Shown here: piece after piece, positions 1-64,000 of the stretch
Numbering within the stretch: the stretch's first letter is position 1
Layout of the letters: every line of letters begins with the position of its first letter
Source: Candidatus Lustribacter sp.
Lineage (GTDB): Bacteria > Vulcanimicrobiota > Vulcanimicrobiia > Vulcanimicrobiales > Vulcanimicrobiaceae
Length of the DNA stretch: 64,000 bases
Assembly (NCBI GenBank): GCA_965277805.1
Contig: OZ255842.1
Coordinates: 3,840,001 to 3,904,000, forward strand
Direction: 5' to 3'
Position numbers and translations under genes: made by a program
The notes under the pieces: generated by a model
Seen by the model: the letters and a program-made list of their open reading frames with translations, nothing else
Database searches by the model: none
What the model was told of the DNA's origin: nothing

Positions 1-431
1 TACACGTCGATGTCGAAGCTGCCGACTTGAATGCTGCCGCTCAGATAGGGCGGCATCCGTACCGGCTGGTTGACGGAACCCCAGATGAACGTTACCGCCG
101 CCACCGACATCGACACGATGCCGACCGTCAGCATGATCTGATACAGTTGCGAGACGTTGTAGAAACGCCGGAACAGCACCCGTTCGAGCACCCCCGCGAA
201 GAGCGCGGTCACGAGCGCGGCCACCGGCAGCGTGACCAGGAACGGCCAGCCGTAGCTGTTCATCAGCGTCACCGCAACGTAGCCACCGAGCATCGCAAAC
301 GCGGCGTGCGCGAGGTTCGCAAACCGCATCAAACCTTGCGTTACCGCAAGGCCGGCCGACATCAGGAACAGCAGCACGCCGTACGCGACGCCGGAGAAAA
401 CGATGTAGAGAAGGTTGCCGACGTAGTTCAT
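1..431 (-). CDS. Branched-chain amino acid ABC transporter permease (LivH-like), runs off the window edge
   Basis: Manual translation from ATG at 431: MNYVGNLLYIVFSGVAYGVLLFLMSAGLAVTQGLMRFANLAHAAFAMLGGY, a LivH-type N-terminus. ATGA overlap with the binding-protein stop. Confidence 0.88.
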   Translation of the reverse strand, partial: MNYVGNLLYIVFSGVAYGVLLFLMSAGLAVTQGLMRFANLAHAAFAMLGGYVAVTLMNSYGWPFLVTLPVAALVTALFAGVLERVLFRRFYNVSQLYQIMLTVGIVSMSVAAVTFIWGSVNQPVRMPPYLSGSIQVGSFDIDV

Positions 432-1606
432 GGATGCTCGCTCGGATCCTTAACCATCGGGTAGGTGTCGATCTCGGTGTTCACGAGCTGACCGCCTTTG
501 AGTTCGGTTTTTCGGATGTACACGTTCTGCACGATATCGCGCGTGTCGGGATCGATCGCGATCGGACCGCGCGGGCTCTCGAATTTGAGCTGCTTCACGA
601 GCTCCATCGTCTTATCCGGATCGATCTGACCCTTCTGCGCGGCGAGCACCTTGTACATCGCTTGGAACGCGTCGTACGTCCCGACCCCGCCGAACGTCGG
701 CGGCAAGCCGCCGGACTGCGCTTTGAACGCCGCGACGAAATCGCGATTCATTTTCGAATCATGCGCGCCGGAGTAGTTCATCGTGCTGATCACGCCGATC
801 GCCGCATCGCCGATCGCCGGCAGCACTTGTTCGGTGAGCAGATCGCCCGAGCAAAAAATCTTGATCCCGGCTTTATCGAAGCCGGCGGCCTTCGCTTGTT
901 TGAGGAACGCCGTGCCGGAACCGCTGGCGTTGAGGAAGATGTACACGCCGTCGGGATGCGCGTCTTTCATGCGCTGCAGGTAGGCCGAAAAATCTTCGGC
1001 GTTCACCGGCACGCGGATTTCGCCGGCCACTTTGCCGCCGGCCGCCGTGAACGTGTTCTCGAACGTTTGTCCCGAGTCGATCCCCGGACCGTAGTCCATG
1101 AAGATGACGTACATGTTGCGCATGCCGATCTTGTAGGCATATTGCGCCAACGGCACCGTGACTTGTGTGGCGGTCATGCTGTAGCGGCTCATGTAGGGGT
1201 TCTTGGCCATGATGCCCGAGGTCGTGGCGTTGACGACGAACACCGGCATCTTGGCTTGCGTCGAAACGCCGCCGACCGCAATGGCATTGGGCGTGAAGAT
1301 CAAGCCGGCGAGAAGGTCGACGTGCTGCTGCACGATCAGTTCTTGCGCGAGCCGCTTCGCGTTGTCGGGCGCGATGCCGCCGTCGTCGCGTTCGATGATC
1401 TCGACTTTGCGGCCGTTGATCGTATCGCCGTGCTGCTTCTGGAAGAGCGCGACCACGTCGTTGAATTCTTTGCCTGCCGTGCCGCCGGCGCCGGAGAACG
1501 AATAGACGACGCCGATTCTGATCGGCGCTTGCTGTCCGAGGACCGCATCGCCGCCGAGCAGCAGCATCGCGAACGCCAAAATAACGGCAAAGCGACATCG
1601 ATTCAT
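428..1606 (-). CDS. ABC transporter substrate-binding protein (LivK/Peripla_BP_6 family, possibly aromatic-acid binding)
   Basis: Signal peptide MNRCRFAVILAFAMLLLGGDAVLG, IRIGVVYSFSG, ERDD and FESPRGP motifs. ATG at 1606 overlaps the LysR TAA. Confidence 0.9.
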   Translation of the reverse strand: MNRCRFAVILAFAMLLLGGDAVLGQQAPIRIGVVYSFSGAGGTAGKEFNDVVALFQKQHGDTINGRKVEIIERDDGGIAPDNAKRLAQELIVQQHVDLLAGLIFTPNAIAVGGVSTQAKMPVFVVNATTSGIMAKNPYMSRYSMTATQVTVPLAQYAYKIGMRNMYVIFMDYGPGIDSGQTFENTFTAAGGKVAGEIRVPVNAEDFSAYLQRMKDAHPDGVYIFLNASGSGTAFLKQAKAAGFDKAGIKIFCSGDLLTEQVLPAIGDAAIGVISTMNYSGAHDSKMNRDFVAAFKAQSGGLPPTFGGVGTYDAFQAMYKVLAAQKGQIDPDKTMELVKQLKFESPRGPIAIDPDTRDIVQNVYIRKTELKGGQLVNTEIDTYPMVKDPSEHP

Positions 1607-2577
1607 TACGCCGATCCTCCGGGAACCGCGGCCGTGGTGGCCCGTGTGATTGGGGAGACGGAAATTTTCTTCCTGTCCGCGGGCGGACGCCGGTCGCGAT
1701 GTTGCAGCGTCTCGACCAGGAAGTCGCGGAACCTCGCCGTCGCCTGCGGCAGGTAGCGCCCGCGCGCCCACGAGATGCCGAAGGTTCGGAAGCAGCGCGG
1801 CGTGCGAACGGCGAGCGAGGCGGCGTTGACGTCGGCGCTCGGTCCGAGCTTCGGTACGAGCGCAACGCCGAAGCCCGCGCCGACGAGACCCCGCAGCGTC
1901 GCGACCTCTTCGCCTTCGAACGCGATCTCGGGCGCGAAGCCCGCTTCGCGGCACAGGTCGTCGACCGTCTGGCGCAGTCCGTAGCCGGGCTTGAGCGCGA
2001 TGAACGGGTCGCCGGCCAATTCGATCAGGTCGGCCATTTCGCGGCCGGCCAGCCGATGGGTATCGGGAACGAGCGCGACCAGCTCCTCGTCCCAGAGCGG
2101 CAGCCATTCGATCGCCGCATCGGCGAAACGCGGCGATGAGAGGCAGAGGTCGATCTCGCCGCTCATCAGGCGCTGCTGCAAGAGCGGACCGGGACCTTGA
2201 AGCAGCCGGAACTCGGCATCGGGATCGCCGGCGCGAAAGCGCCGGATCGCATCGGGCACCGTGCGGACGCCGAGCGTTGCGTAAAAGCCGAGCGCGATCG
2301 GCCGCGTGCGCCGCGTCTCCGAGAGATCGTGCAGTTCGCGCCGGGCGTCTTCCAGCTCGGCGATCACCCGTTCGACGCGCCGCGCCAGCGCGCGACCGCT
2401 CGCCGTGATGCGGATGCCGCGGCCGTCACGCTCGAAGAGCGCCACCCCGTAATACTGCTCGAGACGCGCGATGCTCCGGCTCAAGGCCGGCTGCGAAATC
2501 GCGAGCACGTCCGCGGCCCGGCCGAAGTGCTCTTCCTTTGCAGCGGCGGCAAAGTAGCGCAACGCGTCGATATCCAT
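1606..2577 (-). CDS. LysR family transcriptional regulator
   Basis: LysR HTH (LRYF..HFGRAADVLAISQPALSRSIARLE..LFER) plus substrate-binding domain. Confidence 0.95.
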   Translation of the reverse strand: MDIDALRYFAAAAKEEHFGRAADVLAISQPALSRSIARLEQYYGVALFERDGRGIRITASGRALARRVERVIAELEDARRELHDLSETRRTRPIALGFYATLGVRTVPDAIRRFRAGDPDAEFRLLQGPGPLLQQRLMSGEIDLCLSSPRFADAAIEWLPLWDEELVALVPDTHRLAGREMADLIELAGDPFIALKPGYGLRQTVDDLCREAGFAPEIAFEGEEVATLRGLVGAGFGVALVPKLGPSADVNAASLAVRTPRCFRTFGISWARGRYLPQATARFRDFLVETLQHRDRRPPADRKKISVSPITRATTAAVPGGSA

Positions 2578-2588
2578 GTTGAACTCTC

Positions 2589-2603
2589 ATGTGCCTAGCG
2601 CAT
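2589..2603. promoter_or_regulatory. Putative LysR binding box (T-N11-A)
   Basis: ATGTGCCTAGCGCAT, an interrupted palindrome in the divergent LysR/amidohydrolase spacer. Confidence 0.45.
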
Positions 2604-2683
2604 AAGGACCGCCACGAATCATAACCGCTGCGCACCGATATTGCAAGAAGGTTCCACCACGGCGGCACGCGCATCGAGGGGCG

Positions 2684-3631
2684 ATGCGACTCGACGTGCA
2701 CGCGCACTATTTTTCCAAAGAATACGTAGCGCTCTTGGAGAGCTACGGCTTCGGCGCCGACCGGCTCGAACCGGGATACCGGCTGCTGCACCAAACGCGT
2801 GAGGCCGATTTCGCGGAACGTTTCGCCGCGATGGACCGGGCCCACGTCGACAAGCAGATCCTCTCCGTGTCCGGCGTCTCGCCCTACACGCTCGAAGAGA
2901 AGCACGCGGTCGAGGGTTCGCGTTTCGCAAACGACCTCTACACCGCGCTCGCGCGCGAAATGCCGGCGCGCTTCGCCGCGTTCGCCATCCTGCCGATGCC
3001 CCACGTGAAAGCGGCGCTCGCGGAACTCGCCCGCGCGCTCGACGAACTCGACATGTGGGGCGTCACAATGAACACGTCCATTTTGGGCACGAGCCTTGCC
3101 GATCCGTCGTTCGATCCGATTTACGCGGAACTCGACAAACGCAGCGCCGTGCTGTTCATCCATCCGGCGGGACTCGCGTGCGGCTCGGCCGAGCTCGTTA
3201 CCACCGGCCTCGCCTGGCCGCTCGGCGCGCCGTTCGAGGACTCGATGGCGATCCTCGAACTCTTGCAGGGCGGCTTCACCCAGCGCTTTCCGCGCGTGCG
3301 CGTGATCGTGCCGCATCTCGGCGGAACGTTGCCGTTCCTCATTCAGCGGCTCGATCACATGGCCGGACGCTTCATGGCCGGCAAGGGCGTGCCGCGCGAA
3401 GAGCTGAGCAAATTCTGGTACGACACCGTCAACGGCTACCCGCCGTCGTTACGGCTCGCCATCGAAACGTTCGGGCTCAAGAAGATCGTATTCGGCACCG
3501 ACTGGCCGTTCTGGAAAGGCGAAGCGCATCAGCTCGCGGCCGACTTCGTCACGCAGTCGGGACTCAGCGACGCGGATACCGACGCGATCTTTTCCGGCAA
3601 CGCCCGCGCGCTCTTCGGCGACCGGATCTAG
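2684..3631 (+). CDS. Amidohydrolase_2 family protein (ACMSD/aromatic acid decarboxylase-like)
   Basis: DVHAH, FIHP, PHLGG, YDT and FGTDWPF motifs. Confidence 0.9.
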   Translation: MRLDVHAHYFSKEYVALLESYGFGADRLEPGYRLLHQTREADFAERFAAMDRAHVDKQILSVSGVSPYTLEEKHAVEGSRFANDLYTALAREMPARFAAFAILPMPHVKAALAELARALDELDMWGVTMNTSILGTSLADPSFDPIYAELDKRSAVLFIHPAGLACGSAELVTTGLAWPLGAPFEDSMAILELLQGGFTQRFPRVRVIVPHLGGTLPFLIQRLDHMAGRFMAGKGVPREELSKFWYDTVNGYPPSLRLAIETFGLKKIVFGTDWPFWKGEAHQLAADFVTQSGLSDADTDAIFSGNARALFGDRI

Positions 3632-5148
3632 CGGGCGACTCCGGCGACGTAGCCGCCGCGCGCGGCGGTGTCGAGGACGAGCCCCCGAATCGCGGCGATG
3701 ACGCGCTCGAACGTCGGCCGGCGATAGGCGAAGTGTTCGTCCGGTGCCGGCGGAAAGACCGCCATCGTGGCGTTCGATTCGTAGAGCAGAATGTTGCCGG
3801 CGGTGTCGCGTCCGAAGTCGATGCCGCCATAATCGAGCGCCATCGTTGCGGCGATCGCTTCGAGCGACGCCATACCGCGCGCGCCGAGCACCGCCGGCAT
3901 ATCGGCCAGAAAAGCCGCTTCTTCCGCGCGATGATCTGCGCGGTCCGCCATATCGGCGGAAAAGTAGTGCACTTTCCAGTGCGGTGAGATCGCCAAGTGC
4001 AGCGGATAGAGTTTGCCGCCGATGAACAGCACGCGATACTTGCGGTACATCTCGTCGGCGCCGCGGCCATCCACGTATGCGATCACGAGCAGTTCGAGAC
4101 CAGGCAGCGTATCGCGCACCGCATCCAGCGCGAGCGGCGTCTGCACCCAGGAAAAATGATTGCCGGTATGATGACCGGGCGAACGCAGCAAGAGCGGAAA
4201 CGTGAAGCCGCGCTTGATCAATTCGTCAGACGTTACGGCGTGGCGCGGCAGCACGAGCGTGCGCGGCGTGATGACGCCCGGGATTTCGGCCAGGCGTTGC
4301 GTAACACTCGCACGGCTCGTGGCGAGCACCGCGTCGGGCTGATTGATCACCGGCGCGCCCGAACGTGCCACGATTTCGCGCGCGACCCGCAACGGTTCGA
4401 GCGACCGGTCGACATCGCCGATGCCGTTGAACACGACGTGATGCGGCGGCAGCTCGAGCCACGGCTGATAGCCTTCGGCGACGAGGGTGTACAGCCGCAC
4501 GACGTTGTTATCGAAGAACGGGTGCGTCACCATGTTGCCGCCGTGTGCGGCCAGGAGCAGCAGGACGTCGACCGGTTCCGTCTTCCCGAAATACGGCGAC
4601 ACCAGCACGATCGGTTTCACGAATGCCAACTGGCGGTGCTTGAGCGCCGAATCGTGATCGCCGGTGTGCCGGTAGAACTCGGAGAGCGCGAAGTGCAGGT
4701 TCGAGTGATCGGAACGTACGCGCAGGCCGGCGCGATACGTCGACTCGGCCGCGGCGTTCTCGCCGTCTTCGAATAAAATATTGCCGAGGTTGACGTAGCC
4801 CATCGGCTCCTCGGGATGTTCGACCACGGCCTTGGTGTAGAGCGCGCGCGCGACGACGTATTGCTGGTGCATGTGCAGCAGCGAACCGAGGTTGGTCAAC
4901 GCGCCGAAATTCACCGGGTCGCGCTTGAGGACGTCGGCGTAGGCGTACTTGGCGGCATCGTAGCGCGCGAGATCTTCTAAGCAACAGGCGCGGGCAAAGC
5001 GCAGCTTGACGTCGTCGGGGTGGGCTTCGATCAGCGCATCGATGCGCGTCAGCGCTTCTTCCCCGGCGAAGGGCTGCGCGCTGACACGCATCGACTGCGT
5101 GACGTGACGCGGCACCGGTTCTGGCGATCCGGCGGTCTCGGGTTCCAT
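3628..5148 (-). CDS. TPR-repeat protein with C-terminal RimK-like ATP-grasp domain
   Basis: N-terminal TPRs (ALTNLGSLL, YVNLGNIL). C-terminal VINQP, FPLLLRS, RKYRV, DYGGIDF and YESN ATP-grasp motifs. Confidence 0.8.
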   Translation of the reverse strand: MEPETAGSPEPVPRHVTQSMRVSAQPFAGEEALTRIDALIEAHPDDVKLRFARACCLEDLARYDAAKYAYADVLKRDPVNFGALTNLGSLLHMHQQYVVARALYTKAVVEHPEEPMGYVNLGNILFEDGENAAAESTYRAGLRVRSDHSNLHFALSEFYRHTGDHDSALKHRQLAFVKPIVLVSPYFGKTEPVDVLLLLAAHGGNMVTHPFFDNNVVRLYTLVAEGYQPWLELPPHHVVFNGIGDVDRSLEPLRVAREIVARSGAPVINQPDAVLATSRASVTQRLAEIPGVITPRTLVLPRHAVTSDELIKRGFTFPLLLRSPGHHTGNHFSWVQTPLALDAVRDTLPGLELLVIAYVDGRGADEMYRKYRVLFIGGKLYPLHLAISPHWKVHYFSADMADRADHRAEEAAFLADMPAVLGARGMASLEAIAATMALDYGGIDFGRDTAGNILLYESNATMAVFPPAPDEHFAYRRPTFERVIAAIRGLVLDTAARGGYVAGVAR

Positions 5149-5180
5149 CAATTGATCATCGGCGCCCGGAGGCGCCGGGA

Positions 5181-5540
5181 TTACGCGTCGAGCGAGCGGG
5201 CGCCCGTAAAGGTGAAGATCGGTTCGCGTTCACCGGAGAAGAACGCCATCATGTCCGAGACCATCGCCCGGCAGCTGTCCACCGTCATCTGGTAGCGGCG
5301 TTCGGCCGTGCGGCGGTAGATCGCGGAAACCTGCTCACCGCTGACGCCGTCGAGCGTGGGCGCATCGACGAACGTTGCCATGGCGGCGCCGTCCGCTTGC
5401 TGAGCCACGATGATCGTTTGCCCTTCGTAGGACCAGTGCACCACGTTGCCGTCACGCCAGAGCGTGAGGTTGTCGCCGAAACTGGAAAAGAGCGGCGCGG
5501 CCGCAGCGGCAAGACTTGAGGAGGACGAGGCACTGATCAC
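5181..5540 (-). CDS. Hypothetical protein (~119 aa)
   Basis: GTG at 5540 preceded by AGGA and a TAAGCT -10-like hexamer; protein-like composition. Confidence 0.6.
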   Translation of the reverse strand: MISASSSSSLAAAAAPLFSSFGDNLTLWRDGNVVHWSYEGQTIIVAQQADGAAMATFVDAPTLDGVSGEQVSAIYRRTAERRYQMTVDSCRAMVSDMMAFFSGEREPIFTFTGARSLDA

Positions 5541-5608
5541 GTTCCTAAGCTTACGGCCTGGGAACGGCCGGAGCACCGGCCACGTGGTTAGCCTAAAGGC
5601 CCAAAAAC

Positions 5609-5660
5609 TAGAAAACGGTCGCATCCGCCCGATAGGGTGGAGACGGCCGTTCTTCTATTT
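5609..5660. terminator. Long imperfect hairpin, probable bidirectional terminator or structured RNA
   Basis: TAGAA AACGGTCG CA TCC GCCC GATA GGGT GGA GA CGGCCGTT C TTCTA, with T-runs flanking on both strands. Confidence 0.55.
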
Positions 5661-5674
5661 ACCGGGGGCGGCGC

Positions 5675-5932
5675 TCAGCGAAGGTGCTGGGCGATCGTCT
5701 CGCCGACGATTTCGGGCGCGCCGGCCGGTTGCTGAAAGGCAACCGACATTTTCTCGCCGTTATCGAAGGTGATCGTGGCAGCCGATTCGCTGCTGTCCAG
5801 CGAGGCGACGACGTCGCCGGCATTGCTGACCCAGTGCGCGGAGTCCCACGACAGTTCTTGCGTGCGGACTTGGCGGCCGAGGCGGGCGTGGACCTGATCG
5901 TTAACCGAGTCGATCCATTGATCGAAATTCAT
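5675..5932 (-). CDS. Hypothetical protein (85 aa)
   Basis: ATG at 5932 with AGGAG RBS; MNFDQWIDSVNDQVHARLG... Confidence 0.7.
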   Translation of the reverse strand: MNFDQWIDSVNDQVHARLGRQVRTQELSWDSAHWVSNAGDVVASLDSSESAATITFDNGEKMSVAFQQPAGAPEIVGETIAQHLR

Positions 5933-6002
5933 CTCTACTCCTGAGATCGTTGTCCCTTTGGACAAGACCATCGCAAGCATACAACCGCTCCTGGCCAATT
6001 GC

Positions 6003-6023
6003 AAGACCCAAGTGGGTCTTTTT
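6003..6023 (+). terminator. Hairpin plus T-tract upstream of the toxin gene (terminator or operator)
   Basis: AAGACCC-AAGT-GGGTCTT followed by TTT. Confidence 0.4.
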
Positions 6024-6122
6024 CGTGTATTTGCTATCCAGATGGATAACACGTGAGGCGCGTCACCGGGAGCGAGCGACATTGGTCGGATGCAAAGCCT
6101 CATTTAGATAACGTTTTGCCCC

Positions 6123-6911
6123 TTGCGAACGTTGCTGCCCGTCGTGAAGGGCCGGCGCTATGGAAGCCATCCCGTGATCCAGGCGGTCGGGACCCGCTCT
6201 CCGGTGCCGTCCACTCAAGCCACCTTGACTGTGCGTTTGGCCGATTGGCCATCCGTACAGTTGCCGGCGGACGCCATCGCGCCGGCGCGACCCCAGCCGG
6301 CCGTCGGGCCGCTCGCGCCGGCCGCCCCGGTCGTGCGGCACGTCCCGGCCGGGCCCGCGGTGGCTTTACGGACGAGCCCGGCGGCAGCGGCCCGGATCGC
6401 CGCCGGCCTCCACCAGATCCGCACCGTCGACGGCCGGCCGCTAGCGTACCCGAGCCAGGATCTGCGGGCGATCGAATCGGCCGACCCGCACGAGCACGGC
6501 CAGACGCACGGCCTGACCGAGCACGTCGGCAACGACCTGGCGGCCGACATCCGGCGCCTGCAAGACGAGCCGCAGATCCGGGCCGCCGGCGGCTATACAG
6601 ATGAAGCATGTGCGCAGCTGGCCACCGATCGCACGATCGCGAACCCGGCGAACCAGCGCGCCATCGCCGCCTTCCTCGCCGATCCCGAGCGCTTGAGGAC
6701 GGCGCTCGAGCGGGTCGATGCCGGCCGGACGGTCGGCACGACGGCCACCCGCGCCGATCTGGAAGCTGGACGACCGGTGCTCATCCCGGGACGAACCGCG
6801 ACGGTCGTCCTCATCAAAGACCGCACCTTTCCCGAAGGCTACCGCGTGCTCACCACCTATCCGGATACCCGGCCCGCCGAGGTCGATGCCCGAGGGAGTC
6901 GCCAACAATGA
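6123..6911 (+). CDS. Putative RNase A-fold toxin (bacterial CdiA-CT RNase A domain), start uncertain (TTG 6123 or GTG 6144/6174)
   Basis: C-terminal ~135 aa: DL..IE..HGLTEHVG..IRRL..P.IRAAGGY.D..A..VVL..GYRVLTTYP. Pro/Ala-rich N-terminus. Confidence 0.78.
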   Translation: MRTLLPVVKGRRYGSHPVIQAVGTRSPVPSTQATLTVRLADWPSVQLPADAIAPARPQPAVGPLAPAAPVVRHVPAGPAVALRTSPAAAARIAAGLHQIRTVDGRPLAYPSQDLRAIESADPHEHGQTHGLTEHVGNDLAADIRRLQDEPQIRAAGGYTDEACAQLATDRTIANPANQRAIAAFLADPERLRTALERVDAGRTVGTTATRADLEAGRPVLIPGRTATVVLIKDRTFPEGYRVLTTYPDTRPAEVDARGSRQQ

Positions 6912-7204
6912 TCCACGTGGAAACCGCCGTCTATCCCGAACTGCGCCAGCTCTTCGGCGCCTACCTCAACGCCGAGTTCGCCGCGCAGTACGGCACCGTC
7001 GCCGCGGCGCTCGCGGCCTATGTGCGCGAAACGGGTCCGGGCCACCGCGCGGCGGCCTGCGCCGAACTGGATCGCCTTACCGCCGCGCCGGGCGCGCTCA
7101 CGCGGCTGGATGCCGCGCTGACGGCGCTCGGCTGCGAAGTTGCGCTGGCGAATGCCGGCGAGGCTTGGGGGTTAGCGGCGACGATTAGGCGCGCAATCAG
7201 TTGA
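6908..7204 (+). CDS. Putative CdiI-type immunity protein (98 aa)
   Basis: ATGA overlap with the toxin. YPELRQLFGAYLNAEF..YG..AAY..ELDRL resembles the CdiI_2 (Ykris-type) pattern. Confidence 0.75.
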   Translation: MIHVETAVYPELRQLFGAYLNAEFAAQYGTVAAALAAYVRETGPGHRAAACAELDRLTAAPGALTRLDAALTALGCEVALANAGEAWGLAATIRRAIS

Positions 7205-7718
7205 TGTTTTGCGCCGCCAGCATCGACGTGTCGACGTAGCCGGTTTCGCCGTATTTGCCGACCAGCTCTTGGATGCGCGCCATGATCGCGTCGGGCGGCT
7301 GCGTGAGATCGAGCGCGTCGAGAAACGGTTGCCGCGCGGTCAGACCCGTCGGCCAGTACACTTCGCAACGGTTCCCTTCGGGATCGTAGAAGTAGATGCC
7401 GACGGCGTTGCCGTGCGTCACGACCATGTCGAACGGCACGCGATGCGCTTTGAAACGCGAGTAGAACTGCAGCACGTCGGCGAGTGTGTTGCAGCGGAAT
7501 GAGATCTGCTGCAACATCAGCGCGCCGTTCGGCACGTCGCGGCCGCGCATCAACACCAGTTCGTGGTGTTCGTGATCGGGCTGCGCGCTGAGAAACACCA
7601 TGCCCGCTTCGTGATCCTCGTCGGTGACGGTCAGCCCGAGAACGTCCCGGTAAAACGCCTGTTCGCCCTCGAGGTCGTGACAATGAATGCCCACGTGACC
7701 AAGCTTCGCTATTCCCAT
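7197..7718 (-). CDS. VOC/glyoxalase family protein (catechol dioxygenase-like)
   Basis: LGHVGIHC, FYRDVLGL, HHEL and IYFYDPEGNRCEVY motifs; ATG at 7718. Confidence 0.88.
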   Translation of the reverse strand: MGIAKLGHVGIHCHDLEGEQAFYRDVLGLTVTDEDHEAGMVFLSAQPDHEHHELVLMRGRDVPNGALMLQQISFRCNTLADVLQFYSRFKAHRVPFDMVVTHGNAVGIYFYDPEGNRCEVYWPTGLTARQPFLDALDLTQPPDAIMARIQELVGKYGETGYVDTSMLAAQNIN

Positions 7719-7752
7719 GGACGGGGCTACGTCCAGTGCGGCGGAGCGACCT

Positions 7753-8475
7753 TCAGAGCAGCGCGGCCCCGAACGCAAGCTTGCACGCCTCGTAACATTC
7801 GCAGGCCGCCGCGTTGAGCAGCGCGCGGTCGAGCACGGCGACCGCGCCGCGCTGATACGAGATCGCGCCCAGCGCCTGCAACGCCTCGGCCGCCTCCGAA
7901 ACGCTCGCCCGGCGCACGCCGAGCATGATGGCCAGGAACTCGTGCGTGAGCACGAAGCCGGCACCGCCGACGCGGTCGTGCGTCATCGAGAACCAGCGCG
8001 CGCAGCGCTGCTGGATCGAATGCTTGACGTTGCACGCAGCGAACTGCTGCGCGCTGAACAACGTGGCGCGCACGTTGCGCCGAATGCCGCTCGCGAACGA
8101 CGTACTGGCGGCCATGCGCGCTTCGAACCGTCCGAGCGACATGCGCCGCACCGAACCGCGCACCTGACAGAACGACGTACGCTGCGCGAATTTCGAATCG
8201 AGCGCCGCGTCGGATTCGGCGAAGCTTTCGTTGCCGACCGTTCCCACTTCGACGTCATCGCCGTTCTCGAGCGTCGCGACCACCGAAAGCACGGCGTCGA
8301 TCGGAAAGTCGACGAAGCCGATCGGGGCCCCGGCGACGTGCGTGCTGTCATGCGCTTCGAGCACGACGATCGTAAGGTCGCCCTCGAGATCGACACGATC
8401 GCTCAACGGCAACGAGTCCAACAACCGGTTTCCTGACACAAAGGACGGTGCGGGGGGCGCCTGGCCGTGTTGCAC
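7753..8475 (-). CDS. Crp/Fnr family transcriptional regulator (start approximate)
   Basis: NRLLDSLP, EVGTVGNE, ACNVKHSIQQRCARW and LTHEFLAIMLGVRRASVS HTH. Confidence 0.9.
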   Translation of the reverse strand: MQHGQAPPAPSFVSGNRLLDSLPLSDRVDLEGDLTIVVLEAHDSTHVAGAPIGFVDFPIDAVLSVVATLENGDDVEVGTVGNESFAESDAALDSKFAQRTSFCQVRGSVRRMSLGRFEARMAASTSFASGIRRNVRATLFSAQQFAACNVKHSIQQRCARWFSMTHDRVGGAGFVLTHEFLAIMLGVRRASVSEAAEALQALGAISYQRGAVAVLDRALLNAAACECYEACKLAFGAALL

Positions 8476-8613
8476 GGCATTCCGATCAGTAAAACGCGCA
8501 CGTGGCAAAGTGCCGAAATGCGGACGTCTTGGGTGACTCACTATAGCACACCCGATGCGCCCAGCGCGCATATGCCGCGTTTTGCGCTTGCGTTGGTCAG
8601 GCCGGCGACGGCC

Positions 8614-9411
8614 TCACGACCAAGACGGAATCAAGAACGCTTCCGGGCAACCGTCCTCATCGAGCGGGGTGTGCGTCAGGGCCGGCCCTGAGGGAAATGT
8701 GCTGATTGCGCTCGTGTGAAGCGTGATCCAGAACTGCGTGAGGATCGCTCGTCCCGTGCTATCGGTCGCACATTCCAATTGGAGCGCTCGGCCATCGGCT
8801 GTGGCGAACGCCTTTTGGAAAGCAGCGTGGGCGTCATCGCGCGCGATCGTCGCGCCGGCGTGGGCCAACAGATACCGGCCGAACGCGCTGTCGGCGACGG
8901 CTTGACGCATCTGCAATTCCGTCGTAAAAAACTGTTCCGGATCGAAGCCGAAACACTGCACGTGCTTATCGTATTCGTGGGTGAGCAAACTGGTACTCAG
9001 CTGCGGCATCACGGTCGCGAGCTGCGCTTCGAGATCGCGGGAGAGCGGCGGCGGCTCGTCGCTATGATGGAGCAAGTCGCAGCCGCGCGCAAACCATTGC
9101 TGCACGGGCACGTTGGCCTTGATCAGCGCTTGTGGCATTGACGGCCACAATCCGTGCACGCCGATCAGCGGCGTACGAGCCTGCCCGGCACTGCACCGGT
9201 CGTGAAGGCCGGGCCCGAGCAGCGGGCCGTCATCGACGCTGCAGATCCCCGGCTGCCACGTCAATGCAAAGGTGTAAACGTCGAAATCCGGGTACCGGGC
9301 CGGCACGAGTTGCAGCGGCGCCGCGCTCGCCAGCGCGGTAACGGTCACGATCCCGGCCGCGCACGCGAGAAGCGTCAACAAGCGCCGGCGGAGCTTTTCA
9401 AGCACGCCCAT
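8614..9411 (-). CDS. Secreted ribonuclease T2 family protein
   Basis: Signal peptide; ALTWQPGIC, VHGLWP (CAS I) and HEYDKH (CAS II). Confidence 0.9.
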   Translation of the reverse strand: MGVLEKLRRRLLTLLACAAGIVTVTALASAAPLQLVPARYPDFDVYTFALTWQPGICSVDDGPLLGPGLHDRCSAGQARTPLIGVHGLWPSMPQALIKANVPVQQWFARGCDLLHHSDEPPPLSRDLEAQLATVMPQLSTSLLTHEYDKHVQCFGFDPEQFFTTELQMRQAVADSAFGRYLLAHAGATIARDDAHAAFQKAFATADGRALQLECATDSTGRAILTQFWITLHTSAISTFPSGPALTHTPLDEDGCPEAFLIPSWS

Positions 9412-9453
9412 GCCGATCACTTATGCGTTACGTCCTAAACAACTTCCAGGAAG

Positions 9454-9723
9454 CTACGCGCGATCGTCGGCTTCACCAAATGAAACGTTGATCACGTTGC
9501 TTCGGCGGGGCACTCCATGCGGCTCGTCCTCTGCGTGCGACAATCCGCATTCGTGACACGCATTAATTGCATCCTCAGTCCTCGACTCGAGAAGTAATTG
9601 CGCGTCGAGCAACGCATCGCGCGAGGTCGCGGTGCCTTCCCGATCGGCGGCGGTTTCGGCTTTTCCCTTTTGTTCGGCTGCTTCGCGAAGGGCATAGATG
9701 GCATCGATTTTGTTTTGCTGCAT
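9454..9723 (-). CDS. Small hypothetical protein with CHECxxxH motif
   Basis: ATG at 9723 with GGAG RBS; 89 aa, helical N-terminal part. Confidence 0.65.
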   Translation of the reverse strand: MQQNKIDAIYALREAAEQKGKAETAADREGTATSRDALLDAQLLLESRTEDAINACHECGLSHAEDEPHGVPRRSNVINVSFGEADDRA

Positions 9724-9810
9724 GGTGCTCCGGAGATGCGTCAATCGGCGAAGCGTTACCGCAAAAGCTTGCCCGCAAAACGGGATAAAGAGGCGCTGAA
9801 TCGGCGGGGG

Positions 9811-10221
9811 TTAGGAGCCGATTTGCTTGGTAAGGTGTATATACCGACCGTCGGCCTGGACGTCAATCCGGCTAACCATTTTGCGGGCAATGAGGATTCC
9901 GAGGCCGGCCGGCGCTAGGGTGCCGGCCGGGTCCCAAACCACCGGACGATCACCGACACGGTAGTCGTCGCCTTCAATCCCAACCTCGATCCGATCGGGG
10001 AAGGTCTGAGCCGTCACCAAGAAGCCGGGGCGGCGGCCGGGTCGCCGTTGGACGATCCACACGAGGACCTCGCCAAGAGCTTGTTCGATGTCGTCGACAT
10101 CACCACGGCTGAGCCCACATTCGCGAGCGAACGACCGAAGATCTCGTCGTGCCGCCGCAACGAAGCTGGGGTGGCCGGGATACGATCGCCGAAACTCGCG
10201 GTTCGCGCGCTTGGGAACCAC
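9811..10221 (-). CDS. RsbW/HATPase_c_2-like anti-sigma factor protein, degenerate
   Basis: S.VAAARRDLRSFARECGL..VDDIEQALGE and GLGILIARKMV match the RsbW fold; ATP-binding N and DxG motifs are missing. Confidence 0.7.
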   Translation of the reverse strand: MVPKRANREFRRSYPGHPSFVAAARRDLRSFARECGLSRGDVDDIEQALGEVLVWIVQRRPGRRPGFLVTAQTFPDRIEVGIEGDDYRVGDRPVVWDPAGTLAPAGLGILIARKMVSRIDVQADGRYIHLTKQIGS

Positions 10222-10270
10222 ACAGGCCGGTTCCCGGTTTATCGAGGGATTAAACCGAGCGGAACGCCTG

Positions 10271-10296
10271 AAAAAAACCCCGCCGGAGCGGGGTTT
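10271..10296 (-). terminator. Rho-independent terminator of the eno/tRNA transcript
   Basis: AAACCCCGC-CGGA-GCGGGGTTT stem with an A7 run (U-tract on minus strand), directly after tRNA-Glu. Confidence 0.85.
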
Positions 10297-10300
10297 GACT

Positions 10301-10375
10301 TGGTAGCGCCAACGAGAATCGAACTCGTCTCTCCGCCTTGAAAGGGCAGCGTCCTAACCGATAGACTATGGCGCC
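10301..10375 (-). tRNA. tRNA-Glu (UUC), CCA encoded
   Basis: GGCGCCA acceptor stem, anticodon arm CTGCC-CT TTC AA-GGCGG, TTCGA T-loop, 3' ACCA. Confidence 0.96.
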
Positions 10376-10396
10376 ACGTGGATGGCTTGGGAACTC

Positions 10397-10468
10397 TGGG
10401 CCCGGCTGGATTCGAACCAGCGCGCGACCAGTTATGAGCCGGCTGCTCTACCGCTGAGCTACGGGCCC
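10397..10468 (-). tRNA. tRNA with CAU anticodon, most likely tRNA-Ile2 (lysidine type); CCA not encoded
   Basis: GGGCCCG acceptor stem, anticodon arm GCCGG-CT CAT AA-CTGGT, TTCGAAT T-loop. Paired G1-C72 and no triple G-C initiator stem, so not fMet. Confidence 0.88.
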
Positions 10469-10487
10469 AAGCCCGGCCCAGTCTTTT

Positions 10488-11810
<1,323 letters not shown>

Positions 11811-12269
11811 TTAGTTGCTCACCAGCATCGATGCGAGCGGATGTTCGCGCGTGAAGAGTTCTTTGTCGGTGAACCAGATCGCGATCTCGCGGGCCGCGCT
11901 CTCAGGCGAGTCGCTGCCGTGCACCAGATTGCGGCCGATCGTCTGCGCGTAGTCACCGCGAATCGTACCGGGCGTCGCTTTGATCGGGTTCGTCGCGCCG
12001 ATCGTCGAACGGCAGCCCTCGATCGCGTCGTTGCCCTCGATCACCAGCGCCACGATCGGCGAGCCGGTGATGTATTCCACCAGGCCGTTGAAGAACGGCT
12101 TTCCCTCGTGTTCGGCGTAATGCTTTTTTGCACGCTCGGTTTCGGTCAGCAGCATTTTCATGCCGACGATCGTGTACCCGCGGCGCTCGAAGCGCGAAAG
12201 AATTTCCCCAACCAGGCCGCGCACGACGGCGTCGGCTTTTGCAAGAATGAGCGTACGTTCAATTGCCAT
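11811..12269 (-). CDS. ndk: Nucleoside diphosphate kinase
   Basis: [31 protein letters not shown]. Confidence 0.97.
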
Positions 12270-12287
12270 AGCAGAGGAGGGTGATAC

Positions 12288-13085
12288 GTGCCGGATGAGA
12301 CCGCACCTTTTCGGCCGCTCGACGTCGCGCACGTTCGCACGGCGCTGGCCGGTACGCTTTTCGGCGATGTCCGCTATGTGGTGAAGACGGGCTCCACAAA
12401 CGACGATGCAGCGGCGCTGCTGGCGCGCGGCGACGCGCTGGGCACGACCTTAGTCGCTGAAGAGCAGACCGCCGGCCGCGGCCGCAAGGCCGGGCGCAGT
12501 TGGATCGCCGCTCCGGGCAGCGGCCTTTTGTTCACCACGATCCTGCCCGCCACGATGCCCGCGAGCGACCTGTGGGCCGTACCATTTTGGGTCGCGCTGT
12601 GCGTTGCGGACGGAATCATGCGGGCTTGTGCCGTCCACGCCGACCCGCGCTGGCCCAACGATCTGTTCGTTAGAAACAGAAAGGTCGCGGGTATTCTTTG
12701 CATCTCGCGGGTTGCCGGCGACGTCGCGCACGTCGCCTGCGGCGTCGGGATCAACGTGATTCCGGCAGCGGGCGCGCATGTAGCGATCGAACCGCCCCCC
12801 GCGTTCCTTTCCGATGCGGCGCCCTCCGTGCGCCGCGAAGTCGTGCTGAGCGAGGTCTTAGCGGCCTTCGAGCGCCGCCTCGCGTCGCTCCACGCGCCGG
12901 CGGCGATCGCGCGCACGTATGAAGAACGCGCGGCGCTGGCCGGCGCGGCCTACCGCGTGCTGGTCGACGGCGAGTCGCTCGAGTTGGACGGCATCGCACG
13001 CGGCTTGGGGCCCGACGGCGCGCTCCGCCTCGATGTCGGCGGCGTCGAACAGGCGATCTCGCTCGCCGACGCGCGGCGTCTCTAG
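12288..13085 (+). CDS. birA: Biotin--[acetyl-CoA-carboxylase] ligase (no HTH)
   Basis: [39 protein letters not shown] before GTG. Confidence 0.93.
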
Positions 13086-13155
13086 GGCCGCCCGCCGGAG
13101 CTACCGCGAGTCGGCCGAAGGCCGAACGCAACAGATTCGCCGAAGGCGAATCCAC

Positions 13156-14196
13156 ATGGGCGAGATCTTGGGACTAGGCATTTCACACTGGCCGCGGTTG
13201 GGTCAGAAGAACGAGCAACTGTCGTATTGGCTGAAGCGGACGCTGCAAGATCCGGATCTCCCGGCGCACTTGAAAGATCCCAAAACGTGGCCGCCGCGCA
13301 TGCAAGAAGAATGGGGCACGGACGAAGGCCTCTCGCACGCGCAAGAGCATCGCGACTCGATGGCTTCGGGCTTACGCGAAGTGCGCAAAGCGCTCGACGC
13401 CTTCAAGCCGGACGCGATCGTGGTGTGGGGTGACGATCAGTACGAAAACTTCCGCGAAGATCTGATCCCGGCATTTTCCGTCCTCGCCTATCAAGACGAT
13501 CTCGTGTGTCAGCCGTGGGGCGGGATGCCCAACTACTGGGACGAGGACAAGGAGACGACGTTCACCGTCAAGAGCGCACCGGAGATCTCGAAGTACCTCG
13601 CCACCGGCATGATCGAAGCAGAATTCGACATCGCCTACGCCTATCGGCCGTTGCACTTTCCGCATCTGCCCCACGCGTTCATGAACACCGTGCTCTATCT
13701 CGATTACGACCGCGTCGGCTTTCCCTATCCGTTGATTCCGTTTCAGGTGAACTGCTACGGGCGCTACGTGATCAGCCACAAGGGCTTCGGGTTTCCGTAT
13801 GCCGAGGCCGACAAGCCGCTCGATCCGCCGTCGCCCTCACCCAAGCGCTGCTTCGATCTCGGCCGCGCGGCCGGACGTGTGCTGGCGAATAGCCCGTGGC
13901 GCATCGCGCTGGTCGCGTCCTCGAGCTGGTCGCACGCGTTCCTCTCCGAGAAGTCGAAACATCTCTGGCCCGACGTCGAGTCCGACCGCAACCTCTACGA
14001 TGCGATGCTGCGCGGCGATTCCGACGTGTGGCGCAACTTCAAGCTCGCCGACATCGAATTCTCAGGCCAGCACGAGCTGCTGAATTGGTTCTGTCTCGTC
14101 GGCGCGATGACCGAACTCAACAAGAAAGTCGTCTGGTCGCAGTTCACCGAGACGTTCGTTTACAACTCGGACAAAGTCGCCGCGATCTTCGGCTGA
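13156..14196 (+). CDS. Extradiol ring-cleavage dioxygenase, LigB/class III-like
   Basis: LGLGISH, DAFKPDAIVVWGDDQYENF, PHAF, ASSSWSH, GQHELLNW. Confidence 0.85.
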   Translation: MGEILGLGISHWPRLGQKNEQLSYWLKRTLQDPDLPAHLKDPKTWPPRMQEEWGTDEGLSHAQEHRDSMASGLREVRKALDAFKPDAIVVWGDDQYENFREDLIPAFSVLAYQDDLVCQPWGGMPNYWDEDKETTFTVKSAPEISKYLATGMIEAEFDIAYAYRPLHFPHLPHAFMNTVLYLDYDRVGFPYPLIPFQVNCYGRYVISHKGFGFPYAEADKPLDPPSPSPKRCFDLGRAAGRVLANSPWRIALVASSSWSHAFLSEKSKHLWPDVESDRNLYDAMLRGDSDVWRNFKLADIEFSGQHELLNWFCLVGAMTELNKKVVWSQFTETFVYNSDKVAAIFG

Positions 14197-14199
14197 CGG

Positions 14200-14730
14200 C
14201 TAGCGGTTCGCCCGGCTCCGCTTCTCGCACGCTTCGCAGAAGTTCGAGAATTTGTTGTCGGTGTCGAACACGGAGTTCGAGTAGTACATCGGGCAGCGAG
14301 CGTTGTAGCAGTGCTTGAGGCCCATCGCGTGCCCGATCTCGTGCACCGACTCCTTGAGCAGCCGCTGGAAGAGCAAGTTATCGTCGGCCGGTTCGCCATA
14401 AAATTCGGGCCGCAGGCGATGGAGCGAAACGACGGCGCAGTGATGCGTCTCGGTCGAGCCGCCGAAGATGAAGTGATGCGAGGTCTTGTAGAGGTCGAAC
14501 TCGGTGATGCCGAGCACGGCCCCGTCGCGGCTCTCGTGCGCGGCCGCGAGTTTCGTTGCCAGCGAACCGAAGAACAGCTGCTTGCGTACGCTATTGAGTG
14601 CCGTTTTGGGAATCGGCAGCGACGCGCGCACGATGCAGGTGGAGAGGAATCGCTCCTCGAGGCACAATGCGAGTCGCGTCAGCACTTGGTGGTCGATCAC
14701 GTTGATCGGGACGACGCTGATCTCGCTCAT
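14200..14730 (-). CDS. Archaemetzincin (peptidase M54) Zn-metalloprotease
   Basis: HEIGHAMGLKHC-x4-CPM..S motif, FCxxC, RKQ and FIFG. Confidence 0.92.
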   Translation of the reverse strand: MSEISVVPINVIDHQVLTRLALCLEERFLSTCIVRASLPIPKTALNSVRKQLFFGSLATKLAAAHESRDGAVLGITEFDLYKTSHHFIFGGSTETHHCAVVSLHRLRPEFYGEPADDNLLFQRLLKESVHEIGHAMGLKHCYNARCPMYYSNSVFDTDNKFSNFCEACEKRSRANR

Positions 14731-14788
14731 CGGCGAATGTTGTTTTCGTGCTCGTGGGAAAGGCTGCCTGCGAACCGAACGGGCCTTA

Positions 14789-15151
14789 ATGATTATCGGG
14801 TTGGGGATCGATTTGGCCGAAGTCGAGCGCTACCAGTTCAGCGATGCCGAGCGCGAGCGCTTCGCCCGCAAAGTATACACGCCCGAAGAGATGCGCTACG
14901 CCATGCGGAAACGTCATTGGGCCGAGCGGCTGGCGGGGTTCTTCGCGGCGAAAGAGGCGACGCGCAAGGCGTTCGGGCACGCGATTCCGTGGCGCGACGT
15001 GGGCGTCACCCACGAACGCTCGGGAAAGCCGACCATTGCGCTCTACGGTAAAGCCGCCGAACTGATCGAGCGCCGCGGCGTCCGGTCGATCCACCTAACG
15101 ATCACGCACACGGCCACGACCGCCGCGGCCGTCGTGATCCTGGAGGGCTGA
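14789..15151 (+). CDS. acpS: Holo-[acyl-carrier-protein] synthase
   Basis: MIIGLGID, FAAKEA.RKA, SGKP, ITH. Confidence 0.95.
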   Translation: MIIGLGIDLAEVERYQFSDAERERFARKVYTPEEMRYAMRKRHWAERLAGFFAAKEATRKAFGHAIPWRDVGVTHERSGKPTIALYGKAAELIERRGVRSIHLTITHTATTAAAVVILEG

Positions 15152-16650
15152 TGCGCGCCGTCACCGCCGCACAAATGCGGGCCATCGATGCGGCCGCGGT
15201 CGCGCGCGACGGCGAGGTCGACCTGATGCGGCAGGCCGGCGCCGCCATCGCCCGCGTCGTCCCCCGCTACCGCCAAGACGGGCCGATCATCGCACTCGCC
15301 GGCAACGGCAACAACGGCGGCGACGCCTTTGCGGCGCTGGCGCGGCTCGAGGGCCGGCGCATCCTCTACTACGATCCCGGCGCCAGCTGGGGCGCGGCAC
15401 GCATGCACGCCTTCCAGCGCGCCCGTGCCAGCGGCGTCGAATTGCGGCGCTATCCGGTCAGCGCTGAGGACCTGCGCGACGCCGGCTTGCTGCTCGACGG
15501 ACTGCTCGGCGTGAACGCGCGTTTGCCGCTGGATGCGGCGACGGCGGAACGGGTCCGCGCGATGAACGATGCGCAGGTGCCGATCCTCGCGCTCGACCTC
15601 GCGACCGGCTGCGATCCGACGACGGGCGCACTCGGTGATCCCCACGTGCGCGCGGTCGCGACGGTGGCGCTAGGGCGGCCAAAACTCGGATCGTTCCTCG
15701 ATCCGGGACGCGATGCGACCGGCGACTTGTGGTGCGCGCCCATCGGCATGCACGACGGCGACGCGCGCGGCATCGATCTCGCATCGTACGTGCTGACGGC
15801 GGATGCGTTCGATGCGCTGCGCCCGAAGCGCCCGAACGAATCGGAGAAGCGCAGCGCGGGGGCGCCGCTCGTCATCGCAGGTTCGGAACAGTTTCCCGGC
15901 GCGGCAATTTTGTGCGCGCTCGGCGCCGCTCGCGCCGGCGCCGGCTACGTCACCGTCGCCGCACCGGCGGCGGCCGCCGCGGCGCTGCGCGCCCATCTCA
16001 TCGAACAAGTCGTGGTGACCTACGACGAGAACGACCCCAAAGCGGCGATCGCGGCGATTCTCGATTTGAGCAACCACTGCAACGCGATCGCGATCGGGCC
16101 CGGACTCGGCCTCTCGGACGAAATGGGCGAGATCGTGCGCGGCGTGATGAAGGCAACGCCGTTGCCGATGGTCGCGGACGCGAGCGCGCTCTTTCACATC
16201 GGTAAACACTTACCGGAGTTTGCAGAAAAGCCGCTCGTTCTCACACCGCATGCGGGCGAATTCGCACGGCTCTCCGGGAAAGGCACGGTCGAGCCGAGCG
16301 AACGGCTTCCCCGCCTGCGCGCGTTCGTGGCCGAGTACGGCATCGCAACGCTGTTGAAAGGGCGCACGACGCTGATCGCCGATCGTACGACCGTGCACGT
16401 CAACCCAACCGGCACGCCCGCGCTCGCAACCGCCGGCACCGGCGACGTTCTCACCGGCATCATCGCAACGCTGCTCTCGCAAGGCCTCGCACCGCTCGAT
16501 GCCGCGCGTGCCGGCGCGTTTTGGCACGGGCTTGCCGGCTCGTGCGCGGCGGCCGATCGTCCGGTCGGCGTTATCGCGCGGGACGTTGCCGACGCACTCG
16601 GCCGCGCATCCGACGTCGCGCCCGACGACGATCCAATCCGTATTTGGTAA
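15151..16650 (+). CDS. nnr: Bifunctional NAD(P)H-hydrate epimerase/dehydratase
   Basis: GNGNNGGD, DGLLG, IGPGLG, DASAL, TPHAGEF, TAGTGDVL. Confidence 0.95.
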   Translation: MRAVTAAQMRAIDAAAVARDGEVDLMRQAGAAIARVVPRYRQDGPIIALAGNGNNGGDAFAALARLEGRRILYYDPGASWGAARMHAFQRARASGVELRRYPVSAEDLRDAGLLLDGLLGVNARLPLDAATAERVRAMNDAQVPILALDLATGCDPTTGALGDPHVRAVATVALGRPKLGSFLDPGRDATGDLWCAPIGMHDGDARGIDLASYVLTADAFDALRPKRPNESEKRSAGAPLVIAGSEQFPGAAILCALGAARAGAGYVTVAAPAAAAAALRAHLIEQVVVTYDENDPKAAIAAILDLSNHCNAIAIGPGLGLSDEMGEIVRGVMKATPLPMVADASALFHIGKHLPEFAEKPLVLTPHAGEFARLSGKGTVEPSERLPRLRAFVAEYGIATLLKGRTTLIADRTTVHVNPTGTPALATAGTGDVLTGIIATLLSQGLAPLDAARAGAFWHGLAGSCAAADRPVGVIARDVADALGRASDVAPDDDPIRIW

Positions 16651-16655
16651 CGCGA

Positions 16656-17819
16656 TCAGCGCGCGATGCCGAATCCGGCCGCCTTGACCTTCGGATCGTC
16701 GGAGGCCTCCAAGTAGTCGCGCAGTGTACGCAGAAACACTCCGAATGCGGTGGCACCGAGCAGCCAGAGTTGGCGATCGTCGCTGCTTTCGTCCGGCAGC
16801 GTTTGCATACGATCCCTAGCGTACATCACGCGCAAGTCTTCGACCGCTAAACGGATGAACGCCAACAACTCAAGCTCTGCCGGACGGCCCGGAAAATCGC
16901 TTACCTCGCCGGCGGCGTAACGCGCGAGCCAGCGGGCCAGCGCACCGTAGTCCTTGGGATCGACGCGGCTCACGCCGGTTCTCGGATGCACGCGATCGCG
17001 CGTTGCTTCGACTTCGGCGACGAAATCGATCGAACGCGCCTGCGCTTGTACCTCGACGCCCGAGGCTTGCATCGGCGCAGCCCGTTCCGTCCGCTCAGCC
17101 GCTACGAAATCCAGTAGCACCGGGCCTTCGGACGCGGCTAATGTCGAGAACGCGAGATCGAGAACGGCGCGCTGTTCGCGAGCGTCGTTACGGTGGCCGA
17201 CGGAGATGCCGAACGGAAACGGCACCCACACCGTGCGCGGCGGTTTGATGCGCAGCGAATGTTCGCGCACCAAACTGAGCGCCACCGTGCTCAATCCCCG
17301 TTCTTCCAAAACCCGTGCGATCACACCGACCGTGTGAGTGCACAGCGGTCAAGTCGGCGTGAGTAAGACGACGTCGACGCCGTCTTCGAGCAGGTGCGCC
17401 GCTACTTCGGGCGCCATCGCGTTCTTGATCGGCGCGACGTCGCGTTGCGCACCCATGAACGAGTAGAAGCGCGGGGCGAGTTCGCCGATCTTGCCCTCGG
17501 CCACCATCTCGCGCAGGCGGTCGATCGGATACACCACGTTGGGGTCGGCCATGATGCCGGTGCGGTCGAAACCGAGGCTGGTGTGGCTCTGCAAGAGATC
17601 CGCACCATCGGTCGCCGACGGAATCATCCGGTACGTCGGATCGCCGGCCACGAACGGTTTGTCGCCGGGCAGATGAACGCCGGCCGTCGTGACGATCGCG
17701 ACGCGCGATTGGGCGAGCGGTTTCGCCGGCCGATGGAACGGCGTCGACGTGACCTCCTCGATCGCGAGCGAGAGAATTCCTTGACGCGCGGTTTCCGAAA
17801 GGCGGTCGAGCGACGGCAT
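16656..17819 (-). CDS. Selenocysteine-containing GrdB/PrdB-family protein (387 aa; UGA at 17349-17351 read as Sec)
   Basis: ORFs 17349-17819 and 16656-17324 are in one frame, joined as LLTPT-U-PLCTHTVGVIARVLEERG. Family motifs KPL..SRVAIVTTAG, DPNVVYPIDRL, YSFMG and PPR..VPFPFG; AAGGA RBS. Confidence 0.88.
17313..17345 (-). promoter_or_regulatory. Bacterial SECIS-like hairpin
   Basis: mRNA after UGA-CCG reads CUGUGC-AC-UCACAC-GGUCG-GUGUGA-UC-GCACGG. The apical loop starts with G, 17 nt after the UGA. Confidence 0.75.
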
Positions 17820-17939
17820 CTTGTTCCTTTCGTGAAGCGGGGAATAGTCTCCGGTTCACCGGTCGACTTTTGTCGTCTAAGAATTTGAAAGCACGAATCG
17901 GGTCGCGTTGCAGCGTTCGTTTCGGGCATAATAGACGGG

Positions 17940-19415
17940 ATGCGGATTTCGGCGACCCAGTTGTTCATCGGCGTGATTCTGGCCGGCCAGTTCATGGCCA
18001 ACATGGATACGGCAATCATCAACGTGGCCACACCCTCGATCGGCCACACGCTGCACGCCTCGGGCGCCGAGCTGCAACTGACCGTGTCGGTGTACGTGCT
18101 CGCCACGGCGATGCTGTTGATCACCGGCGCGCGACTGGGAACGCTTTACGGTTACCGTCGCATCTTCTTGATCGGGCTCGCCACGTTTACGCTCGCCTCG
18201 CTCGCCTGCGGGATCGCTCCCAACACGCTGACGCTGATCGTTGCGCGCATCGTGCAAGGTTTCGGCTCGGCGCTGCTCGTCGCTCAAGTGATCAGCGGCA
18301 TCCAGCGCACCTTGACCGGCCACGCGCGCACCAAAGCGATCGGCAGCTACACGCTGACGCTTTCGCTCGCGGCCGTCGTCGGGCAGATTCTCGGCGGCTG
18401 GCTTATCACGGTCGACCTCTTCGGACTTGCGTGGCGGCCGCTGTTCCTGATCAACGTGCCGATCGGTATTGCCTTGTTCGTGCCGGCGCTGATCGTCATG
18501 CCGCGCGACGAACCATTCGCCGGCCCGCGGCCGTCGCTAGACTGGCTCGGCGTCGCGCTCCTAGGCGGCTCGATGCTGTTGATGGTCTTCCCGCTGACCG
18601 TCGGCCGCGAGATGCAGTGGCCGCCGTGGACGTTCGCGTCGCTCGTCGCGAGCGTGGCGGGAACGGCCGCGTTCTTCCTCTGGCAGCGTCATCTCGCCGC
18701 GCTCAATCGCAGCCCACTGCTCAACCTCACGCTCTTTCGCGAACCCGGCGTCGTTCCGGGACTCGGCACGCAGATGCTCGCACGAGTCACCTACTTCACG
18801 CTTCTGTTCGTGCTTGCACTCTTCGTACAGAACGGTCTCGGGGAGAGCGCGCTCGTCTCGGGCCTCTCGCTGATCTTCTGGGTGCTGATGTATGGTATCG
18901 CCGGGCCGATCTACCCGCGTTTACCGCACCGCATCGCGATTCTCTGCGGCTCGGTGGGCGCGCTGATCACCGCAACGTCGTTCGGCGCTACCGCAGTCGC
19001 TGCAGCGTTCGATGCCGCCAACCCGTGGTTGATCACGTTTTTACTCGGCGCCGGCGGCTTCGGTTTCGGACTGCTGCAAACCGCAATCACCACGCAGCTA
19101 ACCTCGGCGATTCCCAAAGAGCGCGCGCCCGACTTGAGCGGCGTGATCGCTACGACCGTGCCGCTCTGTGCGGTCATCGGCATTGCGACTTACGGCAGCA
19201 TCTACATCGAGCTCGCCGCACCCGGCGGCCGGGTCGCAGCGATGCATGCGTTCGCGATCGTCAACGCATTCTTCGCGGTGACGGCGGCGGCCGCTGCGAT
19301 GACGGGCCGGAGAGCCGCGCTAGGAAGCGAACGAGTACGAGCGTTGCGGGAGCATGCGCAGCGTCTCGATCTCGTGGAGAACGTCGAGCGGAATCGTAAC
19401 GTCGGCGTAGCGTGA
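17940..19415 (+). CDS. MFS transporter (DHA2-like, 14 TM)
   Basis: MDTAIINVATP, GARLGTLYGYRR, RIVQG, WRPLFLINVP. Confidence 0.9.
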   Translation: MRISATQLFIGVILAGQFMANMDTAIINVATPSIGHTLHASGAELQLTVSVYVLATAMLLITGARLGTLYGYRRIFLIGLATFTLASLACGIAPNTLTLIVARIVQGFGSALLVAQVISGIQRTLTGHARTKAIGSYTLTLSLAAVVGQILGGWLITVDLFGLAWRPLFLINVPIGIALFVPALIVMPRDEPFAGPRPSLDWLGVALLGGSMLLMVFPLTVGREMQWPPWTFASLVASVAGTAAFFLWQRHLAALNRSPLLNLTLFREPGVVPGLGTQMLARVTYFTLLFVLALFVQNGLGESALVSGLSLIFWVLMYGIAGPIYPRLPHRIAILCGSVGALITATSFGATAVAAAFDAANPWLITFLLGAGGFGFGLLQTAITTQLTSAIPKERAPDLSGVIATTVPLCAVIGIATYGSIYIELAAPGGRVAAMHAFAIVNAFFAVTAAAAAMTGRRAALGSERVRALREHAQRLDLVENVERNRNVGVA

Positions 19416-20216
19416 GTCGACCGGCCGCGCGCTGATGCGCCAGGTGGCCGGCGGCACGCCGTGCGCGCGGCGAAACGCGCGCGAGAAGTACGCCGGATCG
19501 TCGTAGCCGCACATCATGCCGATTTCCGCCACCGGCAAGTCGGTGTGTTCGAGCGCCCGGCGCGCTCGCGCCATGCGCATCTCGGCAATCCAGCCCCCGA
19601 GCGGACGGCCGGTATGCAAGCGCGTCAAGTCGTTGAGGTAGTTCGCCGTGTAACCCACATCGCCGGCCAAACGCTCGAGCGTCAACGGTTCGGCCATGTG
19701 CGACCAGATCGACGCGAAGACATGCTGCAGCGTCGTGCGCGTACCGTTGGCTTCTTGCTGCCACACGTACGGCGATACGGCGCGTTGCAAACTCCGGATA
19801 TCGTCGAAGCCGAAACGTCCGGCTTGAACGCGGTCCGCCTCTTCAGCCATGCGCTCGCGCCAGCGCCGGCCTTCCGACGGCGCGAGTTTGCGCTCGAACG
19901 ACGGGCGGTAACCGTGCGGATCGTCGGGCGACGCCACCGGTTGACGCGTCGCGAGCACGTACATCTCGCGCTCGTCGCCGAGCTGGCAGGCGAACGAACC
20001 CGCCGGTACCGTCAACAGCGTGTTTGGTCCCAGAACGCCGCTACGGCCGCTCGTGCGATACCAGCCTTCGCCGCGCGCCACGAACACGACGAGGTCGTGG
20101 CCCACGATCAGCTCGGTGCCAGTTTTCGAATGCTCAGTCACTTCGTCGGAAATTATTGCCGAAGCAGCGACCGCATCGGGACGCATGATCACGATCCGGC
20201 CGTCGGTCGAGTCCAT
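19320..20216 (-). CDS. AraC family transcriptional regulator (start approximate)
   Basis: C-terminal double HTH: LTLERLAGDVG..RMARARRALE..GYDDPAYFSRAFRR..GVPP. Confidence 0.88.
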   Translation of the reverse strand: MDSTDGRIVIMRPDAVAASAIISDEVTEHSKTGTELIVGHDLVVFVARGEGWYRTSGRSGVLGPNTLLTVPAGSFACQLGDEREMYVLATRQPVASPDDPHGYRPSFERKLAPSEGRRWRERMAEEADRVQAGRFGFDDIRSLQRAVSPYVWQQEANGTRTTLQHVFASIWSHMAEPLTLERLAGDVGYTANYLNDLTRLHTGRPLGGWIAEMRMARARRALEHTDLPVAEIGMMCGYDDPAYFSRAFRRAHGVPPATWRISARPVDSRYADVTIPLDVLHEIETLRMLPQRSYSFAS

Positions 20217-20354
20217 GCACCCTAGTACCGTCCAAGCGCACGAAAAGTGTCGCTCTCCCATAAGAAAATCCGTGGATTGTCCAAGCCTGGTGTGCGATGT
20301 CTCATCCGTGATCCGTCCTACCGCCTCCAAAACGCGCACCGTAGTATCTCTCTC

Positions 20355-21871
20355 ATGGATACGCGAACGGATGTCGTCGAATACGGATTGCGGCGCTGGA
20401 TCATCGTCCTCGGCGTGATGTTCGCGCCGTTGATGGAGACGATCGACTCATCGATCGTCAACGTCGCGCTGCCGACGATTCAGGGCAATCTCGGCGCGAC
20501 GCTCGACGAAGCGGCCTGGGTGATCACCGGCTATCTCGTGGCCAACGTGATCGTCATTCCGCTGACGCCGTGGCTGCAAACGCGCTTCGGGCGGCGGCAA
20601 TACTTCACCGCCACCGTCATCGGTTTCACGCTCGCCTCCGCGCTCTGCGGCATGTCCGGGTCGATCGAAATGCTGATCGTGCTGCGCATCGTGCAGGGAC
20701 TCTTCGGCGGCGGCTTGATCGCGACGGCGCAAGCGACGCTGCGCGACACGTTCACCGTTGCGGAAGTCGGTTTGAGCCAAGGCATTTTCGCCGTGATCAT
20801 CCTCGTCGGCCCGATCATCGCGCCGATGCTCGGCGGCTATCTCGTCGATGCTGCTTCGTGGCAGTGGATCTTCTTCATCAACATCGTGCCGGGCGCGATC
20901 TCGGCGCTCATCGTCGGCACGATGCTGCGCAATCCCACCGAACCCGAAGGCGCAAGCGTCGATACCGGCGGCATCGTGCTGCTCACGGTCGCCCTCGGCG
21001 GCTTGCAGTTCATGCTCGAAGAGGGCGAACGCCGCGATTGGTTCGATAGCGCGAGCATCGGCATCGCGGCGGCGATGGCGGCGATCGGTGGCGTCGCGTT
21101 CGTGCTCTGGGAGTTGTTCGGCACCCGCAACCCGATCGTCGACTTGCGCATTCTGCGCTACCGCACGGTCGCGGTCGGCGTAATGCTCGCGGCGGGCATT
21201 GCGGCCACGCTCTTCGCCACGACCTTCGTGCTGCCGCAATACGCGCAAGGCGTGCTCGGCTTCACGGCATTCGACAGCGGCGAACTCGTGCTGTTCCGGG
21301 CGCTGCCCATCATGCTGATCGCGCCGGTCGTGGCGGGGCTCGTCGGCGCCGGCCGCGTCGACGTCCGCGCCGCAATGGCCACCGGCTATCTGCTCACCGC
21401 GATCGGATCGTTCCTGATCGCCGGCATCACGACGAGCTCGACCTCGTTCACGCAACTGCTGCCGGGACTCGTCATCGGCGGCCTCGGCACGGCGATGCTC
21501 TTCATCCCGCTCTTGATCGCGGTCCAGACATCAACGTCGGCCGAAGATGCGCCGAAGGCGAGCTCGTTCATCACGCTGGCCTTCCAGCTCGGCGGCTCGG
21601 TCGCAAGCGCGATACTGGTGACGCTGATCGATCGCCGCACCGATTTCCACGCTGCTATCATCGATGGAAACCTCGGGCTGGATCACCCCGCGGTACGCAG
21701 CGCGATGCAGGCGATCTCGCCCTCGCAATTGGCCGCACTTGCGATGGCGCAAGCCCAAACGCTCGCCTTCGCCGACGTGGCTTACGCCGCCGCCGCCATC
21801 GCTGCGATCATGATCCCGATCGTCTTTTTCTTACAACGCTCACGCCATGCCATCACGGAAATATCGTTCGA

Positions 21872-21875
<4 letters not shown>
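20355..21875 (+). CDS. EmrB/QacA (DHA2) MFS efflux permease
   Basis: IDSSIVNVALP, WVITGYLVA, RFGRR, GPIIAPMLGG, WQWIFFINIVPG. Confidence 0.93.
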
Positions 21876-24544
<2,669 letters not shown>

Positions 24545-24558
24545 TTGGGTTCTCTTCG

Positions 24559-27540
<2,982 letters not shown>

Positions 27541-27564
27541 ATCTCTGTTGAACCCGGACCGGGC

Positions 27565-28311
27565 TTAAATCGTTGCTGAGGGCGGCGGCGGGGGTACCCC
27601 GGGACGCAGGACGAGGTACTCGCCGACCACGACCAGGACGGCGTAGGCGACGACGAGCTGCGAGATGATCGCGGCGATGACCGGGCCGAGCAGCGGCGCG
27701 AACGAGAAGACGTGCGCGATCAACTTACCGATCAGCTGCAAGATGCCGAGCAAAATACCGATGATCAGCGTCGTGCCGAAACGCGAGCGAGCGATCGCAT
27801 ACGATTCGCGCAGGGCGTTCAGGCCGCGCCGGTTGCCGACGACGGCCGCCGCGATCGTGTACAGCGTGAACAGATAGAAGGCGAAGATCGACAGCAAGAA
27901 CGTGAACGGCGCGAGCAGCACCGCGACGATGCCGAACACGAACAGCCAGACCGCGGCAGTCAGCACATTCCCGGCATCTTCGTTCACCGCGCGGGTGCCG
28001 TCCGCCAGCGTGGTCACGCCGCGCTGCCACGCCGCGCCGGCCATCCCGGCCGTGTAACACTGCGTGACGATGTAGCCCGCAATCGCGATGACGGCTACGA
28101 AGACGCCCGACACGAAAGCGCCCAGCCCGTACGCGAAGGAGACGGCGGCGCCGCTCGGCTCGCCGTACGTATCGGGCGTGTTGAGCGCGTAGACCCCGGT
28201 GACGAGCCCGACCACCAGGCCCACGACGATGCCGGGGACGATGATCACCCAATTCCGCGTGAGCAGCTCCCAGGCGCGGGCAAAAACGTTCTCGACGGTC
28301 GGAACCTGCAC
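27565..28311 (-). CDS. Multi-pass membrane protein of unknown function
   Basis: GTG at 28311 with GAGGAG RBS; about 6 hydrophobic segments. Confidence 0.75.
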   Translation of the reverse strand: MQVPTVENVFARAWELLTRNWVIIVPGIVVGLVVGLVTGVYALNTPDTYGEPSGAAVSFAYGLGAFVSGVFVAVIAIAGYIVTQCYTAGMAGAAWQRGVTTLADGTRAVNEDAGNVLTAAVWLFVFGIVAVLLAPFTFLLSIFAFYLFTLYTIAAAVVGNRRGLNALRESYAIARSRFGTTLIIGILLGILQLIGKLIAHVFSFAPLLGPVIAAIISQLVVAYAVLVVVGEYLVLRPGVPPPPPSATI

Positions 28312-28335
28312 GGCGTTCTCCTCGTGAGCGACACT

Positions 28336-28363
28336 TGTCATCCCGAGCTTGTCGAGGGACCGC
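28336..28363 (+). repeat. 28-bp palindromic REP-like element, copy 1 (intergenic)
   Basis: TGTCATCCCGAGCTTGTCGAGGGACCGC; exact reverse-complement copies at 31220 and 44856. Confidence 0.9.
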
Positions 28364-28377
28364 CACAATCATTCCGA

Positions 28378-29127
28378 TTACGGAGAGGACACCCCTTGCG
28401 CGTCGCCCAGCGGCAGCACGTCGAGGACGCCGGCGATGTCGTTCACGACGGCGTCGGGCGGCCGGGCGCCCTCGGGGAGCGGGATCGCGTGGACGTCGAC
28501 CAGGACCGTGAACAGGCCGACCTCGGCGGCGCCGATGATGTCGCGATCGTAGCGGTCGCCCACCATCGCCGTGCGCGCCGGCTCGGTCCCGAGCGTGCGG
28601 CACGCGAGGCGAAAGATCTCCGGGTCCGGCTTGACCATCCCCATCTCGTCGGCCAGGAACAGCGCGTCGACGTGCAAGCGCAAACCAACGCGGTCGACCT
28701 TCTCGTTGTGCGTGGCGGCGAAGCCGTTGGTCACGATCCCGATCTTGCAGCCGTGCGCGCGCAGCGCGAGCACGAGGTCGAGGGCGCCGGGAAACAGTTC
28801 GAGGTTGCCCGCGCGATAACGCGTGTAGCGCTCGCCGCAACGTTCCGCAAGTTCCGCATCGAGCGGCACGCCGCTTGCGACCAGCGCATCGCTCCACAAC
28901 TGCGCGCGCGCATCGTGGATCGGCATCGTCAGATGTTCTTGCGAGAGCTTCTTCCAGAAACCGTTCGCTTGCAGAACGTACTCGCGAAAGAGCCGCTCGG
29001 CGTCGACGCCGCGTTCGGCCGCGACTTCCTCAGCAACGCGGCGCGCGGCGCGTTTGTACGCGTTCGAATCGTCGAGCAGCGTGTCGTCGAGGTCGAAGAG
29101 GACGGTGTCGATCGTGCGCTGGTGCAT
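28378..29127 (-). CDS. HAD-superfamily hydrolase (YjjG/nucleotidase-like)
   Basis: FDLDDTL, VTNG, KPDPEIF, MVGDRYDRDI. Confidence 0.92.
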   Translation of the reverse strand: MHQRTIDTVLFDLDDTLLDDSNAYKRAARRVAEEVAAERGVDAERLFREYVLQANGFWKKLSQEHLTMPIHDARAQLWSDALVASGVPLDAELAERCGERYTRYRAGNLELFPGALDLVLALRAHGCKIGIVTNGFAATHNEKVDRVGLRLHVDALFLADEMGMVKPDPEIFRLACRTLGTEPARTAMVGDRYDRDIIGAAEVGLFTVLVDVHAIPLPEGARPPDAVVNDIAGVLDVLPLGDAQGVSSP

Positions 29128-29128
29128 C

Positions 29129-31582
29129 TTACGGATGGACGCGGAACGTGCGCAGGGCGAAGGCGGGTAACACGAAGCTCAGCAGTTCGCCGTCGACGCG
29201 CGCCTCGCCCGCGACCGGGCGTTCGCACGCATCGACCGGGCTCGCCGTGCGCATGCGCCCGCCGCAGCGCAGCTCGACGCGCCGTCCCTCGCCGTCGCAC
29301 TCGCGCACGCGCACGATGATGCCGTCGCCGTCGTCGGCCGGTTTCGTCGCGACGACGAGAACGGCTGGATCGTCGCAGGTGAACAAGCGCACGCGTTCCG
29401 GTTCGGCGTAGTCGCGCCACGCGGCCTCGAGAGCGCCGATCGTCGCACCCGCGGTCGGCGTGAGCGCGTAGGCGATGTGATGCTCGCCGCGATCGGCCTG
29501 CGGATCGGGCCACTGGGGCGAACGCAACAGCGAGGTGCCGATGCGCACGCCGCCGTGACGCAGTGCGAACGCACTCCACCCATAGGTGTCGGGCGCGAGG
29601 ATCGCCACGCCGGCCTCGCCGTCGGTGGCGTGCACCCAGCGCTGCGCCGGCACCTCGAAGCGCGCGCGCTCGGCCGGCGTGCGCGGCTTGGCCGTGCGCG
29701 CGAGCGAGCCGTGCGGCATGCCGAAGCGCACCTCGTCGGTGCGCACGGCGAAGCGGTGTTCCGCGCGCAGGATGCGGTGCTTTGCTTGCCAGCCCACGTT
29801 GAGCTCGATCCGCAAATACGGTTCGCCGGCGCCCAGCGCGATGCGCATCGCAATTGCGGTACCGTCGCCGTTCAGCTTCACGATCAGCGTGTCGTCTTCG
29901 ATCGACGCGCCGGCCGGTTTCAGCTTTTTGGGATGCCGCTCGTAGGACGCATCGAGGTTCCAAGCATCGTAGGTGCGCGGCTTGTCGACGTAAAGCATCA
30001 GCCCGTTCGCGATCGCGGCGAGGTTGCGGCCGTCGACGCCGGAGAGCTCGGTCACGGTGCCGTCGCGGCGCACGCGCGCGCGGACGTAATCGTTGGCGAA
30101 CACGTAGGTATCGCCGTCGGCGACCGGCGCGACCGGAGCCGCCGGCGCGAGCACGACGTCGGAGCGCGGCAGGATCGAACGTGCCGCGGCGGCGACGCGT
30201 TCGACGATCCGTTCAGCGCGCTCGTATTCGTGCAGCACCTCGGCGTAGGCCGCGCCGATCGCGCTGCCGGCCATCACGTCGTGGAACTGATTGCGCAGCA
30301 CGAGCGTCCAGGCGGTGCGCAGATCGTCGAGCAGCGGCGCGATCGCGCTCGCCGGCGCGCGCACGCCGATGCACCACGCGCACAGTTCTTCGGCTTCGCC
30401 CAGCGCCCGCTCCAGCGCGGCGTTGCGCGACTTGACGTCGCGGTGCGTCGTGTACGTGCCGCGATGGGTCTCGAGGTAGAGCTCGCCGCGGTACTGCGGC
30501 AGCGTGCGCCGGTCGACGGCGGCGAACCAGTCCGCCACGCTCTCCCACGGCCGCTCGTTCTGCGGCACGTCCGCGATCTCGCGGTCGGTCACGCCGCCGC
30601 CGCCGTCGCCGTAACCGTGCACGAGGATCTCGTTGCGATCGCGCGCGATGGCTTGCCGCGCCGGCGTCGCTTCGCCCTCGTATTTGTCGATCACGGCCGA
30701 GACCATATGCGAGCCGTCGTCGCCGTACCAGGCGAATTGCGGATACGGCCAGCGCGTTGTCTCATTCCATTGCAGTTTGGTCGTGGCGAAGAAGTGCAAG
30801 CCCGCGTGCGTTGCGAGCAGCGGCAACGTGTTCGGAAACCCGAACGTGTCGGGCAGCCACACGACATCCGGCACGGTGCCGAGCTTCGCAGTCGTGTAGC
30901 GCACGCCGTAAGCGAATTGGCGCAAGATCGATTCGCCCGACGGGGCGTGCAGATCCGGCTCGACCCACATCGTTGCCACGCTCGCATCCCAGCCACGCCC
31001 GACGCGCTCGCGCACCCGCGCGAACAAATCCGGATCGTCCGCTTCCACCCACGCATAGAGCTGCGGCTGGCTCTGCGCGTACACGTAGCGCTCGTCGATC
31101 GTCATCTGCCGCAGTGCGGTCGCAAAGGTGCGCAGCGCCTTTCGCCGCGCGTCCGCATACGTCCACAACCACGCGAGATCGAGATGCGCGTGGCCGACCA
31201 TCGGAACGCCACGATGCTCGCGGTCCCTCGACAAGCTCGGGATGACATGAGGGATCGACTCGACGTGCAGCGTTTCGTGCGGCTTCTGTTCGGCGCGGGC
31301 AAGCATCCAACGCCAGCGCAAGCCGTCGCCGGCGGGGAGGCCCGCGATCGGCAGCGACCGCCGCTCGACGGTCAGCGTTAGCTCGTGCGAACCGTCGATC
31401 GACGGCAGATCGATCGTGGTATGTTTCCCGTCGAACGCCCCCGCAATCGCACCGTCGATGCGCAACAAAGCGCCCGTGCGCGTGGGATAGCTCATCCGCA
31501 ACGCCCGGCCGTCGAACGCGAACGTGGCGCGCAGCGTGACGGTACGCTCGTCGGCAGCGCACCGCTCGAGGCGCACGCGCAT
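29129..31582 (-). CDS. Alpha-mannosidase (GH38)
   Basis: GHAHLD.AW, WLPDTFG, GYGDGGGG, YRGELYLE.HRGTYT, NQFHD; ATG at 31582. Confidence 0.92.
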   Translation of the reverse strand: MRVRLERCAADERTVTLRATFAFDGRALRMSYPTRTGALLRIDGAIAGAFDGKHTTIDLPSIDGSHELTLTVERRSLPIAGLPAGDGLRWRWMLARAEQKPHETLHVESIPHVIPSLSRDREHRGVPMVGHAHLDLAWLWTYADARRKALRTFATALRQMTIDERYVYAQSQPQLYAWVEADDPDLFARVRERVGRGWDASVATMWVEPDLHAPSGESILRQFAYGVRYTTAKLGTVPDVVWLPDTFGFPNTLPLLATHAGLHFFATTKLQWNETTRWPYPQFAWYGDDGSHMVSAVIDKYEGEATPARQAIARDRNEILVHGYGDGGGGVTDREIADVPQNERPWESVADWFAAVDRRTLPQYRGELYLETHRGTYTTHRDVKSRNAALERALGEAEELCAWCIGVRAPASAIAPLLDDLRTAWTLVLRNQFHDVMAGSAIGAAYAEVLHEYERAERIVERVAAAARSILPRSDVVLAPAAPVAPVADGDTYVFANDYVRARVRRDGTVTELSGVDGRNLAAIANGLMLYVDKPRTYDAWNLDASYERHPKKLKPAGASIEDDTLIVKLNGDGTAIAMRIALGAGEPYLRIELNVGWQAKHRILRAEHRFAVRTDEVRFGMPHGSLARTAKPRTPAERARFEVPAQRWVHATDGEAGVAILAPDTYGWSAFALRHGGVRIGTSLLRSPQWPDPQADRGEHHIAYALTPTAGATIGALEAAWRDYAEPERVRLFTCDDPAVLVVATKPADDGDGIIVRVRECDGEGRRVELRCGGRMRTASPVDACERPVAGEARVDGELLSFVLPAFALRTFRVHP
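31220..31247 (-). repeat. 28-bp REP-like element, copy 2 (inside GH38 CDS, encodes VIPSLSRDR)
   Basis: GCGGTCCCTCGACAAGCTCGGGATGACA on + strand; identical to copy 1. Confidence 0.9.
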
Positions 31583-31584
31583 CG

Positions 31585-32004
31585 TTAGAACGTCTTTTGC
31601 AGGCTGTCGTTCGAGCGGGAGCAGTTGTTGCGTTTCGCGTGCTGCTTGTCGTCGAGGACATAGCGCACGAGCACCATCACCGGATCGGTCCGTTGCGAGG
31701 TGGCACGGAAGATACGGAACTGCAGCGGATACGCCACGCCCGCCGCGAGCGCCGGCAACGGCTGCTCCGCGACCACGTTGCCGTCGCGCAACAGTTCGGC
31801 ATGCTGGGCCGTGTGCGGCTGTTGCGACTCGACGCCGATGTTCGAGAACACGCCGGTGATCAGTAGGCGGTCGGCAGTTGCCGCGCGCACGGAACCTTTT
31901 ACCACCTTGATCTGCAGATCGGTGACGGAAATATCGCTGCCCGGGCACGGCGCCGGTGACGGGGTCGCCATGGCGAGCACACCGGCCAGAAAAACCGCGA
32001 TCAT
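31585..32004 (-). CDS. Secreted hypothetical protein (Ig/CARDB-like)
   Basis: Signal peptide, SDISVTDL..F.NIG..LPALAAG pattern, N- and C-terminal Cys. Confidence 0.65.
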   Translation of the reverse strand: MIAVFLAGVLAMATPSPAPCPGSDISVTDLQIKVVKGSVRAATADRLLITGVFSNIGVESQQPHTAQHAELLRDGNVVAEQPLPALAAGVAYPLQFRIFRATSQRTDPVMVLVRYVLDDKQHAKRNNCSRSNDSLQKTF

Positions 32005-32043
32005 ACCCGCGTTGTTAGCCCAACGCGGCTTGTTGGCCCCCTC

Positions 32044-32763
32044 TTACGGGGTGGCAAGTACGGCGAAGGATGCGAGGCCTGCGGCCCGGTCTATGCGGCG
32101 GCGCGGCAGGGTGTACGGTGCGGCGAGCGAGGTGACGACGCCGGGCCGCTCGGTGAGGGCCGCCTTCATCCCGGCGCGCTGCATCAGGGTGAGCGTCGCC
32201 GCATTCCACCGGCCGGCCGGGTACGCGTAGGTCGTCGGCCGTGCCAGGTACCGCGAGAGCGCCGTCACGCAGGCGGACACCTCGTGCGCCGCCGCCTGCG
32301 CGCTCACCCGCGAGAGGTCGAGGTGGTGCGTGCCGTGGCAACCGATCTCCATGCCGTTCGCGCGCATCATGCGCAGCTGTTTCCAACCGGCGTGCTTGGC
32401 GTCGCCCACGAAACCCGCGCTGATGTAGAAGCTCGCGCGATCGCCGTACTTACGCAAGAGCGGCGTGACGACCGTGGCGCCGTCGGTGTACCCGTCATCG
32501 AAGGTGAGGACGACCGCGTTGCGCGGATGCTGACCGCGGCGCAGCGCGTCGGCCAAATCGTTCATCGTGATCGTCCGGATCGAATGCGCGCGCAGCCACG
32601 CGAGCTGCGCTTCGAATGCCGACGGCTCGAGCGTCAGCGACTTTCCGACCGCGCCCGGCGGCGTGCGCGGGTCGACCATGTGATACATCAGCACCGGTAC
32701 CCCCGCGACGGGCGCGGCAGCGATGGTGCCGGCGAGGATCGCGAGCAGGCAAACGAGACGCAT
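32044..32763 (-). CDS. Polysaccharide deacetylase (CE4), secreted
   Basis: VPVLMYH, LTFDDG, HGTHH, AYPAG. Confidence 0.92.
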   Translation of the reverse strand: MRLVCLLAILAGTIAAAPVAGVPVLMYHMVDPRTPPGAVGKSLTLEPSAFEAQLAWLRAHSIRTITMNDLADALRRGQHPRNAVVLTFDDGYTDGATVVTPLLRKYGDRASFYISAGFVGDAKHAGWKQLRMMRANGMEIGCHGTHHLDLSRVSAQAAAHEVSACVTALSRYLARPTTYAYPAGRWNAATLTLMQRAGMKAALTERPGVVTSLAAPYTLPRRRIDRAAGLASFAVLATP

Positions 32764-34730
32764 CAAGAACCCCCGGGAACGATAACCGCAAGCGCGCGGA
32801 AGCGCAACGTTCCGGCCGCGTGCACCGGTGCCCCGCCGAGCGACGGAACGACGTATACCGACGTTAACCTTACGGGCGGATTGAGATCGGGCGGCAGCGC
32901 GATCGCGATACGCCGCCAGCCGGTCCAGTCGACGTTCTTGGCCAGCGTGAGCAGCGATTTCTCGCCGTAACGATTGACGAACGACGCGCGCAGCGGCACG
33001 CCGTTGCCGTCGCCGAAGACCTCGAGCGTGAACCGCACCGGTTCGCCGGGCAGCGGTATCACGACGTTCGCATACGCCGCCCGCGCGCTGCCGGTAAAAT
33101 CATACGCGAGCGCCGTTTCCGGATACGCCGGAACGGTGACGGTGTGGTTGCCGACGCGAATGGGCGTCGTCGCCGTCACCGCGCCGAGCGTCGCGGTAGC
33201 AATTGCGTCGCCGGCTTGCGTGTCGTACACGACGCGCGGCCCGCTCGCCGTTTGCGCGCCGAGCATCCAGCGCACGGGCGCGTCGCCGAGCACGATCGGC
33301 GCCCCGCGTTCGTCGGCAGCGGTAACGGTCAGCGGGAGCTGAACGCCGCGCGCGGGATTCGGACGATCGGGCGCGATCGCAAGCGACGTGACGTGGTCGA
33401 CCGTACGATACGCAACCTGGGCCGTCAACGTGCTGCCGCGTTCGCGCACGACCGCGACGTGCGCGCCCAGCGCGGGATCCGCTATCAGCGGCGCAACGTC
33501 GGCAGCGCGCATGCGATGATCGCCGTCATCGACGATCGCGCCGCGCAACGCGACGGCGGCGCCGCGATACGCGATGAACGACGACGGTCGCACGACGAGA
33601 TGCGGATGCGCGCCGATCGGCGCGTCGCTGTACGCCAGCAGCGCATCGGCGACCGGGCGTTCGCGTCCGTCGCTCGGATCGTTGACCACGGCCGGCGCAG
33701 CCTCGCCGAGCGGGCGCGCCACGAGCGTGGCCGAACCGCCGGAATCGAACGCGAGGCCGTCGGTCGCGCCGAAGCCGCGCATCAACGCGCCGAACTCCGG
33801 TCGCGTGAGCCCGACCGACACCGCCGCGTTGCGTCCGTCGGCCACGATCAGCAGCAGCGTACCGTCAGGTTCAAGCGCGGCGCCGGCAACCGGAAAGCGC
33901 ACGTTGCTCTCCTCGGGCGCCGGACTGTACGGATCGACGATCGCAGCGCCGTGCGCAACGAGCAGCGGACCGCCGCCGACGGCAGCTCGCAACTGCTCCG
34001 CCGCGGGCGTCGTGTCGAACGCGAGCGTCACCGTGTCGCCGACGTTCGGCAACGGCCCCAGCGCTTGCGCCGCGGGACCGAAACCGAGCAGCGCACCGGT
34101 GACCGGCCCCGCCGGCGGCGCGCCGACCGCGCTGACGCGATACGTTCCGGGCGATCCGGCCGGCGTATCGACCGGATCGAGCGTCGCGGCGATGACGTTC
34201 GGCCTTGCGCTGAGCGTGCCGTAGGCGGGCGTGAGCAGCGCCGCACCGCCTTGCGGCGGCCACTCGTTGACGCCGGTGAGCGGCAGCTGCGTCGCACCGT
34301 ACGCAACGGTGCCGGCAAAGCTCACGTAGCCGATGCCGACGTCGCCCGTGCTCGACACGTTGAGCGCGGCGCGCTTCGACGGCGTGCGCAGCAGCGCGCC
34401 GTCGCGCACGACGACGTTGAGCGGCTGGTTCGTGTTGCCGATGTCGAAGTAATCGGCGTTGACGCCGGCGACGGCCCCCGTGCGCACGGCCATCGACGAT
34501 ACGGTCTCACCGCTCGAGATCATGTGGTCGCGCGCGACCGCCGTTTCCAACCGCACCGCCGGATCGTGCGTGTCGATCGCGACGACGTGGATCACGAGCG
34601 GACCGGCGTTCGTCGTCAGGCGGTAATCGGCGCGCCGAATGCCCGGCGCAACATCTTCGGGCACCGACCACTGCGCCACGACGAGCGGAAACGGCGCCGG
34701 CGGCGCTAAGGTGACGGGCAGCGCGATCAC
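32763..34730 (-). CDS. Phosphodiester glycosidase (NAGPA/DUF2233) family protein
   Basis: AGVNADYF, AVGGGP, ADGR, FDSGGS, NDPSDG; C-terminal Ig-like and VDWTGWR carbohydrate-binding-like modules. Confidence 0.88.
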   Translation of the reverse strand: MIALPVTLAPPAPFPLVVAQWSVPEDVAPGIRRADYRLTTNAGPLVIHVVAIDTHDPAVRLETAVARDHMISSGETVSSMAVRTGAVAGVNADYFDIGNTNQPLNVVVRDGALLRTPSKRAALNVSSTGDVGIGYVSFAGTVAYGATQLPLTGVNEWPPQGGAALLTPAYGTLSARPNVIAATLDPVDTPAGSPGTYRVSAVGAPPAGPVTGALLGFGPAAQALGPLPNVGDTVTLAFDTTPAAEQLRAAVGGGPLLVAHGAAIVDPYSPAPEESNVRFPVAGAALEPDGTLLLIVADGRNAAVSVGLTRPEFGALMRGFGATDGLAFDSGGSATLVARPLGEAAPAVVNDPSDGRERPVADALLAYSDAPIGAHPHLVVRPSSFIAYRGAAVALRGAIVDDGDHRMRAADVAPLIADPALGAHVAVVRERGSTLTAQVAYRTVDHVTSLAIAPDRPNPARGVQLPLTVTAADERGAPIVLGDAPVRWMLGAQTASGPRVVYDTQAGDAIATATLGAVTATTPIRVGNHTVTVPAYPETALAYDFTGSARAAYANVVIPLPGEPVRFTLEVFGDGNGVPLRASFVNRYGEKSLLTLAKNVDWTGWRRIAIALPPDLNPPVRLTSVYVVPSLGGAPVHAAGTLRFRALAVIVPGGS

Positions 34731-36811
34731 GGTTTGCTCAGCGGGGTCGGTTCGACGTGGGGCCGCGGGGCGGTGACGATCGTTCCGAGCGGCGCCGTGC
34801 TATAGACGAACAAGGCGTCGGTGACGTAGCGCTCTTCGCTGAAGTCCGACGGCGTATTGCGCACGGTCGTCGCGCTATTGCCCGGCGCGCGCGAAACGAG
34901 CGTCACCGAACCGCCGGAATCGAGCGCCATCGCATCGATCATGCCGTAGCCGCGCAACAGCTCGCCGAACTCGGGCCGCGTCATGCCGATCGAGCGTTCC
35001 GGATGACGGCCGTCGACCGATGCGAACATCAGCGTGCCGTCGGGCATCGTGCCGATCGCGATCACCGGCCATTGCACGTCACGCTCGTCGGGCGCAGGCG
35101 CGTGCTTGTCTTCGTACCATTGCCCGTCTTTGAGCAGCAACGGACCCGAACCGATGCCGGCCACCGCGCCCGGCACCGGCGGATCGATCGCATAGCTGAG
35201 ATCGATCACATCTCCGGGCTTCGGCAGCGGCTCGCGTGCCAGCGGGCCGAAGCCGATGCCCCACGTCACCGGGGTCGCGACCGTCATCGGATGCAGGGAG
35301 AGTACGCGGTAGCGCGTATCGCCGAGCGGCTGCAGCGCGGCGAACGTCACGCCGGGCGCCGCCGGCAGCGTCTTGCCGAAATCGGGAGTAATAATCACCG
35401 CATCGCGCGTCGGCCACGAGTTGAAGAGCGTGACCGGATAGGAGCGCGTGCCGTCGACGGCTTTGGCGCGCAGATGGAAGCGCGCGAACGTGGGTTTGTT
35501 CGTGCGATCGAAGATCACCGCTTCGTGATCGGTCGGGCCGTGATAGAGCACGCCGGACTTGATCAGCAATCCCTGCGGTTCGTAGGTGCGGCCGATGTCG
35601 AAGTAGTCGCCGTTCGCGCCGGCGACCGCGTGCGTGCGCAGCGCGAGGTCGGACGTGCGTTCGCCGGTCGAGATGATGTGATCGTGCGAGAGCGCGGTGT
35701 CGAAGTGCAGCGTCGGTTCCTTCGGATCGATTGCGATCAACTGGATAACGTGCGGAACCGCTTTGGTCGTCATCGCGTACTGGCCGAACGTGATACCCGG
35801 CGCCGTCGTCTCGACGTTCATCCAGCGCAGGTTCGGCTGTTGCGCGATCAGCCCGAACATGTGCGCGAGCGCGCGCAGATCGCGCGTTCCCGAGCCGAAG
35901 ATTCGCCCCCAATCGATGCCGTCGTGCACTTCGCCGACCGCCGCCACCGGCGTGCCGTCATCGAGGATGGCGTCGAGGCCGGTGCTGCCCACGCCGTCGG
36001 GCGCGACCGTCACGTTGCCGGTCAGCGCGTGCAGCGCGTGCCCCTGAATCGAACCGCGAACGCCGTCGAGCGCGAGCCTGCCGTGCAACCCGTCCGCCGA
36101 CGTGAACGCGACCTTATGTGCTTCGCCGGCGCTCAAGACCACGTCGGGGTTGGCGAACAATGCGGCGACCGGCGCAACCGGCAACGCGTCTGCGGTCAAA
36201 TGCTGCTCGACGTTCTGCCCGTCGTCGACCGCGTTCGCGCTGAACGGATACGCCGTATCGCCGATGACGTTGCCGTGCAGATCGTAGGTGAGGTGCGTGG
36301 CCGCATCGAGCGTACCGTTCAAGCCGGCGACCTCCAGCTTGGCTGCACCGGTGCTGCGTACCAGCGACAGCGTCGCATTATTCAAGCGGACGTGCAGATG
36401 GGCGAGATTGAGCGTGTGCGCGGCACTCGGCGCACCGTTCAGTTCATCGCCCGTCACGCGATCGACGGCAACCGTAACGTGCAGACCGGTCGGACGCACG
36501 TCCCAAGCGTCACCGTTGACCGCATAGGCGACGCGATCGGCCGTGACCGTTGCCGATCCGCTTGCGGTCTGCGCACTCACGCCTTCCAGGATCGTGAGCC
36601 CGTCTTCACGGCGCAGATTTGCGATCGTGGCGTTGCCGCCGACGGCACCCGACAACGCCCGCTCGACGACCATCTTCTCGATCGCATCGTGCGCCGCGGC
36701 CGCGAACGCGATGAGGAAGATGACGATGCACGCGCCGATGACGGCGTAGCGATGCCACGTGGGCCGAGGGAACGTGCGCTTCGCTGAAGCAACACCGCTT
36801 TTGATGGTCAC
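34727..36811 (-). CDS. Membrane-anchored phosphodiester glycosidase (NAGPA) family protein with beta-rich N-terminal region (start uncertain)
   Basis: N-terminal TM, about 300 aa beta-rich region, then AGANGDYF, GSGP, VDGR, LDSGGS, NTPSD. Confidence 0.85.
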   Translation of the reverse strand: MTIKSGVASAKRTFPRPTWHRYAVIGACIVIFLIAFAAAAHDAIEKMVVERALSGAVGGNATIANLRREDGLTILEGVSAQTASGSATVTADRVAYAVNGDAWDVRPTGLHVTVAVDRVTGDELNGAPSAAHTLNLAHLHVRLNNATLSLVRSTGAAKLEVAGLNGTLDAATHLTYDLHGNVIGDTAYPFSANAVDDGQNVEQHLTADALPVAPVAALFANPDVVLSAGEAHKVAFTSADGLHGRLALDGVRGSIQGHALHALTGNVTVAPDGVGSTGLDAILDDGTPVAAVGEVHDGIDWGRIFGSGTRDLRALAHMFGLIAQQPNLRWMNVETTAPGITFGQYAMTTKAVPHVIQLIAIDPKEPTLHFDTALSHDHIISTGERTSDLALRTHAVAGANGDYFDIGRTYEPQGLLIKSGVLYHGPTDHEAVIFDRTNKPTFARFHLRAKAVDGTRSYPVTLFNSWPTRDAVIITPDFGKTLPAAPGVTFAALQPLGDTRYRVLSLHPMTVATPVTWGIGFGPLAREPLPKPGDVIDLSYAIDPPVPGAVAGIGSGPLLLKDGQWYEDKHAPAPDERDVQWPVIAIGTMPDGTLMFASVDGRHPERSIGMTRPEFGELLRGYGMIDAMALDSGGSVTLVSRAPGNSATTVRNTPSDFSEERYVTDALFVYSTAPLGTIVTAPRPHVEPTPLSKP

Positions 36812-37589
36812 CCGCTTCCTCGCCTGGACGGCCTTCGTTTGCTTCATGCTGATGGCAGCACCCGTAAGGGGAGCGAGTGACGGACTTCCGCAGATCGCTT
36901 CCGGTGGACGAACGCCGTACGTCGCCGTCATCGTGTGGCACGACGTCGTTCCGGCGAAGGAACTTTGGTTCGACACCCCGCTCGATACCTTCAAAACGCA
37001 GCTCGCCGCGATCGCGCGCGGCGGCTATCACGTGATCACGCTCGAGACGTTGCGCGCGCACCTCGAGCACGGCGCACCGTTACCGGGCAAGCCGCTCGCC
37101 TTGACCTTCGATGACAACGGCCACGGCATCTACGAAAACGCCTTCCCGTTGCTACGGCAGTATCATTATCCCGCCACAATGTTCGTGCACTCGAACTTCG
37201 TCGGCACGACGACGCACGGCAAGCGGCACACGACCTGGCCGCAGTTGCTCGAGATGTCGCGCAGCGGCATCATGACGATCCAGAGCCTCACCGCCAATCA
37301 TCCGCCCGATCTGCGGCAGCTCAGCGACGCGGATGTGGTGCACGAGCTCACGCTCTCGCGCACGTCGCTGCAGTATCACCTCGGCCATAAGATCTACGCG
37401 CTCGTCTATCCCGAAGACAACTACGACGAACGGCTCGAGAAGCTCGCCGCAGCCAACGGCTACGACATGGCGTTCATCGAGGATTGGGGCAGCGCCGGCG
37501 AATCCGCCAACCTGCTGGAAATCCACCGCTACTCCGCCCTCACCCGCTTCCCCCAAGCCCTATCGGACGTCGCAGCCGGCCATAGCTAA
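36804..37589 (+). CDS. Polysaccharide deacetylase family protein, secreted
   Basis: Signal peptide, IVWHD, LTFDDN, TWPQL.EM, SLTANH, VYP. Confidence 0.85.
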   Translation: MVTRFLAWTAFVCFMLMAAPVRGASDGLPQIASGGRTPYVAVIVWHDVVPAKELWFDTPLDTFKTQLAAIARGGYHVITLETLRAHLEHGAPLPGKPLALTFDDNGHGIYENAFPLLRQYHYPATMFVHSNFVGTTTHGKRHTTWPQLLEMSRSGIMTIQSLTANHPPDLRQLSDADVVHELTLSRTSLQYHLGHKIYALVYPEDNYDERLEKLAAANGYDMAFIEDWGSAGESANLLEIHRYSALTRFPQALSDVAAGHS

Positions 37590-40018
37590 TTTGTGCGGAT
37601 CGAAGCGGCTAACTTGACTGCCTGATCTTCATCGTCATGCGCTCCACGTTCTAGGAGCATTGCTCGCAACGCGCTGGAAAGACCCGTGTCCAGGGCGCTC
37701 ATCAGAAGCTCACGAGGCCGCGCCTCGGTTTTCCCGAGAACAATGCCGAGTTGCGAAAAACGGCGTTCGACGAAGCCGGTCAAACGAGCTGCTGATTCAA
37801 GCTCGCCGTTTAGGGCTGCCACGGTCGCCAGATGCTGCAGCGCGACCAAAACGATTAGCTGGTCGCTCCCGCGCGCCGCCGCGACCGCCATCGTGCCCGC
37901 GGTATGCGCTCCCGGCAGGTCGCCCGCGACGATGCGATATCCCGCAAGATTGCAAAGGAGGTACATCTCATCTCGTCGCGAGCCGGAGCGGTTCGCATCT
38001 TCGAGCGCCGCCTCTGCAGCGGCGATTGCTGCCGGCACGTTACCAGAGAGGTATTCGACGTCGGCCAAATAGTGCCCGATATGCGAAAGATAGAATTCTT
38101 CGTCAAGTGCCCTGCAGAACTCGAGAGCAATTAAAAAGTCGGCTCGGGCGTCTGACAGTCTTGCGCAGTCCTTTGCAATGCACGCACGTTCCATATGCGT
38201 GTGCATTGCCAGGCGAGGGCGGCGCTTCGGCGTTTTCTCGATGCCTGCGAATGCCTGTTCGAGTACGCGCTCAGCCTGTTCGAACTCACCCAATTGCCGT
38301 AACCTCGAAGAGAGGTTAATGAGGAGCATTACCTCTCCATCCCCACCAAGCGCCCGATCGAAATCAACGGCGCGGCGTGCAAGCTCCACGCCTGCAGATC
38401 GTTCGACAATACGAGATCGAAATTCCAGGACGTCAACAACCGTCCAAGACACCTCGTTTAAGTCGACCGTTGGGGAGAGCTCATCGAAATAGCCGCGTAA
38501 CTCTTCATCAAGTCCGCTCTCGTACCAGAGCGAGCGCAGTCCGCAAACGATCTCCAGCGCGTCGGCTTGGCGGCCTCTTTCGCCCATCGTCCACCGAAGC
38601 GCACTTCGAATATTATCTAACTCAGGATAGAACGCGCTGCGCCAGTCGGAGCGGTTCGTAAAAGAGCGCAACCCAACGGCATGCCGGGCCAAGCCGGCAA
38701 CCCATGAGGCATGCCGATCGGCAATGGCTCGGTGTTCGCCGGCTTCCTCGGCCTTTGCCTTGGCAAATGCGCAATGAACCTGCAACATTGAGTACCGCGG
38801 AATCTCTTGAGCCAGATTGCATTGGACGAGCGCCTTTTCGAAGAGCGCACTCATTGCGTCTCGCACGTTCGATTCGGAAAGCGCATCGTCAGAACATACG
38901 GTTTGCGCCGCTTCAAGGGTCCATCCGCCGGAGAACGCGCTCAGCCGTCGATAGAGTGTCCGCTCGCTAAATCCGAGCGAGGAGAAGCTCCAGTCCAGTG
39001 TGGCTTGCATCGTTCGCTGACGAGGTGGCAGATCGCGGTTGCCAACCAGATTTAGTCCGACGCTTTTCGAAACCTCATCACGTAGTGCTTCGAGCCCGCC
39101 TGGAGTAACACGCGATGCGACGATTTCGATCGCGAGCGGGATTCCGTCTACCGCCCGGCAGATGTCGGCGATCGCAGATAGCCGGACCGGCATTGCAACC
39201 TCCGGCGCCATCACGCTAGCCCTTTCGATGAACAGCTGAACGGCCGGCGAGTGTCGTAAGACTTCGACATTGCTCGTAGCCGGTGGAATCGGCAACGGCG
39301 CGAGTGGATAGACGGCTTCGCCTGCGATGCGTAAGCGCTCTCGGCTGGTCGCCAAGATTGCCACCGAAGGACACGCTTCGCGAAGTCTGCTCGCGAGCGT
39401 TGCGGCGGCTCCGATGACGTGCTCGCAATTGTCAAGCACGATCAAGAGATCTCGCTCGCGGAGCGCAGCGGCGATACGTTCGACCCCTTTGGCACCGGCT
39501 CGGACATCGATGCCAAAAATTCCGCCGACGACGGTCGCTACGTCAGCCTCATTACTTCGCGACCCAAGATCGGCAAACCAGAGGCCGTCTTTTTTCCTTC
39601 CCCCGAAGCCGTGCGCGACCGCAAGTGCCGTGCGTGTCTTTCCGACGCCTCCGTCTCCCGTGATGGTAACGATCTTCAAGCGCCCCAGCATATCGGAAAT
39701 GGCGGCCACATCGCCTTGCCGTCCAAAAAATGAGTCTGCTTCAACGGGAAGGTTTGACATCGTTCGCGCCGGCTCCGACGCCCTGTTCTGCGCGGGCTTA
39801 CGCTGCGCCGACGCCTCGAAGTCCGCCCGCTCGATGCCCGACAGGCCCAATACATCGGCCAGCATCGCTACGGTTGCCCGGTGAGGAACTCCGCGGATAC
39901 CGCGTTCGTACGCGCTCACCGCAGCCGGACTGATTTGAGCGAGTTCCGCTAGCGCTTCCTGCGACAGGCTCGCTTCGAGGCGCCACTTCCGCAAGAGCAG
40001 CCCGAACGTAAACGACAC
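37586..40018 (-). CDS. XRE-HTH + STAND (NB-ARC-like) ATPase + TPR regulator
   Basis: LSQEALAE HTH, GDGGVGKT, LIVLDNCEH, TSRE, DGIPLAIE, C-terminal TPR-like helices; visibly more AT-rich codons. Confidence 0.9.
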   Translation of the reverse strand: MSFTFGLLLRKWRLEASLSQEALAELAQISPAAVSAYERGIRGVPHRATVAMLADVLGLSGIERADFEASAQRKPAQNRASEPARTMSNLPVEADSFFGRQGDVAAISDMLGRLKIVTITGDGGVGKTRTALAVAHGFGGRKKDGLWFADLGSRSNEADVATVVGGIFGIDVRAGAKGVERIAAALRERDLLIVLDNCEHVIGAAATLASRLREACPSVAILATSRERLRIAGEAVYPLAPLPIPPATSNVEVLRHSPAVQLFIERASVMAPEVAMPVRLSAIADICRAVDGIPLAIEIVASRVTPGGLEALRDEVSKSVGLNLVGNRDLPPRQRTMQATLDWSFSSLGFSERTLYRRLSAFSGGWTLEAAQTVCSDDALSESNVRDAMSALFEKALVQCNLAQEIPRYSMLQVHCAFAKAKAEEAGEHRAIADRHASWVAGLARHAVGLRSFTNRSDWRSAFYPELDNIRSALRWTMGERGRQADALEIVCGLRSLWYESGLDEELRGYFDELSPTVDLNEVSWTVVDVLEFRSRIVERSAGVELARRAVDFDRALGGDGEVMLLINLSSRLRQLGEFEQAERVLEQAFAGIEKTPKRRPRLAMHTHMERACIAKDCARLSDARADFLIALEFCRALDEEFYLSHIGHYLADVEYLSGNVPAAIAAAEAALEDANRSGSRRDEMYLLCNLAGYRIVAGDLPGAHTAGTMAVAAARGSDQLIVLVALQHLATVAALNGELESAARLTGFVERRFSQLGIVLGKTEARPRELLMSALDTGLSSALRAMLLERGAHDDEDQAVKLAASIRTN

Positions 40019-40048
40019 GTGGCTCCATCTTCGCCGCCGCGATTCCGC

Positions 40049-40067
40049 GACGATTGTATGAATCGTC
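40049..40067. promoter_or_regulatory. Palindromic operator candidate
   Basis: GACGATT-GTATG-AATCGTC in the divergent spacer. Confidence 0.4.
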
Positions 40068-40238
40068 TGTGTTCCATTCCCCGTCGCCCCGATATCGTGG
40101 AGGACACAGACGCTACGCTCTGTTCTTTACGACTCGCTGCTTTTCCGCGGAGGTCATGCCGTGACTCCTAGTTTCAACGCGCCCTCGCGCACGACCGCCG
40201 CCGCATCACCACCCACTACCGCACAAGGAGCATCCAAA

Positions 40239-41057
40239 ATGTTTTTCACGCTCAAAGACGGGACCGAACTCTTCTACAAAGACTGGGGTACCGGGAAACC
40301 GCTTTTCTTTCATCACGGCTGGCCGCTAAGCGCCGACGACTGGGACACGCAGATGATGTTCTTCTTACAGCGTGGCTATCGCGTCATCGCACACGACCGC
40401 CGAGGGCACGGCCGGTCGACGCAAACGGCCACAGGGAACGACATGGACACCTACGCTTCCGACGTTGCAGAACTCGTCCGATCGCTCGATCTTCGGGACG
40501 CCATTCATATTGGGCATTCGACCGGCGGCGGCGAAGTGACGCGCTACGTCGCGCGCCATGGCAACGGTCGCGTTCGGAAGGCCGTCATCATTAGCGCGAT
40601 ACCGCCGGTCCTCATCAAGTCCGAGTCGAACCCGGAAGGCGTCCCGCGGGAAGCGATCGACGGAATTCGCGAAGGCACCGCCTACAATCGCGCGCAGTTC
40701 TACCAGGACATCACCATTCCGTTTTACGGTTACAACCGCCCCGGGGCCAAGATCTCGCAGGGCATTCGCGACAACTGGTGGCGTCAAGGCATGATGGGCG
40801 GCATCAAAGCCCACTACGATTGCGTCAAAGTGTTCTCAGAAACCGACTTTCACGAAGATCTCAAGCTCATCGACGTCCCCGTGCTGGTGATGCATGGCGA
40901 AGACGATCAAATCGCGCCATTCCTTGCGACCGGCGCAAAATCGGTGAAATTGCTGAAGCACGGAACGCTCAAGTCATATCCCGGATTCTGTCACGGGATG
41001 CCGGCCACGAACGCGGAGCAAATCAACGCCGACCTGCTCGCGTTTATCGAGGCCTGA
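40239..41057 (+). CDS. Non-heme chloroperoxidase-type alpha/beta hydrolase
   Basis: FYKDWG, HGWPLS, HDRRGHGRS, GHSTGG, HGEDDQI, HG; AAGGAG RBS. Confidence 0.93.
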   Translation: MFFTLKDGTELFYKDWGTGKPLFFHHGWPLSADDWDTQMMFFLQRGYRVIAHDRRGHGRSTQTATGNDMDTYASDVAELVRSLDLRDAIHIGHSTGGGEVTRYVARHGNGRVRKAVIISAIPPVLIKSESNPEGVPREAIDGIREGTAYNRAQFYQDITIPFYGYNRPGAKISQGIRDNWWRQGMMGGIKAHYDCVKVFSETDFHEDLKLIDVPVLVMHGEDDQIAPFLATGAKSVKLLKHGTLKSYPGFCHGMPATNAEQINADLLAFIEA

Positions 41058-41075
41058 CGCCTCTTGCGCGGCATA

Positions 41076-41915
41076 TTAAAGCCAAATGCCGGTGATCGGC
41101 GCCGCAGTGGCGGCTTTGCCGCTGAGGGGTAAGCCGTAGAGGTCTTCGAGCGTGCGCAGGACGTTGTAGTGGTTGATGCGCTGCGGGTAGCGGCCGGCAC
41201 GGATCATCGGGCCGACGAACATTGTCGGTATCGAGTTGACCGCATCGTAGCCTTCATCCCACGTGAAGATGACCAGCGTGTCGTGCGTCGCCGCCCACTT
41301 CAAGAGCGGCGTCAGATGCGCGGCGGCCCAATCGTCGCCTTCCTTGACCGTGCCGCTGTGCATGTCGTCGTCGACGTCGGGAACGATGAACGTCACCGTC
41401 GGTAATTGGTCGAACGACGTTAGGTCGTCGAGCGGGCGATGCAGTTGCTGCGGGATGTTGGTGAAGTGCGTCCATGGCGCGTGTTTTTGCGCGTACGTCC
41501 CGGCCCAACAGCCTACGAAGCCGGCCTTCGGTAACGCTTCGGAATACGCGACGAACGTAAGGTGTGCGGCGAGCAGTTCGCTCGCGATGTTCGGTGCATC
41601 CGCAGGAACGTCGCGCGCGGGGCAACCGTCGCCATTGGTATTCGTGAGGCCGGCGAAGAGCGCGAAGTAGTTCGGTTGGCTCGGGTGCATGACGCCGTAT
41701 GCGTGCGTGAACAACGCGCCCGACCGCGCGACCGTGGCGAGATAGGGTGCGTTGCCGCTCTCGACGACTTGCGCGAGCGTGTGGTTCTCTTCAATGACGA
41801 CCACAACGTGCGCCGGCCGCGGCAACGTCGCGGCTCGCGCGCCGCTTCCGAATAGTAACGCCACGATGAGCGCGACCACGATGAAGGCGGCCCCTCGACA
41901 AGCTCGGGGTGACAT
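41076..41915 (-). CDS. Secreted acid phosphatase / phosphoesterase (SapM-like)
   Basis: HVVVVIEENH, HPSQPNY, KHAPW, DDMH, TWDEG, HYNVLRT; signal peptide. Confidence 0.9.
   Translation of the reverse strand: MSPRACRGAAFIVVALIVALLFGSGARAATLPRPAHVVVVIEENHTLAQVVESGNAPYLATVARSGALFTHAYGVMHPSQPNYFALFAGLTNTNGDGCPARDVPADAPNIASELLAAHLTFVAYSEALPKAGFVGCWAGTYAQKHAPWTHFTNIPQQLHRPLDDLTSFDQLPTVTFIVPDVDDDMHSGTVKEGDDWAAAHLTPLLKWAATHDTLVIFTWDEGYDAVNSIPTMFVGPMIRAGRYPQRINHYNVLRTLEDLYGLPLSGKAATAAPITGIWL
41887..41914 (-). repeat. 28-bp REP-like element, variant copy 3 (overlaps phosphatase start codon)
   Basis: TGTCACCCCGAGCTTGTCGAGGGGCCGC on minus strand; the two changes form a compensatory T-A to C-G pair. Confidence 0.88.
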
Positions 41916-41937
41916 CACATCTCCACTCGCGGCCGCG

Positions 41938-42993
41938 TCACTGTTCGCCTTCGAAGTAGTCGAGGGACGGTTCGCTGCGCACGATGATGCCGGTCGCCTC
42001 GACCATTACTTTGCGCGAATCGGGATAGTGGCAGACGTCGCCCGCATCGATGTTGGCGAACATCAGGATCACGGCCGAGGTGTCGCCTTCGTTCGAGAGC
42101 CGGTGCGCGCCGCGCTCGCCGGTCGGAAACGCGATCACGTCGCCGGGCCGCAGTTCGAAGGTGCCTTGGGGCGTTCGCAGCGTCGGCGTGCCCGACCACA
42201 CGACGAACGCTTCTTCTTCCTGCGTGTGCCAATGATTGGGGCAGTAGACTTCGCCGCGCTCGAGCACGCCGAGCGCGTATCCCAAGCGCGTCGCGCCGAG
42301 CAGCCGGCCGACCTCGGCCGCCGAACCGGTGTACGGCGGCGGGCCGTCGTCGGGCGCGATAGCGAGCTCGTCGAGGTTCACGCGCCGCGTCAGCACGCCG
42401 TTGCGCGCATCGAGCATGTCGCACAGCGCTTCCCAGCCGTGGTGAAACACCGGCATGCCGTCGCCGACGAGCAGGTGCCGTACGCCCAGCGCCAGCAGCT
42501 GCCGCACCGAAAGCGCCGCGCGCGCCGCGTCTTCGAGTTTTTCATCGGGCATCAGCCGGACCGCGCCGGCGGGTACGCCCCACAACGCGTCGCCCGTGAT
42601 GGCGCTGCGATTGTTGCGGTGCACGAGCGCGAATTCGCCCGGCGTCTTGAATCCGTCGAGGCCAACGACGCTCCAGCCGAAGATCGATTCGCCGTGCCCA
42701 AGCGTGCGCGCGACGGGAACGCTCATCTCGTCCGCATCGGGCAGCGACGCGATCACCGGCACGTTGTAGCGCTGGGCGAACAGCGCGGCCGCGCGCTCGT
42801 GATCGCGATTGGTGATAACGACCGCCGCCAAACCCCGTTCGTCGACGAACGCCAGATCGTCGTCATCCGGCTCGAGCGGGTCGACCACCATGTTGCCGCC
42901 GTCGCCGGCGACGAACCACGCGTTGAAGAACATCGCGCGATCGGCTTGCCAGCGCGACCACGTCCACACACCCGGCACGATCGTGGTCTGCAT
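41938..42993 (-). CDS. MBL-fold domain + cupin domain fusion protein
   Basis: VVDP, ITNRDHER, KTPGE, TGDA, LVGDG in the N-half; HWHTQEEE, LRPGDVIAFP..AHRLSN and YPDS in the C-half. Confidence 0.8.
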   Translation of the reverse strand: MQTTIVPGVWTWSRWQADRAMFFNAWFVAGDGGNMVVDPLEPDDDDLAFVDERGLAAVVITNRDHERAAALFAQRYNVPVIASLPDADEMSVPVARTLGHGESIFGWSVVGLDGFKTPGEFALVHRNNRSAITGDALWGVPAGAVRLMPDEKLEDAARAALSVRQLLALGVRHLLVGDGMPVFHHGWEALCDMLDARNGVLTRRVNLDELAIAPDDGPPPYTGSAAEVGRLLGATRLGYALGVLERGEVYCPNHWHTQEEEAFVVWSGTPTLRTPQGTFELRPGDVIAFPTGERGAHRLSNEGDTSAVILMFANIDAGDVCHYPDSRKVMVEATGIIVRSEPSLDYFEGEQ

Positions 42994-44651
42994 CAGGATG
43001 CGCTCGCAATGCCGTCGGCGGCGTCGCGTGCGATCGCGTTCGCCGCGCGTTCACCCGCCGGACCGTATCCGCCGCCGCCGGCCGTTTGCACGACGAGCGT
43101 TTCGCCCGCGTTCACCTGCAGGGTCACCTTGGCTGGAAGCGTGCGCATCGTTTGTTCCCCCTCGTCGCCGGCCGCAATCAGCGTATGCCGTCCGGGTGCG
43201 CCGGCGCCGCCGCCGGCACTTCCCTGCGGCCGCACGGCATGCCGTTCACCCAAGAGCGAAATCGTCGCGCTGCCGCTGCGAACCTGCAACGCGCGCACGA
43301 GCCCCGCGCCGCCGCGCCGGCGGCCCGCGCCGGCGGTGTCATCCGCGAACTCATAACGCGTGACGCGCAGCGGAAAGGCGCGCTCGAGTACCTCGATCGG
43401 CGTATTGAGCGTGTTCGTCATGTGCGCTTGGATCGCATCGACGCCGTCGGCCTCGGGACGCGCACCCATTCCGCAGCCGTTTGTCTCGTAGAACGCCCAC
43501 GGCGCGCCGCGCTCGTCGATGCCGCCCATCATGACGTTGTTCATCGAACCGCCGCTCTGCGCGGGCACGCGATCGGGCGCGAGCATTCCGAGCGCCGCGA
43601 GCACGAGATCCGCATTGCGCATCGACGTCTCGACGTTGCCGGCCGAGACCGGCGCCGGACGGTGCGGGTTCAACAGCGTGCCTTCGGGCACGTGCACTTC
43701 GATCGGCCGGAACACGCCGTCGTTCATCGGAATATCCGCCGCCAGCAACGCGCGGATCGCATAGTATACGCCGGATAGCGTGACGCCGTAGACGGCGTTG
43801 AGCGGCATCGGCAGCTGCGGCGAGGTACCAGTGTAGTCGAGCCGCATCGCCTCGCGGCGCTTCTCGAGCCGCAGTTTGAGAACGATCGTCGGCTCGCCGT
43901 TCGCATCTTCCATCACGTCGCTGCACGCGGCGACCCCGTCGGGAAACGAGCGCAGCGCGGCCCGCATGCGCCGTTCGCCGTCGTCGATCGCCTTGGCCGT
44001 GGCCTGCGCGACCGTGGCGGCGCCGTAGCGCTCGACCAGATCGCGCACGCGGCGCTCGCCCGTTACGTTGCCGGCCAGTTGGGCGCGCAGATCGCCGCTG
44101 CGCGTCTCGGGGGTGCGCGAGTTGGCGCGAAAGAGCGCGACGGTTTCCGGCACCACCACGTCGTCGCGCATCAAGCGCATCGGCGGCATGATGAAGCCTT
44201 CGGCGAAAAGCTCGCGCGCATTGGGCGGCATCGACCCCGGCACCATGCCGCCGACGTCGGCGTGATGCGCTTTGTTGCAGGCATAGCCAAAAATCGCGCC
44301 GTCGACGAAGATCGGCCGGATGACGGTGACGTCGTTGAGGTGCGTGCCCGACAGATACGGATCGTTCACCACCCACTGGTCGCCCGGCCGCATCGCATCG
44401 CCCGTCGCAGCGATGCGTTCGAGCGTGCGCATCAGACCCCAGGGCAGCGAGCCGAGATGCACGGGAATGTGTTCGGCCTGCGCGACCAGCCGCAACTGTG
44501 CGTCGAAGAGCGCGCACGAGTGGTCGAGCCGCTCCTTGATGTTCGGTGAGTACGCGGCGTTGCGCACCGCGATCCCCATCTCTTCGCTCGCATACAGCAA
44601 ACCGGAGACGATGATCTCGGCCGTGATCGGATCGAGGGTGCCGGTTATCAC
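42993..44651 (-). CDS. Hydantoinase B / 5-oxoprolinase beta subunit
   Basis: SPNIKERLDHSCA, HIPVHLGS, NDPY..GTHLND, HHADVGG, HMTNT.NTP.E; GTGA overlap. Confidence 0.95.
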   Translation of the reverse strand: MITGTLDPITAEIIVSGLLYASEEMGIAVRNAAYSPNIKERLDHSCALFDAQLRLVAQAEHIPVHLGSLPWGLMRTLERIAATGDAMRPGDQWVVNDPYLSGTHLNDVTVIRPIFVDGAIFGYACNKAHHADVGGMVPGSMPPNARELFAEGFIMPPMRLMRDDVVVPETVALFRANSRTPETRSGDLRAQLAGNVTGERRVRDLVERYGAATVAQATAKAIDDGERRMRAALRSFPDGVAACSDVMEDANGEPTIVLKLRLEKRREAMRLDYTGTSPQLPMPLNAVYGVTLSGVYYAIRALLAADIPMNDGVFRPIEVHVPEGTLLNPHRPAPVSAGNVETSMRNADLVLAALGMLAPDRVPAQSGGSMNNVMMGGIDERGAPWAFYETNGCGMGARPEADGVDAIQAHMTNTLNTPIEVLERAFPLRVTRYEFADDTAGAGRRRGGAGLVRALQVRSGSATISLLGERHAVRPQGSAGGGAGAPGRHTLIAAGDEGEQTMRTLPAKVTLQVNAGETLVVQTAGGGGYGPAGERAANAIARDAADGIASAS

Positions 44652-46720
44652 GCGCTTTTCTCCAGCAGCAAGTTTGCCGTGACGTCCACCGTCGCGCGCC
44701 AGCCGCGCGGCACCCACGTCGTCGTGTCGTACTGCTCGACGATCGCCGGCCCCTCGAACGCGTCTCCTTCACCGAGAAGTTCGCGTTGATAGATCGCGGT
44801 GTCGACGAAGGCGCCTGCGTCCCAGACGCGGCGCGTGCCGATGGCGGACGGTTTGGCGGTCCCTCGACAAGCTCGGGATGACAGGTCTTGCGCGCCGCTC
44901 TCTGCGGAGTGCGAGCCGATGGCGGTGATGCGCACTGTGGCGAGTTCGATGCGTTCGTCGCGGACGGCGTAGCCGTAGCGGCGTTCGTGGCGGTGATGGA
45001 ACGCTTCGGCGATCGCGCCTTCGTCGCCGTCGAACGGCACCGTCAGGTCGAACGACTGCCCGGCATAACGCAAGTCGAGTTCCGCTACGATGCGGATCTG
45101 TTCGTCCGGTACGTCTTGCAGGCGCAACGACGCGCGCGCTTCTTCGCTCATTGCAGCGGCAACGTCGCGCGCGCCGGCAAGCGTTGCCGCATCGAGCGGC
45201 GCGACGAGCGAGCGCGAGTACGCCGCGCGGACGTCGGCGGCGAGCAATCCGAGCGCGCTGAACAAACCGGGGTAGCGCGGCACGACGACGCGCCGCATGC
45301 CGAGATCGTCGGCCAGCGCGCAGGCGTGCAGCGGGCCGCCGCCCCCGAACGCCATCAGCACGAAGTCGCGCGGATCGAGCCCGCGCTCGACCGACACGAT
45401 GCGCAGCACTTTCGCCATGTCGGCATCGACGAGCGCGACGATGCCCGCCGCCGTACGCTCCACGTCGCCGTCCAGCGGCGCCGCAACCGTCGCGACCGCC
45501 GCGCGCGAGCGCGCCGCATCGATCGGGAACGCGCCACCGACCAGCGCGACCGGATTGAGGCGGCCCAGCACGACGTTGGCGTCGGTCACGGTCGGCTGTG
45601 TGCCCTTGCCGTAGCAGGCCGGGCCCGGATCGGCGCCGGCTGAGAGCGGCCCGACGCGCAGCACGCCGACCGAGTCGAGTCGCGCGAGCGTTCCGCCGCC
45701 GGCACTCACCTCGGCCAAGTCGACGAACGGGAAGCGCACCGGGTAGCCGCTGCCCGCGCGGCCGCGTCCGCTGTGCGTCGCGCCGGCGGCTTCGAACTCA
45801 TAGGCGATCTCGGGCCGGCCGCCGACGATCGTGCCGGCCTTGGCCGTCGTGCCGCCCATATCGAAGGACAGCACGTCGGCGACGCCGATCGCCGCCCCGG
45901 CCGCGGCCGCCGCGATCACGCCGCTGGCCGGACCGCTTTCCACCAGCGTCGCCGGTCGATCGGCCACGAACGCCAGCGCCGCCGTGCCGCCGTTGGATTG
46001 CATGACGAAGACCGGCGCCGCAATGCCGAGCGCGCGCACGCCGGCGGCCAGCCGTTCCAGATAGCCGCGCACCACCGGCAGCAAGGCCGCATTGACGACG
46101 GCGGTCGAGAAGCGCTCGTACTCGCGCTCTTCGCGCACCAGCGCCGACGACGCCGTGACGGCCACGCCGGGGAGCGCGTCGTGCAAGGCGGCGACGACGG
46201 CCCGTTCGTGCGCGTCGTTGGTGTAGCTGTTGAGGAAGCCGACGGCGACGCTGCGGATCCCGCGTTCGCGGATCGTCGCCACGGCCGCGGCAACGCCGCC
46301 CGGATCCAGCGGCTCGTGCACGCTGCCGTCGTAGTCGATGCGCTCGCGAACCGTGAGCCGGTCTTCACGGCGGGCCAGGGGCGTCGGGCGCCCGACGTGG
46401 AGGTCGTACACCGAGCTGCGCGCTTGGCGCCCGATTTCGAGCACGTCGCGGAAGCCTTCGGTGGTGATGAACGCGACCCGCGGCAGATCGAGGTTGACCT
46501 GACCGAGCAGGGCGTTCGTGGCGATCGTGCTGGCGTGGCAGAGGGCGGCGATCTCGCCGGCATCGACGTCGCGCAGCAACGCGCGCAGGGCCTCGAGCAG
46601 GCCGATCTCCGGCGCGGCCGGCGTTGTGGCCACCTTGTAGCGCAAGATGGCGCCGTCGGCGCTGGTCGCGACGAGATCGGTGAACGTCCCGCCGACGTCC
46701 ACGCCCACCCGCCAACTCAC
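44648..46720 (-). CDS. Hydantoinase A / 5-oxoprolinase alpha subunit
   Basis: GVDVGGTFTD, REYER, SGPASG, DMGGTT, AGADPGPACY, FGGGGPLH. Confidence 0.95.
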   Translation of the reverse strand: MSWRVGVDVGGTFTDLVATSADGAILRYKVATTPAAPEIGLLEALRALLRDVDAGEIAALCHASTIATNALLGQVNLDLPRVAFITTEGFRDVLEIGRQARSSVYDLHVGRPTPLARREDRLTVRERIDYDGSVHEPLDPGGVAAAVATIRERGIRSVAVGFLNSYTNDAHERAVVAALHDALPGVAVTASSALVREEREYERFSTAVVNAALLPVVRGYLERLAAGVRALGIAAPVFVMQSNGGTAALAFVADRPATLVESGPASGVIAAAAAGAAIGVADVLSFDMGGTTAKAGTIVGGRPEIAYEFEAAGATHSGRGRAGSGYPVRFPFVDLAEVSAGGGTLARLDSVGVLRVGPLSAGADPGPACYGKGTQPTVTDANVVLGRLNPVALVGGAFPIDAARSRAAVATVAAPLDGDVERTAAGIVALVDADMAKVLRIVSVERGLDPRDFVLMAFGGGGPLHACALADDLGMRRVVVPRYPGLFSALGLLAADVRAAYSRSLVAPLDAATLAGARDVAAAMSEEARASLRLQDVPDEQIRIVAELDLRYAGQSFDLTVPFDGDEGAIAEAFHHRHERRYGYAVRDERIELATVRITAIGSHSAESGAQDLSSRACRGTAKPSAIGTRRVWDAGAFVDTAIYQRELLGEGDAFEGPAIVEQYDTTTWVPRGWRATVDVTANLLLEKSA
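44856..44883 (-). repeat. 28-bp REP-like element, copy 4 (inside hydantoinase A CDS, encodes LSSRACRGTA)
   Basis: GCGGTCCCTCGACAAGCTCGGGATGACA on + strand; identical to copy 1. Confidence 0.9.
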
Positions 46721-46739
46721 CGGGCTGCGTTCAGCCCGG
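46720..46739. promoter_or_regulatory. Perfect 8-bp hairpin abutting the hydantoinase A start
   Basis: CCGGGCTG-CGTT-CAGCCCGG. Confidence 0.5.
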
Positions 46740-46768
46740 CGCGGTGTTGTTGTCTACGTTGGAGTTGA

Positions 46769-46939
46769 TTAGTTCCAGTGCAGCTCGCGGGCGATCTGCT
46801 TGCGCTCCCACTCATCGGAGAAGGCCACGTCGGCCACTTCCGCGGGGGCTTGCGTATGCTGATGTCCGTTGAACCAGCCCAGCACCGTCGCGACCAGCGC
46901 GTCGATGGCATCGTGTGAGAATTGAGTTTTCCGTTCCAT
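46769..46939 (-). CDS. Small protein (56 aa), below the ORF-track cutoff
   Basis: MERKTQFSHDAIDALVATVLGWFNGHQHTQAPAEVADVAFSDEWERKQIARELHWN*; mostly G/C-ending codons; AT-rich upstream region. Confidence 0.6.
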   Translation of the reverse strand: MERKTQFSHDAIDALVATVLGWFNGHQHTQAPAEVADVAFSDEWERKQIARELHWN

Positions 46940-47086
46940 GATGGACTAATTGTAACGTAACGTAACATTACTTGTCAGTCGCATTTGTCTGAGATGCCAC
47001 TTTAATCGAGCGTTAAGTAACTGCAGAAAACTGCTAAAAGCCCGTCAAAAGGCTGAAAGAATCTCCCAGGAAACAATCTGAGCAAG

Positions 47087-49129
47087 CTAACTCCCGACGA
47101 GCTCGCGCAGCGCGTGCTGGAAAATCTTCGGCGCTTTGCCCTGGAAGAGCACGGATTCGTTGCCGCCGACTTGTTTGCGCAACTCGATCAGCTCGTCGCG
47201 CAGCGCGGCCGCCTTCTCGAATTCGAGGTTCGCCGCGGCCTCGCGCATCTTGCGCTCGATGTCGTTGGACATGGCCATCGCCACCTCGCGCGGCAGCTTC
47301 TCGCCTTTGAGCCCGGTGGCCGCGACGCTGCTCGTACTGACCAGCGCGAGAATGTCGCGCACTTCTTTGCGAATCGACTTCGGCTCGATGCCGTGCTCGA
47401 GGTTGTACGCCACTTGCCTCTCGCGGCGCCGTTTCGTCTCGCCGAGCGCGCGGGCCATCGACTCCGTGACGACGTCGGCGTACATGATCACCTTGCCCTC
47501 GACGTTGCGCGCCGCGCGGCCGATCGTCTGGATCAAGGCGGTGCCGCTGCGCAAATAGCCCTCTTTGTCGGCGTCTAGAATACCGACGAGCGAGACTTCC
47601 GGCAAATCGAGGCCTTCGCGCAACAGATTGATGCCGACCAGCACGTCGAACTCGCCCTTGCGCAAATCGCGCAGGATCGCGATGCGTTCGAGCGTCTCGA
47701 TCTCGCTGTGCAGGTAGCGCACCTTGAGCCCGTTTTCGAGCAAATAGTCCGTGAGGTCTTCGGCCATCTTCTTGGTCAGCGTCGTGACCAGCACGCGTTC
47801 GTCTTTTTCGGTGCGCTTGCGGATCTCGTCCATCAGATCGTCGACTTGATGGCGCGTCGGACGCACCTCGACTTCAGGATCGACGAGCCCGGTCGGCCGG
47901 ATCACCATCTCGACGACCTGCTGCGAACGCTTCGTTTCGAACTCCGCCGGCGTGGCCGAAACGTAGATCACCTGGTTGAGGTGGGCTTGGAATTCATCCG
48001 CCGTGAGCGGCCGGTTGTCGAGTGCCGACGGCAGCCGGAAACCGTGCTCGACCAACGATAATTTGCGCGAGCGGTCGCCGCCGTACATGCCGCCGACCTG
48101 CGGGATCGTCACGTGCGACTCGTCGACGAAGAGCAGCCAATCCTTGGGGAAAAAGTCGAGCAGGCAGAACGGGGTCGAACCTGCTTCGCGGCCCGAAAGC
48201 GGGCGCGAGTAGTTCTCGACACCGTTGCAGTAGCCGACTTCGCGCAGCATGTCGAGGTCGTAGCGCGTGCGCTGTTCGAGCCGCTGCGCTTCGAGCAGTT
48301 TGCCGTTGTCCTTGAAGTATTTCAACCGGTCTTCGAGCTCGATCTCGATGTCTTCGATCGCGCGTTTGAGCTTTTCGTCGGGCGTGATGTAGTGCTTGGC
48401 CGGGAAGATCTTCAGCTCGTCCTTCGACTCGACGTATTCGCCGGTCATGATGTTGACGACGTTGATCGCTTCGACCTCATCGCCGAAAAACTCGATGCGG
48501 TGCACGAGTTCTTCTTCGACGCCGACGAACTCGAGCGTATCGCCGCGCACGCGGAACGTGCCGCGCACCAGGTTGAGGTCGTTGCGGCGGTACTGCATCC
48601 CGATCAGCTTGCGCAAGAACTCGTCGCGGTCGATCGTATCGCCGATCTTGATGTCGGCCGAAAGCTCCATGTAGTCGGCCGGCGAGCCCAAACCGTAGAT
48701 GCACGACACCGAGGCCACGATCAGCGTGTCGGGCCGGGTCAAGAGCGACTGGGTAGCCGAGTGCCGGAGGCGCTCGATCTCGTCGTTGATCGAGGAATCC
48801 TTGGCGATATAGGTGTCGGTGTGCGCGATATACGCTTCGGGCTGGTAGTAGTCGAAGTACGAGACGAAGTACTCGACCGCGTTGTGCGGGAGAAAGTCCC
48901 GGAACTCGGCGCACAGCTGGGCGGCGAGCGTCTTGTTGTGGCACAGCACGAGGGTCGGCTTCTGGACCAGCTCGACGACCCGGGCCATCGCCATGGTCTT
49001 GCCGCTGCCCGTCACCCCGAGGAGCGTCTGGGCGTGATCGCCCCGCAGGACCCCCTTGGCCAGGGCCTCGGTGGCGACAGGCTGGTCCCCGGCCAACGCG
49101 TAGGGGCTGACCAACTCGAATTTGGGCAT
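47087..49129 (-). CDS. uvrB: Excinuclease ABC subunit B
   Basis: [46 protein letters not shown]-terminal UVR; GGAG RBS. Confidence 0.99.
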
Positions 49130-49256
49130 AAGAACTCCCCATAACACCCCGACGGGTCCGAACCGCTTCAGGAGGGCGACTGCCGCTCCGGCGAGGAAAG
49201 GTCAAGGCTTCCCCCGTGCGCTCAGGCGATCGCGGGATGCGTTAAGGAGTACCTCC

Positions 49257-50330
49257 GTGATCCAGCCGCCGCTGTTGTTTAGCGGGACGTCCAACCGCGA
49301 ACTAGCCGACGAGATCGCCAAGAAGATGCAAACGCGCATCGGCAACGCGCTCGTCGATCGCTTCAAGAACGACGAATGTCGCATCGAAATTCGCGAGAAC
49401 GTCCGTGGGGCGGAGGTCTTCGTTCTTCAGTCGCTTTGCCGCACGCCGTGGGGCGGGTCGGTCAACGACGCGACGATGGAACTGCTGCTGATGATCGACG
49501 CCCTCGTGCGCGCATCGGCCAACCGCATTACGGCCGTGATTCCGTACTACGGCTACGCAAAGCAAGACAAGAAAACGAAAGGCCGCGAACCGATCTCCGC
49601 AAAGCTGCTGGCCAACATGCTGCAGACCGCGGGTGCGGAGCGGATCGTCACGCTCGACCTGCACGCCGCGCAGATTCAGGGCTTCTTCGACGTCCCGGTC
49701 GACAACCTGATGGCCGCACCGCACATGTGCAATCATCTGCGCAACGAGAAACTCTTCGGCGACAAGATCGTCGTCGTCTCGCCCGACGCCGGCGGCGTGC
49801 CGCGCGCCGAGTTCTTCGCCAAGCGGCTGAAGTCGACGCTGGCCGTGATCATTAAACGCCGGCCCGAACCCGACGTTTCGGAAGTGACGCACATCGTCGG
49901 CGACGTCGAGGGCAAGATCGCGGTGGTCGTCGACGACATGATCTCCACCGGCGGCACGCTCGTCAAAGCCTCCGAGGCCTTGATGAAGCGCGGCGCCACC
50001 GACGTCTACTGCCTCGCGACGCACGGCATTTTTGCCGGCGACGCGATCAAGCAGTTCGAATCCTCGGCGATCCGCAAGGTGATCGTCACCAACACGATCC
50101 CCGTCTCGGCTCATCCCGACGGTTTGGGCAACCGGATCGAGCAACTCTCGATCTCGCAGATCCTCGCCGATGCGATCAAACGCATCACCGCCAACCGTTC
50201 GGTCTCCGAACTCTTCGCGAGCGATGACAGCATCGAGCCGCCTCCCGACGACAATTCCGAAAAAAAACCCTCTGAAGAAGCTCCGCACCACGAAGCGAAC
50301 GCCGAAGCGGCGATCGCAGCTGCGGTTTAA
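49257..50330 (+). CDS. prs: Ribose-phosphate pyrophosphokinase
   Basis: IPYYGYAKQD, DLHAAQIQGFF, VSPDAGG, DDMISTGGT; AAGGAG RBS before GTG 49257. Confidence 0.97.
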   Translation: MIQPPLLFSGTSNRELADEIAKKMQTRIGNALVDRFKNDECRIEIRENVRGAEVFVLQSLCRTPWGGSVNDATMELLLMIDALVRASANRITAVIPYYGYAKQDKKTKGREPISAKLLANMLQTAGAERIVTLDLHAAQIQGFFDVPVDNLMAAPHMCNHLRNEKLFGDKIVVVSPDAGGVPRAEFFAKRLKSTLAVIIKRRPEPDVSEVTHIVGDVEGKIAVVVDDMISTGGTLVKASEALMKRGATDVYCLATHGIFAGDAIKQFESSAIRKVIVTNTIPVSAHPDGLGNRIEQLSISQILADAIKRITANRSVSELFASDDSIEPPPDDNSEKKPSEEAPHHEANAEAAIAAAV

Positions 50331-50348
50331 GGAACCACCAACCCCGTC

Positions 50349-51002
50349 ATGGCGAAAGTTCAACGCGTCACCAACGTGACGATCCATTCCCGCGCCGAAA
50401 TCGGCACCACCGGCGCCAAGAAGGCACGCCGCGAAGGCCGCATCCCCGGCGCACTGTACGGTCACGGCGACGCGCAAGCGATCGCAGTCGACGCGAAAAC
50501 CCTCAACGAGCTGCTCTCATCGGGCGGCCAAAGCCACATCGTCGAAGCGACGATCGCCGGCAAGAAAGAATCCGTGCTGTTGCGTGAAGTGCAGCGCGAT
50601 CCGATCACGCACCGTCCGATCGCGGCCGACTTCCAGCGCGTCTCGTCGACCGAGGCGATCAACGCTTCGGTGCCGATCGTCACCGTCGGCGTCGCGCCGG
50701 GCGTGAAAGAGGGCGGCGGCGTCATGGACGTCGTGACCCACGCACTCGAGGTCAAGGGCCCGGCGGGAAGCCTGCCGGAGCACTTCGAGCTCGACGTCAC
50801 CGCGCTCAACGTCAACGATCACATCACCGCCGGTGATGTGAAGTTGCCGGCCGGGTTCACCCTGATCACGCCGGCGGAAACCGTCGTCGTGGCGGTTGAA
50901 GGCTCGCGCACGGCGTCCGACGATGCGGCGCTCACCGCTGCAGCAGCGGCCGCCGCACCGGCTCCGGTGCCCGACGCCGCAGCCGCACCCGCCGCTTCGT
51001 AG
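50349..51002 (+). CDS. rplY: 50S ribosomal protein L25/Ctc (long form)
   Basis: RREGRIPGALYG, VLLREVQRDP..ADFQRV, GVKEGG; prs-rplY-pth synteny. Confidence 0.95.
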   Translation: MAKVQRVTNVTIHSRAEIGTTGAKKARREGRIPGALYGHGDAQAIAVDAKTLNELLSSGGQSHIVEATIAGKKESVLLREVQRDPITHRPIAADFQRVSSTEAINASVPIVTVGVAPGVKEGGGVMDVVTHALEVKGPAGSLPEHFELDVTALNVNDHITAGDVKLPAGFTLITPAETVVVAVEGSRTASDDAALTAAAAAAAPAPVPDAAAAPAAS

Positions 51003-51011
51003 TTCGGCGTC

Positions 51012-51623
51012 ATCGACGACCTTCGGCTCATCGTCGGGCTCGGCAACCCCGGGCCCGAATATGCGCGAACGCGCCACAACATCGGGTTCATGGTCGTCGA
51101 AGAACTCGCGCGCCGCTGGCAGCTTTCGAACTGGACCAAGCGGCGCGACGCGCGCCTCGTGCTCGATCGCAGCCGCAATGCCGCGATCGTCGAGCCGCTC
51201 GCATACATGAACGAAAGCGGCCCGCCGACGCTCGGCGTGGCGACGTTCTACAAAGTGCCCCCGCCGCGGATCCTGGTCGTCGTCGACGATCTGGATTTGC
51301 CGTTCGCGCGGCTACGTCTGCGTGCGGAGGGAAGTTCCGGCGGACACAACGGGCTCAAGTCGCTGATCGAAGTCTTCGGGCAAGGTTTTCCGCGGCTGCG
51401 CGTAGGCATCGGCCGTGATCGCGACAGCGGTGAAGCGATTCGCCACGTGCTCGGCACGTTTTCGCCCGCGGAAATCGAGGCGCTGCCGGGCGTAATCGAC
51501 CGCTGCATCGAGGGCATCGAGCTGTGGCTGCGTGGTGACATGCAGGGCGCGTTGAACCGCGTGAACGCTTCGAACGCACCAAATGCAAAGAGGAACGAAG
51601 CCGAAGAGCCCAAAGAAAAATAG
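51012..51623 (+). CDS. pth: Peptidyl-tRNA hydrolase (no canonical start; ATC 51012 or read-through from rplY)
   Basis: LIVGLGNPG..YARTRHNIGF, YMNESG, DDLD, GGHNG, RLRVGIGR; in frame with rplY TAG 51000-51002. Confidence 0.93.
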   Translation: MDDLRLIVGLGNPGPEYARTRHNIGFMVVEELARRWQLSNWTKRRDARLVLDRSRNAAIVEPLAYMNESGPPTLGVATFYKVPPPRILVVVDDLDLPFARLRLRAEGSSGGHNGLKSLIEVFGQGFPRLRVGIGRDRDSGEAIRHVLGTFSPAEIEALPGVIDRCIEGIELWLRGDMQGALNRVNASNAPNAKRNEAEEPKEK

Positions 51624-52271
51624 ATGATCGTCGTTCGGATCGACGAGTCGACGCTCGCGACCGATGGCACTACCCTCTACGCGGATCTCGCGTTTCTGGT
51701 CGAGCGCGGCCAGCAGCCGATCGTCGTCGCGCCGTCGACCGACGCGGCCCGCACGATCGTGAAGACGATAAACCGCACGAGCGATTCGGCCGTCGGCGTG
51801 TCGGGCGCCGACGCCGGCATGTTGCCCGCCGCGGGTGAGGGTTTGGGCGCGGTGCAGACGCGGCTCTTGCACACGCTGCTTTCGGCCGGCTACATCCCGG
51901 TCGTCGAGCCGCTCGCATTCGGAATGTTCGGCGGCGACGTCGAGGTACAAGCCGACGAGGTTGCAAGCGCGGTCGCGCGCTCGATGGCGGCAAAGCGCGC
52001 GCTCTTCTTCCACGAGAACGGCGGCGTGATCGATTCGCTGACGCGCGAGTGCATCGGCGAGCTCACGCCGGCCGAAGCGCTCGCGCTGGCCGAAGATACG
52101 ACGCTGCCGCACGACCTGCGGGCGGCGATGCGTGCCGCGGCGCTCGGCGTGCGCGGCGGCGTCGGCGCCGCCGACATCCTCGACGGGCGCATCGCGCACG
52201 CCTCGATCGTCGAGCTCCTTACCGCCCGCCACGTCGGCACGCGCGTGCTGGGAACGGTCTTCCTCCAGTAA
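51624..52271 (+). CDS. Acetylglutamate kinase (ArgB)-like protein, degenerate
   Basis: AVGVSGADAG, G.G.VQT.LL..LL.AGYIPVV, QADEVASAVA, ILDGRIAH..VELL..GT; N-terminal KxGG and VHGGG motifs absent. Confidence 0.75.
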   Translation: MIVVRIDESTLATDGTTLYADLAFLVERGQQPIVVAPSTDAARTIVKTINRTSDSAVGVSGADAGMLPAAGEGLGAVQTRLLHTLLSAGYIPVVEPLAFGMFGGDVEVQADEVASAVARSMAAKRALFFHENGGVIDSLTRECIGELTPAEALALAEDTTLPHDLRAAMRAAALGVRGGVGAADILDGRIAHASIVELLTARHVGTRVLGTVFLQ

Positions 52272-52281
52272 CGCTGCGCGG

Positions 52282-52782
52282 TTATTGAGCCGGCTTTAGT
52301 AACCGTTCGACCTCGGCTTGCAGCGGCATGACGATGTCGGCGGCGATCAGCGCGATGTGCGCCGCCGCGGGCGCAACGCTGCTCGCGATGCCGTTTGATG
52401 CACCCGCGCTGAAGCGGTCGATGAATTGCGTGTAGGGTCCGCGGCCGATATGCGCGGTCCATTCGTCGTCGTTGCCGCTCTCGAGCCGCGCCACCGCGAC
52501 CGTCGTCGTCGCATCGGACGCGCTCGCATAGACCCAATGCTGCACGGTGATGTCGCGCTGCGGCCGCGTAGTATGCCGGCGCGGCAACGGGCGGTAGCGC
52601 GGCAGGTTCGCATCTGCCGGAAGTGCGAGCGAAATTTCTAGCCGCGGTACCTGAAAGTAGCGCGTGCCGTCGATCGCGACGATCCACTTCGGAACCTCGC
52701 CGTAGAGCTCGAGCCCGGCGCCGTGCGCGGCCAGCCAGCCGGCGATGTCGTGCGCCGCCGCGACGATCGCTTCGTTTTCCAC
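52282..52782 (-). CDS. Hypothetical protein (166 aa)
   Basis: Fills the gap, with genome-typical codon usage. Confidence 0.55.
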   Translation of the reverse strand: MENEAIVAAAHDIAGWLAAHGAGLELYGEVPKWIVAIDGTRYFQVPRLEISLALPADANLPRYRPLPRRHTTRPQRDITVQHWVYASASDATTTVAVARLESGNDDEWTAHIGRGPYTQFIDRFSAGASNGIASSVAPAAAHIALIAADIVMPLQAEVERLLKPAQ

Positions 52783-52798
52783 CCGGCCAACGTTGGCG

Positions 52799-52993
52799 TT
52801 ATTTGTGCTGCGTCCCCGGCGACTTCACGTCGGGCGGCTTCGGGCCGCCGACCCGCACCGCATCGATGGCCGTCTGCAGTGCAGCGGCCGCATCAAGCAG
52901 GCAACCACACGGCTGGTAGCGGCCAGCCCGACAACCGTTATTGGTGTGTAGCGCCGACGGATGTCCGCAACGGCAGAGGACCATGGAATCCAT
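52799..52993 (-). CDS. Small Cys/His-rich putative Zn-binding protein (64 aa)
   Basis: CRCGH-x4-H-x4-C-x7-CGC. Confidence 0.6.
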   Translation of the reverse strand: MDSMVLCRCGHPSALHTNNGCRAGRYQPCGCLLDAAAALQTAIDAVRVGGPKPPDVKSPGTQHK

Positions 52994-53079
52994 AGATACA
53001 CGAGTGATACGTCACGAGCAAGCGTGGGTCTGTACGAAATCGTGCTCTAGATCGTCCGGTTTTTCGGATAGTGCGACGC

Positions 53080-54321
53080 TCAGCGCGGGCAAGGGTCGGC
53101 GGTGTTGCTGATGGCCGCGATGCGCGACCCGAGCGGCGGCCGCGATTCGAAGTACCAGCGGACGGTCCGGCGTCCGCATAACGCGACCAGATCGTCGTCG
53201 GCGCGGCGCACGAAGAGGCGCACGCCGGCCGAGCGGTCCTTGACGATGTTGAGCGCGACCGCGTCGGCGCGCCACTCGCTGGCGCGTTCGAGTGAGTTGA
53301 ACGCGGGATAGAGCAGCAGCACAGCGATGCCGAGGAACGTGCCCACCAGCGGCAGGCGCGCGAGCGGATCGTCGTCGCGGCGAAAGCCGATGCGGTCGCT
53401 GATCAGCACGGCGAGCGCGGCCGCGAAGACGAAGAGCGTCGTGCCCGCGAGCGTGAGCAGCAAGACGTCATGTTCGGCCTGGTGCGCGTACTGTCGCGCC
53501 AATAGAAAGACCCGCTCGCCCGGCGTCATCCCCTGCAGTGCCTGGGCGCCGATGATGATACGCGCGAACGGGCCGAGGCCCGACGTACGCGCGACGAGCG
53601 ACGTCGTGCGCTGCGCGGAGCCGCTGATCATCAGCGGCACGGGCGACGTCCGGAGAGCCTGCGCGACGGCATCGCCCTGCGCGACCAGGGCCGCCGGCGC
53701 GGGCCGGTCGTTCGAGGTCAACGGGGAGAAGAGCACGGGCTCGATGGCAACCACGGTCAGTGCCGCAACGTAGAGGATGCCGATGAAGATCAGATACCAG
53801 AGGCGCGTGCTATCGACGAGCGCCAGAATAAGCGCCACGACGATCGCCGTTGCGAGCGAGACGGTCGCGAGCCGCAACAGCTCGGCGAGAAACCAGTTCG
53901 GGATCGTCTGCACCGTAAGACCCACGCTGTGCGCGACGCGGTACGAGGCGAACGCGAACGGCAGCGCCGCGATCGTTGCCAGCGCCCCGAGCGCGGCGCC
54001 GAACCCGCCGCGGTAGAGCCACCGCGCGCGCATGCGCCGGCGCAGCGTATCGCGCAACCGGGCGGAATTTCCCGACTGCCACAGCCACCAAAACGCCACG
54101 ATCGGCGCGAGCGCCCAACCGCCGAAGAGCAAGTCCTGATAGTCGGCGATCGCGCGGGCGCGGCGCTGGCGGAACGGGTCGACGAGCGACGGTGCGCTCG
54201 CGTGCATCAGGACCGCCGCCGGGATCGACGTTACGTGCCGGTCCTCGCTCGTCTGCGCCCGCACCGTTACCGGCGCCATCAGCACCAGCAAGAGCGCGAT
54301 GAGCGCTAACTTAAATCGCAG
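53080..54321 (-). CDS. M48 (Ste24/HtpX)-family membrane protein lacking HExxH; probable CTG start
   Basis: Ste24-like TM layout, SGLGPFARI, RQYAH in place of HELGH, EWRAD, SRPPLGSRI; CTG at 54321 gives signal peptide MRFKLALIALLLVLMAPVTVRA. Confidence 0.78.
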   Translation of the reverse strand: MRFKLALIALLLVLMAPVTVRAQTSEDRHVTSIPAAVLMHASAPSLVDPFRQRRARAIADYQDLLFGGWALAPIVAFWWLWQSGNSARLRDTLRRRMRARWLYRGGFGAALGALATIAALPFAFASYRVAHSVGLTVQTIPNWFLAELLRLATVSLATAIVVALILALVDSTRLWYLIFIGILYVAALTVVAIEPVLFSPLTSNDRPAPAALVAQGDAVAQALRTSPVPLMISGSAQRTTSLVARTSGLGPFARIIIGAQALQGMTPGERVFLLARQYAHQAEHDVLLLTLAGTTLFVFAAALAVLISDRIGFRRDDDPLARLPLVGTFLGIAVLLLYPAFNSLERASEWRADAVALNIVKDRSAGVRLFVRRADDDLVALCGRRTVRWYFESRPPLGSRIAAISNTADPCPR

Positions 54322-55162
54322 CGGCGTATGCGTCGGGAAACGTAGCGGCGTGCTCCTGGGGGAACCGCTTGCGGTATTGCTCCCAGCCGGTAAAGTTGCC
54401 TGATTGCGCGTGCGCATCGGGTGCCGGCGTCGCAACGTGTTCGAACGGGCTCCAATGACCGTTGGCGCCACCTTCGAGCAGCTTCTCGTACAGATCCAAA
54501 TCGCGCTCGACATCGCGCTTGCCGTCGTGAGTGAGGTAGGAGACGCGCGCGCAGCGGGCCACGCTCAGCTTGCACAGTTGTTCTTGGGGCAGCGTGCGTT
54601 CGTCGTCTTGGATCAACGGCAGGTGCCAGCTGCCGAGCGCAACCGGCGCCGGCGTGCTGGCGAGAAACTGCGCGAGCATCATCTCCGCGATGTGCTTGAT
54701 TTCCGGCTGCGCGTCGGGATGGCAGCGCTGGGTGAAGAAATTCGCCCAGTCGGTGGCGGTGATGATCACCGTGATCCAGGCGAACGGCTCGAGCAGCCGG
54801 TTCACCAGCTGCTTGTGCAAGTCGATGTCTTTCTCGGCCAGCCGTTCGGCGTGCTTGAGAGCGTCTTCGAGTGCCGACTGCCACTCGGCGCGCGCCAGCG
54901 CTTCCACGCCGGGGCTGACGGCTTCGCGCGCACTCATGCCGGTCTGGTTGCGGCCCCAGTAAACCGGCAGCGCGGGCTCCTCACGCACCGCGGCGATCAT
55001 CTTCTTGATCGGGATCGCGCGCGAACTCGCGGCGTTGCGCGAGAACACGCGGTGCGTCATCATTTCACTGTGGATGAAACGCGGATAGCGCACCTCGAGG
55101 GTCGTGAGGCGCGCTCCCGACGGGGACCGGCTGTCGAGCAGAACCCGGGCTGAAAACGCCAT
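54311..55162 (-). CDS. thyX: FAD-dependent thymidylate synthase (ThyX/Thy1), phage-like subtype
   Basis: YPRFIHSE, THRVFSRNAASSRAIP, KQLVNRLLEPF, AQPEI, CARVSY, HWSPFEH. Confidence 0.82.
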   Translation of the reverse strand: MAFSARVLLDSRSPSGARLTTLEVRYPRFIHSEMMTHRVFSRNAASSRAIPIKKMIAAVREEPALPVYWGRNQTGMSAREAVSPGVEALARAEWQSALEDALKHAERLAEKDIDLHKQLVNRLLEPFAWITVIITATDWANFFTQRCHPDAQPEIKHIAEMMLAQFLASTPAPVALGSWHLPLIQDDERTLPQEQLCKLSVARCARVSYLTHDGKRDVERDLDLYEKLLEGGANGHWSPFEHVATPAPDAHAQSGNFTGWEQYRKRFPQEHAATFPDAYAAAI

Positions 55163-55192
55163 TCCGGGCGCCTTCGGCGGAGCGCGAACGCG

Positions 55193-55840
55193 CTACTTCT
55201 GGGCGACGAGTTGCGGGTAAGTTTTCTTCAGGTCGACGAGTTTCGGCGCATCGTTCATCACGATGTACGGATCGTCCGGATGCAGCTGCGCGTAGTGACG
55301 GTGGTAGGTTTCGGCGGGATAGAACGCCTTGAACGTTTCGAGCTTCGTCACGATCGGCGACTTGAACCGGTGCTCGGCCGTGAGGCGTGCGATCATCGCC
55401 TGCGCGACCTCACGCTGCTCGGGATTTGCCACGAAGATCGCCGAGCGATATTGCGTGCCTTCGTCGGGGCCTTGATAGTTGAGTTCGGTCGGATCGTGCG
55501 AGACGGTGAAGAACACGTTGAGGATCTGCTCGAGCGAGATCTGCGCCGGATCGTAGGTGACGCGCACCGACTCCGCGTGGCCGGTCGTGCCCGTGCTGGT
55601 CAGCTCGTAGTGCGCCGTCGCCGCCGAGCCGCCCGAGTAGCCGGGCATCGCTTCTTTGACGCCCTTGAGGCTGCCGAAGACCAGCTCCTGGCCCCAGAAA
55701 CAGCCGCCGGCGAGCACGATTTGCTGTAGCGGAGCCGCGGCCGCCGGCCGGGGCAAGCCGCCCGCCAGCGTCAGCTGCGCAACCAGCGCAACGAATCCCA
55801 ATGCGAGTCCCAAGCCAAACCGTCTGCGTGAAGTCGTCAT
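55193..55840 (-). CDS. msrA: Peptide-methionine (S)-S-oxide reductase, exported
   Basis: AGGCFWG, GHAE, QGPDEGTQYRS, AE.YH; SRRRF twin-arginine-like signal. Confidence 0.95.
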   Translation of the reverse strand: MTTSRRRFGLGLALGFVALVAQLTLAGGLPRPAAAAPLQQIVLAGGCFWGQELVFGSLKGVKEAMPGYSGGSAATAHYELTSTGTTGHAESVRVTYDPAQISLEQILNVFFTVSHDPTELNYQGPDEGTQYRSAIFVANPEQREVAQAMIARLTAEHRFKSPIVTKLETFKAFYPAETYHRHYAQLHPDDPYIVMNDAPKLVDLKKTYPQLVAQK

Positions 55841-55852
55841 GATGCAGCTATA

Positions 55853-57115
55853 TTACGACGCGGGAGACGGTTTAGATGCAAGGGGGCTTACGTCAGGTCC
55901 GACCTCGACCGGCGAATCGACGCGAGCGAGCGACGGGAAGATGCGCCAGCACGCGATCGCGACCAGGATCGTGCCCACGCCGCCCATGACGCAGGCTGCG
56001 ATCGGCCCGAACAGCGCCGCGGTCACGCCGGACTCGAACTCGCCCAGCTGGTTCGAGGTGCCGATGAACAGCGCGTTGACGGCGTTCACGCGGCCGCGCA
56101 TGACGTCTGGGGTGAGGATTGCAACGAGCGTCGAGCGGATCACGACGCTGAGCACGTCGGATGAGCCGAGCACGACTAGCGCGCAAAACGACAGCACGAT
56201 CCAGTGCGAGAGCCCGAACACGACGGTGGCGATGCCGAACATCATCACGGCACCGAACATCACCCGCCCGGCATGGCGGCGAATCGGATAACGCCCGATG
56301 AAGAGCGACACCGTGAGCGCGCCGACCGCGGGCGCCGTGCGCAACAAGCCGAGTCCCCAGGGGCCGGTCATCAGGATATCGCGCGCGTAGATCGGTAAGA
56401 GCGCCGTCGCCCCGCCCAGCAGCACGGCGAAGAGGTCGAGCGAAATCGAGCCCAGCACGAGCGGCGAGCGGCGGATGAAGGCAAGGCCGGCGAACACCGA
56501 CTCGCGAGTCGGCGGTCCGGACGTCGTCACGGACTTGCCGCGCGTGCGCATCAGCGTCATCATCAGCGCCGCGGTGAGATACATGACGCCCGCGATGCCG
56601 TACGGAATCGCCGGATGCCACGCGTAGAGCAGGCCCGCGATCGCGGGGCCCGTGATCGTCGAGACTTGCTGCGCGGTCGATACGCGCGCTGACGCGGCCG
56701 GCAGAATCTCCGCCGGCACCACGTTGGGCAGCAGCGCGAACTGCGCCGGGCTCTCGAACGCGCGGCCGAGCCCGAGCACCGACACCATCGCGTAGATGAG
56801 CGCCGGCTGCGCCGCGTGCCGCAGCGTCGCGACGCACAGCACGATGACCGCTACCGCTTCGACCAGCTCGCAGATGCGCGCGATGTGGCGGCGGTCGAAG
56901 CGATCGGCGACGTGGCCGACCACAAACACCAGCAGCAACAGCGGCAGAAATGCGGCCAGCCCGACGAACCCGAGGGCCAGCGCGCTGTGGGTGACGTCGT
57001 ACATCTGCCAGCCGACCGCGACGCCGATCATCTGCGACGACAGCGACGTGCACATGCGCGTACAGCAGTAGTAAACGAACGACGGGTAGCGGAGCGGTTC
57101 GGCGGGTTCGATCAG
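55853..57115 (-). CDS. MFS transporter (EntS/MFS_3-like); probable CTG start
   Basis: GWQMYDVTHSALALG, ADRFDRR, LDLFAVLLGG, RGRV, SNQLGEFESG; the LRYPSF N-motif lies upstream of the first ATG. Confidence 0.88.
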   Translation of the reverse strand: MIEPAEPLRYPSFVYYCCTRMCTSLSSQMIGVAVGWQMYDVTHSALALGFVGLAAFLPLLLLVFVVGHVADRFDRRHIARICELVEAVAVIVLCVATLRHAAQPALIYAMVSVLGLGRAFESPAQFALLPNVVPAEILPAASARVSTAQQVSTITGPAIAGLLYAWHPAIPYGIAGVMYLTAALMMTLMRTRGKSVTTSGPPTRESVFAGLAFIRRSPLVLGSISLDLFAVLLGGATALLPIYARDILMTGPWGLGLLRTAPAVGALTVSLFIGRYPIRRHAGRVMFGAVMMFGIATVVFGLSHWIVLSFCALVVLGSSDVLSVVIRSTLVAILTPDVMRGRVNAVNALFIGTSNQLGEFESGVTAALFGPIAACVMGGVGTILVAIACWRIFPSLARVDSPVEVGPDVSPLASKPSPAS

Positions 57116-58464
57116 GTCGATGGGGCCTTCTTCTTCGCGCCGATCGAGCGCGCGGGATTGCCGACGACGCGGTCGCCCGCCGGCACGTCGCGGATCACGA
57201 CCGTACCGGCGCCGGTAACGGCGCCGTCGCCGAGCGTCACCGGCGCGACGAGCGAGCTGTTGGAGCCGATGAACGCGTTGCGGCCGATCGTCGTCGGATG
57301 CTTGTTGACGCCGTCGTAGTTGCAGGTGATCGTGCCCGCACCGATGTTGGCGTTCTCGCCCACCGTCGCATCGCCGAGATAGGCCAGGTGGTTGGCTTTC
57401 GCACCCGCCGCCATGCGCGTGTTCTTCAACTCGACGTAGTCGCCGATCGCGACGTCGGCGCCGACGGTGTTCCCTTGACGCAGATGGGCAAACGGGCCGA
57501 TCGTCGTCCGCGCCCCGACCAAGGTGTCGAGTACGACGCTTTCGGTGATGCGCACGTCGTCGTCCAGCCGCACGTTGTACAGGCGCGAATTGGGGCCGAC
57601 ATGCGTGCGCTCGCCGAGCACGGAGTTGCCGCCGATCGACGTGTTGGGCTCGATGATCGTATCGTTGCCGATGAAGATGCCGGGCTCGAGGTAAGTGGTC
57701 GCGGGATCGACGATCGTGACACCGTTGCGCATGTGGGCGTGACAGAGCCGTTCGTTCATCGTGCGGCGCGCGATCGAGAGCTCGACCCGGTCGTTCACGC
57801 CGAGGACGAGCCGGTAGTCGACGGCCTGCACGGGCACGCAGCGAAAACTCGCGCCGGCCAAGAGGCCGACCGTATCGGTGAGGTAGAGTTCGCCTTGGGC
57901 GTTCTGGTCGTCCAGCTTGCCGATGACGCCGCGCAGCGCTCGTTCGTCGAAGGCATAGATGCCGGCGTTCATCTCGTCGATTTCGCGCTCGGCCGTGGTG
58001 GCATCGCGAAACTCAACGATCTTCTCGATCGTCGAGCCTTTGCGCACGACGCGGCCAAAGCTCGACGGCAGCGGCATGCGCGCGGTGACGAGCCCGAGCG
58101 CCGTGCCGGCATCCGCATCGACGGCGGCCTGCACGTCCTCGAAGATCGTTGCGTCGACGAGCGGCATGTCGCCGTACGCGACGACCACCGTCTCGTTGCG
58201 CGGCTCGAGCGCATCGAGCGCCACCTGCACCGCGTGCCCGGTGCCGCGCTGCGGCGTTTGCACCACGCACGTCACGCCGAACTCGCCCAGCTGCGGCTTG
58301 AGTTCCTCGTTGGCGACGACGACGATCTGATCGATCCCCGTGGCCCGGAGCGCTTCGAGCACGTACCACAGCATCGGCCGCCCGCACAGGTCGTGCAGTA
58401 CCTTCGGCTGCTTCGACTTCATACGCGTGCCCTTGCCCGCGGCCAAAACGATCGCGCGGCTCAC
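57112..58464 (-). CDS. glmU: Bifunctional UDP-GlcNAc pyrophosphorylase / glucosamine-1-P acetyltransferase
   Basis: LAAGKGTRMKS..PKVLH, GTGHA, YGDMP, ELYLTD, hexapeptide repeats, CNYDG; AAGGAG RBS. Confidence 0.97.
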   Translation of the reverse strand: MSRAIVLAAGKGTRMKSKQPKVLHDLCGRPMLWYVLEALRATGIDQIVVVANEELKPQLGEFGVTCVVQTPQRGTGHAVQVALDALEPRNETVVVAYGDMPLVDATIFEDVQAAVDADAGTALGLVTARMPLPSSFGRVVRKGSTIEKIVEFRDATTAEREIDEMNAGIYAFDERALRGVIGKLDDQNAQGELYLTDTVGLLAGASFRCVPVQAVDYRLVLGVNDRVELSIARRTMNERLCHAHMRNGVTIVDPATTYLEPGIFIGNDTIIEPNTSIGGNSVLGERTHVGPNSRLYNVRLDDDVRITESVVLDTLVGARTTIGPFAHLRQGNTVGADVAIGDYVELKNTRMAAGAKANHLAYLGDATVGENANIGAGTITCNYDGVNKHPTTIGRNAFIGSNSSLVAPVTLGDGAVTGAGTVVIRDVPAGDRVVGNPARSIGAKKKAPST

Positions 58465-59933
58465 TTGCGCCACTCCTTCTGTTCGTTCGCGCTCGGTGTG
58501 CCGAGCGTATTGAGCGCGCCGCGCAAGCGTTCGCGGCAGATGTCGCGGCCCAGCAATTCGGCCGCGTCGAAGAGCGGCACCGACGTCGGGCTGCCGGTCA
58601 GGACGACGTAGAACAGGCGCGCGATGTCGCGCAGTTTGCGTTCCAGCTTTTCGGCCACGCCTTTGAGCACGGTCTCGACGGTCGTCTTATCGAACTTCGG
58701 CGCGGCATCGAACTCCCACATCGCGAGCGCGAGCGCGCGGCGCGCGCCGTCGCGATCGAGCTTCTGCCCCTCGAGAATTTGGGCTTCGGTCAGGTTCAGG
58801 CGACCGGCGAAGAAGAATGCCAGCAGCGGCCCGAGGTCGCTCAAGCGTTCGACACGCGACTGCGCGAGCGCCGCCATCGTTGCGAACCGCCGGCGATCGC
58901 CGCCCCACTCCAACACGCGGTCGGCAAATGCGTCCGGCGGCAGTTCGCGCAAGCGTTTGCCGTTCAGCCAATCGAGCTTCGCGAAGTCGAACACCGGGCC
59001 GCCGAGCGAGAGATGCTCGATCTCGAACCGCGCGATCAGCTCGTCGAGCGTCATCACTTCTTCCCCCTCGGCCGACGAGACCATGAGCAGCCCGAGAAAG
59101 TTGAGCAGCGCTTCCGGCAGATAGCCCATCGCCTTGAAGAACAGGATGCTGGTCGGGTTCTTGCGTTTGCTGAGCTTGCTCTTGTCGGGATTGCGCAGCA
59201 GCGGCACGTGCAAGAACGCCGGCACTTCCCAGCCGAAGTATTCGTACAGCAGCAGATGTTTGGGAGCCGAGGAAACCCACTCTTCGCCGCGGATGACGTG
59301 CGTGATTTCCATGAGGTGATCGTCGACGACGTTGGCGAGATGGTAGGTCGGCAGACCGTCCGACTTCATCAGGACCTGCATGTCGACCGTGTTCCACTCG
59401 ATCTCGATCTTGCCGCGGCGCAGATCCTCGATCACGGCCGTGCCGTGATCCGGCACCTTCATACGCACCACGTACGGTTCGGTCTGCGCTCGCGCGGCCG
59501 ACTCGGCTTCCGGCACGCGTAGACAGTACCCGTCGTAGCGCGGCGGTAACTTCGCCATCCGCTGCGCTTCGCGCATCTCCTCGAGCCGTTCGGGCGTGCA
59601 GAAACACCGGAAGGCGTGGCCCTCGGCGAGCAGTTGATCGGCGTACTTACGATAGATCGCGCTGCGTTCGCTCTGGCGGTAGGGGCCGTGCGGGCCGCCG
59701 ACATCCGGACCTTCATCCCACGAGAGTCCCAGCCAGCGCAGCGAATCGAGAATCGCCCGCTCCGACTCGTGCGTGCTGCGGACCTGATCGGTGTCCTCGA
59801 TGCGCAGCAAGAACCGGCCGCCGTGTTTTTTCGCGAAGCAGTAGTTGATCAATGCGACATAGGCCGTGCCCACGTGAGGATCGCCGGTCGGCGAGGGTGC
59901 GATGCGCGTGCGCACCGGACGATGTTCAGCCAA
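58461..59933 (-). CDS. gltX: Glutamate--tRNA ligase
   Basis: [35 protein letters not shown] start at 59933. Confidence 0.97.
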
Positions 59934-60357
59934 CGCGTTCCCTTCGTTTGCCGCATTCGCGTTGGACGAACGTGACAATGTCGGCGAGCGGCGCGCCGGG
60001 TGTGAAAATTTCGCGCACGCCGAGCCGCTTCAACTCGGCGGCGTCGTCGGCCGGGATCGTTCCGCCACCGAAAAACACGATGTCGCCCGCACCCTGGGCC
60101 TCGAGCTGCTCGACGACCAGCGGAAAGAGCGTCATGTGGGCGCCGGAGAGGATCGAGAGGCCGATCCCATCGGCATCTTCTTGAATCGCGGTGCGCACGA
60201 TCTGTTCCGGCGTCTGGAAGAGGCCGGTGTAGATCACTTCCATACCGGCATCGCGCAACGCGCGCGCGATCACCTTCGCACCCCGGTCGTGACCGTCCAG
60301 ACCCGCTTTCGCAACGATGACGCGGAACGGCCGCTGCGCCTCGTCTGACACGCTCAT
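59926..60357 (-). CDS. Acyl-CoA mutase B12-binding small subunit (IcmB-like)
   Basis: [27 protein letters not shown]. Confidence 0.93.
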
Positions 60358-60393
60358 GGAAAGCATCTTACCGAGCAGCGCGGCCACGGCCCT

Positions 60394-61986
60394 CTAATAC
60401 GTCGCGCGCTCGATGTAGCGGCCGAACACCTCGGCCATCGCATCGACGATCTCGCCTTCGGTCGCGAGCACCCGGCAGGCCTCGACCAGCGCCGGCATCA
60501 CGTTCTGCTCCGAGCGGCAGATGCGCTTGAGTTCCGCCAGCGCCGCTACGACCGCGTCACTGTCGCGTGATGCGCGCACGGCCTGCACGTCGCGCGCTTG
60601 CCCGAGCTCGATCTCGCGGCCGATCTTGAGCAGGTGCAGGTCGTCCTGCGACTCCTCGCGTTCGAACGCGTTGACGCCGACCACGATGCGGTCTTTGGTT
60701 TCGAGCGAACGCTGATAGCGATACGACGCGTCGGCGATCTCACGCTGAAAGAATCCGGCCTCGATCGCTTCGATCACGCCGCCGAACTCTGCGATCTGGC
60801 GGAAGTAGTCGAGCGCCTGACGTTCCATTTCGCTGGTCAGCGCTTCGACGTAATACGAGCCGCCGAGCGGATCGGCGACGTTGACCACGTTCGTCTCGTA
60901 CGCCAGCACCTGTTGCGTGCGCAGCGCGATCTCGACGGATTTTTCGGTGGGCAGTGCCAGCACTTCGTCCATCGAGTTGGTGTGCAAGGATTGCGTTCCG
61001 CCGAGCACGGCCGAGAGCGCTTCGTAGGCCACCCGCACGATGTTGTTCTCGGGCTGTTGCGCGGTCGCGCTGCAGCCTGCGGTTTGGGTGTGAAAGCGCA
61101 ACGTCCACGACCGCGGGTCTTTCGCGCCGTAAACGTCGCGCATGCGGCGCGCATAGATGCGCCGGGCTGCGCGGAACTTGCAGATCTCTTCGAAGAAGTC
61201 GATGTGCGCGTTGAAGAAAAACGACAGGCGCGGCGCGAAGGCATCGACGTCCATGCCGGCGGCGATCGCCGCTTCGACGTACGCGAACCCGTCGGCCAGC
61301 GTGAACGCGAGTTCCTGAACGGCCGTCGAGCCGGCCTCGCGAATGTGGTAGCCCGAGATCGAGATCGTGTTCCACTTGGGCATCTCGGCCGTGCAGAACT
61401 TCATCATGTCGACGATGATCCGCACGTGCGGCCGCGGCGGAAAGATCCATTCTTTTTGCGCGATGTATTCTTTGAGGATATCGGCTTGCAAGGTGCCGCC
61501 GAGCGCCGCGCGCGGTACGCCGGCATTCTCGGCCGCGACGATGTACTGCGCGAGCACGATCGCGGCCGGACCGTTGATCGTCATCGACGTGGTGACGGCG
61601 CCCATGTCGATGCCGGCAAAGAGCATTTCCATGTCGCGCACGGAGTCGATCGCGACGCCGCACTTGCCGACCTCGCCGAGCGAATGCGGGTTGTCGGAGT
61701 CATAGCCCATCAGCGTCGGCATGTCAAAGGCCACCGAGAGCCCGGTCTGACCTTGCGAGAGCAAGAAGTGGTAGCGCTCGTTCGTTTGGCGAGCGTTGCC
61801 GAAGCCGGCGAACTGCCGCATCGTCCAGAGGCGATCGCGATACATGTGCGGATGAATGCCGCGCGTGTAGGGGAACGCGCCGGGGTCGGCGATGTCGCGT
61901 GCAACGTCGATGCCCGCCACATCGGCCGGTCCGTAGACCGGCTTCAACGGCAGATCGGAGATGGTGCGATCGATCGCCTTGCCCAC
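60394..61986 (-). CDS. Acyl-CoA mutase large subunit, isobutyryl-CoA mutase-like (IcmA)
   Basis: [44 protein letters not shown]. Confidence 0.9.
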
Positions 61987-61987
61987 G

Positions 61988-62788
61988 TTAGCCCTGACTC
62001 AAAAAGCGGTTGACGGACCGCAAAAACGCTTCGAACGCGCTGCGGTGCAGCGTGTGCCCCTCGCCCTCGAACACCTCGACCGTCACGTTGGGCCCGCCGT
62101 ATTGCCGCAAGAACGCGACGTCCTCGGGCGAGACGACCGAATCCGACGGATCGGCGAGCAGAACGAGCAACGGCTTCGGATACGCGCGCACGGTCTCGCG
62201 CAGATCCCACCGGCCGTCGTCGGCACCGTTCTCGGCGCCGAGCGCGACGATCGGATCGATCGTCATGTGCGCGAGCGCGTGCACCTTCGCGTCGATCTCC
62301 ACCGGCGCCGAGCCCGCGAACATCTCGCGCACCGCGGCTTCGCGCGCGCTCGCCGGCGTGGACATCAAGGGCACGAGATCGTCGACGAATTCGGTCCTCC
62401 ACTGGCCCGGCACCGGACGGATCATCGGATCGACCGCGATCACGCGCCGGCACGCAAGCTCGCGCCCGCCGAGCAGCACGATCGCGCCGCCCCAGGAATG
62501 TCCGAGCAGCGCGAAGACCTCGCCGACCACGGCACTCACCGCGAGCAGATCGCGCACCGATTGCGCGTGCGTCATCGGGCCCGCAACCGCGGCCGAATCG
62601 CCGTGACCGCGCTGATCGTAGGCGAACACGCGATACGACCCGGATAGCGCTTCCGCCGTGCGCACCCACGACTTGCGCGAGCTCGCAATGCCGTGCACGC
62701 ACAGCACCGCCGGGCCGCTGTTGCCCCACTGCTCGAGCGTGGTGACCGTGCCGTCGCCGAGATCGACCGTGCGCGTTGTGCTAGCCAC
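61988..62788 (-). CDS. Alpha/beta hydrolase
   Basis: VHGI, DQRGHG, GHSWGG, GH near C-terminus. Confidence 0.9.
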
Positions 62789-63683
62789 CCGTAATATTGA
62801 CCGGCCGGCGATCGTTGAAGGTCAACTCCGCGACGCCCGACTTATCGAGTTCGCCCAGTCCCACTTCGACCATCAGTTCGTACTGGCTCAAGGTCGCCGC
62901 GGCCAGCGGCAAGACGACGCCGGCTTCGTGTCCGAGGTCGAAGGCGATGCCCGAATCCTTGGCCGCGTGCGCGGCGGAGAAATACGTCTCGTGTTCGCGA
63001 TTCTGCATGTCCTCGCCGTCGGTGACGAGCACGCGCGAAGCGGCGCCGGTTTGCGAGAACACCTCGCGCAGCATCGCAAGATCGAGTCCGAGCGCGTTGC
63101 CCAGACCGAGCGCCTCGGCCAAACCGGCCGTGTTGATGTTCATCAGCATATTCACCAGCGCTTTGACCTGCGCGGCCTTCCCCGGCCCGCCGATCCAGCG
63201 CATCGATGACGACATCTTCTCGAGCATCGGCTTCACGTGCGCGTAGGCGGTTTCATCGCCCGCGCACATCAGGTAGAGCTCGCCGTTGCGCGCCTGCGGA
63301 ATCGAGCTCGCCATGCACGCCTCGACCGCCGTCCCGCCGGCGGCCGCGATCAGCTCGTCGACCGCCACGTGGACGCTGGGCGTGATCGTCGCGGCATTGA
63401 TGAAGATCTTGCCCTGCGCGCCGGTCAAAAGCGAATCGCCGCTGGTCGCGTAGATCGCATACATCGCCGCATCGTCGGTGACGACCGTGACGATCACATC
63501 GCTTGCAGCCGTTACGGCGGCAAGCTTCTCGGGTGCCATCGCGCCCAGCTCCGCAGCCAGGTCGCGCGCCCGCGCATGATCGACGTCATACACCGCGCTT
63601 ACTGCATATCCGACGTCCTTGAGGCGGCGCGCCATGTTCGCGCCCATGCGTCCGACCCCGACAAAACCGATCTTCTCGCTCAT
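62781..63683 (-). CDS. 3-hydroxyisobutyrate dehydrogenase-family NAD(P)-dependent oxidoreductase
   Basis: KIGFVGVGRMG, VKALVN, AEAL.L, F..H..KD. Confidence 0.9.
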   Translation of the reverse strand: MSEKIGFVGVGRMGANMARRLKDVGYAVSAVYDVDHARARDLAAELGAMAPEKLAAVTAASDVIVTVVTDDAAMYAIYATSGDSLLTGAQGKIFINAATITPSVHVAVDELIAAAGGTAVEACMASSIPQARNGELYLMCAGDETAYAHVKPMLEKMSSSMRWIGGPGKAAQVKALVNMLMNINTAGLAEALGLGNALGLDLAMLREVFSQTGAASRVLVTDGEDMQNREHETYFSAAHAAKDSGIAFDLGHEAGVVLPLAAATLSQYELMVEVGLGELDKSGVAELTFNDRRPVNITGG

Positions 63684-63689
63684 CACGGC

Positions 63690-64000
63690 CTATTTGGCCG
63701 CTTGGTCGACGCCCTCCCAGGGGGACTCGGACTCGGCGAGTTCGAGAGCCCGCCCGTGCAGGTAGCGCGCCGCACCGTCGGCCGCATCGCGGCGCAGCAC
63801 GTCGTTGAAGCGCTCGGCTGCCTCGGCGAACGCACCGGCGACGAACGCGCCGACCGCGGCGGTGAACGGCTCGGCGGTCGCGCGCTTGGCGGCAAGACGA
63901 TCGGGCGGATCGCCGTCGAGCACCTCATATAGCCCAACGCCTAGACGCTTCCCCATCACGGCGACGCGACCGAGGAAGCGCATCGTGTATGCATCCGGAT
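63690..64000 (-). CDS. Probable adenylate/guanylate cyclase C-terminus (5' part outside the window)
   Basis: RFLGRVAVMGK..VGLYEVLD followed by a TPR-like tail ending W.GV..K, typical of class III cyclases. Confidence 0.65.
   Translation of the reverse strand, partial: PDAYTMRFLGRVAVMGKRLGVGLYEVLDGDPPDRLAAKRATAEPFTAAVGAFVAGAFAEAAERFNDVLRRDAADGAARYLHGRALELAESESPWEGVDQAAK

Follow-up and report, generated by a model that had tools for sequence, protein, structure and literature searches.

The best characterised relative of the toxin-immunity pair analysed here is the CdiA-CT/CdiI complex of Yersinia kristensenii ATCC 33638 (PDB 5E3E; Batot et al. 2017, PMC5435912), in which an RNase A-like nuclease forms the tip of a CdiA protein of more than 3000 residues that, according to that description, is exported by CdiB and has an entry domain as well as a VENN pre-toxin motif. 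Mutagenesis established the importance of His175, Arg186, Thr276 and Tyr278 of the nuclease, the first of which forms a salt bridge with Asp21 of CdiI (PMC5435912). The same account reports RNase A-like homologues among T5, T6 and T7 effectors and lipoproteins, and describes little variation between strains in the RNase A-like lipoproteins of Bacillus cereus/anthracis, a low diversification from which Batot et al. argued for a scavenging role (PMC5435912). Ribocin (RbcN) of Pseudomonas aeruginosa is another stand-alone protein with an RNase A fold and an H...T-x-Y arrangement; as reported, it has a Sec signal peptide, a Lys in place of the Arg, a eukaryotic ribosome as its target and a delivery route that is not understood, while the available text of that report describes no partner immunity protein and gives a very low sequence similarity to the Ykris family (PMC13189344).

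RNase A-like effectors of the T7SS type (WXG100/LXG-like) from Actinobacteria and Firmicutes, exemplified by a 520-aa protein of Nocardioides koreensis (L011), combine the nuclease with a helical, WXG100-like delivery domain of 200-350 residues and have an adjoining WXG100 gene. A different design is found in the nuclease colicins and S-type pyocins, two-gene units in which a soluble nuclease is tightly bound by its immunity protein and has a disordered N-terminus with short linear motifs, and whose producers have no dedicated secretion system.

The locus described here lies in a 64,000-nucleotide stretch of the genome of Candidatus Lustribacter sp. (contig OZ255842.1), hereafter the window, and encodes a nuclease of the same family directly followed by its immunity gene [Table 1]. 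Our reading, which we hold to be reasonably probable, is that the two genes form a self-contained toxin-immunity module, an RNase blocked by a translationally coupled CdiI_2 protein, and that the toxin acts outside the cell that produces it.

Table 1. Features of the toxin-immunity locus (positions in the window; residue numbers refer to the 245-aa toxin)
Feature	Position	Strand	Description
Palindrome TATCCAGATGGATA	6035..6048	.	Perfect palindrome; lies where the toxin gene and the upstream small ORF diverge, in their promoter region
Toxin gene	6174..6911	+	245 aa; GTG start at 6174, TGA stop at 6909-6911
Disordered leader, residues 1-45	6174..6308	+	Ala/Pro/Gly-rich; pLDDT 53-67; two motifs
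Folded N-terminal extension, residues 46-111	6309..6506	+	Helix, beta-hairpin, helix; outside the Pfam model
RNase A-like core (RNAse_A_bac)	6507..6863	+	Matches to PF18431 and PDB 5e3e_B; residue conservation
Predicted catalytic codons	His117 6522-6524; Arg128 6555-6557; Thr227 6852-6854; Tyr229 6858-6860	+	245-aa numbering
C-terminal tail, 15 residues	6864..6908	+	P-D-T-R-P-x-E-V-D-A-R-G...; conserved in the alignment
Immunity gene	6908..7204	+	98 aa; CdiI_2 family; ATGA overlap with the toxin stop

The preliminary description of this locus, made from the letters alone, took the toxin to be a 262-aa ORF. Such an ORF is listed at 6123..6911 (+) with a TTG start and bears the C-terminal sequence quoted there, but its start is probably too early and GTG 6174 is most likely the real one, judging from the alignments and from the protein record of the same genome (P0003), which has 245 aa and is 100% identical to the toxin. 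Close homologues begin M-I-Q/R-P-V-G at the position of GTG 6174, and relatives align to bases 6123-6173 with 1-nt gaps, which marks this stretch as non-coding. The coupling of the toxin to a 98-aa ORF hidden in a longer shadow ORF was seen correctly: at the ATGA junction, read from the DNA, the immunity ATG (6908-6910) overlaps the toxin TGA (6909-6911), and the last 98 codons of the shadow ORF at 6608..7204 (+; 198 aa) are those of the immunity protein. A Shine-Dalgarno-like GAGGGAG at 6892-6898, inside the last toxin codons, is on sequence grounds the ribosome-binding site of the immunity gene.

RNAse_A_bac (PF18431) is the sole Pfam match of the toxin protein. It covers residues 129-247 of the 262-aa ORF (E 1e-14; 55.7 bits, the cut-off being 27, and 57.8 bits when the genome was scanned) and spans profile positions 2-113 of 113, and a profile search against the PDB returned 5e3e_B as the only relative (E 1e-8). 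The assignment to the family is in itself ordinary, database entries already bearing the name 'RNase A-like domain-containing protein'. The AlphaFold2 model (pLDDT 90.1 overall) is folded from residue 46 to residue 245 with pLDDT above 94; in Foldseek it matched 5e3e_B with E 2.7e-8, a target TM score of 0.87 and, over 120 columns, an rmsd of 1.9 A; members of the vertebrate RNase A group came up at E 0.3-0.8 only. Both profile and fold thus bear out the earlier guess of an RNase A-type toxin. So does the active site, for which a His, an Arg 11 residues later and a C-terminal T-x-Y had been pointed out: all 25 homologues in the alignment have His134, Arg145 and Thr244-x-Tyr246 (numbered as in the 262-aa ORF), the His and the Arg remain invariant and the Thr and the Tyr nearly so in a wider alignment of 55 rows, and all four align with their counterparts in chain B of 5E3E, that is with His175, Arg186, Thr276 and Tyr278 of the Yersinia CdiA-CT.

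The toxin differs from the Yersinia domain, to which it is about 22% identical, in being a stand-alone protein of 245 aa with a 45-residue leader, a 65-residue extra subdomain and a 15-residue tail. The modelled elements of the extension comprise helices at 69-76 and 97-100 and strands at 81-85 and 88-95. Distant relatives, those of the T7SS type included, align from query residue 50-60 or so onwards; the T7SS-type effectors share the same extended nuclease, their alignments starting at about residue 55, whereas the toxin has neither their delivery domain nor an adjoining WXG100 gene. Leader and extension alone hit no family in Pfam at E values up to 10, and residues 1-111 found no usable match in the ESM Atlas. 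Three tail residues (D248, R250 and G258 in 262-aa numbering) are invariant in the alignment of 25. As in the Bacillus lipoproteins (NF041883) the protein is short, stands alone and has an immunity gene next to it, but it has no lipoprotein signal peptide, and it scores 19.3 bits against the NF041883 model, whose cut-off is 200.

The same correspondence extends to the second partner. Residues 9-84 of the 98-aa ORF match CdiI_2 (PF18593; E 8e-11, 43 bits, cut-off 26.7), in agreement with the CdiI-like immunity function that had been guessed for it, and the CdiI chain 5e3e_A is its sole relative in the PDB (E 0.026). In Pfam the protein matches CdiI_2 alone and no DNA-binding family. A model of the toxin with its immunity protein scored 0.90, the best of three controls reaching 0.01, with at least 98% contact agreement between runs and a partner pLDDT of at least 91; the mark applied to this score is reached by 116 of 157 solved complexes and by 2 of 215 mismatched pairs, and since the similar complex 5E3E is already solved, a pass may reflect likeness rather than binding by this copy. 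The modelled interface takes in toxin residues 112, 116, 227 and 229, so that the immunity protein is predicted to cover the active site, as CdiI does in Yersinia. The residue aligned with Asp21 of CdiI is Glu or Asp in 10 of 10 immunity sequences. Both systems have the immunity gene directly downstream of the toxin; it occupies this position, directly 3' of the toxin gene, in all nine short-form loci surveyed (L002-L010).

Compact proteins of this kind form a sizeable group. The short form, with its own start and the N-terminal motif, is shared by 134 protein clusters of 144-459 aa (a form put at 200-275 aa); in an exhaustive search 84 of 97 representatives were shorter than 400 aa, a few of them contig-end fragments, and a word-based search found no relative above 460 aa, which is weak evidence that none exists. 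The pair is present, with fixed synteny, in seven of the eight genomes of the genus. Six of these seven have an intact toxin gene, the copy in G402 matching in two pieces, and the matches in genomes of the genus contain no stop codons. Across the phylum it is sporadic (8 of 401 genomes, falling in three genera only). Short-form pairs were seen in at least three unrelated neighbourhoods and, outside the phylum, in at least the Armatimonadota (L010). Within the genus the immunity protein is 79-99% identical in the five nearest loci and 48% identical in the most divergent one (L007); neither it nor the toxin shows, between the loci of the genus, the strain-level diversification that marks competition toxins. 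Among the more distant relatives, a domain scan of 51 of the 97 representatives found further domains in eight, namely the delivery-type PT-VENN, T7SS_signal and WXG100_2 as well as DUF4781 and a transglutaminase core, to which no delivery role is assigned; about 12 short relatives have N-termini resembling signal peptides or lipoboxes. All relatives with a readable architecture are exported.

The N-terminus had been described as a disordered stretch rich in Ser, Pro, Thr and Ala. This holds for the first 45 residues or so, the only part of the AlphaFold2 model with low confidence (pLDDT 53-67), and not for residues 46-111, which form the folded extension of the nuclease. The leader opens with a first motif, I-[RQ]-[PA]-V-G, in which the toxin has Ala where close homologues have Pro, and carries a second, D-[GR]-[IV], about 18 residues ahead of the fold; of 72 full-length leaders, 50 have the first and 43 the second, where shuffled sequences lead one to expect 5.3 and 2.0. 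Both motifs persist in relatives with as little as about 30% identity, and identity in the leader drops from 76% to 22% where that of the domains drops merely to 42-56%. The leader is disordered and evolves fast, yet its two short motifs survive in deeply diverged relatives; in this it behaves like a trafficking signal, and its motifs suggest a specific protein-protein contact. It has no hydrophobic signal-peptide core (the highest 12-residue hydropathy is 0.72, against more than 2.2 in relatives with signal peptides) and no lipobox, in line with the absence of a signal peptide noted before. Residues 1-128, searched with tblastn against the genome, recovered the gene itself, the next best hit having an E of 0.76, and a regex scan of ORF starts for both motifs returned the toxin alone among nine ORFs with a motif-1-like start; the leader thus recurs at no other ORF of the genome, which gives no hint of several substrates sharing a signal. 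A resemblance of D-[GR]-[IV] to a TonB box, considered by comparison with one TonB-dependent receptor of the genome, was too loose to retain.

The 14-bp palindrome TATCCAGATGGATA upstream of the toxin gene is conserved in five of seven aligned loci (degenerate in L004 and L007) and may, from its sequence and placement, be an operator or promoter element. It has one exact copy in the 5.53-Mb genome and three copies with at most one mismatch, and because the exact copy is single no SOS-like or other regulon can be inferred for it. Two small divergent ORFs (5181-5624 and 5675-6103), considered as possible partners, matched nothing in Pfam, NCBIfam or PADLOC; they are not paralogues and do not accompany the toxin in loci of other genera. 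The TPR/ATP-grasp neighbour has no close orthologue in five genomes of other genera (best identity 42-44%), so that an insertion site cannot be defined. Two metatranscriptome runs contained small shares of the words sampled from the locus. Their contigs fell only on 5662-6066, in the upstream small ORF, apart from scraps of 21-33 bases at 90-95% likeness in other places; they cover no meaningful part of the toxin or immunity gene and are uninformative on the expression of either.

Known delivery routes were looked for both in the window and in the genome. Pfam found no delivery domain in the toxin or among the 44 ORFs of the window, as the preliminary description had it. In the genome, a single contig that is 95% complete, VipB/TssC, RHS_repeat, WXG100 and PAAR gave no match where control genomes did, apart from a weak PAAR-like match solely inside the locus of an extracellular contractile injection system (eCIS); ShlB, TPS and PT-VENN gave no match in this genome or in 8 of 8 genomes of the genus, in searches to which the control genomes were equally silent. 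The protein itself has none of the TPS, FHA-repeat or VENN elements of a CdiA, being 245 aa long with its own start and PF18431 as its only domain, and it has no T6SS, Rhs or T7SS effector domain. Delivery by a T6SS, Rhs or T7SS of its own genome is not the route, nor, probably, is CDI, for which the controls of the CdiB-type searches were silent. The toxin could be tied to no machinery for export or import.

Several alternative origins and routes were weighed against this background. Orphan cdiA-CT/cdiI cassettes are common in proteobacteria, and the pair could by analogy be what is left of a CdiA, Rhs or LXG gene after decay. Nothing else speaks for such decay, to which we give next to no probability: the 134 short-form clusters with their own start and motif, the intact genes without stop codons in the genus, the upstream DNA, which has no homology to a long gene and in which a divergent gene begins at a distance of 70 bp, and, as weak evidence, the failure to find close long relatives refute it in practice. 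Type III secretion signals are N-terminal and disordered, and the preliminary description had suggested that the toxin leaves through the flagellar or another type III export gate. The genome does have two FHIPEP (FlhA/SctV-type) genes and 8 of 8 toxin-bearing genomes have at least one, but this co-occurrence is uninformative because 380 of the 401 genomes of the phylum have FHIPEP; none of the toxin loci has a flagellar gene nearby, and FlgM of Vulcanimicrobiaceae starts MII(S/T)RAEIE or MINRAELE, unlike the leader, so that we regard this route as very improbable. The comparison with FlgM was made by eye on the N-termini from the three of 41 family genomes with an FlgM match at E <= 1e-5. Loading of the toxin, via its leader, into the eCIS of the genome is a notion we consider extremely improbable. 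A locus with sheath, T4_gp19 tube, Pvc16_N, spike, baseplate J and eCIS_core exists at about 1.108-1.133 Mb of contig C1, and the leader used by PVC cargo is N-terminal, disordered and some 50 residues long; moreover, Pvc16_N turns up in 4 of the 8 genomes with the toxin and in 49 of the remaining 393. These eight genomes are not independent, however, coming from three genera, and Pvc16_N and T4_gp19 are both absent from the other four, one of which is a single-contig chromosome of 3.9 Mb. The toxin moreover lies 2.7 Mb from the eCIS locus, whereas eCIS cargo co-occurs with its system and is usually encoded by an adjoining gene.

The remaining alternatives concern where the RNase acts and what it is for. 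An RNase that stays inside the cell and is freed from its immunity protein by a trigger, as part of a TA-like, stress or abortive-infection module, would agree with the stand-alone two-gene cassette and its translational coupling, with a genome without match to the secretion markers searched (the ShlB, TPS and PT-VENN controls being silent too), with a distribution that, as for TA modules, is stable and syntenic in one genus and patchy elsewhere, and with the unique conserved palindrome, which could be an autoregulatory operator. It is nevertheless unlikely: a disordered leader of 45 residues with conserved motifs is something that a TA toxin does not require, no DNA-binding family is matched by the immunity protein, PADLOC defence models match neither protein, and every relative with a readable architecture is exported. 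Nothing favours the more specific proposal of a type II TA module. A type II toxin is small and leaderless, and its DNA-binding antitoxin is usually encoded upstream; here the toxin gene comes first and encodes a leader, as is typical of polymorphic toxins, together with a 200-residue domain, and the partner matches CdiI_2 and no DNA-binding family. The toxin might instead be a released, nutrient-scavenging RNase that is no weapon and whose intracellular inhibitor protects the producer, following the logic of barnase and barstar. Toxin and immunity protein vary little within the genus, which is the argument made by Batot et al. for the Bacillus lipoproteins (PMC5435912), and a gene for a secreted-type RNase T2 lies 1.4 kb away; we find scavenging decidedly unlikely, however, given that the protein has neither signal peptide nor lipobox, that the pair is sporadic (8 of 401 genomes) and that the leader motifs suggest a specific protein-protein contact. 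Thus the toxin and immunity families, the ORFs with their ATGA overlap, the residue spacing and the lack of a delivery domain, all first pointed out in the preliminary description, have held, while the extent of disorder was overestimated and the TA and export modes that it proposed gained no evidence.

In the module that we favour, the toxin would be a ribonuclease that needs no metal and belongs to the bacterial RNase A-like family typified by the Y. kristensenii CdiA-CT, built of a disordered leader (45 residues), a folded extension (65 residues) and a core with the His/Arg/Thr/Tyr active site. The translationally coupled 98-aa CdiI_2 protein would bind over this active site and keep the producer safe, and the toxin would act beyond the cell that makes it, either as a bacteriocin-like weapon or as a released RNase, and not as an internal TA switch. 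That it works outside the cell is probable by analogy, because its characterised or readable relatives are exported and its leader resembles a trafficking signal. We note that no export machinery is linked to the toxin, that eCIS markers are missing from four of the eight genomes, that the leader is unique in its genome and that there is little diversification, all of which count against extracellular action. Nuclease colicins and S-type pyocins, with the same two-gene layout and a disordered, motif-bearing N-terminus, offer a comparison in the way of working and not one of membership: the toxin has no homologous receptor-binding or translocation domain, its D-[GR]-[IV] resembles a TonB box just loosely, and a lysis gene, an SOS box and a diversified immunity interface were not seen. 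Conceivably, although we would not count on it, the leader with its two motifs is an undescribed trafficking signal, for export or for colicin-style entry, that works without T5, T6, T7, Rhs or Sec.

The bacterial RNase A-like toxins studied so far are the tips of CdiA, Rhs or T7SS effectors, or are exported by Sec. Here the nuclease and its immunity protein make up a compact unit that stands alone and has a short leader without order, an architectural variant of a known family. It occurs in Eremiobacterota, a little-known phylum that is abundant in peat and soil and has few cultured members. Should the toxin stay inside the cell, the locus would represent a polymorphic-toxin domain recruited as a TA-like module. 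If the leader is instead a signal for export or import, it would reveal how such toxins move in phyla of which little is known and could serve as a small, portable tag for targeting, and a widespread soil phylum would have a bacteriocin-like delivery route of its own.

The toxin gene most likely starts at a GTG codon, giving 245 aa in place of the 262 aa first read from an upstream TTG (see table of coordinates). The record of this protein from its own genome in the protein collection (P0003) has 245 aa, close homologues open with M-I-Q/R-P-V-G at the same point, and the nucleotides between the two codons are non-coding, as judged by single-base gaps in their alignment with relatives. Pfam bears out both families proposed in the preliminary description, an RNase A-fold toxin and a CdiI-like partner: RNAse_A_bac (PF18431) matches residues 129-247 in the 262-aa numbering (E 1e-14, 55.7 bits, cut-off 27) and CdiI_2 (PF18593) matches residues 9-84 of the downstream ORF (E 8e-11, 43 bits, cut-off 26.7). 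The sole NCBIfam match of the toxin, to an RNase A-like lipoprotein model, is sub-threshold (19.3 bits versus a cut-off of 200).

Coordinates of the gene pair, its surroundings and candidate export loci (window positions, or contig C1 of the source genome where marked)
Feature	Position	Strand	Remarks
Toxin ORF as first read	6123-6911	+	262 aa from TTG
Toxin gene, most likely start	6174-6911	+	245 aa from GTG
ORF holding immunity gene	6608-7204	+	198 aa; final 98 codons are the immunity gene
Immunity gene	6908-7204	+	98 aa
ATGA overlap	6908-6911	+	ATG 6908-6910, TGA 6909-6911; DNA read directly
Ribosome-binding site of immunity gene	6892-6898	+	GAGGGAG
Two small ORFs	5181-5624, 5675-6103	-	divergent from toxin gene; 55-99% identity in genus
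Metatranscriptome contigs	5662-6066		two libraries
Palindrome	6035-6048		TATCCAGATGGATA, perfect
Conserved non-coding blocks	6100-6173		CCCTTGC, CCGTCGTGA, GATGGAAGC
RNase T2-family protein	8614-9420	-	signal-peptide-like N-terminus; 1.4 kb from toxin pair
FHIPEP gene	C1:956327-958273		876 bits
FHIPEP gene	C1:3581800-3583749		638 bits
eCIS	C1 ~1,108,000-1,133,000		L016:12145 to L017:16311; outside window

Searched against the PDB as a profile of 25 homologues, the toxin has one solved relative, chain B of 5E3E, the CdiA-CT of Yersinia kristensenii (E 1e-8), and the small ORF matches chain A of that entry (CdiI) alone (E 0.026). His134, Arg145, Thr244 and Tyr246 in the 262-aa numbering (His117, Arg128, Thr227 and Tyr229 of the 245-aa protein) are invariant in 25/25 sequences; in a 55-row alignment the His and Arg are again invariant, and the Thr and Tyr nearly so. 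These residues align with His175, Arg186, Thr276 and Tyr278, the importance of which was shown by mutagenesis by Batot et al. (PMC5435912). The AlphaFold2 model of the toxin (input 55 sequences, mean pLDDT 90.1) retrieved 5e3e_B in Foldseek (E 2.7e-8, TM 0.87, rmsd 1.9 Å), vertebrate RNase A members coming next but at E 0.3-0.8 only. The preliminary description had identified the pair correctly.

A complex model of toxin residues 46-245 with the immunity protein scored 0.90. Among solved complexes 116 of 157 attain this mark, and among mismatched pairs 2 of 215; the best of three controls scored 0.01. At least 98% of contacts agree between runs, the partner has a pLDDT of at least 91, and the modelled interface takes in toxin residues 112, 116, 227 and 229. 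Because a like complex has already been solved, this model would attest likeness to it more than prove binding. CdiI Asp21 is the partner of His175 in the 5E3E pair, and the position aligned with it is Glu or Asp in 10/10 immunity sequences. We regard the predicted toxin-immunity identity of the pair as well supported and highly probable.

Low confidence in the toxin model is confined to residues 1-45 (pLDDT 53-67), which narrows the N-terminal disorder read from the sequence; residues 46-111 are confidently modelled as a helix, a hairpin and a helix packed against the nuclease. This folded extension is common to distant relatives, T7SS-type proteins included, whose alignments begin at about query residue 50-60. 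Relative to the window's protein, identity over nine loci falls from 76% to 22% in the leader (residues 1-45), from 95% to 42% in the extension, from 97% to 56% in the RNase core and from 99% to 36% in the immunity protein. Two motifs are nevertheless kept among 72 full-length leaders (120 homologues less 7 without an anchor motif and 41 with a leader shorter than 35 residues): I-[RQGA]-[PA]-[VLAI] at the extreme start in 50 (shuffles expect 5.3) and D-[GR]-[IV], at a median of 18 residues ahead of the fold, in 43 (shuffles expect 2.0), counts that describe conservation among related sequences and not independent trials. Of 11 distant representatives, 10 likewise have D-[GR]-[IV] in their first 120 residues, a few of them only past residue 60. 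A search of the own genome for proteins sharing this N-terminus returned no other ORF with both motifs.

MAGs named Eremiobacterota/Vulcanimicrobiota and Candidatus Lustribacter supply the related loci, along with a single Armatimonadota MAG, a 5-kb contig binned as Rhodospirillales and a Nocardioides genome; in the last, the domain is the C-terminal part of a 520-aa WXG100-like protein adjoining a WXG100 gene. Five loci (L002, L003, L005, L006 and L007), with toxin identities from 91% down to 50%, share one order of LysR, amidohydrolase, TPR protein, two small ORFs, toxin and immunity gene; L004 ends at a contig end. Elsewhere the neighbours differ: L008 and L009 have an amino-acid permease with a Usp protein, and L010 has Fpg with a dienelactone hydrolase. 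Of eight genomes of the genus, seven have the toxin, the lone negative being 77% complete; of 401 sampled genomes of the phylum, eight have it (3 of 116 genera). Since neighbours vary and yet a CdiI_2-like ORF directly follows the toxin gene in 9/9 short-form loci, the two-gene pair is the unit of inheritance, stable within the genus and patchy at higher ranks. One toxin copy from the genus (G402, C134:5379-6014) is matched in two separate parts (profile positions 2-139 and 173-245), suggestive of an internal deletion or frameshift. The ORFs of L008, on the 5-kb contig, and of L009, from Vulcanimicrobiota, have the same order by size (551, 70 and 219 aa, in L009 the permease, a 70-aa ORF and the Usp protein, then toxin and immunity gene); given this match to a Vulcanimicrobiota locus, the short "Rhodospirillales" contig may be misbinned.

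Upstream of the pair lie a palindrome unique in the genome and, just before the toxin start, non-coding blocks kept across the genus; these may be operator, promoter or 5' UTR elements. Neither of the two small ORFs is matched in Pfam, NCBIfam or PADLOC, and they are not mutual paralogues. Among fetched loci, the RNase T2 protein is matched only in that of the closest relative, L002.

The preliminary description had allowed for a truncated remnant of a longer toxin gene, a reading excluded in practice by the short form being itself a family: a word-based search gave 134 clusters of 144-459 aa, and the 120 listed measure 167-275 aa, all with PF18431. Its repetition over 460-2000 aa found no relative, which is weak evidence. 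An exhaustive search of 1.84 billion representatives gave 97 relatives at E <= 0.001, 12 of them of at least 443 aa, and a few of the short ones are Rhs-type proteins cut off by a contig end. In a Pfam scan of 51 of these 97, 50 carry PF18431, seven have two tandem RNase domains and eight an extra domain (PT-VENN with DUF6862; T7SS_signal in three; WXG100_2 in two; DUF4781; transglutaminase core). Tandem pairs were seen in P0129, P0141, P0143, P0144, P0177, P0182 and P0208 (also listed are P0148, P0149, P0157, P0176 and P0209), a group overlapping with several relatives that have another conserved start, M-E-L-D-G or M-Q-L-D-G. Some twelve of the short distant relatives begin with a hydrophobic N-terminus resembling a signal peptide or lipoprotein signal. 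Ribocin, an RNase A-fold protein that stands alone and bears a signal peptide, has been characterised (PMC13189344). The close clade has no signal-like N-terminus, its top 12-residue hydropathy being 0.72 versus >2.2 in signal-bearing relatives.

That the toxin would act outside its producer seems to us somewhat the likelier reading, because relatives with readable architecture are exported and because its leader, disordered and fast-evolving, keeps its motifs as trafficking signals do. The disordered translocation regions of colicins likewise evolve fast with motifs kept. A toxin-antitoxin-like role inside the cell is unlikely. The conservation of toxin and immunity protein together in the genus, with no diversification seen, counts against a classical competition role; on the same argument Batot et al. 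proposed scavenging for the Bacillus lipoproteins (PMC5435912).

As to how an outside-acting toxin might leave, a scan of 44 ORFs in the window showed housekeeping or metabolic genes, and the lack of a delivery domain noted there extends to the single-contig genome (5.53 Mb, 95% complete), where PAAR, VipB/TssC, RHS-repeat and WXG100 have no match with controls positive in all four; ShlB, TPS and PT-VENN have none either, but control genomes were silent as well. Flagellar or type III export is a minor possibility: the genome has two FHIPEP (FlhA/SctV-type) genes, but FlgM proteins of this bacterial family show no resemblance to the leader, and co-occurrence is uninformative because 380 of the phylum's 401 genomes have FHIPEP, all eight toxin-bearing ones included (a tally with ten genomes flagged as unpublished, none with the toxin). 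The two genes differ in score class, and many genomes of the phylum have both classes, others the lower-scoring one only. Loading onto an extracellular contractile injection system (eCIS) is likewise a minor possibility. The genome holds a complete-looking one, with sheath, T4_gp19 tube (E 2e-43), Pvc16_N (E 7e-36), CIS_tube, Phage_base_V spike, a weak PAAR-like ORF, two Baseplate_J, DUF6519 and a 661-aa eCIS_core-domain protein, and of the phylum's 401 genomes 53 have Pvc16_N (one flagged as unpublished), among them four of the eight toxin-bearing ones; the other four, one a single-contig chromosome, have neither Pvc16_N nor T4_gp19, so the toxin persists where an eCIS is absent. The pair belongs to known families already named in databases; what is new here is its architecture, together with the question of its route across the envelope.

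Follow-up and report, generated by a model that had tools for sequence, protein, structure and literature searches.

Organization of the locus

The gene lies on the minus strand of a 64-kb stretch of DNA, referred to here as the window, from a soil-type Vulcanimicrobiota (Eremiobacterota/WPS-2) genome close to Candidatus Lustribacter. From 17819 to 16656 this strand is a single reading frame; the sole internal stop is the TGA at 17351..17349, which is codon 157, and the terminal stop is the TGA at 16658..16656. Translation table 11 cuts the gene into two ORFs in the same frame, 17349..17819 (156 aa) and 16656..17324 (222 aa). The preliminary description of this DNA had reported two such ORFs, split only by TGA 17349-17351 and joined as LLTPT-U-P-L-C-THTVG, and translation confirms the frame. 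The read-through product is 387 aa long (...VVLLTPT-U-PLC-THTVGVIARVLEE...) and contains the tail strings AFIRLAVEDLRVMY and WLLGATAFG; its residue 1 lines up with residue 1 of full-length homologues (MPxLDxL). The features of the locus are the following.

17825..17829, minus strand: putative Shine-Dalgarno-like AAGGA, as read from the sequence, 5 nt upstream of the ATG
16659..17819, minus strand: complete coding sequence of the 387-aa selenoprotein, beginning with the ATG at 17819-17817; the stop codon is just beyond this range
17109..17819, minus strand: N-terminal alpha/beta domain (residues ~1-237) with U157-P-L-C160, whose homologues are PrdB and the C-terminal half of GrdB
17349..17351, minus strand: in-frame UGA, codon 157 (the U of U-P-L-C), read as selenocysteine (Sec) on the basis of the stop codons of relatives and of Cys homologues
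17321..17337, minus strand: SECIS core of 17 nt, 11 nt past the UGA, with a 6-bp stem (UCACAC/GUGUGA) and a 5-nt loop (GGUCG)
17313..17345, minus strand: whole two-stem hairpin, which adds the lower stem CUGUGC/GCACGG, as in the minimum-free-energy structure
16659..17108, minus strand: C-terminal helical domain (residues ~238-387, ~150 aa), private to a subfamily of ~390-aa proteins and matching no known family

The gene is flanked by a convergent YjeF/Nnr gene (15151-16650, plus strand) and a divergent MFS transporter gene (17940-19415, plus strand). A promoter and terminator consensus scan of 16400-18100 gave no sites of either kind. TGA is an ordinary stop codon in the window and also the commonest, ending 20 of the 38 Pfam-supported genes. 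Searching the 64-kb window for other TGA-split frames returned 14 candidates, none of them convincing by eye from the printed context (motifs and frame); the scan missed the true selenoprotein gene because the GC3 just past its TGA is under the filter threshold, and it therefore says nothing on other selenoproteins in the window.

Conservation of the probable selenocysteine codon

Related loci were taken from one genome scan that kept Sec forms only. In all 80 of the nearest relatives kept in this way, the column of codon 157 holds a stop codon (79 TGA, 1 TAG), and both halves of the gene share one frame in each of the 80 loci, which come from many phyla. The single TAG belongs to Geodermatophilus chilensis; Geodermatophilaceae are reported in PMC5330540 to have tRNA-Sec(CUA) and TAG-Sec genes. 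Full-length database homologues (alignment A1) have Cys at the same column in 16 cases out of 16, with the CPxC motif invariant. The alternation of Sec and Cys at this site, which had been proposed as a check, is thus seen in the homologues, and separately initiated genes, which had been named as a possible refutation, are not needed to account for any of the loci.

In the wider superfamily the column is more variable. Of 67 library representatives that span the site, 43 have Cys and 24 have Gly, Ser, Trp, Arg, Asp, Glu, Thr, Asn, Leu or a gap, so that redox chemistry at this position is not universal there. Among the 24 site-spanning representatives of the long form (at least 340 aa), the counts are 21 Cys, one Gly and two gaps. 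The family comprises 2344 representative clusters at E<=1e-10. Within the best 150 library representatives, 24 end just before the Sec column and 59 begin just after it; these 83 halves, which break at the Sec column, are the signature of miscalled Sec genes. The gene belongs to a large and mostly Sec-containing subfamily, whose carriers are soil, sponge and marine bacteria from many phyla.

The SECIS hairpin

When the 47 nt that begin at the UGA are folded, the minimum-free-energy structure is a hairpin with two stems. CUGUGC (17345-17340) pairs with GCACGG (17318-17313) and UCACAC (17337-17332) pairs with GUGUGA (17326-17321); the loop GGUCG occupies 17331-17327 and is separated from the UGA by 17 nt. 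Stems, loop and spacing are as the preliminary description gave them. The text of PMC1088965 describes the bacterial SECIS element as a stem-loop that immediately follows the UGA and has a small apical loop containing G, and the hairpin corresponds to this. The single sequence does not fold significantly better than its shuffled versions (z = -1.74), 13 of 200 of which equal or exceed its stability; that the hairpin is more than chance follows from its relatives, which share both the stop column and covariation in the upper stem.

The SECIS alignment (A2) contains 81 sequences without gaps. The loop residue G28, equivalent to G 17330, is invariant in 81/81, and the upper stem is maintained by compensatory changes, as expected of the SECIS element with a loop G that had been proposed. 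Pair 25-33 is AU in 41 sequences, GC in 37 and GU in two, with no unpaired row; pair 23-35 is AU in 64 and GC in 11; and pair 22-36 is CG in 74, UA in four and AU in two. Double-sided changes occur in 8 of the 12 hairpin pairs, although this covariation is not all independent evidence for the RNA, because part of it goes with amino-acid changes (His/Arg with Val/Thr/Ala) by which protein clades also differ. None of 500 shuffles reached the observed covariation score or percentage paired, and every slid register scores lower. The two closest relatives (L001 and L002) keep the TGA and have an upper stem identical to that of the window.

The lower stem behaves differently. Between 19 and 63 of the 80 rows lack pairing at its positions 13-45 to 16-42, whereas the two pairs at the top are retained in most: G17-C41 in 75/80 and 18-40 in 72/80 (67 C-G, 5 U-G). 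The lower stem is specific to the near relatives of the window gene, with only these top two pairs widely conserved.

Domain architecture and family assignment

The N-terminal part of the protein matches profiles of the GrdB/PrdB group. PF07355 (GRDB) gives 60.2 bits against a cut-off of 22, aligning residues 19-156 to the last part of the profile (positions 207-347 of 347), and TIGR01918 ('various_sel_PB') is passed marginally (68.1 bits against 65.45). Among the NCBIfam models, TIGR04483 PrdB matches best (E = 1.3e-40), with residues 20-225 on positions 11-216 of 238; the match spans the active-site column, at which the Sec/Cys UxxC motif of the superfamily is found as U157-P-L-C160. The match to the GrdB/PrdB family covers the first ~225 residues, and the earlier assignment to this family, with its UxxC motif, stands. 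The scores remain far from those of the individual enzymes. TIGR04483 reaches 139.4 bits against an equivalog cut-off of 300, and the GrdB, GrdF and GrdH equivalog or exception models give 61.8 against 602.2, 75 against 800 and 68.4 against 775 bits, respectively. These latter matches are limited to profile positions ~205-414 and do not extend over the full length (~430 aa), which includes an N-terminal half.

An AF2 model of the 387-aa protein (pLDDT 90.6, pTM 0.88) consists of the alpha/beta domain followed by a helical domain. The U-P-L-C motif is placed at a strand-to-helix junction (E150-154 / H160-173), and the helices of the tail span residues 259-382. Judged by the high pTM, the helical domain is predicted to pack on the alpha/beta domain. 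Searching the PDB by sequence with profile A1 gave nothing significant, the best hits being glutaredoxin/PDO CPxC stretches (E = 0.19-0.9), and Foldseek found no PDB match to the model at E<=0.001 (top TM ~0.2).

The extra C-terminal domain of ~150 aa noted in the preliminary description is therefore seen both in a confident model and in conserved columns, namely E269, D328, Y333, W352, T357 and G360. No Pfam family was matched at E<=5 by any of the five tails tested. In the ESM Atlas, recognition of the 152-aa tail was low (1917) and the first matches were inconsistent (PEPcase, EcoEI_R_C and hypothetical proteins). Like the gene context, the PDB, Pfam and ESM Atlas searches offered no hint of the substrate.

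Genomic context and distribution

No prdA, grdA, grdE, grdC, prdC or thioredoxin gene adjoins the selenoprotein gene or occurs elsewhere in the 64-kb window, and PrdA, GrdA, GrdE, thioredoxin and thioredoxin reductase are absent from the 150 immediate neighbours of the 80 related loci. The stand-alone position originally described is thereby borne out. The same description regarded the tail and the orphan position as unusual: both are present, and both are traits of the whole ~390-aa subfamily rather than peculiarities of the window gene. When 1047 ORFs of the 80 loci were clustered, no neighbour family common across phyla emerged. Synteny is local to a clade, within Dehalococcoidia only, where cobyrinic-acid amidase-like, metallo-beta-lactamase, PriA, Zn-ADH and GNAT genes recur. 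Two neighbours were seen in single cases: a DUF5940 protein beside L060 and a CCG/4Fe-4S protein beside L046.

The hosts of the relatives include Vulcanimicrobiota, Methylomirabilota, Dehalococcoidia, Tectimicrobiota and Actinomycetota; Pseudonocardia nigra DSM 104088 (L061) is a carrier that can be cultivated. Neither the window nor the 8 kb around each of the 80 relatives contains selA, selB, selD or tRNA-Sec, and Sec decoding in this genome is therefore something that we infer. A 91-nt tRNA just upstream of one relative (L068) was considered as a tRNA-Sec and rejected: on the Rfam tRNA-Sec model it scores 27.2 bits, where the gathering threshold is 47, and its anticodon loop, CUCAAAA, makes a class-II tRNA of the Leu type more likely. 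Aerobic metabolism had been suggested from ring-cleavage dioxygenase-like genes. The window does hold a weak LigB-like match and a small glyoxalase-fold protein, which make thin evidence of lifestyle.

Proposed function and alternative readings

We regard it as highly probable that the locus is one monocistronic selenoprotein gene, in which a SECIS-decoded UGA157 lies within a PrdB-like domain that is followed by a helical domain, and that its product is most likely not a D-proline or glycine reductase. The last point is drawn from the lack of a nearby pyruvoyl partner of the PrdA/GrdE type, of GrdA and of PrdC, together with scores far below the equivalogs. A redox role outside the Stickland reaction, as first suggested, may reasonably be supposed, given that the partners are missing and that the PrdB score falls below its threshold.

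In the proposed mechanism, the bacterial Sec pathway would insert selenocysteine at UGA157, with the SECIS element inside the coding sequence exposing its invariant loop G and recruiting SelB with Sec-tRNA(Sec). By analogy with GrdB/PrdB chemistry, the selenolate of Sec157 would attack the bound substrate, Cys160 would resolve the adduct to give a selenenyl-sulfide, and a cellular dithiol, for example thioredoxin, would reduce this bond again. The enzyme appears to be a self-contained reductase, and binding of the substrate may fall to the helical domain. We give about even chances to a broader proposal, that the ~390-aa 'PrdB' proteins are a distinct family of self-contained selenoenzymes, with the helical domain replacing PrdA/GrdE, which perform reductive cleavage or redox reactions in oxygen-tolerant soil, sponge-associated and marine bacteria, and that the window gene is the first evidence of Sec decoding in Vulcanimicrobiota. 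The papers searched contain no link between Vulcanimicrobiota (Eremiobacterota/WPS-2) and Sec.

It could be argued that the protein is a genuine PrdB of D-proline reductase, or the B protein of glycine, betaine or sarcosine reductase, with prdA/prdC or grdA/grdE/grdC located elsewhere in the genome. PrdB is the best NCBIfam match, JGI labels the Cys homologues 'D-proline reductase (dithiol) PrdB', and the selenoproteome papers name such sequences 'Proline reductase PrdB' (PMC1088965, PMC2398784). We nevertheless consider this quite improbable, given that the equivalog cut-offs for PrdB, GrdB, GrdF and GrdH are all missed, that the protein has a conserved extra domain (387 aa against a 238-position PrdB profile) and matches only the last 141 of the 347 GRDB positions, and that the reductase partner genes occur neither in the window nor among the immediate neighbours of its relatives. 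In addition, the carriers are mostly lineages that, to our knowledge, are not known for Stickland fermentation.

Returning to the selenoprotein reading, the UGA itself might be translated without selenium, by near-cognate Trp or Cys insertion after loss of the Sec pathway, or the main role of the UGA and hairpin might be that of a translational switch that depends on selenium. Some database homologues do have Trp, Gly, Arg or Ser at the Sec column; Trp or Gly there may, however, be TGA translated by gene callers under other genetic codes. When a lineage gives up Sec, it normally fixes Cys (TGC/TGT) instead, as happened in the Cys-form homologues, and both the compensatory changes in the SECIS stem and the retention of TGA with an unchanged upper stem in the two closest relatives make selenium-free decoding or a mere switch very unlikely.

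That the TGA is a true stop, leaving two genes of 156 and 222 aa or a pseudogene with a nonsense mutation, is extremely unlikely: table 11 does yield two ORFs, the GTG at 17324 can start the second, many database 'hypothetical proteins' of 214-237 aa begin at the same start and the Sec machinery is not seen in the window, but the eight codons between the TGA and this GTG encode P-L-C-T-H-T-V-G, in which P158 and C160 are invariant in relatives, the halves keep one frame at every related locus, the Cys-form homologues are continuous, and the two halves form single domains in the confident AF2 model. The dN/dS values argue in the same direction. Against L001 (Candidatus Lustribacter sp., syntenic with the window and 87% identical) the ratio is 0.04 before the TGA and 0.11 after it (codons 158-387), and against L002 it is 0.24 for codons 158-387, so that the codons after the TGA are under purifying selection. 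The comparative data already contradict a reading as two genes or a pseudogene.

With a selenoprotein gene as the preferred reading, neither the recoding mechanism nor the protein family is new; the novelty is a member in a Vulcanimicrobiota-like genome, which makes the use of Sec in this lineage probable. Gene calling breaks the gene into two 'hypothetical' ORFs, as it does in a large share of the database entries, and recognizing the Sec codon mends the annotation of a widespread family. This is among the more abundant environmental selenoprotein families, yet its name comes from a Stickland enzyme of clostridia, the obligatory partner of which it lacks. Knowing its correct function would show to what use selenium is put in oxic soils and oceans.

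Comparison with known systems

One of the closest characterized relatives is PrdB of Clostridium sticklandii and Clostridioides difficile, a subunit of the reductase that turns D-proline into 5-aminovalerate. With PrdB the protein shares a homologous fold region, an equivalent Sec site in a UxxC motif (listed for PrdB in PMC13188914 and PMC9312934) and a SECIS element right 3' of the UGA. The differences lie in size, context and host. The PrdB profile describes a single domain of ~240 aa, which in the window protein is joined to the extra helical domain. PrdB goes with prdA, which encodes the pyruvoyl proprotein, and with other prd genes, none of which is near the window gene or its 80 relatives. 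Finally, the hosts of PrdB are amino-acid-fermenting Clostridia, whereas those of the present family belong to other phyla.

With GrdB, GrdF and GrdH the protein has the superfamily cut-offs and the UxxC motif in common. The N-terminal half of GrdB is missing, and the partners of the GrdB cluster (grdA, grdE, grdC and trxAB) are not among the neighbours of the 80 loci. The motif itself also differs: for GrdB it is given in PMC13188914 as UxxCxxC, and the second Cys is absent from the window protein (U-P-L-C-T-H-T).

A similar local motif is present in the CPxC proteins of the glutaredoxin/PDO type, in which a hydrophobic strand leads into T-P-T-[U/C]-P-x-C where a helix begins. Kinship with the thioredoxin fold was considered and rejected on the PDB and Foldseek results given above; the likeness is local only.

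In the literature searched, subscription journals lying outside the search, we found no paper that treats the long form as a separate family; the name 'PrdB-like' is not in use, and 'GrdB-like' occurs only in unrelated Synergistota papers. The text available for PMC2398784 has no mention of PrdA, and in that of neither marine selenoproteome paper is an extra domain mentioned.

A close counterpart of the present family is found in these marine data. The preliminary description overrated the novelty of the gene, since 'PrdB' selenoproteins with UxxC have been in print from oxic sea water since 2005 (Zhang et al. 2005, PMC1088965; Zhang & Gladyshev 2008, PMC2398784). As reported there, Sec forms of 'Proline reductase PrdB' outnumber Cys forms by 42 to 1 in the Sargasso Sea and by 235 to 110 in the GOS data. 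Like the window family, the Sargasso Sea/GOS family belongs to pfam07355, has the UxxC motif, is abundant in oxic samples and contains Sec more often than Cys. The text of these papers gives counts rather than sequences, and it is likely that their 'PrdB' is the same as the ~390-aa long form. Among the Cys-form homologues of the window protein, a marine one of 395 aa (P0073) comes from Tara and JGI sources.

Reading frame and translation beyond UGA157

The gene lies in a single open frame on the minus strand, interrupted only once, by a TGA at codon 157. Translation table 11 splits it into ORFs of 156 and 222 amino acids, both in the same frame; when the first TGA is read as selenocysteine (Sec), a 387-residue product containing ...VVLLTPT-U-PLC-THTVG... 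is obtained, as the preliminary description had proposed. The main elements are:

17819..16656, minus strand: open frame of the selenoprotein
17351..17349, minus strand: in-frame TGA, codon 157
16658..16656, minus strand: second TGA, the terminal stop

Codons 158–387 show a dN/dS of 0.11 with L001 and of 0.24 with L002, which are Vulcanimicrobiota relatives; the corresponding values for codons 1–156 are 0.04 and 0.31. TGA terminates 20 of the 38 Pfam-supported genes of the window, indicating that recoding is local to codon 157 and that UGA is not reassigned. The locus is one gene, and translation runs on beyond the UGA.

Sec/Cys alternation at codon 157

A genome scan with one genome per species returned at least 595 related stretches, the best 80 of which were kept as loci (L001 onwards). 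At the Sec column every one of the 80 reads a stop, TGA in 79 and TAG in one. A word-indexed protein search yielded 137 proteins, and the 120 listed were classed by script. Cysteine occupies the Sec site in 31 of these, 29 of which are 376–428 residues long; the remaining two are P0083 (229 residues) and P0094 (328 residues). Another 57 are ‘hypothetical proteins’ of 214–237 residues starting a few residues past the Sec column, a position that marks them as Sec genes miscalled so that only the downstream half remains. Other forms account for 32, mostly a 311-residue family from Bradyrhizobiaceae. In the alignment with 16 full-length homologues, T154, C157, P158 and C160 are invariant, as are D328, Y333, W352, T357 and G360 in the tail.

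When 1.84 billion cluster representatives were searched exhaustively with a profile, 4501 matched at E≤0.001; the number fell to 2344 at E≤1e-10 and to 505 at E≤1e-30. When the best 150 representatives were re-aligned by script, 24 ended just before the Sec column, 59 began just after it and 67 spanned it, with Cys in 43 of the latter and a non-Cys residue or gap in 24 (Gly 7, Ser 5, gap 4, Trp 2, and Arg, Asp, Glu, Thr, Asn and Leu 1 each). Most of the non-Cys cases belong to short-form relatives; the 24 spanning representatives of at least 340 residues have Cys in 21, Gly in 1 and a gap in 2. The expected alternation is borne out by the loci and by the full-length homologues, all 16 with Cys, and does not extend to those 24 of 67 spanning representatives. 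Gly, Ser, Arg or Trp stands exactly at the Sec column in P0134, P0142, P0151, P0164, P0166, P0216 and others; these four are single-base neighbours of TGA, or its product under codes 4 and 25. They may reflect true substitutions or, alternatively, a gene caller's use of another code on Sec codons. Alternation of Sec and Cys at codon 157 is evident in the aligned sequences.

The sole TAG among the 80 loci (L018:4845-4847) is found in Geodermatophilus chilensis strain B12 (NZ_NVPT01000170.1), in a gene that is otherwise intact and keeps the downstream hairpin. According to PMC5330540, genomes of Geodermatophilaceae encode a CUA-anticodon tRNA-Sec, and their selenoprotein genes use TAG as the Sec codon. 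Since the TAG in L018 follows this reported Sec codon, codon 157 appears to track the local Sec codon, which lends strong independent support to Sec at this position. The L018 gene would join the UAG-Sec genes of the Geodermatophilaceae lineage, a phenomenon reportedly first described by Mukai et al. in 2016.

A covarying SECIS element

Folding of the 47 nt that start with the UGA gives the hairpin of the preliminary description as the minimum-free-energy structure. Its elements, all on the minus strand, are:

Lower stem: CUGUGC/GCACGG
Internal loop between the stems: 2x2
Upper stem: UCACAC/GUGUGA
Apical loop: GGUCG

As a single sequence, its stability is ordinary for GC-rich DNA (z = -1.74, equalled or bettered in 13 of 200 shuffles; window G+C 65%). 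The 66 nt around the Sec codon align without gaps in the window and the 80 loci (81 sequences). With this structure, 79.2% of alignment cells are paired, versus 72.9% in shuffles, and 8 of the 12 hairpin pairs show changes on both sides. The covariation score was reached by none of 500 shuffles, in an alignment of stop-codon (Sec) forms in which some stem changes double as clade-separating amino-acid changes, and slid registers all score below the true one. The signal is located in the upper stem, columns 21–26 with 32–37.

Upper-stem pairs, counted over the 80 distinct rows of the 81-sequence alignment
21-37: G-C 53, U-A 5, A-U 2, unpaired 20
22-36: C-G 74, U-A 4, A-U 2
23-35: A-U 64, G-C 11
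25-33: A-U 41, G-C 37, G-U 2, unpaired 0
26-32: C-G, invariant

Pair 25-33 links a Thr/Ala codon, by its first base, with the synonymous third base of the codon (mostly Gly/Ser) two positions further downstream, a coupling that protein constraint alone would not predict. All 81 sequences carry a G in the loop at column 28. As only G17-C41 and C18-G40 are general in the lower stem, the conserved core comprises 17 nt beginning 11 nt past the UGA, the same size and spacing as the minimal E. coli fdhF SECIS. The SECIS-like hairpin can be regarded as a covarying SECIS following the UGA.

Family assignment and predicted structure

PF07355 (GRDB) is the sole Pfam match (60.2 bits; cut-off 22), aligning residues 19–156 with the final 141 positions of the 347-position profile. 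The top NCBIfam match is PrdB (TIGR04483), which covers residues 20–225, crossing the Sec site, and scores 139 bits, far under its equivalog cut-off (300). The models for GrdB, GrdF and GrdH give 62–75 bits against cut-offs of 602–800, while the broad subfamily model TIGR01918 is narrowly passed (68.1 versus 65.45 bits). On these scores the protein reads as a member of the GrdB/PrdB superfamily, the family originally proposed, but outside every characterised reductase.

An AlphaFold2 model built from a 38-sequence alignment is confident (mean pLDDT 90.6, pTM 0.88) and has a two-domain architecture. Residues ~1–237 are predicted to form an alpha/beta domain, with Sec157 between strand 150–154 and helix 160–173; residues 259–382, within the tail that had been described as helical, are modelled as a helix bundle. 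Foldseek returned no solved structure resembling the model at E≤0.001, and a sequence search of the PDB gave only insignificant glutaredoxin-like CPxC stretches. For the tail, Pfam had no match in five of five homologues at E≤5, and the ESM Atlas no coherent neighbour.

Genomic neighbourhood and distribution

The gene is monocistronic in the window; a YjeF/Nnr gene converges on it and an MFS transporter gene diverges from it. Its position is an orphan one, as first noted for prdA, grdA, grdE and thioredoxin: PrdA, GrdA, GrdE, thioredoxin and thioredoxin reductase are absent both from the 47 window ORFs scanned and from the 150 immediate neighbours of the 80 loci, and the 47 ORFs also include no SelA, SelB or SelD. 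No neighbour family is common to different phyla across these loci and none has a tRNA-Sec within 8 kb; RNA gene detection in the window gave tRNA-Glu and tRNA-Met only.

Two proteins directly downstream of the gene, each at a single locus, might hint at a partner: a DUF5940 protein (L060:9228-10691) and a CCG-domain/4Fe-4S, heterodisulfide-reductase-like protein (L046:9303-11354). In a Hydrogenedentota MAG, a 91-nt class-II tRNA (L068:447-538) precedes the selenoprotein gene by ~40 nt. The ARAGORN call is tRNA-Arg(tcg); this tRNA was rejected as tRNA-Sec on its sub-threshold Rfam score (27.2 bits versus 47) and anticodon loop CUCAAAA, and probably belongs to the Leu type.

Gene order from uvrA through the ligA and MFS genes to yjeF is shared by the window and L001 (Candidatus Lustribacter sp., phylum Vulcanimicrobiota; 87% identical), and in both the selenoprotein gene (window 16659-17819) lies between an MFS gene and yjeF. 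In L002, a Vulcanimicrobiota MAG (68% identical), it lies between ligA and an MFS gene (L002:3226-4386), a local transposition of the lone gene with synteny otherwise conserved; the gene therefore moves as an independent unit. Further carriers among the best 80 loci include, by record title, Methylomirabilota/Rokubacteria, many Dehalococcoidia, Tectimicrobiota/Entotheonella, Actinomycetota, Acidobacteriota, several Pseudomonadota, Desulfobacterota, Hydrogenedentota and a Clostridiales MAG. The latter (L073) has a more distant second paralogue ~5 kb from the first (3004-3201, minus strand), itself interrupted in frame by a stop at the Sec column (...LLTPG*PLCHQSVG...).

Elsewhere in the window, a protein whose C-terminal domain is a CdiA-CT RNase A-like toxin domain (PF18431, 1e-14) and, close by, one of the RNase T2 family (PF00445) are encoded at 6123-6911 (+) and 8614-9420 (-), with a Crp-type regulator between them (7753-8571). 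By a crude gene call, the ~3 kb at 36995-40160 hold only one short high-GC3 ORF, 37855-38130 (-), with no Pfam match.

Proposed mechanism and relation to known selenoproteins

UGA157 would be decoded by SelB with Sec-tRNA(Sec). The Sec157 selenolate and resolving Cys160 may then form a cycle re-reduced by a cellular dithiol, acting on a substrate other than D-proline or glycine, which the helical domain may bind.

Our literature searches found nothing on ‘PrdB-like’ proteins, nothing linking Eremiobacterota/WPS-2 to Sec, and, in the searchable literature, no treatment of the long, partner-less form as other than PrdB. Two recent reviews, in their accessible text, give GrdB and PrdB as UxxC selenoproteins and discuss clostridial enzymes only (PMC13188914, PMC9312934). 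The family itself is already catalogued, since accessible text of two papers counts ‘Proline reductase PrdB’ proteins: in the Sargasso Sea (pfam07355, UxxC) it ranks with the most abundant families of selenoproteins, 42 genes having Sec against 1 Cys homologue (PMC1088965), and the GOS data set holds 235 Sec and 110 Cys forms in 38 samples, in a paper whose accessible text leaves PrdA unmentioned (PMC2398784). The finding is real and was correctly interpreted; the gene belongs to a known selenoprotein family and is not a new type of element.
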